A DNA stretch of 64,000 nucleotides from contig CAYWAP010000005.1 in assembly GCA_964456525.1 (NCBI GenBank), positions 963-64,962 of the forward strand. The letters are read 5' to 3'. The position numbers were made by a program, and so were the translations under genes. Origin of the DNA: an uncultured Oscillospiraceae bacterium. Its GTDB lineage: Bacteria; Bacillota; Clostridia; Oscillospirales; Oscillospiraceae. The notes under the pieces are model-generated. The model was not told the origin of the DNA and searched no databases. It was given only the letters and a program-made list of their open reading frames with translations. This document shows, piece by piece, positions 1 through 64,000 of this stretch. The stretch's first letter is position 1. The number at the start of each line of letters is the position of its first letter.

Positions 1-202
1 TATGGCCGTGGAAAGCAGCTCATTTTCCCCGTTCAACTCTTCCGGGAAAGGCCAGCCGCTCACGCAATCCGTCCTATGATCAAGGACAGTCAAACCAACA
101 CCGCCGTTAGCAAATTCCAAGCATGACTATACCACACTCAGGGAAGAAATGCAACCCCAGAATTGTAAGGTTGCAAATATTTGAGAAACGTCGCTTTCTG
201 TC

Positions 203-231
203 TTGCCAACCGGCGTCCTGCGCGCTAAAAT
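203..231 (+). promoter_or_regulatory. sigma-A-type promoter for nudC
   Basis: TTGCCA-17bp-TAAAAT upstream of the ATG at 268. Confidence 0.6.
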
Positions 232-267
232 GTTTCTAGCCCATTTGTTCCTGTGAGGTGTCCGCCC

Positions 268-1107
268 ATGATTCAAGATATTGGAAATCACCACTTTGAT
301 CTCCACTACGTCCTTTGCGCCCCCAAAACAGAGGATGTGGTCTATCTGTTTCGCGGCCGGGAGATCCTCCTCCACGCAAACGGCGCCCTCCCCTGTTATG
401 GCGACTTGAAGGACATCCCCGGATTGCAGTTCATCCGTCTCTTTTCCATGGATGCCCGCCCCGGTTACCTGGCTCTGCCGGAGAGGGATTTTCCCGAACT
501 GTCTGGGGACTTTTCCTATGTCTCATACCGGGACTACCGCTACCATCAGACCATGGATCAGGTTCTCGCCTGCTACACAGCCATGCACCTGAACGGCTGG
601 TACCGCAGCAACCGGTTTTGCGGCCGGTGCGGCCATCCCATGCTTTTGGGGCAGAGGGAACGCAGTCTGGTTTGTCCCCACTGCGGCAATCTGGTGTTTC
701 CCCGTTTAAATCCGGCTGTGATTGTGGCCGTCACCGACGGCGAGCGGCTGCTCATGACCAAATACAGCGGACGCACACATCAGGTGCACCACTTCGTCCT
801 AGTGGCGGGTTTTGTGGAAATTGGCGAAACTGCCGAGCAGTGCGTGGCCCGTGAAGTCATGGAGGAAACGGGCATTCACGTCAAAAACATTCGCTACTAT
901 GGTTCCCAGCCCTGGGGCTGCGACGGCAATCTGACGCTGGGCTATTTTGCTGATCTGGACGGGGATGCCCATATCACGCTGGACAATTGGGAACTGTCCG
1001 ACGCTCACTGGTTTGAGCGCCAGAACGTCCCCGTCCCGGAGAATGACTTGGCCTCCATCACTGCGGATATGATTCGCGCCTTTGCGGAGGGCCGCGAACC
1101 GAAATAA
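268..1107 (+). CDS. nudC: NAD(+)/NADH diphosphatase (Nudix, NudC family)
   Basis: Zn ribbon CGRC...CPHC, Nudix box GFVEIGETAEQCVAREVMEETG, SQPW motif; ATG 268 follows GAGGTG. Confidence 0.9.
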   Translation: MIQDIGNHHFDLHYVLCAPKTEDVVYLFRGREILLHANGALPCYGDLKDIPGLQFIRLFSMDARPGYLALPERDFPELSGDFSYVSYRDYRYHQTMDQVLACYTAMHLNGWYRSNRFCGRCGHPMLLGQRERSLVCPHCGNLVFPRLNPAVIVAVTDGERLLMTKYSGRTHQVHHFVLVAGFVEIGETAEQCVAREVMEETGIHVKNIRYYGSQPWGCDGNLTLGYFADLDGDAHITLDNWELSDAHWFERQNVPVPENDLASITADMIRAFAEGREPK

Positions 1108-1191
1108 TCCCCGGCTTTACATATCAGGTGAACCTGGCACGCCAGACAGCAAAACAACATAGGCACATCTCAGCCAAAGGGGAGAAGGAAC

Positions 1192-1578
1192 ATGAACAGG
1201 GAGACATTTATCCGGTATGTTTCCGATGAGTACGGCGTCCGGGGGGAATTTCTGTGGGCAAAACACCCCCATTACTGCGTATTCCGGCACAAGAACAACC
1301 GCAAGTGGTTTGCGGCGGTGATGGATGTTCCCAGGAACAGGCTTGGATTGCAGGGCACGGAACTGCTGGATGTGGTCAACCTCAAGTGTAATCCTATTGT
1401 AATTGGATCCCTGAGAGGGGAGCGCGGCTTTTTCCCGGCCTATCACATGAACAAGTCGAACTGGATCACCGTTGCCCTGGACGGCAGTGTGCCGGATGAA
1501 CAGATCAAAACGCTGCTGGATATGAGCTATGATTTAACCGCAGCGAAACCAAAAAAGAAGCCCCATCCCTCTCCGTAA
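1192..1578 (+). CDS. MmcQ/YjbR family DNA-binding protein
   Basis: VFRH..NRKWFA, VNLKC, PAYHMNKSNWITV motifs. Confidence 0.85.
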   Translation: MNRETFIRYVSDEYGVRGEFLWAKHPHYCVFRHKNNRKWFAAVMDVPRNRLGLQGTELLDVVNLKCNPIVIGSLRGERGFFPAYHMNKSNWITVALDGSVPDEQIKTLLDMSYDLTAAKPKKKPHPSP

Positions 1579-1620
1579 ACACAGAGACTTCCAGTGCGCA
1601 GAGAGACAGGAAACATACTG

Positions 1621-1675
1621 AAAAAAAGTTGTCCAGCAAGACCATGTTGATCAAAAACATGGATGCTGGACAACT
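1621..1675 (-). terminator. long-stem intrinsic terminator of the minus-strand ispE transcript
   Basis: 12-bp perfect arms AGTTGTCCAGCA/TGCTGGACAACT plus 7-bp inner stem, followed by T7 on the minus strand. Confidence 0.65.
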
Positions 1676-1790
1676 CACTGATAATGGTATTCCAATATGA
1701 TTCACTTTCCGTCGGAGGCCGAAACGGCACTTCCTGGAAAAACGCTTTGCGCTGTCCGGGGTGCGCACGCTCCCACAACAGCTATGATCT

Positions 1791-2672
1791 TCAAAGCCCG
1801 CGGCGGCATGCCTGCACAGGCTCCACCAGAAAGGTCTCCTTATGGGCCGCTTTCAGGTGATCGGCCGCAGCTGCCGCCTCCTGCCGGTCCCGGAAGACGC
1901 CGAACACGGTGGAACCGGACCCCGTCATGCAGGCTCCCAAGGCGCCCCACTCGATCAGGGTCTCCCGAATCTCCCGAATGGCGCCGGCGCGCTGTCCGGG
2001 CAGGGCATCTTCAAAGACGTTGTACATACGCCGTGCAATCCCGGGCAGACACTGGCGCTCCAATGCGTCAAGCAAACCGGCTGTGTCCGGATGGCAGCGC
2101 ATTTTGACGCTGTCGATACGGCCATACAGTTCCGGCGTGGAAATGGCAAACTCCGGCTTACACATGACAATATGGCAGGGGGGAAGATCCGGGAGCCGTG
2201 TCACAACCTCTCCCCTGCCCTCCACCAGGGCAGTCCCTCCCAGGACGCAGTATGGCACGTCAGAGCCAACTTTCTCACCAATTTTTGCCAACTGCTCCAA
2301 CGTGAACCCCGTCTGAAACAGCTGATTTAGCCCCCGCAGAACCGCGGCGCCATCGCTGCTTCCGCCAGCTGTTCCGGCACAGACCGGAATATGCTTTTCC
2401 AGCTGGATGGAAAGGCCCCGCAGATCTACACCGGCGGCCTCTGCGAAGGCCTCCGCCGCGGCAAAGGCGATATTTTTCCGCCCCGTGGGCAAAAATCCCC
2501 AGTCGGTTGCAAGGCTGACGGACTTCCCATCGGTCAGCGTCAATGTGACCTGATCGCACAGGCTCACCGAAATCATCACCATGCGCAAATCATGGTAGCC
2601 GTCTTCCCGTTTTCCCAAAATATCCAGCGTCAGGTTCAGTTTGGCATACGCCGGTTCTATCCACTGTTTCAT
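1791..2672 (-). CDS. ispE: 4-diphosphocytidyl-2-C-methyl-D-erythritol kinase
   Basis: AYAKLNLTLDI, KHIPVCAGTAGGSSDGAA (GHMP), GSDVP, MTGSGSTVF. Confidence 0.95.
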   Translation of the reverse strand: MKQWIEPAYAKLNLTLDILGKREDGYHDLRMVMISVSLCDQVTLTLTDGKSVSLATDWGFLPTGRKNIAFAAAEAFAEAAGVDLRGLSIQLEKHIPVCAGTAGGSSDGAAVLRGLNQLFQTGFTLEQLAKIGEKVGSDVPYCVLGGTALVEGRGEVVTRLPDLPPCHIVMCKPEFAISTPELYGRIDSVKMRCHPDTAGLLDALERQCLPGIARRMYNVFEDALPGQRAGAIREIRETLIEWGALGACMTGSGSTVFGVFRDRQEAAAAADHLKAAHKETFLVEPVQACRRGL

Positions 2673-3949
2673 CTAATTTTTCGCGCCTCCAAGTAGAAAC
2701 GTTTATCCCGTGCCTCCCCCATGGAAAAGGTTTTTCGAGGCAACGCGCCGTCATGAACCACACTCATCAGCAGTTCATGCTTGTCCATAGCCGGTAAAAT
2801 AAAGCCTATGTTCCGGGGCTTTTTGCCCAATTCATGGACAATCTCCTCGCCGTGGACATAGTCCAGATAGCCGCCATGATCCAGCAAATACTTGTCCAGG
2901 AACCCCTGCAAGGTGCCAACAGCCAGCTGCGCCGCAGGATTGGGAACGGTGATGACCCCCTGTCCACCCTCCCAGATATAGGTAAAGCTGTGGCCCTCCC
3001 CCTCCCCATAGTGGGTGCCGGGGTAGTACTCAAGCAGCTCCCGCAGCACGTTTTCGGGATCCACAGAGAAACAAATCCGGTGAATGGCCTCAAGTTCCAG
3101 GGCGTCATCATGGAGGTTCACCAGCTCCACCAGGGCAAATCTGGCCGGATGATGATTCCAATCGTATTCGGGGTGATCCTGTTTCAGCTCCAGATAGAAA
3201 TCGCGGGCGGCGGCCAACGAGTGGTTGCCGTCCCCCACAGCATAGAGCATCACGGCCTCGTCCTTGGCCTGATAACGGTTCCGGAAGCGGTCAACATCTC
3301 CCAGTTCGTTCAGCCATGCGCACACGTCCGCTTTCTGCCGCTCGTTCAGCACATAGCCGGCAATATGGCCGCCGCCCTCCATCAGGTCAAACTCATAGAT
3401 CCGTTCCATATCCGCTTTTTCCCGCGCCAGATGCTCAATCACGCGCTTTTCCGGATCGTCGATCATCATCAAAACGTGGGACAGCTCCAATGGCGCTTCC
3501 CGGCGCACCGCCATCCGGGGCGGCACCCGGGACAAAACGGTGCCCTCCGTGGCACGAACCAGGTTGCTGGATCCCAGATTGTAGTCGTAACACTCCAGGT
3601 CAATCATGCCCACCAGACCGTGGCGCAGCCGGTGATTGCTCAGCTGGCGCTCCACATAGATTAAGGCATCCGGTATGACGCGGTAGAAATCCTCATCCAG
3701 GCTTTTCTGCATCGCCCCGCGAATTTTGGCGCGGCGTTCTGCCACATGGCCATCGCTCAGATAGACTTCTGGTAAAATCATGCGCAGCGTGGAGGCCTCA
3801 CCGCCCACATATTCCTCAACACGTCTCCAATATTCGATCTGAGACGTGTACTGATCACAGGCCACAACGCTCCACTTGCGCATATCGCAATTTTTAGGGA
3901 GCAGGACATCGGCGGGGTAAAAGCCGGGCCAATTCAGTTTTTGAATCAT
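2669..3949 (-). CDS. DUF1015 family protein
   Basis: WSVVACDQYTSQ, IRATEGT-like VRATEGT, AVGDGNHSLAAA, LPRKTFSMGEA; ATG 3949 after GGAGG. Confidence 0.8.
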   Translation of the reverse strand: MIQKLNWPGFYPADVLLPKNCDMRKWSVVACDQYTSQIEYWRRVEEYVGGEASTLRMILPEVYLSDGHVAERRAKIRGAMQKSLDEDFYRVIPDALIYVERQLSNHRLRHGLVGMIDLECYDYNLGSSNLVRATEGTVLSRVPPRMAVRREAPLELSHVLMMIDDPEKRVIEHLAREKADMERIYEFDLMEGGGHIAGYVLNERQKADVCAWLNELGDVDRFRNRYQAKDEAVMLYAVGDGNHSLAAARDFYLELKQDHPEYDWNHHPARFALVELVNLHDDALELEAIHRICFSVDPENVLRELLEYYPGTHYGEGEGHSFTYIWEGGQGVITVPNPAAQLAVGTLQGFLDKYLLDHGGYLDYVHGEEIVHELGKKPRNIGFILPAMDKHELLMSVVHDGALPRKTFSMGEARDKRFYLEARKIR

Positions 3950-3984
3950 TGTAACCCCTCCCGTTGACATTCGGGTTCCTTTGG

Positions 3985-5160
3985 TCAATCCCTCTTTAGG
4001 CCGTTCAGAAAACGGTTCATCCGCTTGAGGGCCTCATCCAGATCCCGCATCGAGGCGGCATAGCAGCAGCGGACAAAGCCTTCCCCGCCGGGGCCGAAAG
4101 CGCTGCCGGGAATGACCGCCACCTGCTCCGCTTTCAGGAGCTGGGTACAGAACTCGTCGGAGTTCATGCCGGTGGATTGGATGCTGGGGAACATATAAAA
4201 GGCCCCCTTCGGCTCAAAGCACTCCAATCCCATACTGCGGAAGCCTTCCAGCAAAAAGCGCCGGCGCCCATCATACTCTTCCTTCATCTCCGCAATGTCA
4301 GAGTCCCCATACGCCATCGCCTCAATGGCTGCGTACTGGCTCATGGTGGGTGCGGACATGATGCCGTACTGATGCAGTTTCACGATCTGGTCCATAATCG
4401 GTTCCGGCCCGCACAAATATCCCAGCCGCCAGCCCGTCATGGAATAGGCCTTGGAAAAACCGTTGACCACGATGGTGCGCTCGTACATATCCGGGATGCT
4501 GGCGATGGAGACGTGGCGGGGGCCGTAGGTCAGCTCCGCATAGATTTCATCGGAGATCACGAGGATATTGGTGCCCCGCAGGACCTGGGCAATGGCCTCC
4601 AAATCCTCCTTTTCCATAATCCCGCCGGTGGGATTACAGGGGTACGGGAGAATCAACGCCTTTGTTCTGGGCGTGATGGCGGCGCGCAGCTCCTCAGGGG
4701 TCAGGCGAAACTCATTTTCCACCTTGGTCTCCACATAGACAGGCTTTCCCATGCTCATGGAGCTCAGCGGAGCATAGCAGACAAAGGAGGGGGCGGGCAC
4801 GATGACCTCATCCCCCGGTTCAAGACAGCAGCGAAGGGCCAAATCAATGCCCTCACTGCCCCCAACCGTGACCACCACCTGCGTCACCGGATCATAGGTC
4901 AGGTCAAAGCGGCGAAGCATATAGGCACAGATCTGGCGGCGAAGCTCACTCAGGCCCTTATTGGGGGTGTATCTGGTAAATCCCTTTTCCAGAGAATAAA
5001 TGCCTGCGTCCCGAATATGCCAGGGGGTGACAAAATCCGGCTCCCCAACGCCAAGGGAGATCGCGTCGGGCATCTCCTCCAGCAGATCAAAAAACTTACG
5101 GATACCGGAAGGCGGGATGTCTTGAATCCGGCGATTCAATACTTGAGTATAGTCTATCAT
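3985..5160 (-). CDS. PLP-dependent aminotransferase class I/II (aspartate/alanine aminotransferase-like)
   Basis: LGVGEPDF, NPTG, SDEIY, GFSKAYSMTGWRLG (PLP lysine). Confidence 0.92.
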   Translation of the reverse strand: MIDYTQVLNRRIQDIPPSGIRKFFDLLEEMPDAISLGVGEPDFVTPWHIRDAGIYSLEKGFTRYTPNKGLSELRRQICAYMLRRFDLTYDPVTQVVVTVGGSEGIDLALRCCLEPGDEVIVPAPSFVCYAPLSSMSMGKPVYVETKVENEFRLTPEELRAAITPRTKALILPYPCNPTGGIMEKEDLEAIAQVLRGTNILVISDEIYAELTYGPRHVSIASIPDMYERTIVVNGFSKAYSMTGWRLGYLCGPEPIMDQIVKLHQYGIMSAPTMSQYAAIEAMAYGDSDIAEMKEEYDGRRRFLLEGFRSMGLECFEPKGAFYMFPSIQSTGMNSDEFCTQLLKAEQVAVIPGSAFGPGGEGFVRCCYAASMRDLDEALKRMNRFLNGLKRD

Positions 5161-5636
5161 ACGAAGTAAAAGCCCTCCTCCTGCACCGGCTGCTTCTTAT
5201 GGATCAGGTTATTGGATTTATACTTCTTGAGAATAAAATGGGTGGCGGTGCTCTTGACGGCCTCAATGGTGGACAGTTTCGTCGAGACAAAGCTGGCCAC
5301 CTCATTCAACGTCTTGCCGTGAACCACAACGGTCATATCAAAATCGCCACTCATCAGATAGCAGTCCTCGACCTCTTCGTATTGATAGATGCGCTCTGCC
5401 ACACGGTCAAAGCCGTCCCCACGCTGGGGTTCCACCTTGACCTCGATCAGCGCCGTGACGTCCTCCCGTTCCACGGCTTCCCAGTTAATCACCGCTTTAT
5501 AGCCCAGGATGATGTTTTCCTTTTCATATTCCTGAATGGCAGCCGCCACCTTTTCCTCCGTGGTGCCCGTCATAGCGGCCAATTGCTTTCTGGACAGTGT
5601 GCAATCGCTCTCCAGCAGATCCAGCAATTTATCCAT
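5157..5636 (-). CDS. Lrp/AsnC family transcriptional regulator
   Basis: N-terminal HTH, ILGYKAVINW, YLMSGDFD RAM domain; overlaps the aminotransferase start, a conserved Lrp-aminotransferase pair. Confidence 0.9.
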   Translation of the reverse strand: MDKLLDLLESDCTLSRKQLAAMTGTTEEKVAAAIQEYEKENIILGYKAVINWEAVEREDVTALIEVKVEPQRGDGFDRVAERIYQYEEVEDCYLMSGDFDMTVVVHGKTLNEVASFVSTKLSTIEAVKSTATHFILKKYKSNNLIHKKQPVQEEGFYFV

Positions 5637-5752
5637 AAAAATCCTCCTAATGATCCAATTATCGCAATTTAAAACAACATTCGCGCCCTTTTACCGGCAA
5701 ACAGTCCCTTTGCGCAAAGCGCCTTTGAAGTCAATCGGTTCTATTTCTCCCC

Positions 5753-5896
5753 TCAAAGGGCAAGGGCGTATATAAAGACCTGAGATGCCATCGTCAGCAC
5801 AAAAAAGGCGGCCAGGGCCAGCGCAACGCCCGCAACAACTTTCCGTCTAAAATCCCAGCCGCTGCTGTTTTTCTTCTTTTGATACATATGATTCAT
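5753..5896 (-). CDS. small (47 aa) single-pass membrane protein
   Basis: Basic N-terminus (YQKKKN...RRK) then hydrophobic VVAGVALALAAFFVLTMA; AGAGGG upstream; own promoter. Confidence 0.55.
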   Translation of the reverse strand: MNHMYQKKKNSSGWDFRRKVVAGVALALAAFFVLTMASQVFIYALAL

Positions 5897-6055
5897 ACAA
5901 TTCCCTCTGTGTTGGTATTTTACGCTTCTGTCATCCCAAGGGAGCGCACAGCGCTCGACTTTCCGAGCCAAAACGCGCCAATGGAGGCATCCACCAGCCT
6001 TTTTCTGTTACGAAAATACAGGATAGAAATCCCAGGCGTTGGACATGCCATTACT

Positions 6056-6084
6056 AGTATACCTTTCACACACACATCTGTCAA
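6056..6084 (-). promoter_or_regulatory. near-consensus sigma-A promoter
   Basis: minus strand TTGACA-17bp-TATACT. Confidence 0.8.
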
Positions 6085-6185
6085 TCTTTCACAATCCACT
6101 TTCTCAACCCTGTAGAAATGCATAAAAACACTGCACAGAATGCATCAATCACTCTGCGCAGTGGAAATTTCTATCTGATCTGCAT

Positions 6186-7277
6186 TCAGGTAATGCCTCG
6201 GGAAACGAGGTATTTCTTGACCATCAGCGCAACCTTAAAGGTAATGGCGTCGTCAAACTCGCGCAAATCCAACCCGGTCAGCTTCTTGATTTTTTCCAAA
6301 CGATAGACCAGGGTATTTCGATGTACAAACAGCTTGCGGGCCGTCTCGGACACATTCAGGTTGTTCTCAAAGAACTTGTTGATGGTGAAGAGCGTCTCCT
6401 GATCCAGCGCGTCAATCGGATTCTTTTTGAACACTTCCTCCAGGAACACCTCACACAACGTGATGGGCAGCTGATAGATCAGACGGCCAATCCCCAGGTT
6501 GTCGTAATTGATGATGCTGCGCTCTGTCTCAAAGACCTTTCCAACATCAATGGCCATCTGCGCCTCTTTATAGGAGCGGGCCAGATCCCGTATGTGCTCG
6601 GAAATGGTGCCAATTCCGATGACGACCTTTTGCATCAGCTCCGCCTGGATACTCTCCGCGATCTGCTGCGCGATCTTCACCAGATCTTTCCCCGTTGTGT
6701 CCTCCTGAATCTGCTTGACCAGAACCACTTCATTTTCGTTGATGGAGATCACAAAGTCGTTCTGCCGGTTGGGGAACATCGCCTGAACCGCATCCAACAG
6801 CGGCGCCGATTCCGTATTCTCCACCGGGCGAATCAGAAGGACAGCACGGGGCACATCAAAGGCAAAATGCAGCTCCTTGGCGCGCACATAGATGTCGCCC
6901 AGCATAATGTTGTCGGAGATAATATTCTTGACAAAGGTGGCCTTGTCGTACTTTTCCTCATAGTAGCTCTTTACGCCGTTCAGCGCAACCACCGCCATGT
7001 TGCAAATCAACTTGGCCTGTTCATCTGCCCCTTCCACAAAGACAGCATAATCGAACTGAGCGCTCCAGCCGTTTAAGGATTTAAATGTGCGGCCATCCAC
7101 AGCCAGCACACTCTCCCTCTCTCCGTTCAGGACTTCGACAACATCTGGCCAGGATTCCCCAATCAGAGGCAGATCGTTGCAAGCAATCACATTTCCTTCT
7201 ACATCGATGACGCCGATGGCACGATCCGTGCTCTCTTTCATCTGCAAAACAACGCTCTGAAACAGCCTGTTAGACAT
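6186..7277 (-). CDS. CdaR/PucR family transcriptional regulator
   Basis: C-terminal FFENNLNVSETARKLFVHRNTLVYRLEKIKKLTGLD HTH; GGDEF-like middle; N-terminal sensor. Confidence 0.88.
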   Translation of the reverse strand: MSNRLFQSVVLQMKESTDRAIGVIDVEGNVIACNDLPLIGESWPDVVEVLNGERESVLAVDGRTFKSLNGWSAQFDYAVFVEGADEQAKLICNMAVVALNGVKSYYEEKYDKATFVKNIISDNIMLGDIYVRAKELHFAFDVPRAVLLIRPVENTESAPLLDAVQAMFPNRQNDFVISINENEVVLVKQIQEDTTGKDLVKIAQQIAESIQAELMQKVVIGIGTISEHIRDLARSYKEAQMAIDVGKVFETERSIINYDNLGIGRLIYQLPITLCEVFLEEVFKKNPIDALDQETLFTINKFFENNLNVSETARKLFVHRNTLVYRLEKIKKLTGLDLREFDDAITFKVALMVKKYLVSRGIT

Positions 7278-7332
7278 TGCGCTGCACATCCTCTCCATAT
7301 TCCACAAAGTACTCTTTTTCTACTTGTGCCCT

Positions 7333-7361
7333 ATTATACTGTATTCTTTTTCCAATTTCAA
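7333..7361 (-). promoter_or_regulatory. sigma-A promoter for the cdaR-like gene
   Basis: minus strand TTGAAA-17bp-TATAAT. Confidence 0.7.
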
Positions 7362-7383
7362 TAGTTTTCTTCCAGTTTTTTGT

Positions 7384-8127
7384 TTATTTTGACGAACCCG
7401 GCCCGGCTGCTTCCACGCAGGCCAGGAGCCCCTCCCGTTCAGAGGGCAACAGGGGACGAAATTCCCCTTTTCCCAGATTGGGGTCCAGCTGAAGGGGGCC
7501 CATGGAAATCCGTTTTAGATAGGTCACCGGTTTTCCCCGCTCGGCCAGCATCCGTTTGACCTGATGAAACTTGCCCTCGCAAAGGGTCACAAGGCAGGTT
7601 CCCTCACCGGTTTTTTCCAGCCCCGCGCCCATGCATTTCGTCCCATCGGAGAGTGTCATCCCCTCTTCAAAGGCCGTTACATCCGCCTGATCGACCGTTC
7701 CATCGGTCTCCACATAATAGACCTTGTCAACATGGTATTTGGGGGAGAGCAGCCGGTGCGCCAGATGGCCGTCATTCGTCAAAAGCAGCAGCCCTTCCGC
7801 GTCCTTGTCCAGGCGCCCCACAGGCGCCAGCCCCTGCCGGCGCAGTTCCACGGGAAGCAAATCCAAAACGGTGGGCTGCTTTTTGTCCTCCGTTGCCGTC
7901 AGAACCCCTCCGGGCTTATGGAGCATCACGTAGGTATATTTTTGCCACGCTACCCGCTCCCCCGCCACTTGCAGCTCCAAGTGTTCCGTGTCAATCTGAC
8001 TCTCGGGGCGCTTGACCACCTGGCCGTTGACCCGGACAGCCCCTTTCCGAATGAGTGCCTTTGCCTCCTTGCGGCTCCAGCGGCCTGTACCGGCCAGCAG
8101 CTTGTCAAGGCGCAGCTGTTCCGCCAT
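7384..8127 (-). CDS. rsuA: rRNA pseudouridine synthase, RsuA family
   Basis: S4 domain RLDKLLA, catalytic PVGRLDKDAEGLLLLTNDG, EGKFHQVKRM. Confidence 0.85.
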   Translation of the reverse strand: MAEQLRLDKLLAGTGRWSRKEAKALIRKGAVRVNGQVVKRPESQIDTEHLELQVAGERVAWQKYTYVMLHKPGGVLTATEDKKQPTVLDLLPVELRRQGLAPVGRLDKDAEGLLLLTNDGHLAHRLLSPKYHVDKVYYVETDGTVDQADVTAFEEGMTLSDGTKCMGAGLEKTGEGTCLVTLCEGKFHQVKRMLAERGKPVTYLKRISMGPLQLDPNLGKGEFRPLLPSEREGLLACVEAAGPGSSK

Positions 8128-8223
8128 GGTTTTCCCCCGATTTCTTTCCTGAAAATGTGCCACAGGCCGTGCAAAGCCTGCGGCACATAATGAGATGATG
8201 CAGTTAACCGTTAAATGTGCGCT

Positions 8224-9879
8224 TTAGCACTCCAGAGCTTCCAGGGTGCAGGTCTGGGCAATGCTCTTGCGGATCTGCGCACGCAGCGGCAGAACCGAAG
8301 TGGGGCTGACGGACAGCTCATCGATGCCAATGGCCAGGAAGGTGGGCAGCATGGAGACATCCGCGCCCAGCTCACCGCAGATGCCGATCCAGATACCGGC
8401 GGCATGTGCAGCCTCTGTGGCCATCTTCAAGGCCCGCAGGACAGCAGGATGATGCGGATCGAAGAACTTACCAAGGTCATTGGCCTGACGGTCACAGGCC
8501 AGGGTGTACTGGGTCAGGTCGTTGGTGCCCACGGAGAAGAAGTCCACTTCCTTCGCCAGAGCGTCGGCGACGAAGACGGATGCCGGCGTCTCGATCATAA
8601 TGCCGATCTCCGTATTTTTGTTGTAGGGGATTCCCTCAGCATCCAGCTCGGCCATCACCTTGGCGCAGGCCCGCTTGCACTCCTTGACCTCCCAGACAGA
8701 GGTGATCATGGGGAACATAATGGCAACCTTGCCGTAAGCGGAGGCACGATACAGGGCGCGCAGCTGGGTGCGGAAGACCTCGGGGCGGTTCAGGCAGATG
8801 CGGATGGCCCGGACGCCCATGGCAGGATTTTCTTCCTTCTTCATATCGAAGTAATCCACCTGCTTATCCGCGCCGATGTCCAGCGTGCGGATGACAACGC
8901 GCTTGCCGTTCATGGCAGCGGCGACCTTCTTATACGCCTCAAACTGTTCCTCTTCGCTGGGATAGTCGGACGCGGCCAGATAGAGGAACTCGGAACGGAA
9001 CAGGCCAATGCCCTGGCCGTCGTTGTTGATGACCGCCTCGACATCCTCGGGAGAGCCGATGTTGCAATACAGCATGATCTTCTTGCCGTCCAGCGTGACA
9101 TCTTCCTGACCCTTCATCGTCTCCAGCAGGGCCTTCATCTCCGCCTGCTTCTGATGCTTTTCCTTAAAAGCGGCCAGCGTGGATTCATCCGGCTCCAGAA
9201 CCAGTTCGCCGGTCTCCCCGTCTATGTAAGCCTGGCGGCCTTCGTATTCTTCCTTCAGAGCCTCGCCAGCGCCGCAGATCGCGGGAATGCCCATGGTGCG
9301 GGCCAGAATGGCAGTGTGGGAGTTGCCGGAACCTTCCTGGGTTGCAAAGGCCAAAATCAGGGACTTATCCAACTGCAGCGTCTCAGAGGGAGCCAGATCG
9401 TCCGCTGCCAGAATAACGGGGACGTCGGAGTCGATTCCGCCGGCCACAATGCCCATCAGGTTATCCAGAATGCGGCGGGTGACATCCCGGACGTCTGCCG
9501 CACGGGCCTGCATATACGCATCGTCCATCCCGGCAAACATGGCGGCAAACTGCTCGCCCGCCTGCTCCACTGCGTACTCGACGTTGCAGGACTCGCTTTC
9601 CAGAACCTCCAGGATAGCGTCCTGCAGATCCTCGTCCTCAACAAACATCGCATGGGTTTCAAACAGGACAGCCGCCTCATCGCCGGCCTCTTCCCGGCAC
9701 TTTTCCGCCAGGGCCTCCAGCTGTTCGGTGGACTTGGCCTGGGCCTCCGCCAGCCGGGCCTTTTCCGCCTCCAGATCGGCAACCGTGGTCTTCACCACAG
9801 TGGTGTCCGGTCTTTTGAAGAAATACAGAGGGCCAGTGGAAACACCCTTTGAAACACCTTTGCCTTGGATCACGATCAT
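8224..9879 (-). CDS. ptsI: phosphoenolpyruvate-protein phosphotransferase (PTS Enzyme I)
   Basis: SHTAILAR phospho-His motif, GIGLFRSEFLYL, RTLDIGADK, MIETP, GTNDL, GICGE. Confidence 0.95.
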   Translation of the reverse strand: MIVIQGKGVSKGVSTGPLYFFKRPDTTVVKTTVADLEAEKARLAEAQAKSTEQLEALAEKCREEAGDEAAVLFETHAMFVEDEDLQDAILEVLESESCNVEYAVEQAGEQFAAMFAGMDDAYMQARAADVRDVTRRILDNLMGIVAGGIDSDVPVILAADDLAPSETLQLDKSLILAFATQEGSGNSHTAILARTMGIPAICGAGEALKEEYEGRQAYIDGETGELVLEPDESTLAAFKEKHQKQAEMKALLETMKGQEDVTLDGKKIMLYCNIGSPEDVEAVINNDGQGIGLFRSEFLYLAASDYPSEEEQFEAYKKVAAAMNGKRVVIRTLDIGADKQVDYFDMKKEENPAMGVRAIRICLNRPEVFRTQLRALYRASAYGKVAIMFPMITSVWEVKECKRACAKVMAELDAEGIPYNKNTEIGIMIETPASVFVADALAKEVDFFSVGTNDLTQYTLACDRQANDLGKFFDPHHPAVLRALKMATEAAHAAGIWIGICGELGADVSMLPTFLAIGIDELSVSPTSVLPLRAQIRKSIAQTCTLEALEC

Positions 9880-9984
9880 AAATACACACTCCCAAACACT
9901 TTTATGATAGAAATATACAATAAAAGTCTTCTCTGCCACAGGAACTCTCCGCCCCTGCTTTTGGCAGGTCACTTTATCAGAATT

Positions 9985-10013
9985 ATTGTACAAGGTTTAT
10001 GGGGATTTGTCAA
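9985..10013 (-). promoter_or_regulatory. sigma-A promoter for ptsI
   Basis: minus strand TTGACA-17bp-TACAAT. Confidence 0.75.
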
Positions 10014-10053
10014 CATTTTTTCAGCAAAACCAACGAAACTACCATTATTTTCC

Positions 10054-10087
10054 AAAATAAAATCCCCAAACCCGTCGGTTCAGGGAT
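10054..10087 (-). terminator. intrinsic terminator downstream of the TSCPD gene
   Basis: ATCCC.GAACC-GACG-GGTTT.GGGAT hairpin followed by TTTATTTT on the minus strand. Confidence 0.55.
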
Positions 10088-10190
10088 GGCGGACGGACGC
10101 AGGCCACCCGCATTTTGTCCACAACATTGTAGAAAATCGTTTTAAAAGTTCGTCAATTCCCGGGGATTCAGCATGAAATCTGCCCGACGA

Positions 10191-10451
10191 TTACCATTCG
10201 CCCCGCTCCTTGGCCAGCAGGAGGGCCGTGGCAATCTGATCCGGACAGGAGGTCTCTTTGAAGCCGCAGGTGGTGCCCTTCAGGCGTGCGATCACGTCAT
10301 CGGCCTTCATCCCCCGAACCAGGCTGGAGATTCCCTTTAAATTGCCGTTGCAGCCGCCGACTACACGCAGCTCCTGGATGACGCCATCCTCCACATCGAT
10401 TTCCATGCTGCGGGAACAAACCCCTTTGGGGGTATACTGAATGGTTTTCAT
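10191..10451 (-). CDS. TIGR03905 family TSCPD-domain protein
   Basis: KGVCSR, GGCNGNLKGI, CGFKETSCPDQ. Confidence 0.85.
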   Translation of the reverse strand: MKTIQYTPKGVCSRSMEIDVEDGVIQELRVVGGCNGNLKGISSLVRGMKADDVIARLKGTTCGFKETSCPDQIATALLLAKERGEW

Positions 10452-10614
10452 ATGTATATCTCTCCTTCTTCATCTCCGGGGCAGGGAATCCCCTGCCCCA
10501 GATTCCGGGTGAACAGAACCGGCAGCTGCCCGCGGCGGCCCGGTCATCCGGGCCCACCGCCTGGGAACCGGTCAAAGACCTCCTTCAAAGAGCGTCTGCC
10601 GGCCCTTAAATCCC

Positions 10615-11151
10615 TTAATAATTTGTCGCTCTGCGCTCAAAATAGGCCTGAGGATGGGCACAGACCGGGCAGACCTCCGGCGCCTGCGCGCCCACATGGA
10701 TATGGCCGCAGTTCCGGCAAATCCACACCGTCTGCTCATCCCCCGTCTTGAAGACAAGGTCATTCTCCACATTGGCGAGCAGTTTCAGATAACGCTCCTC
10801 ATGTTCCTTCTCGATGGCGCCCACCTTTTCAAACAAAAGGGCAATACGCTCAAATCCCTCTTCCCGGGCCTCTTCCGCCATGCGGGCGTACATCTCCGTC
10901 CACTCATAGTTTTCACCGGCTGCGGCGGATTTCAGATTGGACATGGTGTCGCCGATGCCTTCCAGCTCTTTGAACCAGAGCTTCGCATGCTCTTTTTCGT
11001 TGTCAGCCGTCTCCTGGAAGATGCTCGCAATCTGCTGGTAGCCTTCCTTGCGGGCTTTGGACGCAAAATAGGTGTACTTGTTGCGCGCCTCAGATTCGCC
11101 GGCAAACGCTTCCATCAAATTGGCTTCGGTTTTGCTTCCTTTGAGTTCCAT
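10615..11151 (-). CDS. rbr: rubrerythrin
   Basis: FAGESEARNKY, EKEH di-iron motifs, C-terminal rubredoxin CRNC...CPVC. Confidence 0.95.
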   Translation of the reverse strand: MELKGSKTEANLMEAFAGESEARNKYTYFASKARKEGYQQIASIFQETADNEKEHAKLWFKELEGIGDTMSNLKSAAAGENYEWTEMYARMAEEAREEGFERIALLFEKVGAIEKEHEERYLKLLANVENDLVFKTGDEQTVWICRNCGHIHVGAQAPEVCPVCAHPQAYFERRATNY

Positions 11152-11337
11152 AATGTTTCCTCCTTAAAAATATTTTCAAAACCTGCCGGCGCTCATCCAA
11201 GCATCGCTGCTTTGCACGTCCACAGGCTTTTGGCGAAACGAAAAGCCCGCACGTGAGATCTCAGGACAAGGCAGCGGGCGCAACGCCCTCTGTTGAGTAC
11301 CTTCCCGCGAAAACGGAATTCCCGATTCTCAAGAAAT

Positions 11338-11366
11338 AGTTTATCATAGCCGCCCGTGAATTGCAA
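11338..11366 (-). promoter_or_regulatory. sigma-A promoter for rbr
   Basis: minus strand TTGCAA-17bp-TAAACT with extended TG. Confidence 0.5.
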
Positions 11367-11462
11367 GCGCGCGCGAACCCATCAATTGCCTGATTACTTC
11401 CCGGCAAACAGGTCATACTGATACCGTCGAAATCCGACAAATATGAATCAGGAGGAACACTC

Positions 11463-11960
11463 ATGAAACGAACACTTCTCGCTGTGTCCGCGATTCTGGC
11501 GCTGATGCTGTCCCTGTCCGGCTGCAAAAGCTCTCAAAATACCGCTACCACGGATACGACCTCAAGCGCGGATCAGTCCTATGTCGCCGATGAGGACGGC
11601 GTCGTCCAGGACAGTGCTGACAGCTCCACCGTCACCGATCAGACCGATGACACGGACGTTGACGATGATGCCGGCACCGATACCGACCTGACCGACGCGG
11701 ACGAAGCAACCGACGAAAGTGCGGAAACCACCGCAGATGAGGAGGCCGCTGCCTCGACGAAAAGCCGAGCTGCGAGAAAAACGGCCCGCGGCGCCGCCCG
11801 CTCGTCCACACACAGGGCCACCGGCGACATGAAACGCGCACTGGATGACGCGGGACAGGCCGTTGAGGACATTGCAAACGGCGCTGCCGACGCGGTGGAC
11901 GACACCGTTGACGCGGCAGATGACGTGATGCGGGTTCCCAACTATAAATCCGCCGCCTAA
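11463..11960 (+). CDS. low-complexity acidic lipoprotein, function unknown
   Basis: Lipobox LSGC after a hydrophobic signal; AGGAGG SD; D/T/S/A-rich body. Confidence 0.75.
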   Translation: MKRTLLAVSAILALMLSLSGCKSSQNTATTDTTSSADQSYVADEDGVVQDSADSSTVTDQTDDTDVDDDAGTDTDLTDADEATDESAETTADEEAAASTKSRAARKTARGAARSSTHRATGDMKRALDDAGQAVEDIANGAADAVDDTVDAADDVMRVPNYKSAA

Positions 11961-12006
11961 TCAGGTTCTCTGTGGGACAAAGCTCAGAGCGCGGCCAAAC
12001 TTCACC

Positions 12007-12042
12007 CCAATGAATGCGGCGATGAAACGCCGCATTCATTGG
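12007..12042. terminator. perfect 15-bp hairpin between convergent genes
   Basis: CCAATGAATGCGGCG-6nt-CGCCGCATTCATTGG; no U-tract. Confidence 0.55.
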
Positions 12043-12058
12043 TCATTCCCGAGGGCTG

Positions 12059-12427
12059 CTATACTTCTTTTTCTCTTGGCCCAATGCCGAAACTCACAGC
12101 AATGGCGTGATCCACCTGGGCCATCTTCTCCCCTTCCAGGCGGCCCATCCGCTCCCGGAGGCGCTTTTTGTCCAGCGTGCGGATCTGCTCCAGGAGAACA
12201 ACCGAGTCCCTGGTCAATCCACAGTGCTGATCGATCAGTTCGATGTGTGTGGGCAGCTTTGCCTTGTTCATCTGCGACGTGATGGCCGCCGCAATGACGG
12301 TGGGACTGTGCCGGTTCCCCATATCGTTCTGGATAATGAGTACCGGACGAATGCCGCCCTGCTCACTGCCCACCACCGGGCTCAGGTCGGCGTAGTAAAT
12401 GTCGCCTCTTCGAATACTGGTATCCAC
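12059..12427 (-). CDS. mazF: MazF/PemK family endoribonuclease toxin (EndoA type)
   Basis: [29 protein letters not shown]...AAITS...LPTH...[10 protein letters not shown]; GTG start after GGAG. Confidence 0.93.
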
Positions 12428-12646
12428 AATTTCACACTCCGCAGTCATATGGAATCGCTGAGCGCTTCAGCCCTTCCACTGATAGTTTCCTGTCACACGT
12501 TTATGTAACAGGTTGCTATCATTGTCCCACATTCCGCACGGTTTTATACCGCCCGGCACGGGAACTGTTCCAGACTATGCCGCAGGATTCAACGGGGTTC
12601 GCCAAAAAACACGCCTTCCGGCTGTTGTCCGGAAGACGTGCCCGAT

Positions 12647-13288
12647 TCACTGGAGTTGGGACGCCAACAAGGCGGCTTCGCATTGAACGGCCTGGAAAAA
12701 CTGGCCTATGTGCCGGCCATCCACCAGGGCGTGGTGGCACTGGATGGAAAGGGGCAGGACGGTTCTCCCCTCCCGCAGGTGGTATTTGCCCCAGAGCACC
12801 CGGGGATTGCTGTCCGCAGGGTAGGGCGTGGGCTGCACCACACCGGTGAAGGTCATCCAGGGCAGGGTGGAGAAAAAGAACAGACGGCCCACATCCCCCT
12901 CGTCCGTCAGGGAGCGCATCTCCCGAGCCCGCGCCTGCTCCTGTCTGGCATAGGTGAGAAACGCGTCATAGGGCATGCCGGTCTCCAGCTCACAGTAGCA
13001 GTACGTGCCGTCCTCCAGCGCCAGCGTATGGGAGGTGACGCAGCGGTCATACTCGGCGATTTTCCCGTCCACAATGCGCTGACGCAGCTCCGGGACGCTG
13101 TTGGCCGCCTGGGAGATCACATAGCAAAAGGTGAGAAACACCGGCAGCTTTTTGGTTCGAATCCGCTCTGCCAGCTCGGTGACATCCACCTCAGCGGTCA
13201 GGCCAACATAGGGATAGGCCAGGGAACAGAAGTGGTCAAAGTGCTTCTTGCGGGGATATGTATCCATATCCAGAAAATGACAGGACAT
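12647..13288 (-). CDS. chloramphenicol acetyltransferase (CatA-like) family O-acetyltransferase
   Basis: RKKHFDHF N-terminus, FSTLPWMTFT, WGKY, catalytic HHALVDG. Confidence 0.85.
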   Translation of the reverse strand: MSCHFLDMDTYPRKKHFDHFCSLAYPYVGLTAEVDVTELAERIRTKKLPVFLTFCYVISQAANSVPELRQRIVDGKIAEYDRCVTSHTLALEDGTYCYCELETGMPYDAFLTYARQEQARAREMRSLTDEGDVGRLFFFSTLPWMTFTGVVQPTPYPADSNPRVLWGKYHLREGRTVLPLSIQCHHALVDGRHIGQFFQAVQCEAALLASQLQ

Positions 13289-13353
13289 TTTTTCTTATCT
13301 CCTTTGTGAAACCAGTCCGGGCGCCGAACCGTCTCAGCCGTCCGGCCCCTCTC

Positions 13354-14478
13354 TCATTCGGAAAGATACACCCGTGGCACACGGGGGGAAATATCGCACA
13401 GCAGTTCATAGGTGATGGTGCCCAGCGTGTCCGCCTTTTCCTCCAGGGGAATCCCATCCCCAAAGATGGTGATAACATCCCCCACCTGAACCTCAGGCAG
13501 ATCGGTGACGTCAATCATGCACATGTCCATACAGACCCGGCCAATCTGCCGGACCCGACGGCCCCGGAGCAGAAACTCCTGCCGGGAGGACAGCAGCCGA
13601 AACAGCCCGTCCCCATAGCCCATGGGGACAACCGCCACAAGGCTGTCCCGGTTCAGGGTGTATGTGCGCCCATAACTGATGCAGGCCCCTTTGGGAAGGC
13701 GTTTGACAGAGGCCACCCGGCTTTTCACTTCCATAACCGGCTTGATGTCAATCATGCCGTCACAGGTGTGGTCGGGGAAGTGGCCAAAGAGCAGAATGCC
13801 CGGCCGGATCAGATCATAATGTACTTCGGGGTAGTTCAGCGTGGCGGCGCCGGCGCAGCAGCTCTTGATGGCAAAGGTGCAGCCCCGTCTTTCCAGCTTG
13901 CCCATCATGGCCTGAAAGCGCCTGATCTGCATGCGTGAGTACTCCGGACAGGTATCCGCGTCGGAGAAGTGCTGGAACGCCCCGACGGCATCCAGCCCCT
14001 CCAGGCGATACATGGCCTCCAACTCGTCCGCAGCGGTATGAAAATTCGCCTCGTCGCACAAAATGCCCAGGCGGCTCATGCCGGTATCCAGCTTGAGAAA
14101 GCTCTTCAGCCTTCCCCCCGCGGCAAGGGCTGCGGCAGACTGCTCCTTTGCCATCTCCAGGTCGTAAACGGCCTGATGAAGATGGTAGTGAATCAGCTCA
14201 CGGGTATAGGTCGCCGGTGTGAAGCCCAGAACCAGAATATCTGCCTGAATCCCCGCTTCCCGCAGCTCCACGGCTTCGTCCAAACAGGCAGTCAACAGGA
14301 ATTCCGCACCAAGCTCCTCCAGCTTTTTCCCCACGGGAACGGCGCCATGCCCATAGGCGTTGGCCTTAACCAGCCCTCCAAACCGGCTATGCGGAGCCCG
14401 GCCGCGCAGGGCGTGATAGTTCCACGCCAGACGATCCAGGTGGATCTCGGCCCATGTGCGTTTTGTCTTATCATTCAT
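13354..14478 (-). CDS. alr: alanine racemase
   Basis: VKANAYGHG PLP lysine, KLDTGMSRLG, ISYG, GYGDG, GRVCMD, ITYE. Confidence 0.95.
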   Translation of the reverse strand: MNDKTKRTWAEIHLDRLAWNYHALRGRAPHSRFGGLVKANAYGHGAVPVGKKLEELGAEFLLTACLDEAVELREAGIQADILVLGFTPATYTRELIHYHLHQAVYDLEMAKEQSAAALAAGGRLKSFLKLDTGMSRLGILCDEANFHTAADELEAMYRLEGLDAVGAFQHFSDADTCPEYSRMQIRRFQAMMGKLERRGCTFAIKSCCAGAATLNYPEVHYDLIRPGILLFGHFPDHTCDGMIDIKPVMEVKSRVASVKRLPKGACISYGRTYTLNRDSLVAVVPMGYGDGLFRLLSSRQEFLLRGRRVRQIGRVCMDMCMIDVTDLPEVQVGDVITIFGDGIPLEEKADTLGTITYELLCDISPRVPRVYLSE

Positions 14479-14504
14479 GCGGGATCGCCTCTTTCGTATT
14501 ACAG

Positions 14505-15110
14505 TCACTCTTTGCTCTCAAGGGTGAGCTGGGCAGAGTCCAGCTCCAGCGTGATGATCGTGCGTCCGTCTTCCGCAATTTCAGCCCGGCGCAGCAGGTA
14601 TGTGTCCGGGTCAAACGCGCAGGAGATGGTGCTGCTCTCCGTCTCGGTGTTCTGAAACTCCACCCAAAGGAGTTGGGTTCCCTCCTCTTCCTCCAGACTG
14701 TACCCCAGGAGCATGCCCCCCTTGCAGGCTTTCAGAATCGCCGGAACCGCGTCCGCCGGGGAGAAGCCGCTCTCGGACAGCTCCCCGGTCTCCAGACTGA
14801 CAGCGTCTACATTGATGCTCAGCTGATCGTCCGTCCACTGGATCACCGTGCCGCTGATATTTTCCGGGGACGTAACGGTCATCGAACCGGAAGTTTCATC
14901 CCCCTCAATGTCCACCGTATAGGTGTAAACCCGGTCGGAATAGTCCGCCGTGATCTCTCCAGAGGCGGTCAGACTCTCCATCGACTGATAGAGACTTCGC
15001 ATCTCCTGCACCTGCTGCTCCGTGGTGCTCTGCTCCGATGTACAGCCGGTGAGCAGAACCACCCCCAGCAGCAGGGCGGTTATCTTTGGTACACCATGGT
15101 TCAGGTGCAT
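14505..15110 (-). CDS. LolA-like (YdcC-type) lipoprotein
   Basis: Lipobox LTGC; predicted beta-rich body; position directly upstream of alr; GGAGG SD. Confidence 0.6.
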   Translation of the reverse strand: MHLNHGVPKITALLLGVVLLTGCTSEQSTTEQQVQEMRSLYQSMESLTASGEITADYSDRVYTYTVDIEGDETSGSMTVTSPENISGTVIQWTDDQLSINVDAVSLETGELSESGFSPADAVPAILKACKGGMLLGYSLEEEEGTQLLWVEFQNTETESSTISCAFDPDTYLLRRAEIAEDGRTIITLELDSAQLTLESKE

Positions 15111-15142
15111 CCATTTTCCTCCAAAGGTTTTTCGCTGTGCCT

Positions 15143-16003
15143 TTATTCCAAGGCCTTCAGAACCGGGGACAGCATGGTCAACAGGTCGCTGGGGGTCATA
15201 TACCGCTCCCCAAACCGCCGTTTGCACAGATCTCCCGCCCTGCCATGTACCCAGACCGCCGCTGCCGCCGCTTTCTGGGGCTCCATGCCCTGGGCCAAAA
15301 AGGAAACCACCAGCCCGGCGAGGACATCGCCGCTGCCGCCCTTTGCCATGCCGGCGTTGCCGGTTGTGTTGACATAGGCCGCCCCGTCCGGTCCGGCGAC
15401 AATCGTCCGATGTCCCTTCAGCACGACAACCGATCTGGCCGCCGCCGCCAGGGCAAGGGCGTCTCGTTCCCGGTTCTCCCCGGGAGCGTGCCCGGCCAGA
15501 CGCTGAAACTCCCCGTCATGGGGGGTCAAGATGGTGGCCTCCCTCCGCTCGGACAGTATATGCATATGCCCGCTGACGGCGTTTAGACCATCCGCGTCCA
15601 ACACAAGGGGTTTGGCAACGGACTGTGCCAGCCCGCAGATCAGCCGGTCCGATTCCCCGCTCCTTCCCATGCCGGGGCCGATCAGCACGGCGTCGCACTG
15701 GCCTGCCCGGTCCAGCACTGCCGGAAGGGCGGCATAGGCGGCCTTTCCCTCCCGATCCGGGACGGGCGCGGCCATGGCCTCATCGCACTTTATGGCGACA
15801 ATCGGATAGCTGCACCGGGGCGTGTGCAAAAATACCAAACCGGTTCCGCCCCGAACCGCCCCGCAGGCGGCAAACACAGGCGCGCCGGTGAAGCCCTCGC
15901 TGCCGGCCAGAATACACACCTTGCCAAAGGTGCCCTTGTGGCCGTCCTCCGGGCGGCGGGGCATCCAGCTGCGCACCAGCCCCTCTGTCACCGGAACTGC
16001 CAT
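15143..16003 (-). CDS. nnrD: ADP-dependent NAD(P)H-hydrate dehydratase (no epimerase domain)
   Basis: HKGTFG, AGSEGFTGA, GPGMG, LDADGL, LTPHDGEF, LKG, GGSGDVLAG. Confidence 0.92.
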   Translation of the reverse strand: MAVPVTEGLVRSWMPRRPEDGHKGTFGKVCILAGSEGFTGAPVFAACGAVRGGTGLVFLHTPRCSYPIVAIKCDEAMAAPVPDREGKAAYAALPAVLDRAGQCDAVLIGPGMGRSGESDRLICGLAQSVAKPLVLDADGLNAVSGHMHILSERREATILTPHDGEFQRLAGHAPGENRERDALALAAAARSVVVLKGHRTIVAGPDGAAYVNTTGNAGMAKGGSGDVLAGLVVSFLAQGMEPQKAAAAAVWVHGRAGDLCKRRFGERYMTPSDLLTMLSPVLKALE

Positions 16004-16404
16004 CAGCGCACCGTGACGTGGAGCTGGCCCAGGTGCTTTTTGTTATTCCGGGCGCTGTAAAGCAGCCCGCCCAAAAATCCCGCGCCGCCGGCAAAGACAA
16101 AGAACAGAATCACGACGTTGAGCAAGTTGGCTGCCGCCGCGTTAACATACTCCCCATCCTCATCCACGGGGAGATAGAGCTCCATGCCGTAATTCAGCAG
16201 CATGCCGATCAGAATCACGATGCCAAACGCAATCCACAGCCGCTTGGCGAAGATGCGCCCGGCTTTCCAACGCTCCACCGTATCCTCGTCCAGCAGCTGG
16301 CCCCCCGGCGCGCCGATGCTGCGAATCTTCTCCGCGCGCTTAATGTCGTAAAGGGGCCAGAAGATAAAGGCAAAAATGCCAACCATCAAACCTAACATGA
16401 CCAT
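16003..16404 (-). CDS. hypothetical three-TM membrane protein
   Basis: Three hydrophobic segments; GAGG SD; stop/start overlap with nnrD. Confidence 0.65.
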   Translation of the reverse strand: MVMLGLMVGIFAFIFWPLYDIKRAEKIRSIGAPGGQLLDEDTVERWKAGRIFAKRLWIAFGIVILIGMLLNYGMELYLPVDEDGEYVNAAAANLLNVVILFFVFAGGAGFLGGLLYSARNNKKHLGQLHVTVR

Positions 16405-16503
16405 TCACCTCGTCTATCCTTATCCATAGCGGTCCAAAATGCGGGGCGCCGCCCCGCTCTGTCACACAGTGTAGCAGTTTTTCCACAAGATTTCAATTTT
16501 TAC

Positions 16504-16532
16504 TTGCAAGTTTTTTCCGCTTGTGCTATAAA
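16504..16532 (+). promoter_or_regulatory. sigma-A promoter for T-box-pheST
   Basis: TTGCAA-17bp-TATAAA with extended TG. Confidence 0.7.
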
Positions 16533-16539
16533 TAGGGTA

Positions 16540-16772
16540 TTGCTGAGAATGGGAAAATGACGAACCTCTCCAACAGCAGAGAGCATCTGCCACCGGCTGA
16601 AAGCAGATGCGGCTGGAGCCCGTCTGATTCGCCCGGGAGCTGCCGTGGAGACACGGACGTGTAAGCCGCGTTAAGGCTTATAAGCGCACAGAGAAACTCT
16701 GTGAATGCGGGTGGTACCGCGGAAGGTTGGCCTTTCGTCCTGTATAGATTCAGGATGGAGGGTTTTCTTTTT
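16540..16772 (+). ncRNA. T-box riboswitch (Phe specifier) with terminator
   Basis: AGAGAG and GCTGAAAG stem-I motifs, TTC specifier at 16628-16630, T-box GCGGGTGGTACCGCGG at 16707-16722, terminator stem 16731-16762 plus U tract; upstream of pheS. Confidence 0.92.
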
Positions 16773-16891
16773 CCCTGACATTCCGTGCCTCAGCTGCGGG
16801 GGCAGGCACTCGGGAGAGCCGAAGGCCCTTGCAGCCGGGCACATTGCATGTTCATCAAATCGATTCTCACGATGAGAGGAGTCAACAGACA

Positions 16892-17935
16892 ATGAAAGAG
16901 CAACTGGCGAAAATCAAGGCCGACGCCCTCGCCGCGATCAAAAATGCGGAGGGTCCCCGCAGCCTGGACGAAGTCCGCGTCAAATACCTGGGCAAAAAGG
17001 GAGAGCTGACCGCCGTCCTGAAGCAGATGGGCAAACTGCCCGCCGACGAGCGGCCGGTCATCGGGCAGATCGCCAACGACGTCCGGTCCGCCGTCACCGA
17101 AGCCATCACCGCCCAGAGCAAGGTTCTGGCGGAGGCCGCCCTGAATGCCAAACTGGCGGCGGAAACGCTGGACGTCACGATTCCAGGCAAAAAAGTCCCC
17201 CTGGGCCACAAGCACCCCATCACCATGGTCATTGACGAGGTCAAGGAAATTTTCACCGGCATGGGCTTTACCGTGGCGGAAGGCCCCGAGATCGAGTTGG
17301 CCGAGTACAACTTCACCAAGCTGAACACCGAGGAGGGCCACCCCGGCCGTGAGTGGACCGACACCTTCTATATCACCCCCGGCAAGGACGATCCGAAAAA
17401 CGACGCCGTGCTGCTGCGCAGCCAGACCTCTCCCATGCAGATTCGCGTGATGGAGAGCCGCAAGCCCCCTATCCGCATCATCGCCCCCGGCCGCGTTTAC
17501 CGGAAAGACGAGGCCGACGCGACCCATTCCCCCATGTTCCACCAGATCGAGGGGATGGTTGTGGACAAAAACGTGACCATGGCCGACTTGAAGGGAACCC
17601 TGAACGAGGTCGTCAAGAGCCTGTACGGCGAGGACGCCCAGACCCGCTTCCGTCCCCACCACTTCCCCTTTACGGAGCCTTCCTGCGAGGTGGATGTGCA
17701 GTGCTTCGAGTGCCGCGGCAAAGGCTGCTCCGTCTGCAAGGGCGAGGGCTGGATTGAGGTCCTGGGGGCCGGCATGATCCACCCCAAGGTTCTGGAGGGC
17801 TGCCACATTGACACCGATGTGTACTCCGGCTGGGCCTTTGGCATGGGCGTGGAGCGTCTGGCGATGATGCGCTACGGCATCAACAACCTGAAGCTGTGCT
17901 TTGAAAACGATGTGAGATTCCTGGAGCAGTTCTGA
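16892..17935 (+). CDS. pheS: phenylalanine-tRNA ligase alpha subunit
   Basis: KYLGKKG, LLRSQTSPMQ, HSPMFHQIEG, FPFTEPS, GWAFGMGVERL. Confidence 0.97.
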   Translation: MKEQLAKIKADALAAIKNAEGPRSLDEVRVKYLGKKGELTAVLKQMGKLPADERPVIGQIANDVRSAVTEAITAQSKVLAEAALNAKLAAETLDVTIPGKKVPLGHKHPITMVIDEVKEIFTGMGFTVAEGPEIELAEYNFTKLNTEEGHPGREWTDTFYITPGKDDPKNDAVLLRSQTSPMQIRVMESRKPPIRIIAPGRVYRKDEADATHSPMFHQIEGMVVDKNVTMADLKGTLNEVVKSLYGEDAQTRFRPHHFPFTEPSCEVDVQCFECRGKGCSVCKGEGWIEVLGAGMIHPKVLEGCHIDTDVYSGWAFGMGVERLAMMRYGINNLKLCFENDVRFLEQF

Positions 17936-17995
17936 TTTTCTGCTTTCCTATCAGCGCACAACGAAAGTTTTACCGAAAAGCGAGGTTCGAAAACC

Positions 17996-20695
17996 ATGAT
18001 TTTGTCCCGTAAATGGCTCAATGAATTTGTTGACGGCATCTCCGTCGCCGACGTTGAGGATAAAAAGTTTGCCGAGGCCATGACCATCTCCGGCTCTAAG
18101 GTGGAAACCATTGTCGATCAGGCCGCCGACTTCCACAATGTCGTGGCCGGTAAGATCGTCTCCATGGAGAAGCACCCCAACTCCGACCACATGTGGGTGC
18201 TGCAAATCGACGTGGGCGAAGAGGCCCCCATCCAAATCTGCACCGGCGCATGGAACATCCATGTGGGCGATCTGGTCCCGGTGGCCAGGGACGGCGCCCT
18301 CCTGCCCGGGGGCAAACAAATCACCAGGGGTAAGCTGCGCGGCATCTGGTCCAACGGCATGCTGTGCTCTCTGGCCGAGTTAAATCTGGAAATCCGCGAC
18401 TTCCCCTATGGCAAGGTCAAGGCCGCCGCCATTTTGGGGGACTACCATGTCCTCCCCGGCGAAAAGCCCTCCATCCCCGAGGACGTACAGCCCGGCCTGC
18501 GCATCTACGGCAAGGTGTATACGGCAAAGGTCCTCTCCTGCGAGACCCTCTCCTATGGCACCTTCCAGCTGGTCGTGGACTGGGGCAAGGGGGAGCAGAC
18601 CATCACCACCGACTGCGCCAATATCCACGAGGGGGATATGATCTGCGTCAACACCGCCTCCCACGAGGTTTTGACCCTGGCCGGTCTGCGCGCCCAGCAA
18701 CGGGAGTTCCCCAACTGCATCGAGGACGGCATCTTCATTTTGAATGAGCCATGCAGCCCCGGCGATCCCATCCCCCAGGTACTGGGACTGGACGACCATG
18801 TGGTCGAGTTTGAAATCACCCCGAACCGCTCCGACTGCCTGGGCGTGATCGGTCTGGCCCGGGAGGCCGCTGTCACCTTCCACAAACCCCTGAACCTTCA
18901 CACCCCCGACGTCAAAGGCGCCGGTATGAGCATTCTGGACTATGCCGACGTGGAGATTCTGGACGGCGATCTGTGCCCGCGCTATTGCGGCCGGCTGGTC
19001 CGAAACGTCAAGATCGGCCCCTCCCCCAAGTGGATGCGGGAGCGTCTGCGCTCCTCCGGCGTCCGCCCGATTAACAACATCGTCGACATCACCAACTACG
19101 TCATGCTGGAGTACGGCCAGCCCATGCACTCCTTTGACTTCTCCTGCGTGGAGGGCCACCACATCAACGTCCGCCGGGCTTACCCCGAGGAGGAAGTGAC
19201 CACCCTGGACGGCAAGTCCCACGTCCTGAACGAGAACATGCTGGTCATCGCCGATGATGTCAAGCCCATCGGCATTGCCGGCGTCATGGGCGGCGAGAAC
19301 TCGGAGATCACCGACGGCACCACCGAGGTCTTCTTCGAGTCCGCAAACTTCAACGGCGTCAGCATCCGCAAGACCGCCATGGCCCTCGGCATGCGCACCG
19401 AAGCCTCCGGCCGCTATGAAAAGGGGCTGGACCCCATGAACACACTGCCTGCCGTCCAGCGGGCCTGCGAACTGGTGGAAATGCTGGGCTGCGGCGACGT
19501 GGTCGACGGCGTCATCGACGTGGTCGCCCAGGATTACGTCCCCACCCAGGTCAAGCTGGAGCCGGACAAGGTCAACGGCCTGCTGGGCACCCACATTTCC
19601 CGGGAAGAGATGATCCAGATTCTGGAGGCCCTGGGCTTCCTCGTGATGGACGGCGATATGCTGATCGTCCCCTCCTGGCGTCTGGACGTTTCCCATTACT
19701 CCGACATCGCGGAGGAGATCGCCCGCTTCACCGGCTATGACAATCTGCCCACCACGTTGATGCGCGGAGAGACCACCCGGGGCGGTCTGACCGCCAAGCA
19801 GGAGGCAGAAATGCAGATCGGCATCACCTGCCGCAGCCAGGGCTTCAACGAGATCATGACCTACTCCTTTATCTCCCCCAACTACTACAACAAGATCCGC
19901 CTGCCGGAGGACTCCCCTCTGCGGGATTCCATTCGGATTCTGAATCCTCTGGGCGAGGACACCTCCATCATGCGCACGACCCCCCTGCCTTCCATGCTGG
20001 AGACGCTGGCGCGCAATTACAGCTACCACAACCCGGCCGCTCGTCTCTACGAACTGGCCAAGGTCTACAAAAAGCGCCCGGACTCCGAGCTGGCCCAGGA
20101 GGACCAGTGGCTGAGCATGGGCTGCTATGACCCCTCCATGGATTTCTTCCATTTCAAGGGCTGTGTCGAGGACATTTTTGACGCATTCGGCATCACCGAC
20201 GTGGTATACACCGCAGAAAAGGACAACCCCTCCTATCATCCCGGCCGCTGCGCCGTCATGACGGCAGGGGGCATGCCCATGGGCGTTATGGGACAGATCC
20301 ACCCGCTGGTCACGAAAAACTACAACATCGATGTCCCCGTCTACGCCGCCCAAATCGACTTTGCCGCCCTGCTGAAGGCCCATCCCACCGAGATTGTGTA
20401 CCATCCCCTGCCCAAGTTCCCGTCCCTCTCCCGCGACATCGCCGTGGTCTGTGATGTGTCCATTCCCGTAGCCGATCTGGAGAACGTCATCCGCAAGTAT
20501 GGCAGGAACCTGGTTCACGAGATTGAGCTGTTTGACATCTACACCGGCAGCCCCATCCCAATGGGCAAAAAGAGCGTTGCCTTCTCCCTGAAACTGCGCC
20601 ACAACGACCACACACTGACCGACCAGGAGGCCGACGAGGATTTGAAGGCCGTTTTGGACGGTCTGAAGTCCGAGCTGGGCGCGGTCCTGCGCTGA
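17996..20695 (+). CDS. pheT: phenylalanine-tRNA ligase beta subunit with ~100-aa internal duplication
   Basis: EITPNRSDC, NNIVDITNYV, GQPMHSFD, DIAEEIAR, FDX-ACB domain (RDIAVV, FDIY, KKSVAF); 899 aa. Confidence 0.96.
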   Translation: MILSRKWLNEFVDGISVADVEDKKFAEAMTISGSKVETIVDQAADFHNVVAGKIVSMEKHPNSDHMWVLQIDVGEEAPIQICTGAWNIHVGDLVPVARDGALLPGGKQITRGKLRGIWSNGMLCSLAELNLEIRDFPYGKVKAAAILGDYHVLPGEKPSIPEDVQPGLRIYGKVYTAKVLSCETLSYGTFQLVVDWGKGEQTITTDCANIHEGDMICVNTASHEVLTLAGLRAQQREFPNCIEDGIFILNEPCSPGDPIPQVLGLDDHVVEFEITPNRSDCLGVIGLAREAAVTFHKPLNLHTPDVKGAGMSILDYADVEILDGDLCPRYCGRLVRNVKIGPSPKWMRERLRSSGVRPINNIVDITNYVMLEYGQPMHSFDFSCVEGHHINVRRAYPEEEVTTLDGKSHVLNENMLVIADDVKPIGIAGVMGGENSEITDGTTEVFFESANFNGVSIRKTAMALGMRTEASGRYEKGLDPMNTLPAVQRACELVEMLGCGDVVDGVIDVVAQDYVPTQVKLEPDKVNGLLGTHISREEMIQILEALGFLVMDGDMLIVPSWRLDVSHYSDIAEEIARFTGYDNLPTTLMRGETTRGGLTAKQEAEMQIGITCRSQGFNEIMTYSFISPNYYNKIRLPEDSPLRDSIRILNPLGEDTSIMRTTPLPSMLETLARNYSYHNPAARLYELAKVYKKRPDSELAQEDQWLSMGCYDPSMDFFHFKGCVEDIFDAFGITDVVYTAEKDNPSYHPGRCAVMTAGGMPMGVMGQIHPLVTKNYNIDVPVYAAQIDFAALLKAHPTEIVYHPLPKFPSLSRDIAVVCDVSIPVADLENVIRKYGRNLVHEIELFDIYTGSPIPMGKKSVAFSLKLRHNDHTLTDQEADEDLKAVLDGLKSELGAVLR

Positions 20696-20708
20696 GCCTC
20701 TCCTTCCC

Positions 20709-20751
20709 AACGATCCCCTTCTCCCAATCCCTTTGGAAGGGGATCGTTTCT
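20709..20751 (+). terminator. pheST terminator
   Basis: 13-bp perfect stem AACGATCCCCTTC/GAAGGGGATCGTT. Confidence 0.7.
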
Positions 20752-20815
20752 TCCGGATATAACATGCCGGCACCGGCTGAATTGACGCTGCGTCTATACC
20801 AGGAGGAACCTGTCT

Positions 20816-22552
20816 ATGCCTCGTAATTTAAAGAAAATGCTCGCCTATTACCGCCCCTATATGGGCATCTTTTTTCTCGATTTGTTTTTTGCCACGATTA
20901 TGTCGGCGGTGTCGCTGGTACTGCCCCTGATCATTCGCTACATCACCTCCTCCGTCGTCGATTGGGATCCATCCACCGCACTTCGCCGCATTATTTTGCT
21001 GGGAATTCTGATGACGGTGCTGGTGCTGATTCAGTGCGGAAGCAATTACTACATCACCAATGTGGGCCATGTCATGGGCGCGCGCATTGAGCGCGATATG
21101 CGTAGCCAGATTTTTTCCCACTATCAAAAGCTGTCCTTCGCCTTTTACGACGAGCAAAAAGTGGGCAGTCTGATGAGCCGGGTCACCAACGACCTGTTTG
21201 ACATCACCGAACTCATGCACCACGGACCGGAAAACATTATTTTATCGGTCTTTAAGCTGGCGGGCGCCCTTTTCATCCTCATGGGCATCAATGTGCGGCT
21301 GACCCTGGCGGCCTTTGCCCTGATTCCCGTGATGATCGTCTACGCCGTCTGGTATAACGGCAAAATGAAGGCCGCATTCCGGCGCAACCGTGAACGAATT
21401 GCCGACATCAACACCCAAATTGAGGACAACCTCTCCGGCATCCGGGTGGTTAAGTCCTTTGCCAATGAAGATGTGGAGCGGAAAAAGTTCCAGGTTGGCA
21501 ACGAGGGCTTTCTCGCCGCCAAAAAGAACAGCTACCATTACATGGGCGGCTATCACGCCGGCTTGACCGCCTTCACCACCATGATTCAGGTGCTGGTCAT
21601 CGTCACCGGCGGGGTGGGAATCGCCCAGGGGTGGATGAACGTCACCGATCTGCTGACCTTCCTGCTGTATATCAGCGTATTCACGGACCCTGTCAAGACG
21701 CTGATCGACTTCACCGAGCAGTTTCAGAACGGCTACACCGGATTTGAACGCTTTCAGGAAATCCTGGACATCGAACCGGACATTCAGGACAGCCCCAACG
21801 CCGTCGAACTGCCCCGGGTACAGGGCAACATCACCCTTGACAATGTGTCCTTCCGCTATGAGACCAGTTCCGAGGAAGTGCTGAACCACGTCAGCCTCCA
21901 GATTCCGGCGGGCGCCTATGTCGCGCTGGTCGGCCCCTCCGGGGCGGGCAAGAGCACCCTGTGCAGTCTGATTCCCCGGTTCTACGACGTGACCGGCGGC
22001 ACAATCTCCATCGATGGTTATGACATCCGGGATGTGACCACCAGAAGCCTGCGCAGCCAAATCGGCATCGTGCAGCAGGATGTATACCTCTTCGGCGGCA
22101 CGGTTTTGGAGAATATTCAATACGGCCGCCCCGGCGCTTCCCGGGAAGAGGTGATTCAGGCGGCCAAAAACGCCAACGCCCACGACTTCATCATGGAGCT
22201 TCCCGACGGCTATGACACCAACATCGGCCAGCGGGGCGTCAAGCTCTCCGGCGGCCAGAAGCAGCGCCTGTCCATCGCCCGCGTCTTTCTGAAAAATCCG
22301 CCGATCCTGATCTTTGACGAGGCCACTTCCGCCCTTGACAACGAAAGCGAGCATGTGGTGCAGGAGAGCTTGGAAAAGCTGACCCAAAACCGCACAACCC
22401 TCGTCATCGCCCACCGCCTGTCCACCATCCGAAACGCTGAGCGCATTCTGGTTCTCACGGACAACGGCATTGAGGAAGAAGGCAGCCACGAGGAATTGAT
22501 GGCCAAACACGGCCTGTATGAACACCTCTATAACCTGCAATTCGAAAAATAA
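20816..22552 (+). CDS. ABC exporter, fused permease/ATP-binding protein
   Basis: Six-TM N-terminus, Walker A GPSGAGKS, LSGGQKQR, IFDEATSALD, H-loop IAHRLST. Confidence 0.95.
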   Translation: MPRNLKKMLAYYRPYMGIFFLDLFFATIMSAVSLVLPLIIRYITSSVVDWDPSTALRRIILLGILMTVLVLIQCGSNYYITNVGHVMGARIERDMRSQIFSHYQKLSFAFYDEQKVGSLMSRVTNDLFDITELMHHGPENIILSVFKLAGALFILMGINVRLTLAAFALIPVMIVYAVWYNGKMKAAFRRNRERIADINTQIEDNLSGIRVVKSFANEDVERKKFQVGNEGFLAAKKNSYHYMGGYHAGLTAFTTMIQVLVIVTGGVGIAQGWMNVTDLLTFLLYISVFTDPVKTLIDFTEQFQNGYTGFERFQEILDIEPDIQDSPNAVELPRVQGNITLDNVSFRYETSSEEVLNHVSLQIPAGAYVALVGPSGAGKSTLCSLIPRFYDVTGGTISIDGYDIRDVTTRSLRSQIGIVQQDVYLFGGTVLENIQYGRPGASREEVIQAAKNANAHDFIMELPDGYDTNIGQRGVKLSGGQKQRLSIARVFLKNPPILIFDEATSALDNESEHVVQESLEKLTQNRTTLVIAHRLSTIRNAERILVLTDNGIEEEGSHEELMAKHGLYEHLYNLQFEK

Positions 22553-22553
22553 C

Positions 22554-22587
22554 AAAATCCCGTCCCCTTTTCCGAGGACGGGATTTT
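22554..22587. terminator. bidirectional terminator
   Basis: AAAATCCCGTCC/GGACGGGATTTT between convergent genes. Confidence 0.75.
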
Positions 22588-22623
22588 CTCTTGGCAATCA
22601 TCCGGGAACACAGGACGCAGCTC

Positions 22624-23694
22624 CTAGGTCTTTGCCCTCAACCGGTTCAGCGCTTCCACAAACTTCCTGGGTTTTTCGGCGTGAATGGCGTGATCGGCCC
22701 GAACCCGAACCGTCTCGCAATTGGGAATCATGCGCTGAACCCGGTCGGCGTCTTTCAGGGAGTTGGCCGAGTAGAGCGTGCCGTCCCGGCCATAGCGGAC
22801 GTTGCCTTTCAGATAAATCACCGGGCAACCCAGGCTTTTGAGTACTTCACCCTGGCGGACGCCCCTCATCCACCGCCCGGTGTAGAGGGCATAGCCGCAT
22901 TCCAGATCATACCGGTCGTAATAGTAAAGGGACGCCAGATGGGAATAGGGCAGATATTTCAGCTTTAAGGGGCCGGCGGGATGGGTCTTGCGGTACTGCT
23001 CAGCCCAGTAGACCACCTTATCCCGCATGCCGCCATAGAGGGAGAACAGGAAGCCGTGCCGGATGTAATAGAGCACATAATCACGCTCTTCCCTCTGCTT
23101 CCGGAACTGATGTATCACTTCAAAGGAGTCCTTCCAGGCAAGGCAGCCGTCGTCCTTCTTCATCTCTGTGGGTGTGATGTGGAAGAAGGGCGGATCTTCC
23201 AGCAGAAGGCCGGTCACCGCTTCCGGCGCCCAGGCCGCCATCCAGGCGGCGATCACGCCGCCCGTGGAGTGCCCCGAGAGCAGGCAGGGTTTTCCAATCA
23301 CGTGCTTGATAAACCAGAGCAGCGCCTCGCCGTTTTCCCGGCAGGTGTAGAGAGCCGGGCGATGTTCCGAGCCGCCGTGCCCAAAGCAATCCACCGCAAA
23401 GACGTGATAGGATTTGGCAAGGGCCGGCAAGACCGCGTCGTAATCCTCCCAGCACGTGCCCTGGCCGTGGATGAGCAGCAACGGCATCCCCTTGGCCGGC
23501 CCTTCGGCGTAACCAATCAGGGCGCCGTTTGGGGCGCGCACCTGTCGTTCCCGATAGCCCGCCCGGCGGGTCTTTTTCAGCCGGTTGTCATCGTAGTGCA
23601 TGTTGTTGTAAACGTAAATCCGCGCCACCAGCACCGCCAGCAGCACAACAATCAGCACAACAATCAACACCATCCGTATCGTTCGAACCATCAT
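22624..23694 (-). CDS. membrane-anchored alpha/beta hydrolase
   Basis: N-terminal [16 protein letters not shown], nucleophile GHSTGG, C-terminal DHAIH. Confidence 0.85.
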
Positions 23695-24068
23695 GGAGTT
23701 CCCACGTCCCCTTTCCTTCCTGCTGCATTTCCGGCAAATGTCCCCGCAGAGCCGGCAGCGCCTGCCTCCCCATCGGACGTTACGCCGCCCCCGGAGGGGA
23801 TCTCCCCGCCGTTTGCCCGCTGATAGGCCCGGGCCAGCCCTTCCTTTTCCCTGTGCGTCAGCCGTTTTAACGCCCGCTCCCGGCGAAGGGCTGCGCCCTT
23901 ATCCGGGCACACCTCCCGGTAAACGACATAAACTGGCAAACGGGAGCGGGTGTATTTGGCGCCCTTCCCCTCATTGTGGACGCGCTCCCGGCGCTCCACA
24001 TCGGTTGTATAGCCGGAATAGTAGCTGCCGTCTGCACAGCGCAGCATGTAAACAAAATAATCCATCAT
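23691..24068 (-). CDS. GIY-YIG nuclease family protein (YazA/UPF0213-like)
   Basis: [22 protein letters not shown]...[14 protein letters not shown]. Confidence 0.88.
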
Positions 24069-24099
24069 GTATCCACTCTGTTTAAACCATTCTTTCCCT

Positions 24100-24128
24100 A
24101 TTTTAGCGGATGGAGCGGGATTTCTCAA
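24100..24128 (-). promoter_or_regulatory. sigma-A promoter for the GIY-YIG/hydrolase genes
   Basis: minus strand TTGAGA-17bp-TAAAAT. Confidence 0.6.
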
Positions 24129-24173
24129 CCACATTCTGCCGGATTTCTATTTAATCTTTCTGTTATTTATGGT

Positions 24174-24202
24174 TTGCAAAACCGGCCGCCGCCCTGTATA
24201 CT
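24174..24202 (+). promoter_or_regulatory. sigma-A promoter for dus-ung
   Basis: TTGCAA-17bp-TATACT with extended TG. Confidence 0.7.
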
Positions 24203-24237
24203 GGTGCTGATACCTCAACAGAAGGAAGCACACACAT

Positions 24238-25215
24238 ATGCACTACTGCTTTGCCCCCATGGAGGGGATTACCGGCTACCTTTACCGAAACGTCTACAAC
24301 CAGTTTTTTGGCTCCAGGGGGCCGGAACGCTACTTTGCCCCCTTTATCACCCCGACGCGCACAACGAACTTCAAGTCCCGGGAGCTGAACGACTTGACCC
24401 TGGAGCACAATCCCAACATCCATTTGATTCCCCAGGTGCTGACCAATCGCGCCGAAGATTTCCTGTATTTCACCGAAAAGCTGTATGAAATGGGCTATCA
24501 GGAGGTCAATTTAAATTTGGGCTGCCCCTCCCGAACCGTGGTGTCCAAGGGCAGAGGCTCCGGCTTTCTGGCAGACCCCCTCGCGCTGGAGCGCTTTTTT
24601 GAGGAGGTATTTGCCCACACGGTGGTGAAAATATCCGTTAAGACGCGAATTGGCAAGGATTCCCCGGAGGAGTTTCCGGATCTCATCGACCTTTACAACC
24701 GCTATCCCATCTCGGAGCTGATCGTCCATCCGCGCATTCAGCTGGACTACTACAACAACCACGCCGATTGGGACGCCTTCCAGCTGGCTGTGGACCGGTG
24801 CGTCCACCCCCTGTGCTATAATGGGGATCTATTTACGGCGGCGGATGTGGAGCGTTTCCAAGCCCGGTTTCCCAGTGTGGACAGGATCATGCTGGGGCGG
24901 GGCGCCATCGCCAACCCGGCCCTGTTCCGGCAGCTGCGCTGCGGCAAGGGCCTGACCAAACCGGAGCTGCGCCAGTTCCACGAGGCCGTCAAGGCCCGCT
25001 ATTCGGAGGTTTTCTACGGCGAGCGCCCAGTGCTGTGCAAGCTGAAGGAGCTGTGGAACTACATGATCTGCATGTTCGAGGGCACGGAGCCCATCTTGAA
25101 GCGGATGCGAAAGGCCCAGCACCTCAGCGACTTTGAAACCGCCGTCTCTGACCTGTTTCGGGACTGCGCGCTGAATCCCAACGCCGGGTTTCAGCCCAAA
25201 AAGGGAGGAACATAA
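24238..25215 (+). CDS. tRNA-dihydrouridine synthase family protein
   Basis: FAPMEG, NLNLGCP, GRGSG, SVKTRIG, VHPR, CYNGD, MLGRG. Confidence 0.9.
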   Translation: MHYCFAPMEGITGYLYRNVYNQFFGSRGPERYFAPFITPTRTTNFKSRELNDLTLEHNPNIHLIPQVLTNRAEDFLYFTEKLYEMGYQEVNLNLGCPSRTVVSKGRGSGFLADPLALERFFEEVFAHTVVKISVKTRIGKDSPEEFPDLIDLYNRYPISELIVHPRIQLDYYNNHADWDAFQLAVDRCVHPLCYNGDLFTAADVERFQARFPSVDRIMLGRGAIANPALFRQLRCGKGLTKPELRQFHEAVKARYSEVFYGERPVLCKLKELWNYMICMFEGTEPILKRMRKAQHLSDFETAVSDLFRDCALNPNAGFQPKKGGT

Positions 25216-25217
25216 CG

Positions 25218-25907
25218 ATGTGGCACGAACAGGAACTGGGCGCCTGGGCCGAAACGGTTCAGCGTTTTTCCCAAGAAGACTGGTATATCAACTTAATGAC
25301 AAAGGTGGAGGCCGCCTACGCCGCCGGAGAGCCGCCGGTCTACCCGGCCCGAGAACATTTATTTGCCGCCCTGCGGCTGACCGGGCCGGAGGATGTGAAG
25401 TGCGTCATTGTGGGGCAGGATCCCTACCACGGCCCCGGTCAGGCCCACGGGCTGGCCTTTTCGGTGCAGCCGGAGGTCAAAATTCCCCCATCCCTTCGAA
25501 ACATTTACAAAGAGCTGCATGCAGATCTACAGCTCCCCATCCCCGCCACCGGTGATCTCCGCCCCTGGGCGCGGCAGGGCGTCCTGCTGCTGAACAACGT
25601 GCTCACGGTTTACGACGGCGCACCCAACAGTCACAAAAAATGGGGGTGGCAGCGCTTTACAGATGAGCTGCTAAAATCGCTGCAAAGCTGTCCTCAGCCC
25701 ATTACCTTCCTCCTTTGGGGGCGGGAGGCCCAGAAAAAGGGGGCCCTGGCCCAGCCAGAGCACAGCCCTTATCCGCGCCTGGTGCTGGAATCCAACCACC
25801 CCAGCCCTCTGTCTGCCAACCGGGGGTTCTTTGGCTCCAAACCGTTCAGCCGGGTCAACGAATTCCTCATCGCAAACGGCGCGGCCCCAATTGACTGGCG
25901 CATCTGA
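25218..25907 (+). CDS. ung: uracil-DNA glycosylase (family 1)
   Basis: GQDPYH, AHGLAFS, PPSLRNI, LLLN, HPSPLSA. Confidence 0.96.
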   Translation: MWHEQELGAWAETVQRFSQEDWYINLMTKVEAAYAAGEPPVYPAREHLFAALRLTGPEDVKCVIVGQDPYHGPGQAHGLAFSVQPEVKIPPSLRNIYKELHADLQLPIPATGDLRPWARQGVLLLNNVLTVYDGAPNSHKKWGWQRFTDELLKSLQSCPQPITFLLWGREAQKKGALAQPEHSPYPRLVLESNHPSPLSANRGFFGSKPFSRVNEFLIANGAAPIDWRI

Positions 25908-26065
25908 ACGGCCTTTGACCTTCAGCCGCGGACAAATGCCCGCAACGCTCTATTTTCAAACATGATTTTAACTAATTTTTAAGTTTCCTCTTTACAGCTT
26001 CTCTTTTTTGCGTTAAAATAAGCTACGTGATTTCTGACACGACACACCACTGGAGGTTCTGCCTT

Positions 26066-26317
26066 ATGTCCGATATCGATTACACGCGGCGATTTGACAT
26101 CTCCCGCAATGACGACTGGGAAACCCGTCAGATCCTTTCTATGGTCTACACAGCGCTGCAGGAAAAGGGTTATAACCCAATCAACCAGATTGTGGGTTAC
26201 ATCCTGTCTGAAGACCCCACCTATATCACCAATTATAACAACGCCAGGGCGTTGATTCGTAAACTGGATCGTGATGAACTGCTCCAGGAATTGGTGCGCT
26301 CTTATCTTGGCGTCTAA
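26066..26317 (+). CDS. ireB: IreB/ReoM (DUF965) family regulatory phosphoprotein
   Basis: [35 protein letters not shown]. Confidence 0.92.
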
Positions 26318-26341
26318 ACCTTGCCGCTTGACGTGGTAACG

Positions 26342-26371
26342 GGCCCTTCCGTCATGGACGGGCCTTTTTTT
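26342..26371 (+). terminator. ireB terminator
   Basis: GGCCC...GGGCC hairpin followed by T7. Confidence 0.7.
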
Positions 26372-26449
26372 GGCGTATTGACGAAATCCCGGGGGAAAAA
26401 CAGCCGTTTTTCCCCAAATTTTACCACAGGTTAAAAATTGACACAGAGG

Positions 26450-26478
26450 TTGACACAAAGAAAACAATGTGTTACAAT
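26450..26478 (+). promoter_or_regulatory. sigma-A promoter for the hypothetical gene and NlpC/P60 gene
   Basis: TTGACA-17bp-TACAAT. Confidence 0.75.
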
Positions 26479-26506
26479 TTGGTTACAGTTTCAAGGAGGT
26501 ATTCTA

Positions 26507-26800
26507 ATGGCCGATTCCAAAGCTATCCCTATGACGTACAAAGGCCATCCACTTCGCAGAAAGGACAATCTGATCTACTACGGAAGCATGGCGGATAAGT
26601 ACATCATCATGCTCCAGGTTCTGGACACCAAAAAAGTTGGCGATCTGGACGTGGCGACCCGTGTGGCCGTTCAATTGCAGCTCACGGCTCCCGACCTGAA
26701 ATCCCGTGACCGCGTTGTCCGCAAAAGCGAAAAGAACAGTCTGTACGCCGCAATGGATCTTGGTGTTGTCTGGCTCAATCGTGCACTTTCTTCAAACTGA
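26507..26800 (+). CDS. 97-aa hypothetical protein
   Basis: AAGGAGGT SD, own promoter, protein-like composition (YKGHPLRRKDNLIYYGSM). Confidence 0.8.
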   Translation: MADSKAIPMTYKGHPLRRKDNLIYYGSMADKYIIMLQVLDTKKVGDLDVATRVAVQLQLTAPDLKSRDRVVRKSEKNSLYAAMDLGVVWLNRALSSN

Positions 26801-26874
26801 CGGTTGCTGCGGTCCGCAAACCGCAGATAGGGGTTCCTTGCCCCTCCGACAAAAATAGAATGGAGGCTATCCGA

Positions 26875-28968
26875 TTGCACTCACCAAAGAGACTAATCAC
26901 AGGGCTGATTCTGGTCTTTTCTCTTTGCCTCTGCATGGCGTCTTTCGCACTTGCGGATTCTTCTGGTACAATTATCAGCGACTGTGTGCGCGTGCGCACC
27001 CAGCCCAGCACGGATTCCGAAGTGTATCAGCAGCTGAACAGCGGCGATATTGTCACAGTGACCGAAGACGCTGATGAGAACGGTTGGGTTGAAATTCAAT
27101 TCACCTATACTGAGGATGGGACCACCAAGACCGGTTATGTCAGCGAGCTCTACATCTCCGTAGACGAATCTGACGATTCCGACAGCGACTCCAGCGACGA
27201 TACAGAGACAGAAACAGAGACGGATTCCAGCGACGCTTCTGAAGAAGTAGAATCTGAAACCGATTCTACGGAAGCGGAAGAGGAAACCGACAGCGAAGCA
27301 GAAGAGGAAACCTCTACCGAGGATATCACGCTCTCTACTTCCATCTCCGTGACTGCCACCGTTGCAGACTCTGACTCCCAGATCTATCAGGAAACTGACT
27401 CCGATTCCGATGTCGTCATCAGCATTGATGAGGACTGCATCGTCACCGTTCTGGGTGATGCGGATGAAGAGGGCTGGGTTGAGGTCAGCTATGTCGCCGG
27501 CGACGGCGAGACCTACAAGGGCTACATGACCTCCAGCGCGCTGGATATGAACACCATCGGCGCAGGAAGCTGCCAAGTGGCTTTCGCCATTGTCCGTGAA
27601 TCTTCCGATTCCACTTCTGACGTGGTTGGTGTCCTGCCTCTGGATGCTGAGGTGGATATTTACGAGGTTGTCGACGGCAAGTATCGCATCAAGTATGACG
27701 ATCTGACCGGCTGGGTTGACGCAAGCAGCATCAGCCTTGAAAGCGAAGAGGAAGATGACCTCTACGGTTACGGCATCGTCACCATCGATCAGCTTCGGCT
27801 CCGCTCCAAGCGCAGCACAGATTCCAGCATAAAGGCCAAGATCGCAGAGGGCACTGTCCTTCAGCTGATTAACCTGAAGAACGGCTGGTACAAGACCGTT
27901 TACAACGGGTATACCGGTTACGTTATGGCCGAGTACATCGAGGAAGTCGATACTTCCTTTGAGGGATATGTTGAGGTCACCTCTTCTTCCCTGTATCTGC
28001 GTGCGGGTGCTGGCACCGGTTATGCAAAGCTCACGGTCATCCCTTCCGGAACGGTTTTGGAGACCACCGGCGCCATTGGTAAATGGTATCTGGTTACTTA
28101 TGACGGTTTCACCGGTTTTGTCAGCGGTGATTTCGTTTCCGCCACCACGGAAGACGGCTTTACGGTCAGCGATGACACAACTGCCGACGATTCCATCGTC
28201 GTCTCTGTAGATGTTCTGAACCTCCGCGCCGAGGCCAGTACGAGTGCCGAAAAGCTGGACACCCTGTCCAAGGGCACTGAATTGGATGTCCTGGAAGAGG
28301 AGGACGGCTGGTACCAGATTGAATACGACGGTCAGGTTGGCTATGTCAAGAAGGAATACACCAGCACTGCCGCAGAGCTTGAGGCTGCAGAGGCTGCCGC
28401 TGCCGCGGAAGCTGCTGCCGCAGAGGCCGCAGCCGCAGAAGCTGCCGCTGCAGAAAGCGCGTCGGCATCTTCCAGTTCCAGCTCTTCTAGTTCCTCCAGC
28501 TCCAGCTCTTCCAGCTCCAGCTCCAGTTCTAGTTCTTCCAGCTCCAGCTCTTCCAGCTCCAGCTCCAGTTCTAGTTCTTCCAGCTCCAGCTCTTCTAGTT
28601 CCAGTTCCTCCAGCTCTTCCAGTTCCAGCTCTGGCGCTGCTGTGCTCGCTTACGCCAGCCAGTTTGTTGGCAACCCCTATGTGTGGGGCGGCACGAGCCT
28701 GACCAACGGCGCTGACTGCTCCGGCTTCGTCCAGGCTGTCTTTGCAAAGTTTGGCGTCTCCCTCCCCCATAGCTCTTCTGCCATCCGCAGCTACGGGAAA
28801 GAGGTCAGCTACTCCGAAATGCAGGTTGGTGACGTGGTCTGCTACAGCGGTCATGTTGGTATCTATGCCGGCAATGGTAAGTTGCTCAGCGCACTGAACT
28901 CGAGTTCTGGCATTACGTATTGCTCCGTGAACTACAAGTCGATTATTACCATTCGCCGTATGCTTTAA
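26875..28968 (+). CDS. secreted NlpC/P60 peptidoglycan endopeptidase with six SH3b-like domains
   Basis: Signal peptide; six repeats of the LR..PS...GW....G.GYV pattern; C-terminal PYVWGG, DCSGF, GHVGIY; TTG start after GGAGG. Confidence 0.9.
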   Translation: MHSPKRLITGLILVFSLCLCMASFALADSSGTIISDCVRVRTQPSTDSEVYQQLNSGDIVTVTEDADENGWVEIQFTYTEDGTTKTGYVSELYISVDESDDSDSDSSDDTETETETDSSDASEEVESETDSTEAEEETDSEAEEETSTEDITLSTSISVTATVADSDSQIYQETDSDSDVVISIDEDCIVTVLGDADEEGWVEVSYVAGDGETYKGYMTSSALDMNTIGAGSCQVAFAIVRESSDSTSDVVGVLPLDAEVDIYEVVDGKYRIKYDDLTGWVDASSISLESEEEDDLYGYGIVTIDQLRLRSKRSTDSSIKAKIAEGTVLQLINLKNGWYKTVYNGYTGYVMAEYIEEVDTSFEGYVEVTSSSLYLRAGAGTGYAKLTVIPSGTVLETTGAIGKWYLVTYDGFTGFVSGDFVSATTEDGFTVSDDTTADDSIVVSVDVLNLRAEASTSAEKLDTLSKGTELDVLEEEDGWYQIEYDGQVGYVKKEYTSTAAELEAAEAAAAAEAAAAEAAAAEAAAAESASASSSSSSSSSSSSSSSSSSSSSSSSSSSSSSSSSSSSSSSSSSSSSSSSSSSSSSSGAAVLAYASQFVGNPYVWGGTSLTNGADCSGFVQAVFAKFGVSLPHSSSAIRSYGKEVSYSEMQVGDVVCYSGHVGIYAGNGKLLSALNSSSGITYCSVNYKSIITIRRML
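28468..28632 (+). repeat. poly-serine linker (55 codons) containing a 42-bp tandem repeat
   Basis: 55 consecutive Ser codons; identical 42-nt units at 28495-28536 and 28537-28578 plus a partial third. Confidence 0.9.
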
Positions 28969-28975
28969 TGCAACG

Positions 28976-29008
28976 AAATCCCGGGCTCTCGCGAGTCCGG
29001 GATTTTTT
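28976..29008. terminator. bidirectional terminator
   Basis: AAATCCCGGGCTC/GAGTCCGGGATTT followed by T tract. Confidence 0.75.
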
Positions 29009-29057
29009 CTGTTTTTATTTGCAGTTCATCGTGTGATCCCTTCTGCCCAAGGAGATT

Positions 29058-29873
29058 TCACCGCCCAAAACGCTTTCTGCGATGTTCCCGCAGCTGCTCC
29101 GAGCGCTCTCTGATGGCCTGGAACACAGCCTCATAGTCCACAGAATTCAGTTTGGGATACCGAAGGCGGAATCTCGCCAGATAATGCTGGGCCTCCGCCA
29201 GCATATCCCGTTCCCGCAGCTCCAGCCGAAGCAGGCTTGCCTGCACGGCAGCCTCATCCAGTCTCTGCCGGGAAGCAGTTGCCAACGCCTTCCGGCGTTC
29301 GTTTAGATCGCTTCTGGCTCGAGCAGCCCTTTGCAAAAAGCGGGTTGCCAGCGCCAGCGAGCGAACCGTCGTCACCATGTCGGCCAACGTGACAGCTGCC
29401 AACACCACAGACAGCCCCCACCGCACGGCGGCGCTCAGCCGGGCAAACAGCGCCACTGTCGCCGGATGAATCCAGTAAATGGTTACATAGGCCATAAGGC
29501 CCCAATACAGGGAGTTTCTCAGACAAATTCTGCCGTGCAGGTTCCATTTGCAGCTGGAATAATCCCAGTATTTGATATGGGTGGTCACCTCCAGCAGCCA
29601 ACCTACAAAATATTCCCAGGCGGACATGGTCACCGTTGAAACCAGGAAAAAGATTACGATATTCCCGGTAAACCGGCGGAGAAACAGCACCATGAGCAGC
29701 GCGCCCACACCATAGATCGGGCAGATCGGCCCCTTCAGAAAGCCGCGCATGACAAAATGTCCCGCTAAGGCCGAGCAATACAGGGTCTCCAGGCCCCACC
29801 CCAGAAAGGAATACCAGATAAAATAGAGAAACAAAAGCGACAACGAATGTCCCATCAACATTGGTTCCATCAT
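29058..29873 (-). CDS. putative ABC-transporter type IV (CmpB-like) membrane protein
   Basis: YSFLGWGLET, RGFLKGPICPIYGVG, YWDYS...NLHGRICL. Confidence 0.8.
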   Translation of the reverse strand: MMEPMLMGHSLSLLFLYFIWYSFLGWGLETLYCSALAGHFVMRGFLKGPICPIYGVGALLMVLFLRRFTGNIVIFFLVSTVTMSAWEYFVGWLLEVTTHIKYWDYSSCKWNLHGRICLRNSLYWGLMAYVTIYWIHPATVALFARLSAAVRWGLSVVLAAVTLADMVTTVRSLALATRFLQRAARARSDLNERRKALATASRQRLDEAAVQASLLRLELRERDMLAEAQHYLARFRLRYPKLNSVDYEAVFQAIRERSEQLREHRRKRFGR

Positions 29874-30418
29874 AGACGCCGCTCATTTCCCTCCTTCTCA
29901 TTGAGAAGTGCGGTGAGGACTACGTTGTAGATTCCCTCGGCGTTGGAGCGGAATCCCTCGGCCAGCATCGCCCCCTGTTTGCTGTCCGGCGCCAGCATAT
30001 TCAGGGTCATGACATTGCCGGAGTCATCATCCAGAATCATGATGACCGTCACCCCGTCTCCGTTCTCTCGGGGGACAATGGAGGTGCGCACATGGTTCTG
30101 ACGCTCCATCTGCCGGTTCAACTCGGCCACGCTGCGGTCACAGCGCAGACGAACCGAATACGGTAACTCATCCTCGCAAATCGCACCATTGGCCCTTCCC
30201 TTGGGCGTGATCGACAGGCAATAATTTCCGTCTTCTTTTACATGGCCAGTCGTCTTCAAGCTGCCGAGGGCATCGGCAAATTGGAAATAATCCACCCCTT
30301 CATCGCACAGCACCAGATCGGTCAGCTGCGCCATATCCAGCGGCAATTTGGACCGGGCCAAAATGTAGAGAATCAACAACTTAATATCCAATGGGCTGCG
30401 AATAAATCCACGTGCCAT
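29870..30418 (-). CDS. DUF4364 family protein (winged-helix-like)
   Basis: IKLLILYIL, DYF....L..L, ITPKG; overlaps the downstream gene by 4 nt. Confidence 0.75.
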   Translation of the reverse strand: MARGFIRSPLDIKLLILYILARSKLPLDMAQLTDLVLCDEGVDYFQFADALGSLKTTGHVKEDGNYCLSITPKGRANGAICEDELPYSVRLRCDRSVAELNRQMERQNHVRTSIVPRENGDGVTVIMILDDDSGNVMTLNMLAPDSKQGAMLAEGFRSNAEGIYNVVLTALLNEKEGNERRL

Positions 30419-30483
30419 ACTTCAACCTTCCCTTCATGGCAGACTTCAAAGGCTCGCAAACCTTCCCGGAAGTGTTGCCATTT

Positions 30484-30512
30484 ATTATACCGTTTTTTCC
30501 AAAAGAAGACAA
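30484..30512 (-). promoter_or_regulatory. sigma-A promoter for the DUF4364 gene
   Basis: minus strand TTGTCT-17bp-TATAAT. Confidence 0.65.
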
Positions 30513-30649
30513 GGGTTTCCATCTGGGAGATTTTCTCCCCCAACAGGGGATGGATGCTGTCCAAAGGTGCATATTTGTTCCAAGCGACTCCCCAGAACCC
30601 CCGATTTCTTCCATCTGGGTTGCGTCTCACAGATGCGCACCCGCTTTCC

Positions 30650-30678
30650 TTGACATATTCTTTAGGATAGGGTAAAAT
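30650..30678 (+). promoter_or_regulatory. sigma-A promoter for the DUF3048 gene
   Basis: TTGACA-17bp-TAAAAT. Confidence 0.75.
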
Positions 30679-30725
30679 AAAGTAACTTACAAAAGATGTG
30701 ATCGACACGCAGGGAGGTTCCGCCA

Positions 30726-31847
30726 ATGAATCGACTGATCTGTTTACTTCTGGCCCTCGCCATGTGCTTTTCTCTCGCCGCCTGCGGCAGTTCTGCCAGC
30801 GAAGGAGAGGATTCCAGCTCCGAGGCAGTGGAAACCAATGAAACTTCTGATGAGACGGAAGAGGAAGCTGCCTATATCAACCCCCTGACCGGGGAGGCAG
30901 TGGAGGAAGATATTTCCTCCAACCGCCCCATTGCGGTGATGCTGAACAACATTGAACAGTCTCTCCCCCAGTCCGGCAACTCCCAGGCTGACATCCTGTA
31001 TGAGGTTCCGGAGGAGGGCGGTGTCACCCGCATCCTGGCCCTTTATCAGGACATATCCGATGTGGGCAATCTGGGCTCCATCCGCTCGACCCGTCCCTAT
31101 TATGTCGAGCTGGCCACAGCTGCGGACTCCATCCTGGTCCATGCGGGAGGCTCCACCCAGGCCTATGAGAGCATTCTGGAGTATATGGAACTGTACGACT
31201 TCACCGATCTGGACTATCTGAGCAAGGGCACCCGCACGGCAGATATTTTCTGGCGGGATGAGAGCCGTCTTGCAGCCGGTTATGACAGCGAGAACACGCT
31301 CTTCACCTCCTCGGATGAGATTCAGGAGTATTTGGAGGCCAATTCGGACGAAATCCGTCTGACCCACGACGACAGCTACGACTTCGGCCACACCTTCGCG
31401 GAAGATGGCACCCCGGAGAACGGAGAAGATGCCACCTCGATCAGCGTCACCATGTCCGGGTACAAGAGCACCGGCTTTGACTATGATTCGGAGACCAACA
31501 CCTATGCTGTCAGCCAGTTCGACTCCTCCTATATAGACCAGACCACTGGTGAGCAGGTCACGGTGACCAACGTCATCGTCATTCTGACGGACATTACCGA
31601 GTTGAACGACTCGAAAAATCACGTGGATGTGGCCATCACAGGCCAGGGCTACGGCTACTATTTCAACGGCGGCAAATATGAGACAATTATCTGGTCCAAA
31701 GCCGACGTGAGCGACACCTATACCTTCTACTTGGAGGACGGTGAGACAACTTTCGATCTGGGCGTCGGCAAAACCTATGTCTGCATCTGCGACACGAGCC
31801 GGGACATCACCGTGGATGGCGTCGTTTTGGAAACGCCCTCGGATTGA
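30726..31847 (+). CDS. DUF3048 domain lipoprotein
   Basis: Lipobox LAAC; NPLTG, RPIAVMLNN, PQSG...AD..YE...EGGVTR, GSIRSTRPY. Confidence 0.88.
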   Translation: MNRLICLLLALAMCFSLAACGSSASEGEDSSSEAVETNETSDETEEEAAYINPLTGEAVEEDISSNRPIAVMLNNIEQSLPQSGNSQADILYEVPEEGGVTRILALYQDISDVGNLGSIRSTRPYYVELATAADSILVHAGGSTQAYESILEYMELYDFTDLDYLSKGTRTADIFWRDESRLAAGYDSENTLFTSSDEIQEYLEANSDEIRLTHDDSYDFGHTFAEDGTPENGEDATSISVTMSGYKSTGFDYDSETNTYAVSQFDSSYIDQTTGEQVTVTNVIVILTDITELNDSKNHVDVAITGQGYGYYFNGGKYETIIWSKADVSDTYTFYLEDGETTFDLGVGKTYVCICDTSRDITVDGVVLETPSD

Positions 31848-31913
31848 CGGCAGCTCCAGCACCGCCGCCCCGGACGACACCGGGACGGCATCCCCCCTCT
31901 TTCATGGTACTAC

Positions 31914-31954
31914 AAATCCCGTCTGATGGTTCTCCCCTGTCGGACGGGATTTTT
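31914..31954 (+). terminator. terminator after the DUF3048 gene
   Basis: AAATCCCGTC/GACGGGATTT stem plus T tract. Confidence 0.7.
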
Positions 31955-32158
31955 GTTTACCATTTATTCATTTTTTGTTCAATGTTTCCAGTGGCTTTTT
32001 CGGCAAAAAACGCTACAATAGACACGATGTAAATGATTCGATTCTGTCTTTTCTGCTGCGTATAACACAGCCGGGGATAGGGTCTGTTTTGTTTCACAGG
32101 TCATAGGAATTCTATCCATTGCATGTTCTGCAATGAGATTAACAGGAGCAACGTATTT

Positions 32159-35100
32159 ATGGTCAATTCCAATTCTGCGCTTCGTCTGGGTATTGACGTA
32201 GGTTCTACCACCGTGAAAGTGGTGGTTCTGGATCCGGCATCCAACGAAGTTCTTTTTTCCCGCTATCAGCGCCATCACGCAGAACAGGCTGCCACCGCCC
32301 GGGAACTCTTGCAGGAAGTTTTGAGTACCTTCCCGGATACGCCGTTCCGGGCCGCCGTCTGCGGCTCCGGCGGCAAACCCATTGCCGATTGCATTGGCGC
32401 CCACTACATCCAGGAAGTCGTGGCCAACTCTGCCGCCGTGCGCAAGCTGTATCCCGAAGCCCGCACGGCTATTGAGCTGGGCGGGCAGGACGCCAAAATC
32501 ATTTTCTTTTATTATGACAAAACCGCCGGCCATCTGGTCACCTCCGATATGCGCATGAACGGCAGCTGCGCAGGGGGCACCGGCGCCTTCATTGACGAGA
32601 TTGCCGCCCTTTTAAAAACCCCCACAGAGGCATTTGAGGCGCTGGCCGCCAAGGGAACGACCCTTTACAGCATCTCCGGCCGTTGCGGCGTTTTTGCCAA
32701 AACCGATATCCAGACCATTTTGAACCAGGGCGGACGGCGGGAGGACATCGCCCTTTCCTCTTTCCACGCCATTGCCAAGCAGACCATTGGCGGACTGGCT
32801 CAGGGTCTGGAAATTCACCCACCCGTCATTTTCGAGGGCGGCCCCCTGACGTTTAACCCCACACTGGTCAAGGTCTTCGCCAAGCGCCTGAATCTGCGGG
32901 AAGAGGAAATCATCCGCCCGGTCAACCCGGATACCATCGTCGCAGAGGGCGCGGCTCTGGCCATCGACGAACTCTTTCCGGTGGAGCAGGACACAGACGA
33001 TCTCTTCGATCTACAGCGGGCAAACACGCTTTTGGAAAACGGCGTAACGGAGGACTCCTCCAGTGAGCCCGGCACGGTACAGCGCTATTTTGAGCGCGAC
33101 GAGGACTGCCAAGCCTGGCGCAAGCGCCATGCCCCTCCCCCACTGGCCCAGCCCCACACTGTCCCCGGTGAACCACTGCGGGTCTACATCGGCATTGACG
33201 CGGGCAGCACCACCTCCAAGCTGGTTCTGCTGGACGAGGAGGAACGTGTCATCGACCGGTTCTATGCCAACAACCAGGGCGACCCCATCCGCGTGGTCAA
33301 ACAGGGACTGATGCAGCTCCACGAAAAGTACCGCAAGGCGGGCATTGAGCTGGAAGTTCTGGGCCTTGGCACAACCGGTTACGGCGAGATGATGCTTGGC
33401 GCAGCCTACGGCGCGGACTATCACACGGTAGAAACCGTCGCCCACGCCGCCGCCGCCCAGCACTACGTCCCCGACGTCAGTTTTGTGCTGGACATCGGCG
33501 GCCAGGACATGAAGGCCATCTGGATTTCCGACCGCATTGTGACCAATATGACGCTAAACGAAGCCTGCTCCTCCGGCTGCGGTTCCTTTCTGGAGAACTT
33601 TGCGACCTCTCTGGGGATTCCTGTGGATCAGATCGCGGAGGCCGCCTTCCGGGCGGAACATCCTGCCAACCTGGGCAGCCGCTGCACGGTCTTCATGAAC
33701 AGCACCATTATCACCGAACAGAAAAACGGCCGCAACCCGGACGAGATTATGGCCGGGCTGTGCCGCTCCATCATACAAAACGTCTTTACCAAAGTGGTCC
33801 GCATTCCTAACACCGACGCCCTCGGCAAAAAAGTGGTGGTGCAGGGCGGCACCTTTAAAAATGACGCCGTCCTCCGTGCGCTGGAGCAGTACCTGGGCGT
33901 GGAAGTCACCCGCGCCCCCTACCCGGGGGAGATGGGCTGCATTGGCGCCGCGCTGCTGACCAAACGCCAGGTAGAGGACGAGGGATACCCGGACGGGAAG
34001 AGCCATTTTATCGGCTGGGACGCCCTACCCGACTTCGACTACATCCAAAAGGACAACCTCCCCTGCCCCTTCTGCGGCAACCACTGCCGCCGCACCATCG
34101 TCACCTTCTCCAACGGCAGGAGCTGGATCACCGGCAACCGCTGCGAGCGGGGCGAAATTCTGGGCAATCCCAGGGAGGAATCGGTTCGCTCCCAGCTAAA
34201 GGCCCGGAAGCAGGACACGGTTCCCAACCTGTTCGCGCTGCGTGAGAAGCTGCTGTTTCAGGACTATGACTATCCAAAGCTGCTGCCGGAGAAGAATGTT
34301 GTCATCGGTCTGCCCCGGGTGCTTGCGTTCTGGGAGACCATGCCCTTTTGGACCACCTTCTGGCGGGCCCTGGGCTTCCGCGTCCGCATTTCTGACAAGA
34401 GTTCCCGCAGGCTCTATGAGAGCGGACTGTCCGCCGTCACATCGGATACCGTCTGTTTCCCGGCCAAGCTGGTTCACGGCCACATCCGCAATCTGGCACA
34501 GAAAAAAGTCGATCGTATCTTTATGCCCTCCATCACCACCGTCACCTCTGAGAATACAGAGACGACCAGCGAATCTATGTGCGCCGTGGTCAAGGGCTAT
34601 CCCATCGTCATCCGCAACTCTGACAGCCCTGAACAGCGTTGGGGCATCCCCTTTGACGCGCCGCTGTTCCACTGGTACAAGGTGAAGGACCGCAACCGTC
34701 AGCTGACCGAATACATGCACGACACCTTTGGCATTGCTGCCGACCTGACCCGTGAGGCGGTCAAGGCCGCTGACGCCGCCCAGTCCCAGTACGAAACCGC
34801 GCTGAAGGCGGCCGGTCAGGAGGTGTTGGACGAAGTCACCCGTAAGGGGACCTACGCCGTGATTCTCGCCGCCCGCCCCTATCAGAATGACGCATTGGTC
34901 AACCACAACCTGCCGGAGCTGTTCACCCAGCTGGGCATTCCCGTGCTCACCGCCGATTCTCTGCCCATGGTCACCAATGTGGACCTGAGTAGGAGCCGGC
35001 TGGATATCGTCAATAACTACCACGCCCGTATGCTGTCCTCCGCCATTCTGGCCGCTGAGAACGAGAATTTGGAGTATGTGCAGCTGGTCAGCTTCGGCTG

Positions 35101-36556
35101 CGGCCACGACGCCTACTTATCCGACGAAATTATCCGGCTGATGAACGCCATTTCGGGCAAAAATCCTCTGATCCTGAAGCTGGATGAGAGCGATGCCCTG
35201 GGTTCGCTGCGCATCCGCGTCCGCTCCTTTGTGGAGACGGTGTCCATGCGCCGCCGCCAAAATAAGGAAACCGAGGTACGGGAACTCCAAGACCCCTATC
35301 CTGTCAAATTCACCAGGGAGAGCCGGAAGGAAAGAATTGTTCTGGTTCCCAACACTTCCCACGCCTTCAGCCGCATCATGGCCGCCGCCTTCCAGCACCA
35401 GAACATTCGCGCCGTGCCCCTGGACATCGGCCGGGAGGAAGCCATCCGTCTGGGCAAGCGCTATGTTCACAACGATATCTGTTTCCCGGCGCAGATCGTC
35501 ATCGGGGAGGCCCTGGCCGCCCTGCGCAGCGGCAAATACGACGGCCATGAAGTCGCCATCGGCATGGGCAAGTACATCGGCGACTGCCGCCTGACCCATT
35601 ACAGCGCCCTGCTCCGAAAGGCCCTGGACGACGCCGGTTATTCGGACGTCCCCATCCTGACCAATGACGATGCGGACTCCCACCACCTGCATCCGGGATT
35701 CAAGATGAATCTGACGACCTCGATGCTCATCGCCTTTACCCTGCCGATGATCGACGTTTATGAGGAACTGCTGCGCAAAATGCGCCCCTATGAACTGGTT
35801 CCCGGCAGCGCCAACGCCGCTTTTGAGAAGGCCATGGACGCCCTCATTCAGGGGATGGCGCACGGAATTGCCGGCGCCCGCAGCGGCTTCAGCAGAGGGA
35901 TTGATATGATGCGCGCCGTCCGGTATGACCGCTCTCAGCCCCGGCCCCGGGTGCTGATCGTGGGCGAGTACCTGCTGAACTTCCACCCCGGCGCCAACCA
36001 CGACATCGAGGACTATCTGGAGCGCAACGGATTTGAGATCATCGAGGCGCGCATGACTGACGTCATCCGCAAGACCTACTTCTACAAGGACGCGCAGGTG
36101 AAGGAATATCATCTGGATAAGCCCATGAAGGAGAAAATCTGGTATCGAACGGCTGACGAGGCGTTCAACGCGGCCCACAACGTCACAGACGCCATCGCCA
36201 AAAAGCATCCCCTGTACACACCGGCCACCCGTATGCAGGATTTGGTCAGCGCCAGCGACTCCATCATTCACCACACCTTTGACGCCGGTGAGGGCGTGCT
36301 GATTCCGGGGGAAATCCTTCACCACGCTGCCCGCGGCTGCCGTGCGTTCATCATCCTCCAGCCCTTTGGCTGTCTCCCCAACCACGTCGTGGGGCGCGGC
36401 ATTTCCAAACGTCTGAAAGAGCTCTATCCCGACGCGCAAATTTTGCCGCTGGACTACGACCCCGACGTCAGCTTTGCCAACATCGAAAACCGCCTGCAAA
36501 TGCTGATTATGAGTGAAAAAAGCCGCACTCAAACAGCGGAACCTGCGCCGGTGTAA
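32159..36556 (+). CDS. multidomain 2-hydroxyacyl-CoA dehydratase activase fusion (2x BcrAD/BadFG + DUF2229-like + dehydratase-like)
   Basis: GIDVGSTT and GIDAGSTT ATPase starts, ELGGQDAK/DIGGQDMK, CAGGTGAF/CSSGCGSF Fe-S cysteines, CFPAK, SFGCGHDA, QPFGCLPNH. Confidence 0.88.
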   Translation: MVNSNSALRLGIDVGSTTVKVVVLDPASNEVLFSRYQRHHAEQAATARELLQEVLSTFPDTPFRAAVCGSGGKPIADCIGAHYIQEVVANSAAVRKLYPEARTAIELGGQDAKIIFFYYDKTAGHLVTSDMRMNGSCAGGTGAFIDEIAALLKTPTEAFEALAAKGTTLYSISGRCGVFAKTDIQTILNQGGRREDIALSSFHAIAKQTIGGLAQGLEIHPPVIFEGGPLTFNPTLVKVFAKRLNLREEEIIRPVNPDTIVAEGAALAIDELFPVEQDTDDLFDLQRANTLLENGVTEDSSSEPGTVQRYFERDEDCQAWRKRHAPPPLAQPHTVPGEPLRVYIGIDAGSTTSKLVLLDEEERVIDRFYANNQGDPIRVVKQGLMQLHEKYRKAGIELEVLGLGTTGYGEMMLGAAYGADYHTVETVAHAAAAQHYVPDVSFVLDIGGQDMKAIWISDRIVTNMTLNEACSSGCGSFLENFATSLGIPVDQIAEAAFRAEHPANLGSRCTVFMNSTIITEQKNGRNPDEIMAGLCRSIIQNVFTKVVRIPNTDALGKKVVVQGGTFKNDAVLRALEQYLGVEVTRAPYPGEMGCIGAALLTKRQVEDEGYPDGKSHFIGWDALPDFDYIQKDNLPCPFCGNHCRRTIVTFSNGRSWITGNRCERGEILGNPREESVRSQLKARKQDTVPNLFALREKLLFQDYDYPKLLPEKNVVIGLPRVLAFWETMPFWTTFWRALGFRVRISDKSSRRLYESGLSAVTSDTVCFPAKLVHGHIRNLAQKKVDRIFMPSITTVTSENTETTSESMCAVVKGYPIVIRNSDSPEQRWGIPFDAPLFHWYKVKDRNRQLTEYMHDTFGIAADLTREAVKAADAAQSQYETALKAAGQEVLDEVTRKGTYAVILAARPYQNDALVNHNLPELFTQLGIPVLTADSLPMVTNVDLSRSRLDIVNNYHARMLSSAILAAENENLEYVQLVSFGCGHDAYLSDEIIRLMNAISGKNPLILKLDESDALGSLRIRVRSFVETVSMRRRQNKETEVRELQDPYPVKFTRESRKERIVLVPNTSHAFSRIMAAAFQHQNIRAVPLDIGREEAIRLGKRYVHNDICFPAQIVIGEALAALRSGKYDGHEVAIGMGKYIGDCRLTHYSALLRKALDDAGYSDVPILTNDDADSHHLHPGFKMNLTTSMLIAFTLPMIDVYEELLRKMRPYELVPGSANAAFEKAMDALIQGMAHGIAGARSGFSRGIDMMRAVRYDRSQPRPRVLIVGEYLLNFHPGANHDIEDYLERNGFEIIEARMTDVIRKTYFYKDAQVKEYHLDKPMKEKIWYRTADEAFNAAHNVTDAIAKKHPLYTPATRMQDLVSASDSIIHHTFDAGEGVLIPGEILHHAARGCRAFIILQPFGCLPNHVVGRGISKRLKELYPDAQILPLDYDPDVSFANIENRLQMLIMSEKSRTQTAEPAPV

Positions 36557-36612
36557 TCTCCGGCGGGACAAATTTACCGTTTATGAATTTCCAAACGAGA
36601 GGAGCATCCAGA

Positions 36613-37242
36613 ATGGATTCACAATTTCAACGCATGATAGAGGGCCGGCTCTACGATCCCGGCGACGAAGCCATTTTGTCTGAACAGACCAGTTATCTGG
36701 ACACCCTATATGAGTTCAACGCCACCCGCCCCTCCGAGGGGGAGAGGCGGAACCGGCTGCTCCATGAAATGCTGGGCAGCTGCGGCGAGGGCTGCTACAT
36801 TGAGCCGCCCTTTCACGCCAACTGGGGCGGCAAACATGTGTTCTTTGGCCGCAGAATCTATGCCAATTCCAATCTGACCATGGTGGACGACGGCAATATC
36901 TACGTGGGAGACGCCGTCATGTTTGGCCCCAATGTCACCGTTGCCACCGCCGGTCATCCGGTGGAGCCCCATCTGCGCGCAAGGGGCATTCAATTTAACG
37001 CCGACGTTCACATCGGAAACAACGTCTGGATTGGGGCAGGCGCTGTGATTCTTCCCGGCGTCACCATCGGGGACAATTCTGTCATCGGGGCAGGCAGCGT
37101 GGTCACGAAAGACATTCCCCCGGACGTGGTGGCGGTGGGCAACCCCTGCCGCGTCCTGCGCCCCATCGGGGAACGGGACCGGGAGGTTTACTTCCGCGGG
37201 AAGAAAATCGACTTGGAAATTCCCGATGAGGAACAGGTATAA
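36613..37242 (+). CDS. sugar O-acetyltransferase (maltose/galactoside type)
   Basis: IEPPFHANWG, hexapeptide repeats, IGAGSVVTKDIP, GNPCRV. Confidence 0.92.
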   Translation: MDSQFQRMIEGRLYDPGDEAILSEQTSYLDTLYEFNATRPSEGERRNRLLHEMLGSCGEGCYIEPPFHANWGGKHVFFGRRIYANSNLTMVDDGNIYVGDAVMFGPNVTVATAGHPVEPHLRARGIQFNADVHIGNNVWIGAGAVILPGVTIGDNSVIGAGSVVTKDIPPDVVAVGNPCRVLRPIGERDREVYFRGKKIDLEIPDEEQV

Positions 37243-37320
37243 CCCACCCCAAGAGATCTGACACATCCCTTTGACCGGGCGGGTTCCCTGCCTCAAGGCT
37301 GTAAAGGGCACTCTAACGCA

Positions 37321-37351
37321 AAAAGGCCGAGTCCTACGGGACTGGGCCTTT
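37321..37351. terminator. bidirectional terminator
   Basis: AAAAGGCC.AGTCC-TACG-GGACT.GGCCTTT between convergent genes. Confidence 0.65.
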
Positions 37352-37387
37352 GATTGCGGGGGCAGCTCCCAACGGCCCCACATCCGC

Positions 37388-37756
37388 TCAGGAGCTGCCC
37401 GCTCTCCTGCGAAAGAACGTCAGCAGCCCTGTGACGATCAAATATCCGCCAAAAAATTTCCGCAGCACCGAGGGGGCCGCTGCCGCCGCGGCAAGGGAAC
37501 CGGCAATGGCCGCCGCGCACCCGCAGGCCCCGCCCCACAGGGCGCTCTGCCGGTCAATCCGGCCATGTTTCAGGTGGCCGGGCAGGGAGGCCGCCGCCGT
37601 GGGCAGAAAGTAGAGCAGATTGACGCCCTGGGCCGCCTGCTGGGAAAAGCCAGCCCAGAAGGTCAGATAGAGCAGCAGCAGGGTTCCCCCGCCGATGCCG
37701 AAGGCGGACAAAATGCCGGTGAGGGCGCCGGCGGCCCAGTTTAGAAAAGCAGACAT
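37388..37756 (-). CDS. half-size TauE/SafE family membrane protein (second half)
   Basis: GILSAFGIGGG motif, four TM segments; GGAGG SD embedded in the upstream gene. Confidence 0.8.
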   Translation of the reverse strand: MSAFLNWAAGALTGILSAFGIGGGTLLLLYLTFWAGFSQQAAQGVNLLYFLPTAAASLPGHLKHGRIDRQSALWGGACGCAAAIAGSLAAAAAAPSVLRKFFGGYLIVTGLLTFFRRRAGSS

Positions 37757-38100
37757 TTCACCCCTCCATAGATGGTGAGCAGGGCAAACACCCTGCGCAG
37801 CAGCGTTCCGCTGATGCGTCCATACCAGCGGCTGCCCAGCCAGCCGCCCAGTGCGCCGCTGATGAGAAAGGGAAGGGCTGCTCCGAAATCCAGCAGGCCC
37901 CGCCACCAATATACGGCGCAGGAGACCGCGCATATGGGCAGGATGATGGCGACTGAGGTGGCAAACGTCTTTTTCTCCTCCAATTTCACCCATCCCAACA
38001 GCAGCGGAACCAGAACCATGCCCCCGCCCGCCCCAAAGAAACCGTTTGAAAAACCGGCCAGTGCGCCGCTGACGCCGCACTTCCAGGATACACGTGACAA
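37741..38100 (-). CDS. half-size TauE/SafE family membrane protein (first half)
   Basis: GFSNGFFGAGGG..VP motif, ATS, four TM segments. Confidence 0.82.
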   Translation of the reverse strand: MSRVSWKCGVSGALAGFSNGFFGAGGGMVLVPLLLGWVKLEEKKTFATSVAIILPICAVSCAVYWWRGLLDFGAALPFLISGALGGWLGSRWYGRISGTLLRRVFALLTIYGGVKCLLF

Positions 38101-38188
38101 AAAAATCCCTCCCCTGTTCAGTTTGAACGGGGGAGGGATAAACTATGCAGGGGAAGCCACAGGTTTCCCCTGACCGTTCCCGTCCGCC

Positions 38189-38557
38189 TCAGCGGGACGG
38201 AACAATTTCGATCCAGTAGCCGTCCGGGTCTGCAATAAAGTAGATGCCCATAGCGGGATTTTCAAAACAGATGCAGCCCATGTCCTCGTGGAGTTTGTGG
38301 GCCGCCGCAAAGTCGTCCACACGGAAGGCCAGATGGAACTCACAGTCCCCCAGATTATAGGGCCGGTCATATTCTCGGGTCCAGGTCAGCTCCAGCTCAA
38401 ACTCAGACTGGTCGTTACCCAGATAGACGATGATATACGACCCGTCAGCTGCGGTTTTCCGGCGCTTTTCCTGAAGCCCCAGCGCGTCCTGATAAAAGGC
38501 CAGCGAGCGCTCCAGATCAAAAACATTGTAGTTCTCGTGAATCATTTTAAAGTGCAT
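38189..38557 (-). CDS. gloA: lactoylglutathione lyase / VOC family protein
   Basis: H..YNV.DLERSLAFY, ELELTW, HLAFRVDD, FIADPDGYWIEI. Confidence 0.85.
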   Translation of the reverse strand: MHFKMIHENYNVFDLERSLAFYQDALGLQEKRRKTAADGSYIIVYLGNDQSEFELELTWTREYDRPYNLGDCEFHLAFRVDDFAAAHKLHEDMGCICFENPAMGIYFIADPDGYWIEIVPSR

Positions 38558-39248
38558 AGTGATCCCCCTTTTGTCTCAGCCGGACAATGCGGTCTGCATA
38601 GGCGGCCGCCTCTTTCCGACGGCACAGCTCCTCAATACACCGGAATCTGCCCCAAAAATGCATCGGCACCGCCCAGCGGATTTTGCACAGGCGCATATAG
38701 TAGTCAAAGCCTTTCCAGCTGTCCTCCCTCTGCCGGGGGTCCAGCGGCAAAAACGCCACGTCTATCCTGCGCCCCTGTAACGGCCTGGTGTATTCCCGGA
38801 ACATCCGGGTCATCTCTTCATTTTCCTCTTTTGTACACTCGTCCCAGAGCCACCAGTGCAGATCCCCCGCATGGTAGACGGTTCTCCCCCTATGGGCGAC
38901 CAGATAGGCCACCCCCAGATCGGTGGATGGCAGGGTTTCCACCTGCACGTCCGGCGGCAGGGACAGCCTTTGCAGCCCGCCCAGACGGTACACCTTCCGG
39001 CCCGCAGCGGACTTTGGCACAGGGATTTCCTCTGAGAGAACATAGGCCGCATCCCTCCACCGGCTTCCGTAGTCGAAAATCGCCGGGTTAAAGTGGTCCG
39101 GGTGGCTGTGGCTGGAAAACACAATCAGCGGTTTATCCACAGGTTCTGGCAAATCCCCTTTGTAGTAGTCAAAGAGGAAGCAGCAGTCCTCCCATTCCAG
39201 GAAGAAGCCGCTGTGGTCGATATAGGTTACGCGAATATCATTCGGCAT
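38547..39248 (-). CDS. MBL-fold metallo-hydrolase
   Basis: YIDHSGF, SHSHPDHF, YHAGDL, PMHF. Confidence 0.85.
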   Translation of the reverse strand: MPNDIRVTYIDHSGFFLEWEDCCFLFDYYKGDLPEPVDKPLIVFSSHSHPDHFNPAIFDYGSRWRDAAYVLSEEIPVPKSAAGRKVYRLGGLQRLSLPPDVQVETLPSTDLGVAYLVAHRGRTVYHAGDLHWWLWDECTKEENEEMTRMFREYTRPLQGRRIDVAFLPLDPRQREDSWKGFDYYMRLCKIRWAVPMHFWGRFRCIEELCRRKEAAAYADRIVRLRQKGDHYAL

Positions 39249-39287
39249 CGGAACGCACCATCCCCATCCAATGATACAGGTATAGGA

Positions 39288-39319
39288 CAACGGCGGCCTC
39301 AACACAAAGACCGCCGTTG
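39288..39319 (-). terminator. hairpin after nfnB/gltA
   Basis: CAACGGCGG/CCGCCGTTG 9-bp stem. Confidence 0.5.
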
Positions 39320-39333
39320 CATCTAAAACCGGA

Positions 39334-40743
39334 TTACTTGCTCTGAATGTATTGATCGATCGCCGCAGCGGCCTTCTTGCCGGCGCCCATCGCCAGAATG
39401 ACGGTGGCGGCTCCTGTGACCGCGTCGCCGCCGGCAAACACGCCCTCCCGGGTGGTGGAGACGCTGTCCTCTCCCACAACCAGGCATCCGCGGCGATTCG
39501 TCTCCAGACCGGGGGTGGTGGAGCGAATCAGCGGGTTGGGAGACGTGCCCAGGGCCATGATGACGGTGTCAACCTCCAACAGGAACTCGCTGCCGGGGAC
39601 CTCAATGGGACGGCGGCGGCCAGATGCGTCCGGCTCTCCCAGCTCCATGCGGACGCACTTCATCGCGGCAACACGGCCGGTGGGCTTGCCGTCCTCGTTG
39701 ACGCCGCTGATGATCTCCACGGGGTTGCACAGATTTTTGAATACAATGCCCTCTTCTTTGGCGTGCTCGATCTCCTCGCGGCGGGCGGGCATCTCCGCAT
39801 CGCTGCGGCGGTAGACGATGTAGACATCCTCAGCCCCCATGCGCTTTGCACAGCGGCAGGCGTCCATCGCGACGTTGCCGCCGCCAACCACCGCCACCTT
39901 CTTGGATTTCAGGACGGGGGTATCGTATTCCTCCAAATAGCCCTTCATCAAGTTGATGCGGGTCAGGTATTCATTGGCGGAGCAGACGCCGGCCAGTCCC
40001 TCGCCCGGAATGTTCATAAAGCGGGGCAGTCCGGCGCCGGTGCCGATAAAGACGGCCTCGAAGCCCATATCTTCCATCAGTTCGTCAATGGACAGGACCC
40101 GGCCGATGACCATATCCGTCATGATCTCCACGCCCAGCGCCTTCAGCTTCTCCACCTCGTCGCCCACAATGTCTTTGGGCAGGCGGAATTCCGGGATACC
40201 ATAGGCCAGAACGCCGCCGGAGGTGTGAAACGCCTCAAAAATCGTGACCGCATATCCCAGCTTGGCCAGATCTGCGGCGCAGGTCAGACCGGAGGGGCCG
40301 GAACCCACAACCGCCACCTTGTGGCCGTTGGGCGCGGGCTTTTCCACCTCACCGGTGGCGTGCTCCCGGTGCCAATCCGCCACAAAGCGCTCCAGGCGGC
40401 CAATGCCCACAGGCTCCGTCCGAATGCCCCGAACGCACAGGCTCTCACACTGGCTCTCCTGGGGACAGACGCGTCCGGAAATGGCGGGCAGCGCGTTTGT
40501 CTCTGCAATGACCTGATAGGCCCCTTCCAGATCGCCCTCCACAATCTTCTGGATAAAGTTCGGGATTTGGACGTTAACCGGGCACCCCTCTACGCAGCGG
40601 GGGTTTTTGCAGTTCAGGCAGCGGGCCGCCTCCCCCTGCGCCATCTCCAGGGTGTAGCCCAGGGCTACCTCTTTGAAGTTCTTGTTACGGACATTGGGCT
40701 CCTGCGCGGGCATGGGCGTTTTATTCGGACTCATATTCGCCAT
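39334..40743 (-). CDS. nfnB: NfnB / GltA-like NADPH-dependent flavoprotein (electron-bifurcating transhydrogenase large subunit)
   Basis: RCLNCKNPRCVEGCP, GRVCPQESQCE, GSGPSG, GIPEFRLP, GGGNVAMD, FAGGD. Confidence 0.88.
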   Translation of the reverse strand: MANMSPNKTPMPAQEPNVRNKNFKEVALGYTLEMAQGEAARCLNCKNPRCVEGCPVNVQIPNFIQKIVEGDLEGAYQVIAETNALPAISGRVCPQESQCESLCVRGIRTEPVGIGRLERFVADWHREHATGEVEKPAPNGHKVAVVGSGPSGLTCAADLAKLGYAVTIFEAFHTSGGVLAYGIPEFRLPKDIVGDEVEKLKALGVEIMTDMVIGRVLSIDELMEDMGFEAVFIGTGAGLPRFMNIPGEGLAGVCSANEYLTRINLMKGYLEEYDTPVLKSKKVAVVGGGNVAMDACRCAKRMGAEDVYIVYRRSDAEMPARREEIEHAKEEGIVFKNLCNPVEIISGVNEDGKPTGRVAAMKCVRMELGEPDASGRRRPIEVPGSEFLLEVDTVIMALGTSPNPLIRSTTPGLETNRRGCLVVGEDSVSTTREGVFAGGDAVTGAATVILAMGAGKKAAAAIDQYIQSK

Positions 40744-40757
40744 AGTCTCAAACCTCC

Positions 40758-41612
40758 TTACGGAATCAGGTGCTGCGCCAACTTGTCAAAGCGGCACAGG
40801 TGGTTGTGCAGCAGCTCTGCTTCCTGTTCGCGGTACAGGCTGTTGCGGTTCATCAGCTCATCGAAGTCCACTTCATAGCCGTCGAACTCCGGGCCGTCCA
40901 CGCAGGCAAAGCGCATTTCGCCGCCCACACTCACACGGCAGCCGCCGCACATCCCGGTTCCGTCAATCATAACGGGGTTCAGGGAAACCTTACAGGGAAC
41001 GCCAAAGGGCTCTGCGGTCTTGACAACAAATTTCATCATGGGGACCGGGCCAATGGCAATAATGACGTCATACTTCTTGCCGCTCTCCAACAGCTCCTGC
41101 TCCTTGGTGGTCGTAAAGCCCTTTTCGCCATAGGAGCCGTCGTCGGTCATGATATAGAAATTGTCGCAGGCGTTGCGGAATTCATCTTCCAGAATCACCA
41201 GATCCTTGTTCCGGAAGCCGACGATCACATCGGTCTCCACACCGGCATCGTGGAACCCTTTGGCCACCGGATAGGCGATGGCCGTTCCCAGGCCGCCGCC
41301 GATGACGCAGGCGGATTTGACGCCCTCCAATTCCGTGGGTTTTCCCAGCGGCCCGACGAAGTCCAGCAGGTAATCTCCCACCTCCAGCTTGCTCAGCGCG
41401 ATGGTGGTCAGACCCACCAGCTGGAAAATAATAGTAACGGTGCCCTTCTCCCGATCGAAACCGCCGATGGTCAGCGGCAGGCGCTCACCCTTCTCATCAA
41501 TCCGCAGAATGATGAACTGTCCGGGCTGTGCCTTCCGGGCCACAAAGGGGGCCTCGATTTCCAGAAGGGTAATCGTCGGGTTGAGCACCTCTTTACGCAC
41601 GACTTTGAACAC
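40758..41612 (-). CDS. nfnA: NfnA / sulfide-dihydroorotate dehydrogenase-like FAD/NAD-binding protein
   Basis: AQPGQF, GERLPLT, GPLG, GGGLG, DGTGMCGGCR, ACVDGPEF; directly upstream of nfnB. Confidence 0.88.
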   Translation of the reverse strand: MFKVVRKEVLNPTITLLEIEAPFVARKAQPGQFIILRIDEKGERLPLTIGGFDREKGTVTIIFQLVGLTTIALSKLEVGDYLLDFVGPLGKPTELEGVKSACVIGGGLGTAIAYPVAKGFHDAGVETDVIVGFRNKDLVILEDEFRNACDNFYIMTDDGSYGEKGFTTTKEQELLESGKKYDVIIAIGPVPMMKFVVKTAEPFGVPCKVSLNPVMIDGTGMCGGCRVSVGGEMRFACVDGPEFDGYEVDFDELMNRNSLYREQEAELLHNHLCRFDKLAQHLIP

Positions 41613-41757
41613 AATACTTCCTCCTTAGTCTAAACCTGTCGCAGTCGGAAAAGAATCTCCAGGCATCCGCTGGATCACGCCTATGCGTCCCCAACTGCAC
41701 GGACGCCGGCCTGTATGATTGCAACGCCGCCGGACGGCCGGGGCGCTCCAAAACCAC

Positions 41758-42933
41758 TCAACTTCCGCCGAGCATGCCGCTTTCCCGGACGGCGCGAACC
41801 GCCTCCGCGATTGTTTCCGGGGGCAGAACCAACGCAAAGCGCACGTGCCCCTCCCCCAGCGAACCGAAGGCAGAACCGGGCGTACACAAGACGCCGCTGC
41901 GCTCCAGCAGCTCAAAGCAGAAATCTTCCGATCGCTGGTAGCCCGCCGGCAAGGGCGCCCAGGCAAACATGCTGCCCTCACTGTCGGGGACATTCCAACC
42001 GATGGACCGGAGACCGCCGCACAGCGCATCCCGGCGCTCCTGATAGGCCTTCCGGCGTCTCTCCACCCCGTCCTGGGGGCCGTTGAGGGCCGCAATGGCG
42101 GCGTACTGCACCGGGAAGAAAATGCCGTAGTCGATCTGGCTGCGCAGTGTGGCCAGTTTTTGCACAATTTCCCGGTTCCCCAGGACGAAGGAAATGCGGC
42201 CGCCGGTGAGACAATAGGTCTTGGACAGGGAGTTAAACTCCACGCCCACGTCCATGGCCCCTGGAATGGACAGGAAGGAAATTCCCGGCCGGCCGTCATA
42301 GACGATCTCCGAATAGGCGTTGTCGTGCAGAACCATCACATGATACTTTTGCGCGAAGGCCACCAGTTCCTCGTAAAAGGAGCGGGGCGCGGTCACGCAG
42401 ACCGGATTGGCCGGATAGGACACCACAATGGCCTTTGCGGCCCGTGCCACATCCTCCGGAATGGCGCTGAGATCGGGCAAATAGTGGTTTTCCTCCAGCA
42501 GATCATAATACACGATCTTTGCCCCCGTGAGCCAGGGGCCGACTTCAAAAACGGGATAACCGGGATTGGGACACAGAACGATGTCGCCGGGATCGCACAG
42601 CGCCCATCCGATGTGGGCAAGGCCCTCCTGGCTGCCATTGATGGACGTGATCTGATCCGCTTCCAGCCGGACGCCGTAGCGGCGGTCATACCACCCCTGA
42701 ACCGCTTCCACCAGTTCGGGCAGATTCCCCAGTGAGTATTTAAAATTTGCCGGATCCTGTGTGGCGCGGACAGCGGCCTGCAACACGTGTTCATCCGGCG
42801 GAAAATCCGGCGTTCCAACCGAGAGGTTGTACACCGTCCGGCCCTGGGCCAGCATTTCTCTCCTCTTTTTCTCCAGCACATTAAAAATTCCGGGCTGGAA
42901 GGTATCCATTCGGGACGCGAATTTGAGTTCCAT
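41758..42933 (-). CDS. PLP aminotransferase class I/II (LL-diaminopimelate aminotransferase-like)
   Basis: GSQEGLAH, PNPGYP, SYPANP, HDNAY, EFNSLSKTY..TGGR. Confidence 0.85.
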   Translation of the reverse strand: MELKFASRMDTFQPGIFNVLEKKRREMLAQGRTVYNLSVGTPDFPPDEHVLQAAVRATQDPANFKYSLGNLPELVEAVQGWYDRRYGVRLEADQITSINGSQEGLAHIGWALCDPGDIVLCPNPGYPVFEVGPWLTGAKIVYYDLLEENHYLPDLSAIPEDVARAAKAIVVSYPANPVCVTAPRSFYEELVAFAQKYHVMVLHDNAYSEIVYDGRPGISFLSIPGAMDVGVEFNSLSKTYCLTGGRISFVLGNREIVQKLATLRSQIDYGIFFPVQYAAIAALNGPQDGVERRRKAYQERRDALCGGLRSIGWNVPDSEGSMFAWAPLPAGYQRSEDFCFELLERSGVLCTPGSAFGSLGEGHVRFALVLPPETIAEAVRAVRESGMLGGS

Positions 42934-43072
42934 AGCTTGAAATAGCGCTCCCCTTTCTCTCGAAAATCTTTGGCCGCAAACAGCCCCAAGCGCTCACCGG
43001 CTTGCACCGGCGGCAATTTCCCGTCAGGGTCAAGAGCGGGCGAAGGGCTTCTCCTGTCACAGTCATAACACA

Positions 43073-43101
43073 ATTATAAACCCCCCACTTTTGGATTGCA
43101 A
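43073..43101 (-). promoter_or_regulatory. sigma-A promoter for the aminotransferase
   Basis: minus strand TTGCAA-17bp-TATAAT. Confidence 0.75.
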
Positions 43102-43189
43102 GCGGGTTCGGCCAAAAAACCGGTTTTATCTGCACCGGCGCTGTGGCCTCCTCTTGCGCCCTGCAAAAGGGGCGCCTTCCTCTGCTCCA

Positions 43190-45181
<1,992 letters not shown>

Positions 45182-45187
45182 CTACAT

Positions 45188-45859
45188 TTAGGATTCCTCC
45201 GCGCTGGAATCCGCCACGCTGCCGTTATATCCCAGCACCGCGTAGCTCTCCGGGACCTCGCCCAGGATAATCGTCTCCGCCACCGTAACCGAAGTGGAGA
45301 TTTCCTCCTCCATCACGCCGCCCGGCAGCATCAGCAGCGCCGTCCCGCTGACCACAAGCTGGATCTGGTGGAGGATCTGGTTGATGCCGGTGCTCTCAAA
45401 CGTGCTCTCAAACCGGGCGCCAATGCTGCCAAAATCCAGCACTTCCACGGCCAGCTCCGGCCCCAGCCCAGTCAGCAGGGACACCCCCAGCGCCGTTCCC
45501 AGGGGGATGTAAATATTTTCCCGGCCGGTGCCGTTGATCTGCTCTGTCACCTGGGTGATCACCGCGTTTCGCAGCCGGTTCAGCGCCGTCATGTCGGCGC
45601 TCACAGCCACCAGCTTGCCCGACTCATCGTATTGCATGGAGACGATTTCCATATCGTCCATGGACGTCAATACCTCGCTGCTCTCACAGGCCTCATCGAG
45701 CTGAATCGCAATGCGGTTTCGCAGCTCCAGACTGGCAATCTCCCCCGCCAGGGGACGAATCCGCACCTCCAGCAGGAGCAGCGCCAGTGCGGCGCATAAG
45801 AGCGGCAATAGAGCCAGGAGCCATCGCCTGTTTTTTCCACGGTACGTTCTGCGTCTCAA
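45188..45859 (-). CDS. yunB: sporulation protein YunB
   Basis: N-terminal TM, IPLGTALG...GP, FESTGINQ.LH, VAETIILGEVP. Confidence 0.85.
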   Translation of the reverse strand: MRRRTYRGKNRRWLLALLPLLCAALALLLLEVRIRPLAGEIASLELRNRIAIQLDEACESSEVLTSMDDMEIVSMQYDESGKLVAVSADMTALNRLRNAVITQVTEQINGTGRENIYIPLGTALGVSLLTGLGPELAVEVLDFGSIGARFESTFESTGINQILHQIQLVVSGTALLMLPGGVMEEEISTSVTVAETIILGEVPESYAVLGYNGSVADSSAEES

Positions 45860-45875
45860 GAAACCACCCCGGTTC

Positions 45876-45903
45876 AGGATATGCCGGATGGGGTTGTCTT
45901 GTT
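45876..45903 (-). promoter_or_regulatory. possible mother-cell (sigma-E/sigma-K-type) promoter for yunB
   Basis: minus strand AACA-16nt-CATATCCT in the gap upstream of yunB; weak match. Confidence 0.35.
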
Positions 45904-45921
45904 CCCGCAGATTGATTCCAG

Positions 45922-47184
45922 TTAGCCCTTGAGCAGTTCCTCTGCCGCCAGCATGATGCCGGTCTTGCCCGATTCATAGGTCAGCCCGCCCTGCAGATAG
46001 ACGGTGAACGGCGGACGCATGGGGGCGTCGGCAGACAACTCGATGGAAGCGCCCTGAATAAAGGCCCCTGCGGCCATAATCACCGGGCAGTCGTATCCCG
46101 GCATATCCCAGGGAACTGGGGTCACAAAGCTGTCCACCGGCGAGCCGGACTGAATGCCTTTGCAAAATTTCTCCACCGCCGCCGGCTCGTTCAGGGATAC
46201 CGTCTGAATAATGTCGTGCCGGGTCTGGTCGCTGCGGGGTTCGGTTTCATAGCCCATCAGTTCCATCATGCGGGCGCCGAAAACAGCGGTTTTCACGGCC
46301 TGGGCAACGGTGTGGGGCGCCAGAAACAGGCCCTGATACAGTGCCCGGTTGTTCCCCAGGGTGCTGCCGCACTCCCGCCCGATGCCGGGAACCGTCAGGC
46401 GCATGGCCGCCGCCTCAATCAGGTCGTGCCGCCCCGCCAGATAGCCCCCCGTCGGGGCCAGTCCTCCACCGGGATTTTTAATCAGGCTGCCTGCAATCAG
46501 GTCGGCCCCCACCTGGGAGGGTTCCGCCGTCTCCACAAACTCGCCGTAGCAGTTGTCCACGATGACCACCGCATGGGCGTTGTTTTCCCGGACAATGGCA
46601 ATCAGCTCTCCGATCTCGGCAACCGACAGCGTGGAACGGGTGGAATACCCCTTGCTGCGCTGGATGAGGACGGCTTTCACGTTCGGCTGTCGCACTGCGG
46701 CGGCAAGACCGGCCCGATCGGGCTGGTGCTCCGGCGTCACATCCACTTGCCGGTAGCCCACGCCATACGCCTTCAGGCTGCCGGGATGATCGCCCGTGAC
46801 GCCGATCACCCCCAGCAGGGTGTCATAGGGCGCGCCAACGGCGCTCACCAGCGTATCCCCCGGCTTCAACGCTGCGTACAGCGCCGATGCGATGGCGTGG
46901 GTGCCGTTGACAAACTGAATGCGAACCAGGGCGTCTTCGGTGCCAAAAATGTCCGCATAAATTTTATCCAGTTGATCCCGGCCCAAATCATCATAGCCAT
47001 AGCCGGTTGTGCCCGCAAAAAAGGCTTCGGCAACCCGGTGGTTTTGAAAGGCAGCCAAAACCTTCCGGGTGTTCCACTCAGCGATGGCGTCAATTTTGTC
47101 AAATTGAGGGGCAACGTCCTGCTGCGCCCTGGCCGACAACGCCAGGATGCGGTCAGAAAACTCGATGGGATTGCTCAGATTCAT
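45922..47184 (-). CDS. ynbB: methionine gamma-lyase family / aluminium-resistance YnbB-like protein
   Basis: GTTGYGYDDLGR, VNGTHAI, QRSKGYS, VDNCYGEF, GSLIKNPGGG. Confidence 0.88.
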   Translation of the reverse strand: MNLSNPIEFSDRILALSARAQQDVAPQFDKIDAIAEWNTRKVLAAFQNHRVAEAFFAGTTGYGYDDLGRDQLDKIYADIFGTEDALVRIQFVNGTHAIASALYAALKPGDTLVSAVGAPYDTLLGVIGVTGDHPGSLKAYGVGYRQVDVTPEHQPDRAGLAAAVRQPNVKAVLIQRSKGYSTRSTLSVAEIGELIAIVRENNAHAVVIVDNCYGEFVETAEPSQVGADLIAGSLIKNPGGGLAPTGGYLAGRHDLIEAAAMRLTVPGIGRECGSTLGNNRALYQGLFLAPHTVAQAVKTAVFGARMMELMGYETEPRSDQTRHDIIQTVSLNEPAAVEKFCKGIQSGSPVDSFVTPVPWDMPGYDCPVIMAAGAFIQGASIELSADAPMRPPFTVYLQGGLTYESGKTGIMLAAEELLKG

Positions 47185-48208
47185 TGGTATGCTCCCTTTC
47201 CATTGAACTTCCCTGCTCACAGAAGGCGGTCAGCAGCTGCACCACTGCGTCGTAATCCGATCCATGGATGCGCTCCGTGGGGGTGTGGGTGTAGCGGCAG
47301 GGAATGGAAACGCCGCCGGTCAAAATCCCCCCACGGGAAACGTGCATGGGGCCTGCGTCTGTGCCGCCGCAGGACATCAAATCCATCTGGCAGGGAATTT
47401 GATTTGCCAGAGACAGCTCTTTTAACTTCCGGATCATCTGCTCCGAACAGAGGACGCTGTGATCCATGACTTTAATGGCCGCGCCTTTACACAAGGTCGT
47501 TGTCCCCTCATGAAGCGGCCCCGGCAGGTCATCCGGACACGTTACATCCACACAGATTCCATAGTCCGGGCGAATGTCATAGCACACCGGCCCGATGCCC
47601 CGCATCCCCAGCTCTTCCTGAACCGTAAAGGCAAAGTACAGATCTGCCCCACGGCTGCGGAGGCGGTGCAAGGTCTCCACCATAGCCGCGCAGCCGGCAC
47701 GATTGTCCAGGTAGGGGGAGATCACTCTATGTCCATATTTTAAAAAAGGCGTGGCAAAGGCGGCGGTATCGCCCAGGGAGACCATGTCTCTGGCCTCCTC
47801 CTCATTTTGGGCGCCGATGTCGATATACAGGTCGCGCAGCTGCAGCGCCTTTCCCACTTTGTCCTCATCGGCGGAGATGACGCCGGTGACGCGGTTTTTG
47901 AAGCGAACCGGCGCCTGCAAAATGGAGGCCGGGTCCAGACCGCCCACCGGGGCAAAGCGCAGGAACCCCGTCTTTTCAAACCGGGTGACGACGCAGCCCA
48001 CGCTGTCCATGTGTCCGGCCAGCAGAATCTTGGGGCCGTTGCCCGAGCGGTGAATGACCAGATTCCCCATGGCGTCCTTCCACATCCCGTCGCCCTTTGT
48101 CCTGTCCAGCCCGCTGCGGCAGACACTTTCCAGCAGAGTGCTGACCTCCGCCTCATCTCCGGAGACGCCGTGCGCCGCAACCAGACTCTCCAGCAATTTG
48201 GTATCCAT
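47153..48208 (-). CDS. M42 family metallopeptidase (catalytic residues intact)
   Basis: GHMD, LDNR, QEE, VDV, HTP. Confidence 0.9.
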   Translation of the reverse strand: MDTKLLESLVAAHGVSGDEAEVSTLLESVCRSGLDRTKGDGMWKDAMGNLVIHRSGNGPKILLAGHMDSVGCVVTRFEKTGFLRFAPVGGLDPASILQAPVRFKNRVTGVISADEDKVGKALQLRDLYIDIGAQNEEEARDMVSLGDTAAFATPFLKYGHRVISPYLDNRAGCAAMVETLHRLRSRGADLYFAFTVQEELGMRGIGPVCYDIRPDYGICVDVTCPDDLPGPLHEGTTTLCKGAAIKVMDHSVLCSEQMIRKLKELSLANQIPCQMDLMSCGGTDAGPMHVSRGGILTGGVSIPCRYTHTPTERIHGSDYDAVVQLLTAFCEQGSSMEREHTNESEQSHRVF

Positions 48209-48214
48209 ATGTCT

Positions 48215-49267
48215 CTATCCTTTCACGCTGTATCCGAGATGGCTCCCCTGGGCGCGCAGCAGATCCAACATCGCCTGACAGTCCCCCAGCGAAACCACCC
48301 CCATGGGCGCCCCGCGGTAGCGCACCGGGACGGCAAGGGACGCTGCGGCCCGGCCGGCGGCCTGACGGCCATAGATGGCGGCGTTCCGGTTCCCCTCGGT
48401 TCCCTCCTGCACTTGCCAGGAAATCCCACTCTGCTGCGCTTCGCCGCGCAACTGCTCAAACAGCCCGCGGTGGAACGCGGCGTGGGCGCCATAGGGGGCG
48501 AGCACCACGCCCTTTCCCACCTGGGCACCACGGCTCGGCCCGTCCGCTCCCGGAAAATCCCAGGCGGCGCAGCCGTCCAGCGAGATGGCGCAGCCGTCAT
48601 GCCCCTCTGGCTCAGGCGAACGGGCAAAGGCCGCGCCAAAGGCGCCGCGGGCGCCGACCTCACGCTGCACGGAAAAGACAAAGGTGCAATCCGCACCCGG
48701 CGCCTCCTCCAACAGCTTCAAAAGCACCGCGCAGCCCACGCGGCTGTACAGCGCCTTCCCCCGAAACAGGCCCGCGCCAAAGGGGCCGCAGTCATCGTCA
48801 AAGACGCCGACTGTGCCCAGAGGAACCCGGCGCTTTGCCTCATCCCGTTTCCTGCATCCGATGTCAATATAGAGTTCCCTCTCTTTGGGAACCCTTGTCC
48901 GCTCCTCTTTGGTGGTCAGATGAATGGGTTTCATGCCAAAGACCCCCAGGATGCGCTCCCGACCCAGGTACACCCGCTTGCCGATCAGCTGGCGGCGATC
49001 TACAGTCCCCACACACTGAAAGCGCAGGGAGCCGTCCTGTGTATAGTCCGAAATGATGACCCCTGTCTCGTCCATGGCCGCATCCAAAATCACGGCCCGG
49101 GCGGCGGCGTCTCGCCCCCCTTTTGGGATGACGATCAAATTGCCAAGGCGGTCCGTGTGCATGCTGCCAGCATACGGCGCCGCCTTGTCGCGGATATAGT
49201 CCCGAACCGCGTCCTCATGGCCGGACACCCCCGGAAGGGCACACAGTTCCTGCAACAGCTCTACCAT
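48215..49267 (-). CDS. M42 family protein, predicted catalytically inactive
   Basis: M42 fold motifs (PGVSGHE, D.LGN, LYIDIG) but AAMDE, ALYSR, QRE and RYRGAP at the catalytic positions. Confidence 0.85.
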   Translation of the reverse strand: MVELLQELCALPGVSGHEDAVRDYIRDKAAPYAGSMHTDRLGNLIVIPKGGRDAAARAVILDAAMDETGVIISDYTQDGSLRFQCVGTVDRRQLIGKRVYLGRERILGVFGMKPIHLTTKEERTRVPKERELYIDIGCRKRDEAKRRVPLGTVGVFDDDCGPFGAGLFRGKALYSRVGCAVLLKLLEEAPGADCTFVFSVQREVGARGAFGAAFARSPEPEGHDGCAISLDGCAAWDFPGADGPSRGAQVGKGVVLAPYGAHAAFHRGLFEQLRGEAQQSGISWQVQEGTEGNRNAAIYGRQAAGRAAASLAVPVRYRGAPMGVVSLGDCQAMLDLLRAQGSHLGYSVKG

Positions 49268-50286
49268 AGGGGCGGCGCCTCCTTTCCAATGTCCCGGACG
49301 AAGGCCGCCAGCAGCCGGGCGGTCTCCTTTACGTCCTTTTCCGAAATGACCTCAAGGGGGGTGTGCATATATTTCAGCGGGATGCTGAGCACCGCGGTGG
49401 ACACCCCTTCCCGGGAAATCTGAATCTCCCAGCCGTTGGTGCCCGTGTGGCCCGACATAACCTCCACCTCATAGGAGAGGCCAAGGTCATGGCACTTGTC
49501 CTTCATCCGCTCGAACATCCAATTGGCGATGTTGGGGCCGCAGCCGATCACCGGGCCGCAGCCCAGGTCAAAGCCTTCCTCGGTGCTGTCCGCTGTCCTG
49601 CCAAAGGTGACATCCACCGCCACAGCGTAATCCGGCCGAATCCGATAGGCGGCGGTAATGGCTCCGGTGCTGTCCGTCTCCTCCCGGACGGAACCGGTGA
49701 CATACACATCCACGTCCAGCGGCTCGTGCTCCAGGCACTTCATCGCCTCCACCAGCAGCGCAAAACAGGAGCGGTCGTCCAGGGATTTCCCCGCGATCGT
49801 TCCCTCACCCAGCAAAAAGCACCCCTCCCGGAAGGAGACCGGCGTCCCCAGGGGGATGTTTGCCTCCGCCTCCTCCTGGGTGAGGCCCACGTCAATGCGA
49901 AGCTCCGCCAGGGGAACCGCCTTGTCCCCCTCCACCGCGGGACCGGCGCAGGTGACAATACCCGGGATGGGCGGCTCGGTCAGGACTGTGACCATGCGGT
50001 TTGGCAGAACCCGGGGGTCGATGCCGCCCAGCTGGAAAAAGCGCAAGAACCCCTTGTCATAGCCGGAGACGATCATGCCCACCTCGTCCAGATGGGCATC
50101 CAGCAGCATCCGCGGCGCATTCTCCCTGCCGCAGCGTTTCACGCCGATGACCGTGTGGTATGGGTCAATTTCCACCTCATCCACCCAGGGGCGCAATAGC
50201 GACACCGCTGCCTGGGCCACCGCGCGCTCAAAGCCGGCGGGGCCACACAGGGCATTCAGTTTGGAAATGGATTCATATACTGTCAA
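49261..50286 (-). CDS. M42 family metallopeptidase (catalytic residues intact)
   Basis: AHLDE, LDDR, REE, VDV, MHTP; TTG start. Confidence 0.9.
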   Translation of the reverse strand: MTVYESISKLNALCGPAGFERAVAQAAVSLLRPWVDEVEIDPYHTVIGVKRCGRENAPRMLLDAHLDEVGMIVSGYDKGFLRFFQLGGIDPRVLPNRMVTVLTEPPIPGIVTCAGPAVEGDKAVPLAELRIDVGLTQEEAEANIPLGTPVSFREGCFLLGEGTIAGKSLDDRSCFALLVEAMKCLEHEPLDVDVYVTGSVREETDSTGAITAAYRIRPDYAVAVDVTFGRTADSTEEGFDLGCGPVIGCGPNIANWMFERMKDKCHDLGLSYEVEVMSGHTGTNGWEIQISREGVSTAVLSIPLKYMHTPLEVISEKDVKETARLLAAFVRDIGKEAPPLW

Positions 50287-50365
50287 AGGAAGACACCCCT
50301 TTATCCATACGTACATGTGCGCAAAGGCGGCGGGACGCCTGCCCAGCGCCCCGCAGGGAAAGCGG

Positions 50366-51751
50366 TCACAGGGAGCGAACCAGCTCCTTAAACACGTTCC
50401 CGCGCTCCATAAAATTCTTAAAGCAATCGAAAGAGGCGCTGGCCGGGGACAAAATGACGACATCCCCCTCTTCGGCCAGTGCGGCGGCCTTATGGACAGC
50501 GCCGTCAAAGTCCTCCATCATATAGATGGGCAGCTGCTCGGGATCATAACCGGCAGCGTGAACCGCAGCGTCCCGGATTTTGACGGCCGTCGGGCCGGTC
50601 AGAACCAGGCACTTGCAGTGCTCCACCAAATCCGCCCCCATGACATCATAGGGGATGTGCTTGTCATAGCCGCCGGCGATCAGGATGACCTTCTGCCGGA
50701 AGGAGCGCAGCCCGGCCATGGTGCGGCTGGGACTGGAGGCAATGGAGTCGTTATAATATTTGACCCCGTCTTTCTCCCGAACCAGCTCAATGCGGTGCTC
50801 CACGCCGCCAAATTCCCGGGCGAATTGACGGATGACCCCGTCCGGAACCAGCCCGTCCACCGCGCCAATGGCCGCCATGTAGTTCTCCACATTGTGGACG
50901 CCGGGAATGAGAATCTGGTCAACGGGCAGAACCTGACGGGTTTCCCCATTCTTCTTGACGCAGATGACGCCGTCTTCCAGCACGACCCCCTCTTCCAGGG
51001 CGTTCTGGCGGGAAAACAGGGTGACCCCTCCCGCCGCCTGGGTGCGGAACTGGTATGTGATGTCATTGTCCCGGTTCAGAACAACCTTATCACAGGCGTG
51101 CTGGTGCAGGAAGATATTTTTCTTGGCATCGATATACTCCTGCATCCCCTTATGAACATCCAGATGGTTGGGCGCCAGATTGGTGATGACGGCAATTTCC
51201 GGGCTGCAGTCCATGGTCATCAGCTGGAAGGAGGACAGCTCCAGGACGGCAATATCCTCGGGCTTCATGGATGCGGTGTCGGGCAGCAGCGGGCGGCCAA
51301 TGTTGCCGCCCAAGTGGACGGTGTATCCCGCCGCCTCCAGCAGTTTGGCGATGATCGTGGTTGTGGTGGTCTTGCCGTCAGAGCCGGTGACGGCGATGCG
51401 CTTGCAGGGACACACCTGGAAAAAGACCTCCATCTCCGAGGTAATCCGGCTGCCCCGTGTGCGCGCCGCCTCAAAGGCCGGAATATCGGGCCGGATGCCC
51501 GGGGAGCGGAAAATCACATCCTGATCCAGCCCCTCCAGATAATCCTCCCCCAGCTTCAATGTTGCCCCCAGTTCGGTCAGCTCGTCCAACAGGGCATTGT
51601 CCCCAAAGGCCTCCCGGCTCTTCCTGTCGCAGGCGGTGACGGAAATGCCCCGCTGCAAGAGCAGCTTGATGAGCGGAGTATTGCTGACGCCAATGCCGAT
51701 AATGGCAACGGTTTGATTCTCTAAGGACGTCAAATATTCTTCAAAGGTCAT
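50366..51751 (-). CDS. murD: UDP-N-acetylmuramoyl-L-alanine--D-glutamate ligase
   Basis: RSPG, TGSDGKTTTT, GGNIG, ELSSFQL, NHLD.H, HRIE, NDSIAS, SPASASFD. Confidence 0.95.
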   Translation of the reverse strand: MTFEEYLTSLENQTVAIIGIGVSNTPLIKLLLQRGISVTACDRKSREAFGDNALLDELTELGATLKLGEDYLEGLDQDVIFRSPGIRPDIPAFEAARTRGSRITSEMEVFFQVCPCKRIAVTGSDGKTTTTTIIAKLLEAAGYTVHLGGNIGRPLLPDTASMKPEDIAVLELSSFQLMTMDCSPEIAVITNLAPNHLDVHKGMQEYIDAKKNIFLHQHACDKVVLNRDNDITYQFRTQAAGGVTLFSRQNALEEGVVLEDGVICVKKNGETRQVLPVDQILIPGVHNVENYMAAIGAVDGLVPDGVIRQFAREFGGVEHRIELVREKDGVKYYNDSIASSPSRTMAGLRSFRQKVILIAGGYDKHIPYDVMGADLVEHCKCLVLTGPTAVKIRDAAVHAAGYDPEQLPIYMMEDFDGAVHKAAALAEEGDVVILSPASASFDCFKNFMERGNVFKELVRSL

Positions 51752-51781
51752 GCCAGACCCCTCCTTTTTACATACAGAGGT

Positions 51782-51810
51782 ATTATAGCCCATCATGTAC
51801 CTGATTTCAA
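51782..51810 (-). promoter_or_regulatory. sigma-A promoter for the murD operon
   Basis: minus strand TTGAAA-17bp-TATAAT. Confidence 0.7.
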
Positions 51811-52028
51811 CCGACAATTGGCGCTCTTCGGGGGATTTGCCCTCCCGCGCGTCCCCCTTCGATGCCAACGCCCGGTTTCCGACGCCCTTCTTTTCTGCAT
51901 CTCTCTGTTAATTCGTTAAATTGCGAAATCCGCCCCGGGTTTTCCGCGGCAAATTCGTACCTGCGGCTATGGCGGATCGGGGAATCGTCTGTTATAATAG
52001 GGAAAGCAACTGATATGGAGGAGACACT

Positions 52029-52631
52029 ATGAACATCGTATGCCTGGATATGGAGGGCGTTCTGGTTCCCGAAATCTGGATCGCATTCTCCAAAGCAAGC
52101 GGCATCCCGGAACTGCAGCGCACCACCCGTGATGAGCCGGATTACAACAAGCTGATGCAGTGGCGGCTCAGCGTCGTGAACGCCCACGGCCTGGGGCTGA
52201 AGGAAATTCAAGAGACCATCGCCACCATTGATCCCCTGCCCGGCGCCCGGGAATTTCTGGACGAACTGCGCTCCCTGACCCAGGTGATTGTCATCAGCGA
52301 CACCTTCACCCAGTTCGCCAAGCCCCTGATGGAGAAGCTGGGCTGGCCCACCCTCTTTTGCAACTCTCTGGAGGTGGCCCCTGACGGCAAAATCATCGAT
52401 TTCAAAATGCGGATTCAGGACTCCAAGCTGTCTACCGTCAGAGCTTTGCAGTCCATCGGCTACGACACCATCGCCGTGGGCGACAGTTACAACGACCTGG
52501 CCATGATTCGCGCCAGCAAGGCCGGTTTCCTCTTCCGGAGCACCGGCCCCATCAAGGCCGACAATCCGGACATCCCCGCATGGGAAACCTTTGATGAGCT
52601 GCTGTCCGCCATCAAGGCCAACCTGGATTGA
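52029..52631 (+). CDS. thrH: phosphoserine phosphatase / homoserine phosphotransferase (HAD)
   Basis: DMEGVLVPEIW, TTRDEPDY, SDTF, GDSYND. Confidence 0.9.
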   Translation: MNIVCLDMEGVLVPEIWIAFSKASGIPELQRTTRDEPDYNKLMQWRLSVVNAHGLGLKEIQETIATIDPLPGAREFLDELRSLTQVIVISDTFTQFAKPLMEKLGWPTLFCNSLEVAPDGKIIDFKMRIQDSKLSTVRALQSIGYDTIAVGDSYNDLAMIRASKAGFLFRSTGPIKADNPDIPAWETFDELLSAIKANLD

Positions 52632-52671
52632 GGTTCCTGCACCGCCGCTTTCCATCCCTTCACAGTCTAAT

Positions 52672-52708
52672 CGCCCCCTTTGCCGTCGCCGACAAGGGGG
52701 CGTTTTTT
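52672..52708 (+). terminator. thrH terminator
   Basis: CGCCCCCTT/AAGGGGGCG stem plus T6. Confidence 0.75.
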
Positions 52709-52793
52709 ATGGCACCCCCTCCCAAGAGCCGGTTTTCCGCCTCCGGCGGCGCTGCTTAAAATTTAAAATTCTTTCTCCGTCCTGTAGGCTGAA

Positions 52794-52823
52794 TTGCAAA
52801 AACGATCCCTTCGGTGGTATACT
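52794..52823 (+). promoter_or_regulatory. sigma-A promoter for glycerate kinase
   Basis: TTGCAA-18bp-TATACT. Confidence 0.55.
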
Positions 52824-52846
52824 AAGCCGGAAAGAAGGGATATACT

Positions 52847-54082
52847 GTGAATCAAAGGATGCGCAACGAGGCCGACCGGATCATTGCCAAAAGTCTGGAG
52901 GCCGTCCTGCCGGACCGCGCCGTCGTCCGGGCGCTGGAGCATTTTCACCCCGGCCCCGGCAAGACCATTCTGGTCGCGGTGGGAAAGGCCGCCTGGCAGA
53001 TGGCATCAACCGGCGTACAGGCCCTGGGACAGGTGGATGCCGGTATCGTCATCACCAAATCCGGCCACGTCAAAGGGAGCATTCTCGGCGTGGTCTGCTA
53101 CGAGGCCGGGCACCCGGTGCCCGATGAAAACAGCTATGCCGCCACACGGGCCGCTCTGGAGCTGGTGGGAAATTTAACGGCGGAGGACACGGTGCTCTTT
53201 CTCCTCTCCGGAGGGGGCAGCGCCCTGTTGGAACAGCCCCTTCTCCCGGCTTTGGAGCTGGCGGATATCACCGCCCAGCTTCTGGCCTGCGGCGCCAACA
53301 TTGTGGAAATCAACACCATTCGGAAACGTCTCAGCGCCGTGAAAGGCGGCCGCTTTGCCCGCATCTGCGCCCCGGCAAAGGTGTTCAACATTGTACTGAG
53401 CGACATCATTGGCGATCCTCTGGATATGATTGCCAGCGGCCCCGCTTACCCGGATCACTCCACCTGCGCCCAGGCCCAGTACATTGCGGAGAAATACCGG
53501 CTGACCCTCTCCGCCCGGGCAAAGACGCTTCTGGCCCAGGAGACCCCCAAATCTCTTGACAATGTGGAAACCCGGGTCACCGGCAGCGTCCGGGAGCTTT
53601 GCGCTGCCGCGGCCAGCGCGTGTGAGGCTCTGGGGTATCGGCCCATATTGCTCACCGACCGGCTGTGCTGCGAGGCCCGGGAGGCGGGAAGTTTCCTGGC
53701 CTCCATCCTGAAAACCCACGCAGGGGACGGCGTCTCCCTGGCCTTCCTCGCAGGCGGCGAGACCGTGGTCCACCTCACCGGCAACGGCCTGGGCGGGCGG
53801 AATCAGGAGCTGGCGCTGGCCGCAGCCCCCGGCATCGCCGGACTGGTCAACGCCGCCGTGTTCTCTGTGGGCAGCGACGGCACGGACGGCCCCACCGACG
53901 CCGCCGGGGGCTATGTGGACGGGGAGACCATGGCCGCCCTTGGCCGGGCGGGGCTGGACATCCATCACGCGCTGCAAAACAACGACGCCTATCACGCCCT
54001 GGAGGCCTGCGGCGGCCTGATCATCACCGGCCCCACCGGAACCAACGTCAACGATGTGGCCGTCGCTCTGCTGAGGGCCTAG
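52847..54082 (+). CDS. glycerate 2-kinase (DUF4147/MOFRL family)
   Basis: GKAA, EAGHPVPD, LSGGGSAL, VKGGR, IASGP, GGET, GGRNQE, DGTDG, TGTNVND. Confidence 0.92.
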   Translation: MNQRMRNEADRIIAKSLEAVLPDRAVVRALEHFHPGPGKTILVAVGKAAWQMASTGVQALGQVDAGIVITKSGHVKGSILGVVCYEAGHPVPDENSYAATRAALELVGNLTAEDTVLFLLSGGGSALLEQPLLPALELADITAQLLACGANIVEINTIRKRLSAVKGGRFARICAPAKVFNIVLSDIIGDPLDMIASGPAYPDHSTCAQAQYIAEKYRLTLSARAKTLLAQETPKSLDNVETRVTGSVRELCAAAASACEALGYRPILLTDRLCCEAREAGSFLASILKTHAGDGVSLAFLAGGETVVHLTGNGLGGRNQELALAAAPGIAGLVNAAVFSVGSDGTDGPTDAAGGYVDGETMAALGRAGLDIHHALQNNDAYHALEACGGLIITGPTGTNVNDVAVALLRA

Positions 54083-54144
54083 ACCCTGTTTGCGCCATAC
54101 CCCCAGACGTTCTCCTTTGTGAAATCTGCTTTCCGGAAGACGAT

Positions 54145-54174
54145 TTGACAGACCGGCAGACTGTGATATATACT
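54145..54174 (+). promoter_or_regulatory. sigma-A promoter for the ktr/trk operon
   Basis: TTGACA-18bp-TATACT. Confidence 0.7.
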
Positions 54175-54301
54175 GTTTTTATGCGATCTTCCCGGGGCAG
54201 ATTCTCCATTGGGCCGCTTTCCCAAAGGGGAGTACCGGCCCGGCGCCCCGCCTTTTGCAACGCGGGCAATCACCAGAGCATATTTCCGGGGAGGTTCTCT
54301 T

Positions 54302-55648
54302 TTGACACGCAGACCCAAATCCAGACCGGTTCCCGTGGGCGCAGCGAATCCAACCCGCATTCTGGTGCTCAGCTTTTTTGCCATCATCTCTGTGGGGACG
54401 GTGCTGCTGACCTTGCCGGTTTCCCGGGCGCAGGGTTCAGCCACGGACTGGCTGACCGCCCTGTTCACAGCCACCAGCGCAACCTGCGTCACCGGCCTTG
54501 CGGTGGTGGACACCGGTACCTGGTGGAGCCCCTTTGGTCAGGCCGTCATCCTTGTGATGATTCAGCTGGGCGGTCTGGGACTCATGACCACCATCCACAC
54601 CTTTTCCGCCCTGTTGAACCGCAGGCTCACCATGTCCGACCAGCTGGTTCTGATGAACGCGCTGAACCTGCAATCCATGCGCGATTTAACCCAGGTCGCC
54701 AAAAAATCCTTCCAGATCACCATGGTCTTTGAGCTGACCGGCGCAACCCTCCTCTCCGCCCGGTTTGTCCCGCAATACGGCGCGATCGGCATTTGGTACG
54801 GCATCTTTCACGCTGTTTCCGCCTTTTGCAACGCGGGCTTTGACCTGTTGGGCGGCATGGAATCCTTTGTCGCGGACCCGGTTGTCTGTCCCGTCCTGAT
54901 GCTGCTCATCATTTGCTCCGGGCTTGGCTTTTTTGTCTGGACGGAACTTCTCAGCCTGCGAAGCTGGAAGGGGCTCTCGCTGTACTCCCGGATGGTGCTG
55001 ACGGCCACCGCCCTCCTCATCGGCTCGGGCACAGTGCTGTTTCTGCTCCTGGAGCGGCGCAATCCGGACACCCTCGGCCCCCTCTCCCCGGCGGAGAAGG
55101 TGCTGGCCGCCCTGTTTCAGTCGGTGACGCTGCGCACGGCCGGTTTTTCCACCGTGGCCCAGGCCGGACTGACCGAGAGCGGCCAGGCCCTCTCCATCGT
55201 ATATATGCTCATCGGGGGCTGCTCCGGCTCCACCGCCGGCGGCGTCAAGGTGGGAAGCGCCTGCATTTTATGTCTGGCCCTGCGCAGCAGTCTGTCCGGC
55301 TCGGAGGCGGTAACCCTCCGCGGCAGGGCCATTCGCCCTGATCAGGTCTTCAGCGCCCTGTCCCTGGTTCTGCTGGTGGCCATGTCCGCCTTCCTCAGCG
55401 CACTTTGCATTTCCTTTTGGGAGCCGTGCCCCTTTCTCAGCGCCCTCTTTGAGACCGCTTCTGCCATTGCCACAGTTGGGCTGTCAGCCAACCTGACCGG
55501 CAGCCTTTCCCCCCTGTCCTGCATCCTCGTGATCGTATTGATGTATCTGGGGCGGGTGGGCATCCTCTCCTTCTCCCTGTCGGTATTGACCCGCAGACGG
55601 GTGAAGGAAAAGCTGAAATTTCCCTATGTGGATATGCTCATCGGCTGA
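54302..55648 (+). CDS. ktrB: TrkH/KtrB family K+ transporter membrane subunit
   Basis: Four filter loops ATCVTGL, AFCNAGF, LRTAGF, IATVGL; GSTAGGVK; TTG start after GGAGGT. Confidence 0.9.
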   Translation: MTRRPKSRPVPVGAANPTRILVLSFFAIISVGTVLLTLPVSRAQGSATDWLTALFTATSATCVTGLAVVDTGTWWSPFGQAVILVMIQLGGLGLMTTIHTFSALLNRRLTMSDQLVLMNALNLQSMRDLTQVAKKSFQITMVFELTGATLLSARFVPQYGAIGIWYGIFHAVSAFCNAGFDLLGGMESFVADPVVCPVLMLLIICSGLGFFVWTELLSLRSWKGLSLYSRMVLTATALLIGSGTVLFLLLERRNPDTLGPLSPAEKVLAALFQSVTLRTAGFSTVAQAGLTESGQALSIVYMLIGGCSGSTAGGVKVGSACILCLALRSSLSGSEAVTLRGRAIRPDQVFSALSLVLLVAMSAFLSALCISFWEPCPFLSALFETASAIATVGLSANLTGSLSPLSCILVIVLMYLGRVGILSFSLSVLTRRRVKEKLKFPYVDMLIG

Positions 55649-55706
55649 CCGCCACGCGCGGCGTCCTGCGGGCATATCGTTTCCGCGTTTTGAGGACCAT
55701 CATGCT

Positions 55707-56363
55707 ATGAAATCCTTTGCCGTGGTTGGCCTGGGCCGCTTTGGCGCCAGCACAGCCCTGGAACTGATGGGGCAGGGCTGTCAAGTCCTCGCCATCGACA
55801 TCAACGAACCCTCTGTGCAGGACATTGCAGACCATGTGACCCGGGCGGTCTGCGCCGATCTGCGGGACCCGGAGGTCGTCTCCGACCTGAATCTGACCGC
55901 CTGTGACGCTGCCATCGTCTCCATTGGCTCTGACATCAGCACCAGCGTCCTGATCACCCTCAATTTAAAGGAAGCGGGCGCCCACTGCGTCATTGCCAAG
56001 GCCTGCAGCGAGGCACACCGCCGGATTCTGGAAAAGATCGGCGCGGATAAAGTGGTCTTCCCGGAGCAGGATTACGGCATCCGGATGGCAAGGGATCTTT
56101 GCAGGCACAACGCCTACGACTATGTGGAGCTGTCCCCTGAGTGCGCCATTGTCAAGCTGCCCCTGCCCAAGAGCTGGCGGGGAAAGACGCTGATTGAGCT
56201 GAATGTGCGCGCCCGGTACGGCGTCAACGTGTTATCGTTCCGGGCCAGCAACAGCGACAAGGTCGTGATCTCCCCGGATCCCGCAGTGCCATTGCCTGCC
56301 GAGGGCGGCATGGTGACGGTTTTGGCGCCCCGCAGCACCTTACAGAAACTGGAGAAACTCTGA
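55707..56363 (+). CDS. ktrA: TrkA/KtrA family RCK regulatory subunit
   Basis: GLGRFG Rossmann motif, IAKA, ADKVVFPE, RCK_C LIELNVR. Confidence 0.9.
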   Translation: MKSFAVVGLGRFGASTALELMGQGCQVLAIDINEPSVQDIADHVTRAVCADLRDPEVVSDLNLTACDAAIVSIGSDISTSVLITLNLKEAGAHCVIAKACSEAHRRILEKIGADKVVFPEQDYGIRMARDLCRHNAYDYVELSPECAIVKLPLPKSWRGKTLIELNVRARYGVNVLSFRASNSDKVVISPDPAVPLPAEGGMVTVLAPRSTLQKLEKL

Positions 56364-57148
56364 TGGAACATATTACAAGCCGCTCGAACCCCCTGCTCAC
56401 CCAGGTGCGCAAACTGTTAAAAGATCGAAATGATCGCCGGGAAACCGGTGTGTTCGTCTGCGACGGCGTCAAAATGCTGGAGGAAGCTGTGAAATGGAAG
56501 GCAGAAGTCCTCACCGTCCTCCTGACGGAGGGCCGGACGCCGGCGTTTCCCCTGCCCCAATCGGCCCGCTGCGTCAGCGTTCCGGCGGATGTGATGGCCT
56601 CCATCTCCCCGATGAAGGCCCCTCAGGGCATCCTGTTCCTGTGCCGCATGCCCCCGCTGAAGCCGCCGGACCGGTTGACCGGCCGAACCTGGCTGGTGCT
56701 GGACGGGCTGCAGGACCCGGGCAATGTGGGCACCATCTGGCGCACAGCCGACGCCTTTGGGGCGGACGGTCTGCTCCTCACCGGTCACTGTGCGGACCCT
56801 TACAACTGGAAAACGGTGCGCGCCAGCATGGGCGCCGTGTTCCGTCTGCCCGTATGGGAACTGGAGCGATCAGACATCCTCCCTCTGTGCCGGAAGAGCG
56901 GCGTCGTTCTGGCCGGCTCCGCCCTTCGCGCAGACACGGTCTCCCTCCGGGAGCTGCCGGATGGCCCCTGCGCACTGGTGATCGGCAGCGAGGGGCAGGG
57001 CATTTCCGAGGAAGTGCTGAAAGACTGTGACCTGACCGTAAAAATTCCGATGAAACCCACCTGTGAATCCCTGAACGCCGCAGTTGCTGCCTCAGTTCTC
57101 CTGTGGGAGCGCTGGCGCACGACAGGAGAAGCGGCAGTCCGGGAATGA
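56363..57148 (+). CDS. TrmH/SpoU family RNA methyltransferase
   Basis: ITSRSN, PQG, LDGLQDPGNVGTIWR, IGSEGQG, ESLNAAVA. Confidence 0.92.
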   Translation: MEHITSRSNPLLTQVRKLLKDRNDRRETGVFVCDGVKMLEEAVKWKAEVLTVLLTEGRTPAFPLPQSARCVSVPADVMASISPMKAPQGILFLCRMPPLKPPDRLTGRTWLVLDGLQDPGNVGTIWRTADAFGADGLLLTGHCADPYNWKTVRASMGAVFRLPVWELERSDILPLCRKSGVVLAGSALRADTVSLRELPDGPCALVIGSEGQGISEEVLKDCDLTVKIPMKPTCESLNAAVAASVLLWERWRTTGEAAVRE

Positions 57149-57184
57149 CCGGTGGAATGTTTTTCCGAAAGGAGGCGTATCCCC

Positions 57185-58432
57185 ATGTTGACCACAACCA
57201 AATTCTGGCTCTGGCTGACAAGCAGCGTCCGGCTGGCCCCGGCCTGGCAGGTGCTGGAGCACTTCGGCACGCCGGAAAAGGCCTATTTCGCCGACCGGGC
57301 CGAATATGAGACCATCTCCGAGCTGTCCGCGGAAGAGTGCCTCGCCCTTTCCGACAAATCCGTGGAAAAGGCGGAGAACATTTTGGCAGACTGCCAGCGG
57401 CTGGGCGTCCGTATCCTCACCTGGCAGGACGCGGATTACCCGGAACGTCTGCGCAGCATTGAGCTGCCACCCATGGTTCTCTACGTCAAGGGACGTCCCG
57501 TCCGCTTTGACGAGGAGGCCATGATTGCCATGGCGGGAACCCGTCACGCCTCTCCCTATGGCATGTATATGGCCCGGACCTTTGCCCGCGAAATCACCGA
57601 GGGCGGCGCTCTGGTGGTCACCGGCGTGGCAAAGGGATGCGATCAAAACGCCATCATGGGCGCCTTTGACGCCCGGGGAAGTGTGGTGGCCGTGCTGCCC
57701 GGCGGCGTGGACGTCCCCTTCCAGAGCGACGGCCACGGCAAGCTGCTTTACCGCGATTTGGCCCGCTACGGCACACTGATCAGTGAGTATCCCCCGGGAA
57801 CGCCCAATCAGGGAGAACACTTCCGGATGCGCAACCGTGTGCTCACCGGTCTGTGTCTGGCCCTGCTCTGCGTGGAGGCGGGCAAGCACAGCGGCACGTT
57901 GCAGGTGGCGGCCTATGCGCGGGAACAGGACCGCACCACCTTCGTGGTTCCGGCCCGGGTGGACGACGTGTCCGCCCGGGGAACCAACGAGCTCATGTGC
58001 CAGGGCTACGCCCTGCCCGTGCTCTCCGGCCGGGACATCCTGGTCCACTACACCGCCATGTATCCCCACCTCCTGCGCCCCGCAGTCCCCGTTTCCCCCT
58101 TCAAAGCGGGAAAAAAGCCGGTGAACGCAGCCCCCAAAGAGGTGGAAACCCCCGCCGCAGAACCGGCCGGCCAGCCCAAAGATTCCAAAATGGGGGTTGA
58201 CAGCGGGAAAGGGGTAGATTATATTGACGTAGACACTTTTGATGACTCGCTCACACAAGAGGAGCAGCAGATCATCCGCTCCATCGGCTCCAACGTTGTC
58301 ACCACCGAAGAGTTGATCGCGGAAACCGGTCTGAGCGCCAGCAATCTGATGGCCACTCTGACCCTGTTGACCATCCGTGGGCTTGTCATTCCCGAGGACG
58401 GCGGACGGTTCCGCTGCAGCCGTCCCATGTAA
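57185..58432 (+). CDS. dprA: DNA-processing protein A
   Basis: YPERL, PMVLYVKG, GTR..SPYG, G.A.GCD, ISEYPPG, F..RNR, SGTL; C-terminal winged helix. Confidence 0.93.
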   Translation: MLTTTKFWLWLTSSVRLAPAWQVLEHFGTPEKAYFADRAEYETISELSAEECLALSDKSVEKAENILADCQRLGVRILTWQDADYPERLRSIELPPMVLYVKGRPVRFDEEAMIAMAGTRHASPYGMYMARTFAREITEGGALVVTGVAKGCDQNAIMGAFDARGSVVAVLPGGVDVPFQSDGHGKLLYRDLARYGTLISEYPPGTPNQGEHFRMRNRVLTGLCLALLCVEAGKHSGTLQVAAYAREQDRTTFVVPARVDDVSARGTNELMCQGYALPVLSGRDILVHYTAMYPHLLRPAVPVSPFKAGKKPVNAAPKEVETPAAEPAGQPKDSKMGVDSGKGVDYIDVDTFDDSLTQEEQQIIRSIGSNVVTTEELIAETGLSASNLMATLTLLTIRGLVIPEDGGRFRCSRPM

Positions 58433-58454
58433 CCAATTCTGGAGGAATTACTTC

Positions 58455-60842
58455 ATGGCAAAAACCGATCTGGTGATTGTGGAATCACCGGCCAAGGCTA
58501 AAACGATCGGCCGCTACCTGGGTCCGGGTTATACCGTCGTCGCCTCCATGGGGCACGTCCGCGACCTTCCCAAAAGTAAACTCGGTGTGGATCTGGAAAA
58601 CCACTTTGAACCGCACTATGTCCCAATAGAAGGCAAGGAAGATGTGATTTCCAACCTGAAAGAGGCCGCCGAGCAGAGCAACAAAATTTATCTCGCAACT
58701 GACCCGGACCGCGAGGGCGAGGCCATCTCCTGGCATTTGAAGGCCCTGCTGGGGATTCCCGATGAGAAAACCTACCGCGTGACCTTCAACGAGATCACCA
58801 AAAGGGTGGTCAACGAGTCCATTGCCGCCCCCCGCAAGATCGATCAGGATCTGGTGGACGCCCAGCAGGCCCGGCGCGTTTTGGACCGCATTGTGGGTTA
58901 TCAGCTCTCTCCCCTTCTGTGGAAGAAGATTCGGCGGGGGCTTTCCGCAGGCCGCGTCCAATCGGTGGCCACCCGTCTGGTGGTGGACCGTGAGCGGGAA
59001 ATCCGGGCCTTTGTCCCCGAGGAATACTGGAGCATTGATGTCAAGCTGGAGCGCCTGCTGCCCAAAACCGGCATCTTTAGTGCCCATTACCATGGCGAGG
59101 GGAAAAAGAAGCAGGAGCTGACCTGTGAGGAAGCTGCCAACGCGATTCTCGCAGACATGAATCGGTATCCCTTTGTGGTGTCCTCTGTCCGTAAGGGGGA
59201 GAAAACCCGGCAGCCCGCGCCGCCCTTCACCACCTCCACCCTTCAGCAGGAGGCCAGCCGTAAACTGGGCATGACGCCGCGGCGCACCATGTCCATCGCC
59301 CAGCAGCTGTATGAGGGCGTGGATGTAGACGGCGAGGGCACCGTCGGCCTGATTACCTATATGAGAACGGACTCTCTCCGCCTTTCGGATGAGGCCATCT
59401 CCGCCGCCCGGGAGTATATTCAAGGCCGCTACGGGGCCTCCTACACCCCGGCCGCCCCGAAGCACTACAAGACCAAGTCCAACGCCCAGGACGGCCACGA
59501 GGCCATCCGCCCCACCAACGTCCGTCTGGACCCGGACGCCGTGCGGCACAGCCTGAGCCCCGATCAATATAAGCTGTACCGGTTGATCTGGAGCCGGTTC
59601 CTCGCCTGCCAGATGTCCGGCGCCGTCTACGACACCGTCTCCATTGACGTCACCTGCTCCACGCACCTGTTCCGCGCCAGCCACCAGAGCCTGAAATTCT
59701 CCGGCTTTACCGCTGTCTACGTGGAAACCAGGGATGAGGGAGAAGAGGCTGCCGGCTCTCCCCTGCCCGATCTGTCAGAGGGCGAGGAGGTCAGGAAGAT
59801 CGCCGAGGACAAAGCCCGCCACTTCACCCAGCCCCCACCCCGCCTCACAGAGGCCGCCCTCATCAAGATGCTGGAAGAACAGGGCATTGGCCGCCCCTCC
59901 ACCTATGCGCCCACAGTGTCCACCATCCAGGACCGCTATTATGTGGTCAAGGAGGGCAAGACCTTAAAGCCCACGCCTTTGGGCGAGGTTGTCACGGAGC
60001 TGATGGAGGATAAATTCCCCGACATTGTCGATCCGGGATTTACCGCGAAGATGGAGAGCTCCCTGGACAACGTGGAAAGCGGCAAGGAGTTCTGGAAGGA
60101 CGTTCTGGATCAATTCTATCAGGGATTCCACGCCGAATTGGAACAGGCGGAAAAGGATCTGGACGGGGAGCGCATCCCCATCCCCGCCGAGGAGACCGAG
60201 GAGATCTGCGAGCTCTGCGGCCGGAAAATGGTGGTTAAAATTGGCCGTTACGGCCGCTTTCTGGCCTGCCCCGGGTATCCGGAGTGCAGTTTCACCAAAC
60301 CTCTGGTCATTGAGATGCCCGGAAAATGCCCCAAGTGCGGCAGCCGCATTTTGAAAAAGACCAGCCGCAACGGATATACGTTCTACGGCTGTGAACGCAA
60401 CCGCAGCGCAACCGGCATGACCTGTGATTTTATGACCTGGGATGTGCCCGTCAAGGAAAACTGCCCTATCTGCGGCCAGACGATGTTTAAAAAATCCGGC
60501 AGAGGGGCAAAAAAGCCCTTCTGCATCAACGAAAAATGCGAAAACTTTACGCCTGAGGAGCAGCGCCCCGGATACCGTCCCCCCAAGCCCAAAAAGGAGG
60601 CCGTCTCTGACGCGGCCCAGGAGGCGCTCACCAAAGGCACCTCCGGGAAGGGCAAGGGCCGAACCGCTGCCAGGAGCGCTGCGAAAGGCGCTTCCGCCGC
60701 TGCCCGCAAGGCTAAGGCGGCCGCCGCCAACAAGCCCAAGCGCCAGCTGAGCGAAGCCCAGAAGGCCGCTCTGGCCCGGGGCCGCGAAAAGGCCCGGGCC
60801 AATCGGGAGGCTGCCAAGCAGGCGAAAAACGGCCTTTCGTAA
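58455..60842 (+). CDS. topA: DNA topoisomerase I with extended basic C-terminal tail
   Basis: IVESPAKAK, ATDPDREGE, SAGRVQS, LITYMRTD, three Zn ribbons. Confidence 0.97.
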   Translation: MAKTDLVIVESPAKAKTIGRYLGPGYTVVASMGHVRDLPKSKLGVDLENHFEPHYVPIEGKEDVISNLKEAAEQSNKIYLATDPDREGEAISWHLKALLGIPDEKTYRVTFNEITKRVVNESIAAPRKIDQDLVDAQQARRVLDRIVGYQLSPLLWKKIRRGLSAGRVQSVATRLVVDREREIRAFVPEEYWSIDVKLERLLPKTGIFSAHYHGEGKKKQELTCEEAANAILADMNRYPFVVSSVRKGEKTRQPAPPFTTSTLQQEASRKLGMTPRRTMSIAQQLYEGVDVDGEGTVGLITYMRTDSLRLSDEAISAAREYIQGRYGASYTPAAPKHYKTKSNAQDGHEAIRPTNVRLDPDAVRHSLSPDQYKLYRLIWSRFLACQMSGAVYDTVSIDVTCSTHLFRASHQSLKFSGFTAVYVETRDEGEEAAGSPLPDLSEGEEVRKIAEDKARHFTQPPPRLTEAALIKMLEEQGIGRPSTYAPTVSTIQDRYYVVKEGKTLKPTPLGEVVTELMEDKFPDIVDPGFTAKMESSLDNVESGKEFWKDVLDQFYQGFHAELEQAEKDLDGERIPIPAEETEEICELCGRKMVVKIGRYGRFLACPGYPECSFTKPLVIEMPGKCPKCGSRILKKTSRNGYTFYGCERNRSATGMTCDFMTWDVPVKENCPICGQTMFKKSGRGAKKPFCINEKCENFTPEEQRPGYRPPKPKKEAVSDAAQEALTKGTSGKGKGRTAARSAAKGASAAARKAKAAAANKPKRQLSEAQKAALARGREKARANREAAKQAKNGLS

Positions 60843-60968
60843 GGCTCAAACCGCCGCCGTCCCCCACAGGTTCCTTTCCAAGATACGCACCATGCGTATT
60901 CAGCAATTGTCACCCCCGCAGGCTGCCCCTCCCAACGGGAGCGTGCAGCCTCCTCTCCTGGATGAATT

Positions 60969-62309
60969 ATGAAGTTTGAACAAGACAAAGTAACCGTCAT
61001 TGGCGCCGGCCTTGCCGGCAGCGAGGCCGCCTGGCAGCTGGCAGAGCGGGGCATTCCCGTTGTCCTCTACGAGATGAAGCCTCATAAAATGACTCCAGCT
61101 CACCAATATCCCGGCTTTGCAGAGCTGATCTGCTCCAACTCCTTCCGCGCCGCCAACGTGGAAAACGCCGTCGGCCTGCTGAAAGAGGAAATGCGCCGGT
61201 GCAGCAGCCTGATCATGAAGATGGCCGACCGCCATGCCGTTCCGGCCGGGGGCGCGCTGGCCGTGGACCGCTACGCTTTTTCTGACGCGGTCACTCAGGC
61301 CCTGCGCAGCCATCCGAACATTTCCATCGTGGAGGATGAGCTGACCGAAATCCCCGAGGAGGGGCCGGTACTGATCGCGTCCGGCCCGCTGACCTCGGAT
61401 TCTCTGGCCGGTCACATTGCAAAACGGTTCCCCAAGCAGAACTATCTGCACTTTTTTGATGCCGTCGCCCCCCTGATCTCCTTTGAGAGCATCGACATGG
61501 AGAAGGCATGGTTTGGCAGCCGCTACAACAAGGGCACGGCGGATTATATCAACTGCCCCATGACCCAGGAGGAGTATGACGCATTTTGGCAGGCGCTGTG
61601 CCACGCCGAGGAGGCCAAGCTCCACGGCTTTGAGGATCAAAATGTTTTTGAAGGGTGTATGCCCGTTGAGGTCATGGGCCGCCGCGGCTACGACACTCTG
61701 CGCTATGGCCCGCTGAAGCCCGTGGGCCTGGAGAACCCCCATACCGGCAAAGCGGCCTACGCCGTGGTTCAGCTGCGCAAGGACAACGCGGCGGGTTCCA
61801 TTTACAACATGGTGGGCTTCCAGACCCACCTGACCTGGCCGGAACAGCGCCGGGTGTTTCGGATGATCCCCGGACTGGAACAGGCCGAATTTGTCCGTTA
61901 CGGCGTCATGCACCGCAACACCTATATCGACTCCCCCAAGCTGCTCAACCACTACTATCAGGTCACGGACGAGCCGCGTCTGACCTTTGCCGGGCAGATG
62001 ACCGGCGTGGAGGGGTATGTAGAGTCTGCGGCCTCCGGCCTTTTGGCCGGCGCCGAGCTGGCCCACCGCCTTTTGGGCAAGCCTCCCATCGACTTCCCCC
62101 GGGAGACGGCCATCGGCGCCCTGAGTTATTACATCAGCAATCCCTCTGTTGCGGACTTCCAGCCCATGAATGTGAACTTCGGCATTCTTCCGCCCCTGGG
62201 GCGCAAGGTGCGCGGTGGCAAACGCGCCAGAAATGCCGCGCTGGCAGAGCGGGCGCTGAACGCGCTGGATCAGGCCCTTCAAGCGGCAGGGTACGGCGGA
62301 TCCATTTGA
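60969..62309 (+). CDS. trmFO: methylenetetrahydrofolate--tRNA-(uracil-5)-methyltransferase
   Basis: [41 protein letters not shown]. Confidence 0.95.
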
Positions 62310-62463
62310 AATTGGCGGCGGGGTTCTTTCCCGCCACACATCCCACCACCAATGGCGCACGTCTGAGCGTGCATACATTGGGGCGGCGGGCATAATCTGT
62401 CCCACTGTGTTCCACCTGGAACAGTTTATGCGCGTCTCCCGAACATATAAAGGAGCATATTGT

Positions 62464-63516
62464 ATGAACATCATTATTGACGCAATGGGCGGAGATTTCG
62501 CCCCGGCAGAACCGGTTCGCGGCGCTTTGCAAGCCCACAAGGAATTTGGCTGCGACATCACCCTCGTGGGCAAAGAGGAGGAAATCCGGAAAGCGCTGCA
62601 AGCGGACGGCGTGAATGAACTTCCCGACGGGATTCAGATTGTCCACGCCAGCGAAGTGATCGAGATCTGCGACGACCCGGCCCGGGCCTGTCTGCGGAAA
62701 AAGGATTCCTCCATGTCCGTGGGCCTGAAGATGCTGCGGGATGGCCAGGGAGATGCCTTTATCTCCGCTGGCAGCACCGGCGCGCTGCTCTCCGGCGCCA
62801 CCCTGCTAATCAAGCGGATCCGTGGCATCAAACGGGCTGCGGTGGCCCCCGTTGTCCCCACGGGCAACGGATTTTCCATGCTGATGGATGCCGGTGCCAA
62901 CGCTGAATGCACCGCCGAATATATGTTGCAGTTCGCCTATATGGGCAGCTTTTACATGGAAAAGGTCATGGGAATTCCGCACCCCCGGATCGGCCTGCTG
63001 AACATCGGCGCCGAACCCAGCAAGGGCACCGATTTGTATCAGGAGGTTCATCACCTGCTGCAGGAGGCCAACGACGCCGGGCGCATTCACTTTATCGGCA
63101 ATGCCGAGCCCACTTTGGTCGCCTCCCCGGATGCCCCGGACGTCATCGTGGCGGACGGCTTTGCCGGCAACATTATGTTAAAGACCATGGAGGGCACTGC
63201 CAACTTTATCGTCAAGGGTCTGAAAGATCTGTTCACCACCAGTCTGAAAACCAAGCTGGGCTATCTGATGGTTCACAGCAACATGGGCGATTTTAAGAAA
63301 CTGCTCGACAGCCGTACCGTCGGCGGCACTGCCATGATGGGCATCCAAAAGCCGGTCTTTAAGGCCCACGGCAACAGCGACGCGCTGGCGTTTACCAACG
63401 CGGTTCGTCAGGCCATCAAGTTTGTTGAGGCCGATGTCATTGCTGAGATCGAAAAGAATATCAGCCACATGACCGTTGAAGAAAATGCCCCCTCCTCCAG
63501 TGAGAGCGCGGACTGA
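62464..63516 (+). CDS. plsX: phosphate acyltransferase
   Basis: DAMGGDFAP, SAGSTGA, DAGANAE, LLNIG.E..KG, DGFAGN, KAHGNS. Confidence 0.96.
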   Translation: MNIIIDAMGGDFAPAEPVRGALQAHKEFGCDITLVGKEEEIRKALQADGVNELPDGIQIVHASEVIEICDDPARACLRKKDSSMSVGLKMLRDGQGDAFISAGSTGALLSGATLLIKRIRGIKRAAVAPVVPTGNGFSMLMDAGANAECTAEYMLQFAYMGSFYMEKVMGIPHPRIGLLNIGAEPSKGTDLYQEVHHLLQEANDAGRIHFIGNAEPTLVASPDAPDVIVADGFAGNIMLKTMEGTANFIVKGLKDLFTTSLKTKLGYLMVHSNMGDFKKLLDSRTVGGTAMMGIQKPVFKAHGNSDALAFTNAVRQAIKFVEADVIAEIEKNISHMTVEENAPSSSESAD

Positions 63517-63538
63517 TTTTCAGACGGGAGTAATACAT

Positions 63539-64000
63539 ATGAAAACACTGGAAGAAAAACTGGGCTACTCATTCCAAGACCCCTCTCTGCTGGAGCACGC
63601 CCTGACCCATAGTTCTTACGCCAACGAACACCACATGGGCAGCCTGAATTCCAACGAGCGGCTGGAGTTTCTGGGGGATTCCATCCTCGGCATGATCGTG
63701 GCCGACTACCTGTACCGAACCTTTCCCAAGCTGCCTGAGGGGGATTTGACCCGGCTGCGCGCCAATCTGGTCTGTGAGAACAGTCTGGTGCTGGTGGCAA
63801 AGCAGCTGAATCTGGGCAGCTATCTCCGGCTTGGCAAGGGGGAAGAGTCCAGCGGCGGACGGGAGCGCCCCTCCATCATTGCCGACGCAGTGGAAGCCGT
63901 TCTGGCGGCCGTCTATCTGGACGGCGGAATCAGCCAGGTGCGCCGCATCATCCAGCGCACCATTCTGGATCATATGGCAGAAGTCCAGCGCGCCAGCCGC
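63539..64000 (+). CDS. rnc: ribonuclease III (runs off the window end)
   Basis: LEEKLGYSF, ALTHSSYANE, signature NERLEFLGDSIL, ADAVEA; not in the supplied ORF track because it is open-ended. Confidence 0.95.
   Translation, partial: MKTLEEKLGYSFQDPSLLEHALTHSSYANEHHMGSLNSNERLEFLGDSILGMIVADYLYRTFPKLPEGDLTRLRANLVCENSLVLVAKQLNLGSYLRLGKGEESSGGRERPSIIADAVEAVLAAVYLDGGISQVRRIIQRTILDHMAEVQRASR

Follow-up and report, generated by a model that had tools for sequence, protein, structure and literature searches.

A degenerate M42 peptidase paralog kept under purifying selection between two intact paralogs in an uncultured Oscillospiraceae bacterium

TET/M42 aminopeptidases are usually treated as homo-oligomers or as mixtures of active paralogs. 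The PhTET2 and PhTET3 paralogs of Pyrococcus horikoshii co-assemble as a tetrahedral 12-mer in which the subunit mix tunes activity; both subunits of this heterododecamer are active, and it is built from homodimers, not heterodimers (PMC4220976). For the Bacillus subtilis M42 paralogs YtoP and YsdC, in-cell crosslinks support a heterodimer, of which an integrative model is available (9a5r; PMC10090944). Metal binding has been reported to drive the M42 dimer-to-dodecamer transition (Dutoit 2019, as cited in PMC7948507). The catalytic residues of M42 enzymes have also been called essential for structural integrity, and the latest family-wide survey admits only sequences with all seven of them (PMC12516491), an inclusion rule that by its design excludes dead members. 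No description of a dead M42 subunit was found in the literature searched. In other hetero-oligomeric protease chambers, catalytically dead paralogs are obligatory structural members. Examples are plastid ClpR and, in the eukaryotic 20S proteasome, the inactive beta subunits. Co-assembly is demonstrated for both, and their folds and catalytic types differ from those of M42.

The window analysed here, a stretch of 64,000 nucleotides, comes from the 1.83 Mb genome of an uncultured gut-type Clostridia, whose only M42 genes, A, B and C, lie together between murD and ynbB. The features of the locus are as follows.

51782-51810, minus strand: sigma-70-like promoter, TTGAAA-17 nt-TATAAT, 11/12 matches, upstream of murD
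50366-51751, minus strand: open reading frame of murD (UDP-N-acetylmuramoylalanine-D-glutamate ligase), stop at 50366, start at 51751 estimated
49261-50286, minus strand: M42 gene A, 341 aa, TTG start, PF05343 208 bits, catalytically intact
48215-49267, minus strand: M42 gene B, 350 aa, PF05343 170 bits over its full length, pseudo-peptidase
47153-48208, minus strand: M42 gene C, 351 aa, PF05343 255 bits, catalytically intact
45922-47184, minus strand: open reading frame of a ynbB-type PLP enzyme, PF06838 Met_gamma_lyase family, according to Pfam labels on orthologous contigs

All three M42 products gave full-length matches to Pfam PF05343 (Peptidase_M42), covering profile positions 1-292 or 5-292 and lying far above the cut-off of 23.2 bits. 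A 7-nt overlap joins the start of B to the stop of A, and the B-C spacing is 6 nt, in agreement with the overlapping or closely spaced gene run between murD and ynbB that an earlier note on this DNA had described. Across all same-genus loci, the A-B overlap is 1-16 nt and the B-C gap ranges from -4 to +23 nt. To our knowledge, the ytoP and ysdC genes of B. subtilis are not adjacent. At its C-terminus, C is extended by about 20 aa that overlap the start of ynbB; its orthologs are 329-334 aa long. The promoter-like site before murD could drive the whole gene run, and terminator-like matches in 43000-52500 did not exceed the number expected from shuffling.

With regard to the active site, the catalytic set comprises seven residues, H, D, D, E, E, D/E and H (PMC12516491). 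A and C keep all seven (H-D-D-E-E-D-H), with the motifs AHLDE, LDDR, REE, VDV and MHTP in A, and GHMD, LDNR, QEE, VDV and HTP in C. B reads A-D-Y-R-E-D-G and has lost four of the seven (H64A, D174Y, E202R and H319G). Three of its five metal ligands are gone (H64, the bridging D174 and H319), as is the catalytic Glu202, whereas D66, E203 and D231 are retained. Its motifs are AAMDE, ALYSR, QRE, RYRGAP and GNRNA, the GGTD substrate loop being scrambled, and glycines 42, 69, 79, 87, 205 and 208 are invariant in the B alignment; the family-wide survey takes five conserved glycines as a structural criterion (PMC12516491). The three tandem reading frames and every motif quoted in the earlier note were confirmed, and its designation of the middle product as a pseudo-enzyme is supported. 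Judged from these residues, B is an M42 homolog by fold and not functionally an M42 peptidase. It is homologous to an enzyme family, lacks residues essential for catalysis and is under purifying selection across species, all of which are features of pseudoenzymes.

The degeneration of B is shared by its relatives. The window clade of dead B comprises eight sequences, namely the window copy and seven from other metagenomes that are 55-78% identical to it. E202R and losses at H64 and D174 are common to all eight, and H319 is also lost in seven. H64 is replaced by A, P or G and D174 by Y, G or R, while position 319 is occupied by G, N, R, K, Q or H. Elsewhere among the former ligand positions, relatives carry Arg or Lys. 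The six metagenome contigs of the clade that were fetched all show the A-B(-C)-ynbB context, and A or C, wherever present on the clade contigs, is intact. Among 24 same-genus genomes, the middle gene is intact in 15 and degenerate in nine, and no degenerate A or C was observed; A is intact at every locus examined (24 same-genus genomes, five same-order genomes and five clade metagenome contigs). The nine degenerate copies exhibit two further routes, E203L or D174S/E231G/H319R, besides the E202R of the window clade. Across this genus-level clade, ligand losses in B took three different routes following one shared shift. At least 10 switches between live and dead M42 were counted in the 142 clusters (50% identity) that lie nearest, and dead M42 paralogs have arisen many times.

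B was nevertheless found to be constrained. Maximum-likelihood codon omega was 0.122 in the window clade, 0.105 and 0.098 in the other two degenerate clades and 0.070 in live B, compared with 0.045-0.098 for A and C. Pairwise dN/dS between the window copy and L036 was 0.17 (95% bootstrap interval 0.12-0.23), and the bootstrap intervals for B spanned 0.12-0.25 overall. B is a full-length pseudo-enzyme under strong purifying selection and is not decaying. A pseudogene in slow neutral decay, its frame open by chance, could be imagined from the four catalytic losses, from a G+C-rich genome in which chance stop codons are few, and from the somewhat faster evolution of B, which is 78% identical to its counterpart in the nearest relatives where A/C are 83-84% identical, 66% where they are 73-77%, and 55% where they are 66-72%. 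This explanation is hardly credible, as it is contradicted by an omega of 0.12 and an upper bootstrap bound of 0.25, by the full-length open frame in all eight clade members and nine further degenerate orthologs, and by a confident AlphaFold2 model. The earlier note had favoured a retained pseudo-enzyme over decay, and the omega of 0.10-0.12, the dN/dS of 0.12-0.25 and the losses shared by eight clade members bear this out. It had looked to an intact middle gene in close relatives, together with neutral evolution of this copy, as evidence against its proposal; the former was found in 15 of the 24 same-genus genomes, but the latter was not. The dN/dS values establish that B is needed and are silent on its purpose.

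The AlphaFold2 model of B (pLDDT 87, pTM 0.89) is predicted to contain the two-domain M42 fold, with a catalytic and a PDZ-like dimerisation domain. Foldseek aligned it with TET structures at TM-scores of 0.85-0.90 (4p6y, 9qr6, 1xfo and 1y0r; about 345-350 columns), and its matches include 5ne6, 5ne7, 5ne8, 5ne9 and 9a5r. By sequence, the best PDB match of A is 1vho, which we take to be TM1048 of Thermotoga maritima; that of B is 2fvg, and those of C are 1y0r (PhTET2) and 4p6y (TmPep1050). PDB titles confirm 2fvg as tm1049, and 3isx and 4p6y as TM1050 (TmPep1050). If 1vho is indeed TM1048, the trio is collinear with the T. maritima module. In contrast to B, TM1049 keeps all catalytic residues in the alignment. 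The TmPep1050 mutants H60A (5ne7), H307A (5ne8) and H60A/H307A (5ne9) are laboratory versions of H64A and H319G in B. These variants, including the dimeric 5ne6, are engineered single proteins and not evolved partners, and B adds E202R and D174Y.

Constraint is unevenly distributed along B. In the dimerisation domain (residues 61-135), conservation is 0.74-0.82 in the dead clade versus 0.63-0.75 in live B, whereas in the pocket and metal-site half (residues 211-315) it is relaxed to 0.40-0.56 versus 0.59-0.75. Within the catalytic domain, relaxation is limited to the C-terminal half, and the dimerisation domain is still conserved. Conservation in the dead clade peaks at 0.97, in residues 196-210 around R202-E203. 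This stretch, and the three acidic residues left at the site next to a conserved Arg, could be taken to mean that B is still catalytic, with a remodelled mononuclear or metal-independent site using D66, E203, D231 and R202. We regard this as very unlikely, given that B lacks the general base and three of five metal ligands, that the GGTD loop is scrambled, and that the substitutions at H64, D174 and H319 vary within the clade, as would be expected of positions that have lost their importance and not of a redesigned site.

The explanation we favour, with a probability of roughly 0.6, is that B is a catalytically dead protein of the M42 (TET) fold, kept as a structural partner of the adjacent live paralogs. 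Loss of catalytic residues with retention of the gene, purifying selection, the pattern of constraint, degeneration of B only, coupling, the fusions described below and precedent in related systems all point to a partner subunit. The idea of a heteromeric particle is supported indirectly by the overlapping or abutting genes, by live-dead fusions and by published co-assembly of paralogs (PMC4220976, PMC10090944). Compact A-B-C packing is also observed where B is live, so the gene layout is not specific evidence for a scaffold. Unlike the archaeal PhTET2/PhTET3 pair, in which both subunits are active, the window trio includes one paralog without a metal site. It also differs from YtoP-YsdC, for neither of which a loss of catalytic residues is reported (PMC10090944).

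Natural fusions provide a further line of evidence. Single polypeptides of 670-790 aa with two M42 domains occur as live-live, live-dead and dead-live types, all in lineages other than that of the window. The majority are live-live, many of the fusions joining a live A-like to a live B-like domain. Fusions P0181, P0333 and P0335 combine a live with a fully dead domain, dead-live fusions form about 20 clusters, and those of Caproicibacterium isolates join a live half to an E202G or E202D half. In the Caproicibacterium lactatifermentans protein WP_086034955.1 (717 aa), an A-like domain precedes a B-like one, in the same order as in the window, and the B half has likewise lost the catalytic Glu (E202G). 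It keeps its metal ligands, however, and the domains are covalently joined by about 30 residues, whereas the window genes are separate; the fusion proteins are uncharacterised. For one natural fusion of the A-B type, AlphaFold2 gave a model with a pTM of 0.89 despite a disordered 23-residue linker, which implies a defined packing between its halves. The natural fusions argue for dead M42 paralogs that work in association with a live partner.

They also bear on the possibility that B is a neofunctionalised stand-alone protein, using the M42 fold and its self-association without A or C, for instance in non-hydrolytic peptide binding, sequestration or regulation, or as a decoy homo-oligomer. Any function that B has retained would fit purifying selection, a new binding site could be lined by the invariant Arg202 together with W236, Y259 and F265, clade-specific conserved residues of the old pocket, and the crystallised ligand mutants and dimeric form of TmPep1050 (5ne6-5ne9) indicate that ligand-less forms still fold. 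Nevertheless, the old pocket half is the least conserved in the dead clade, contrary to what a new ligand site would require, dead domains have repeatedly been fused covalently to live ones, and B always lies within the A-B-C array (24 same-genus genomes and six metagenome contigs). We therefore consider a stand-alone role unlikely.

As a structural partner, B would most likely be paired with A, to which it is translationally coupled. Co-translated B may bind its live paralog through the conserved PDZ-like dimerisation domain and core, either forming a dimer-type building block together with A or joining a mixed dodecamer as B dimers. A particle containing B would have fewer or rearranged active sites, by which specificity, processivity or assembly could be tuned. 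Metal-driven assembly of M42 enzymes counts against the partner reading, as a metal-free B might stay out of the dodecamer, and so does the make-up of the PhTET2/PhTET3 particle from homodimers. The invariant Arg202 could stand in for the metal: placed amid the retained D66, E203 and D231, it may neutralise the empty metal site, so that fold and interfaces hold metal-free. A more general proposal, which we put forward tentatively and think more doubtful than not, is that dead M42 paralogs are widespread, repeatedly evolved non-catalytic TET subunits. Arg or Lys, placed where the catalytic Glu or a ligand used to be, would replace the metal in these proteins and allow metal-free assembly, and they would form a gating or assembly module setting the number and identity of chamber-facing active sites. 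The genus of the window would then capture this transition, with one ancestral shift followed by three erasures.

The locus and its relatives indicate that a non-catalytic M42 paralog can stay under strong selection over long periods. If the heteromer reading is true, bacterial TET particles have their own class of regulatory or structural subunits, comparable to the inactive proteasome and Clp subunits. This would bear on the annotation of genes now labelled "M42 family metallopeptidase", on peptide turnover in gut Clostridia and on how metal-dependent assembly can be bypassed.

Finally, the synteny of murD, the trio and ynbB is conserved in the genomes compared. The 3' end of murD lies directly upstream of A at all 24 same-genus loci, at several same-order loci and, of 80 other Oscillospirales loci, at about 65. 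The presence of murD had led the earlier note to propose a possible tie to peptidoglycan-peptide recycling. The conserved position of murD speaks for such a tie, as does the single promoter-like site before murD with no convincing terminator after it. A trio dedicated, B included, to the recycling of stem peptides is very unlikely, and the tie to recycling is unsupported. The tie to murD is one of synteny, a GNAT acetyltransferase gene lies between murD and A in one close relative, and no link to murein enzymes was found, either among fusions or in the literature. The collinear trio of Thermotoga type and characterised M42 enzymes cleave ordinary L-aminoacyl substrates (PMC3511314). ynbB follows C at all 24 same-genus loci and at most of the 80 Oscillospirales loci, and the sole fusion seen between an M42 gene and a neighbour joins ynbB, not murD. 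ynbB is the closer and more suggestive neighbour of the trio, and this constant pairing provides a lead to the function of the uncharacterised PLP enzyme YnbB.

Judged from its sequence and those of its relatives, the middle member of three tandem M42 (TET-type) peptidase genes most probably encodes a pseudo-enzyme kept by purifying selection, a well-supported reading to which we assign a probability of about 0.9. The three genes, referred to here as A, B and C, lie head to tail:

A, 49261-50286, minus strand: 341 aa, TTG start, with an AAAGGGG ribosome-binding site ahead of it
B, 48215-49267, minus strand: 350 aa
C, 47153-48208, minus strand: 351 aa

The end of A and the beginning of B share 7 nt (ATGGTAG), 6 nt separate the B stop from the C start, and the source genome (a 1.83 Mb assembly of 83 contigs with a completeness score of 100%) has no other M42 gene. 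A, B and C are full-length matches to Pfam PF05343 (Peptidase_M42), with 208, 170 and 255 bits, respectively, and none of them reaches an NCBIfam equivalog cut-off. A recent survey defines the M42 family by seven residues, H, D, D, E, E, D/E and H (PMC12516491), which were scored in an alignment of A, B and C with solved M42 structures. The set reads H-D-D-E-E-D-H in A and C and A-D-Y-R-E-D-G in B, which has lost two histidine ligands (H64A and H319G), the bridging aspartate (D174Y) and the catalytic glutamate (E202R) and has retained D66, E203 and D231. B also has GNRN where live orthologs, i.e. those with the full catalytic set, have a GGTD loop. The active-site motifs listed for the three proteins in the earlier note were all found to be correct when the sequence was re-read and aligned. 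An AlphaFold2 model of B (55 homologs; mean pLDDT 87, pTM 0.89) gave whole-chain Foldseek TM-scores of 0.85-0.90 against TmPep1050, the M. jannaschii TET, PhTET2 and the YtoP-YsdC model; in the predicted structure, the M42 fold is still present.

With regard to solved relatives, A is closest in sequence to 1vho, B to 2fvg (TM1049) and C to PhTET2, followed by TmPep1050 (TM1050); the PDB titles bear out the tm1049 and TM1050 identities. We take 1vho to be TM1048. The trio is old and collinear, and the dead gene here is the middle one, of the TM1049 type. A, in which the position before the Glu-Glu pair is R, G, F, C, L or Q depending on the lineage (nearly always Q in B and C) and in which the counterpart of the GGTD loop is TGTN, is probably a distinct M42 subtype.

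A search of 5.8 billion proteins for relatives of B returned seven sequences, 55-78% identical to it. Arg202 is present and H64 and D174 are missing in all seven, and H319 is missing in six of them. The six contigs fetched for five of these relatives show the same context as the window: there is a 4-7 nt overlap between A and B, the genes C, ynbB, yunB and ligA come next as far as each contig reaches, and A or C is intact wherever present. The identities of A, B and C to those of the window in three relatives (84/78/83, 73/66/77 and 70/55/66%) indicate that B changes faster than A and C, although not by much. The pairwise dN/dS of B was 0.13-0.19, with a bootstrap interval of 0.12-0.23 for the window's B and its nearest relative, and omega was estimated for three clades with a degenerate B (T1, T2 and T3, the last being the window's clade) and for genomes with a live B.

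Omega values from maximum-likelihood codon models (GY+F3X4)
T3, window's clade: A 0.098, B 0.122, C 0.088
T1, degenerate B: A 0.094, B 0.105, C 0.054
T2, degenerate B: A 0.045, B 0.098, C 0.078
Genomes with live B: A 0.076, B 0.070, C 0.065

The omega of B is up by roughly half with the loss of catalysis, and the protein is still strongly constrained. Simple decay, which the earlier note had put forward as the alternative, is ruled out by omega, by dN/dS and by conservation over eight clade members; the active-site losses recur in the T3 relatives of B under purifying selection (omega 0.122), which is the check suggested in that note for a retained subunit. The location of the constraint was examined by comparing a dead and a live B clade that have diverged to a similar degree overall (mean pairwise identity of 0.62 in the dead and 0.68 in the live clade):

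B residues 61-135, dimerisation/PDZ-like domain: pairwise identity 0.74-0.82 in dead B, 0.63-0.75 in live B
B residues 196-210, around R202-E203: 0.97 in dead B, 0.86 in live B
B residues 211-315, pocket and metal-site half: 0.40-0.56 in dead B, 0.59-0.75 in live B

Such a distribution would be expected of a protein in which interfaces and core are still important and the substrate pocket has ceased to be.

Of the 24 genomes in the genus-level clade, 15 have an intact B, as do all same-order outgroups. The degenerate forms differ in their losses: T1 (five genomes) has E203 replaced by L, M or Q together with sporadic other losses, T2 (four genomes) has D174S, E231G/S and H319R and keeps the Glu-Glu pair and H64, and T3 is defined by E202R. 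T1 and T3 are joined both in the B tree and in an independent concatenated A+C tree (support 99/93 and 100/99, respectively); T2 is their sister in the B tree (90/89), its position being unresolved in the A+C tree. Given that parsimony places every ligand in the T1/T3 ancestor, the metal site was erased independently in the three clades. A single inactivating event common to all degenerate B is therefore ruled out as regards the ligands, as this ancestor would have had the full set and the losses of T2 are different ones. T1-T3 nevertheless have in common derived residues around the site where live B does not vary (V93T, D175S/G, E231D/G, T233, T234, A236, V247, G293 and S323), and these point to one earlier functional shift. 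The simplest history would be an ancestral shift that made catalysis by B dispensable, followed by three different erosions. No ligand loss was observed in A or C among the loci examined.

Dead M42 paralogs are not confined to these clades. When B was searched against 1.84 billion 50%-identity cluster representatives, the catalytic set was complete in 99 and incomplete in 43 of the nearest 142 full-length representatives and fusion-protein halves; since the query is itself dead, this share is probably inflated, which does not apply to the recurrence. At least 10 live/dead changes are required on a rough FastTree, five of them forced by well-supported branches. The replacement of Glu by Arg or Lys at position 202 is recurrent among dead M42 proteins, being found in 14 of the 43 incomplete representatives.

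Among the matches of this search were proteins of 670-790 aa with two M42 domains, and a dedicated search gave many more. These proteins are real: several are on record under NCBI accessions and are encoded by cultured Caproicibacterium strains with complete genomes. Four kinds were distinguished: an A-like live with a B-like live half (many); a live half with an E202G or E202D half (Caproicibacterium lactatifermentans and relatives) or a more degenerate one (P0307); a live with a fully dead half (P0181, P0333 and P0335); and a dead half followed by a live one (about 20 clusters). A separate, diverse family (P0390-P0413, about 690-760 aa, annotated at JGI as putative aminopeptidase FrvX) has a thoroughly dead N-terminal half, with for example G-D-A-R-S at the first five catalytic positions, and an intact C-terminal half. 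Fusion was also expected in the relatives of the Caproicibacterium fusion protein and was found at only one of 80 loci (L042); the others have separate genes, A and a second one labelled X, all live where the ligand positions are readable. This fusion is thus narrow, and the many other fusion families came from the wider search. The literature searched yielded no account of M42 subunits that are catalytically dead or of proteins with two fused M42 domains.

The domain order in the fusions, A then B, is the gene order of the window, and the tethering of a dead M42 domain to a live partner is difficult to account for if the two do not work together. The natural A-B fusion from L042, used as a single-chain proxy for the A-B hetero-dimer, gave an AlphaFold2 model with a pLDDT of 90.7 and a pTM of 0.89 despite a disordered linker of 23 residues, which implies that its two halves are predicted to pack in a confidently defined way. 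The best explanation, and in our view a fairly probable one, is that B is a putative partner subunit without catalytic activity in a heteromeric M42 assembly, in line with the particle proposed in the earlier note. Old work on the alpha and beta subunits of B. stearothermophilus aminopeptidase I is said to offer a precedent and is kept out of the evidence here. Precedents for co-assembly of paralogs are the PhTET2/PhTET3 heterododecamers (PMC4220976) and, in B. subtilis, the YtoP-YsdC pair, which is supported by crosslinks (PMC10090944).

Metal binding is reported, in work cited in PMC7948507, to drive the dimer-to-dodecamer assembly of M42 enzymes, and their structural integrity is described as requiring the catalytic residues (PMC12516491). 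The PDB contains TmPep1050 with H60A, with H307A and with both, as well as a dimeric form; the two substitutions are laboratory counterparts of the natural H64A and H319G of B. Without metal, B may therefore fail to form a particle on its own, which is compatible with a partner role; it would equally well fit a B that stays a separate dimer. If B is instead a partner subunit, its Arg202 could compensate for the missing metal charge.

With regard to the locus, the order A-B-C was found in all 24 sampled same-genus genomes and in several genomes of the same order. Every same-genus locus has an A-B overlap, of 1-16 nt, and a B-C spacing of -4 to +23 nt; murD lies immediately upstream and the ynbB-type PLP enzyme gene (PF06838) immediately downstream in all 24. 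The murD/M42/ynbB frame also occurs in the majority of 80 additional Oscillospirales species with a two-gene module, A plus one B/C-like gene (L043-L121; Caproiciproducens, Anaeromassilibacillus, the Eubacterium coprostanoligenes group and others). Both M42 genes are live there wherever the ligand positions are readable, and a stretch of about 0.7-1 kb without an assigned gene, which could not accommodate another M42 gene, precedes ynbB. A GNAT acetyltransferase gene has been inserted between murD and A (L037:683-1153) in one genome closely related to the window's clade, so the murD-A junction is not inviolable. The linkage of ynbB, which directly adjoins the M42 module in more than 100 genomes, is tighter than that of murD. 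The tie to peptidoglycan recycling raised in the earlier note is left unsupported, murD synteny being its sole basis. A metagenomic protein of 757 aa (P0337), in which an M42 domain is fused to a PF06838 (YnbB/Met_gamma_lyase) domain, together with the position of ynbB directly after the module, hints that the uncharacterised PLP enzyme YnbB acts on products of the peptidases. In the window, C and ynbB overlap by 32 nt, the C stop lying inside ynbB (47153-47184, minus strand); the ynbB ATG is at 47184 and is preceded by a GGAAAGGGAG ribosome-binding site. C is extended at its C-terminus by about 20 aa relative to its orthologs (329-334 aa), and its stop codon seems to have shifted downstream in the window's lineage. 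One promoter lies upstream of murD:

51782-51810, minus strand: near-consensus sigma-70-like promoter (TTGAAA, 17 nt spacer, TATAAT)

Terminator-like sites from murD to ligA (43190-51751) are not above the numbers in shuffled sequence. Taken with the promoter, this suggests that murD-A-B-C-ynbB-yunB-ligA may form one long transcript. As to the naming of the lineage, a protein placed among the same-genus sequences by tree analysis bears the label Candidatus Onthomonas, and relatives of the source genome's proteins are labelled Clostridiales or Oscillospiraceae.
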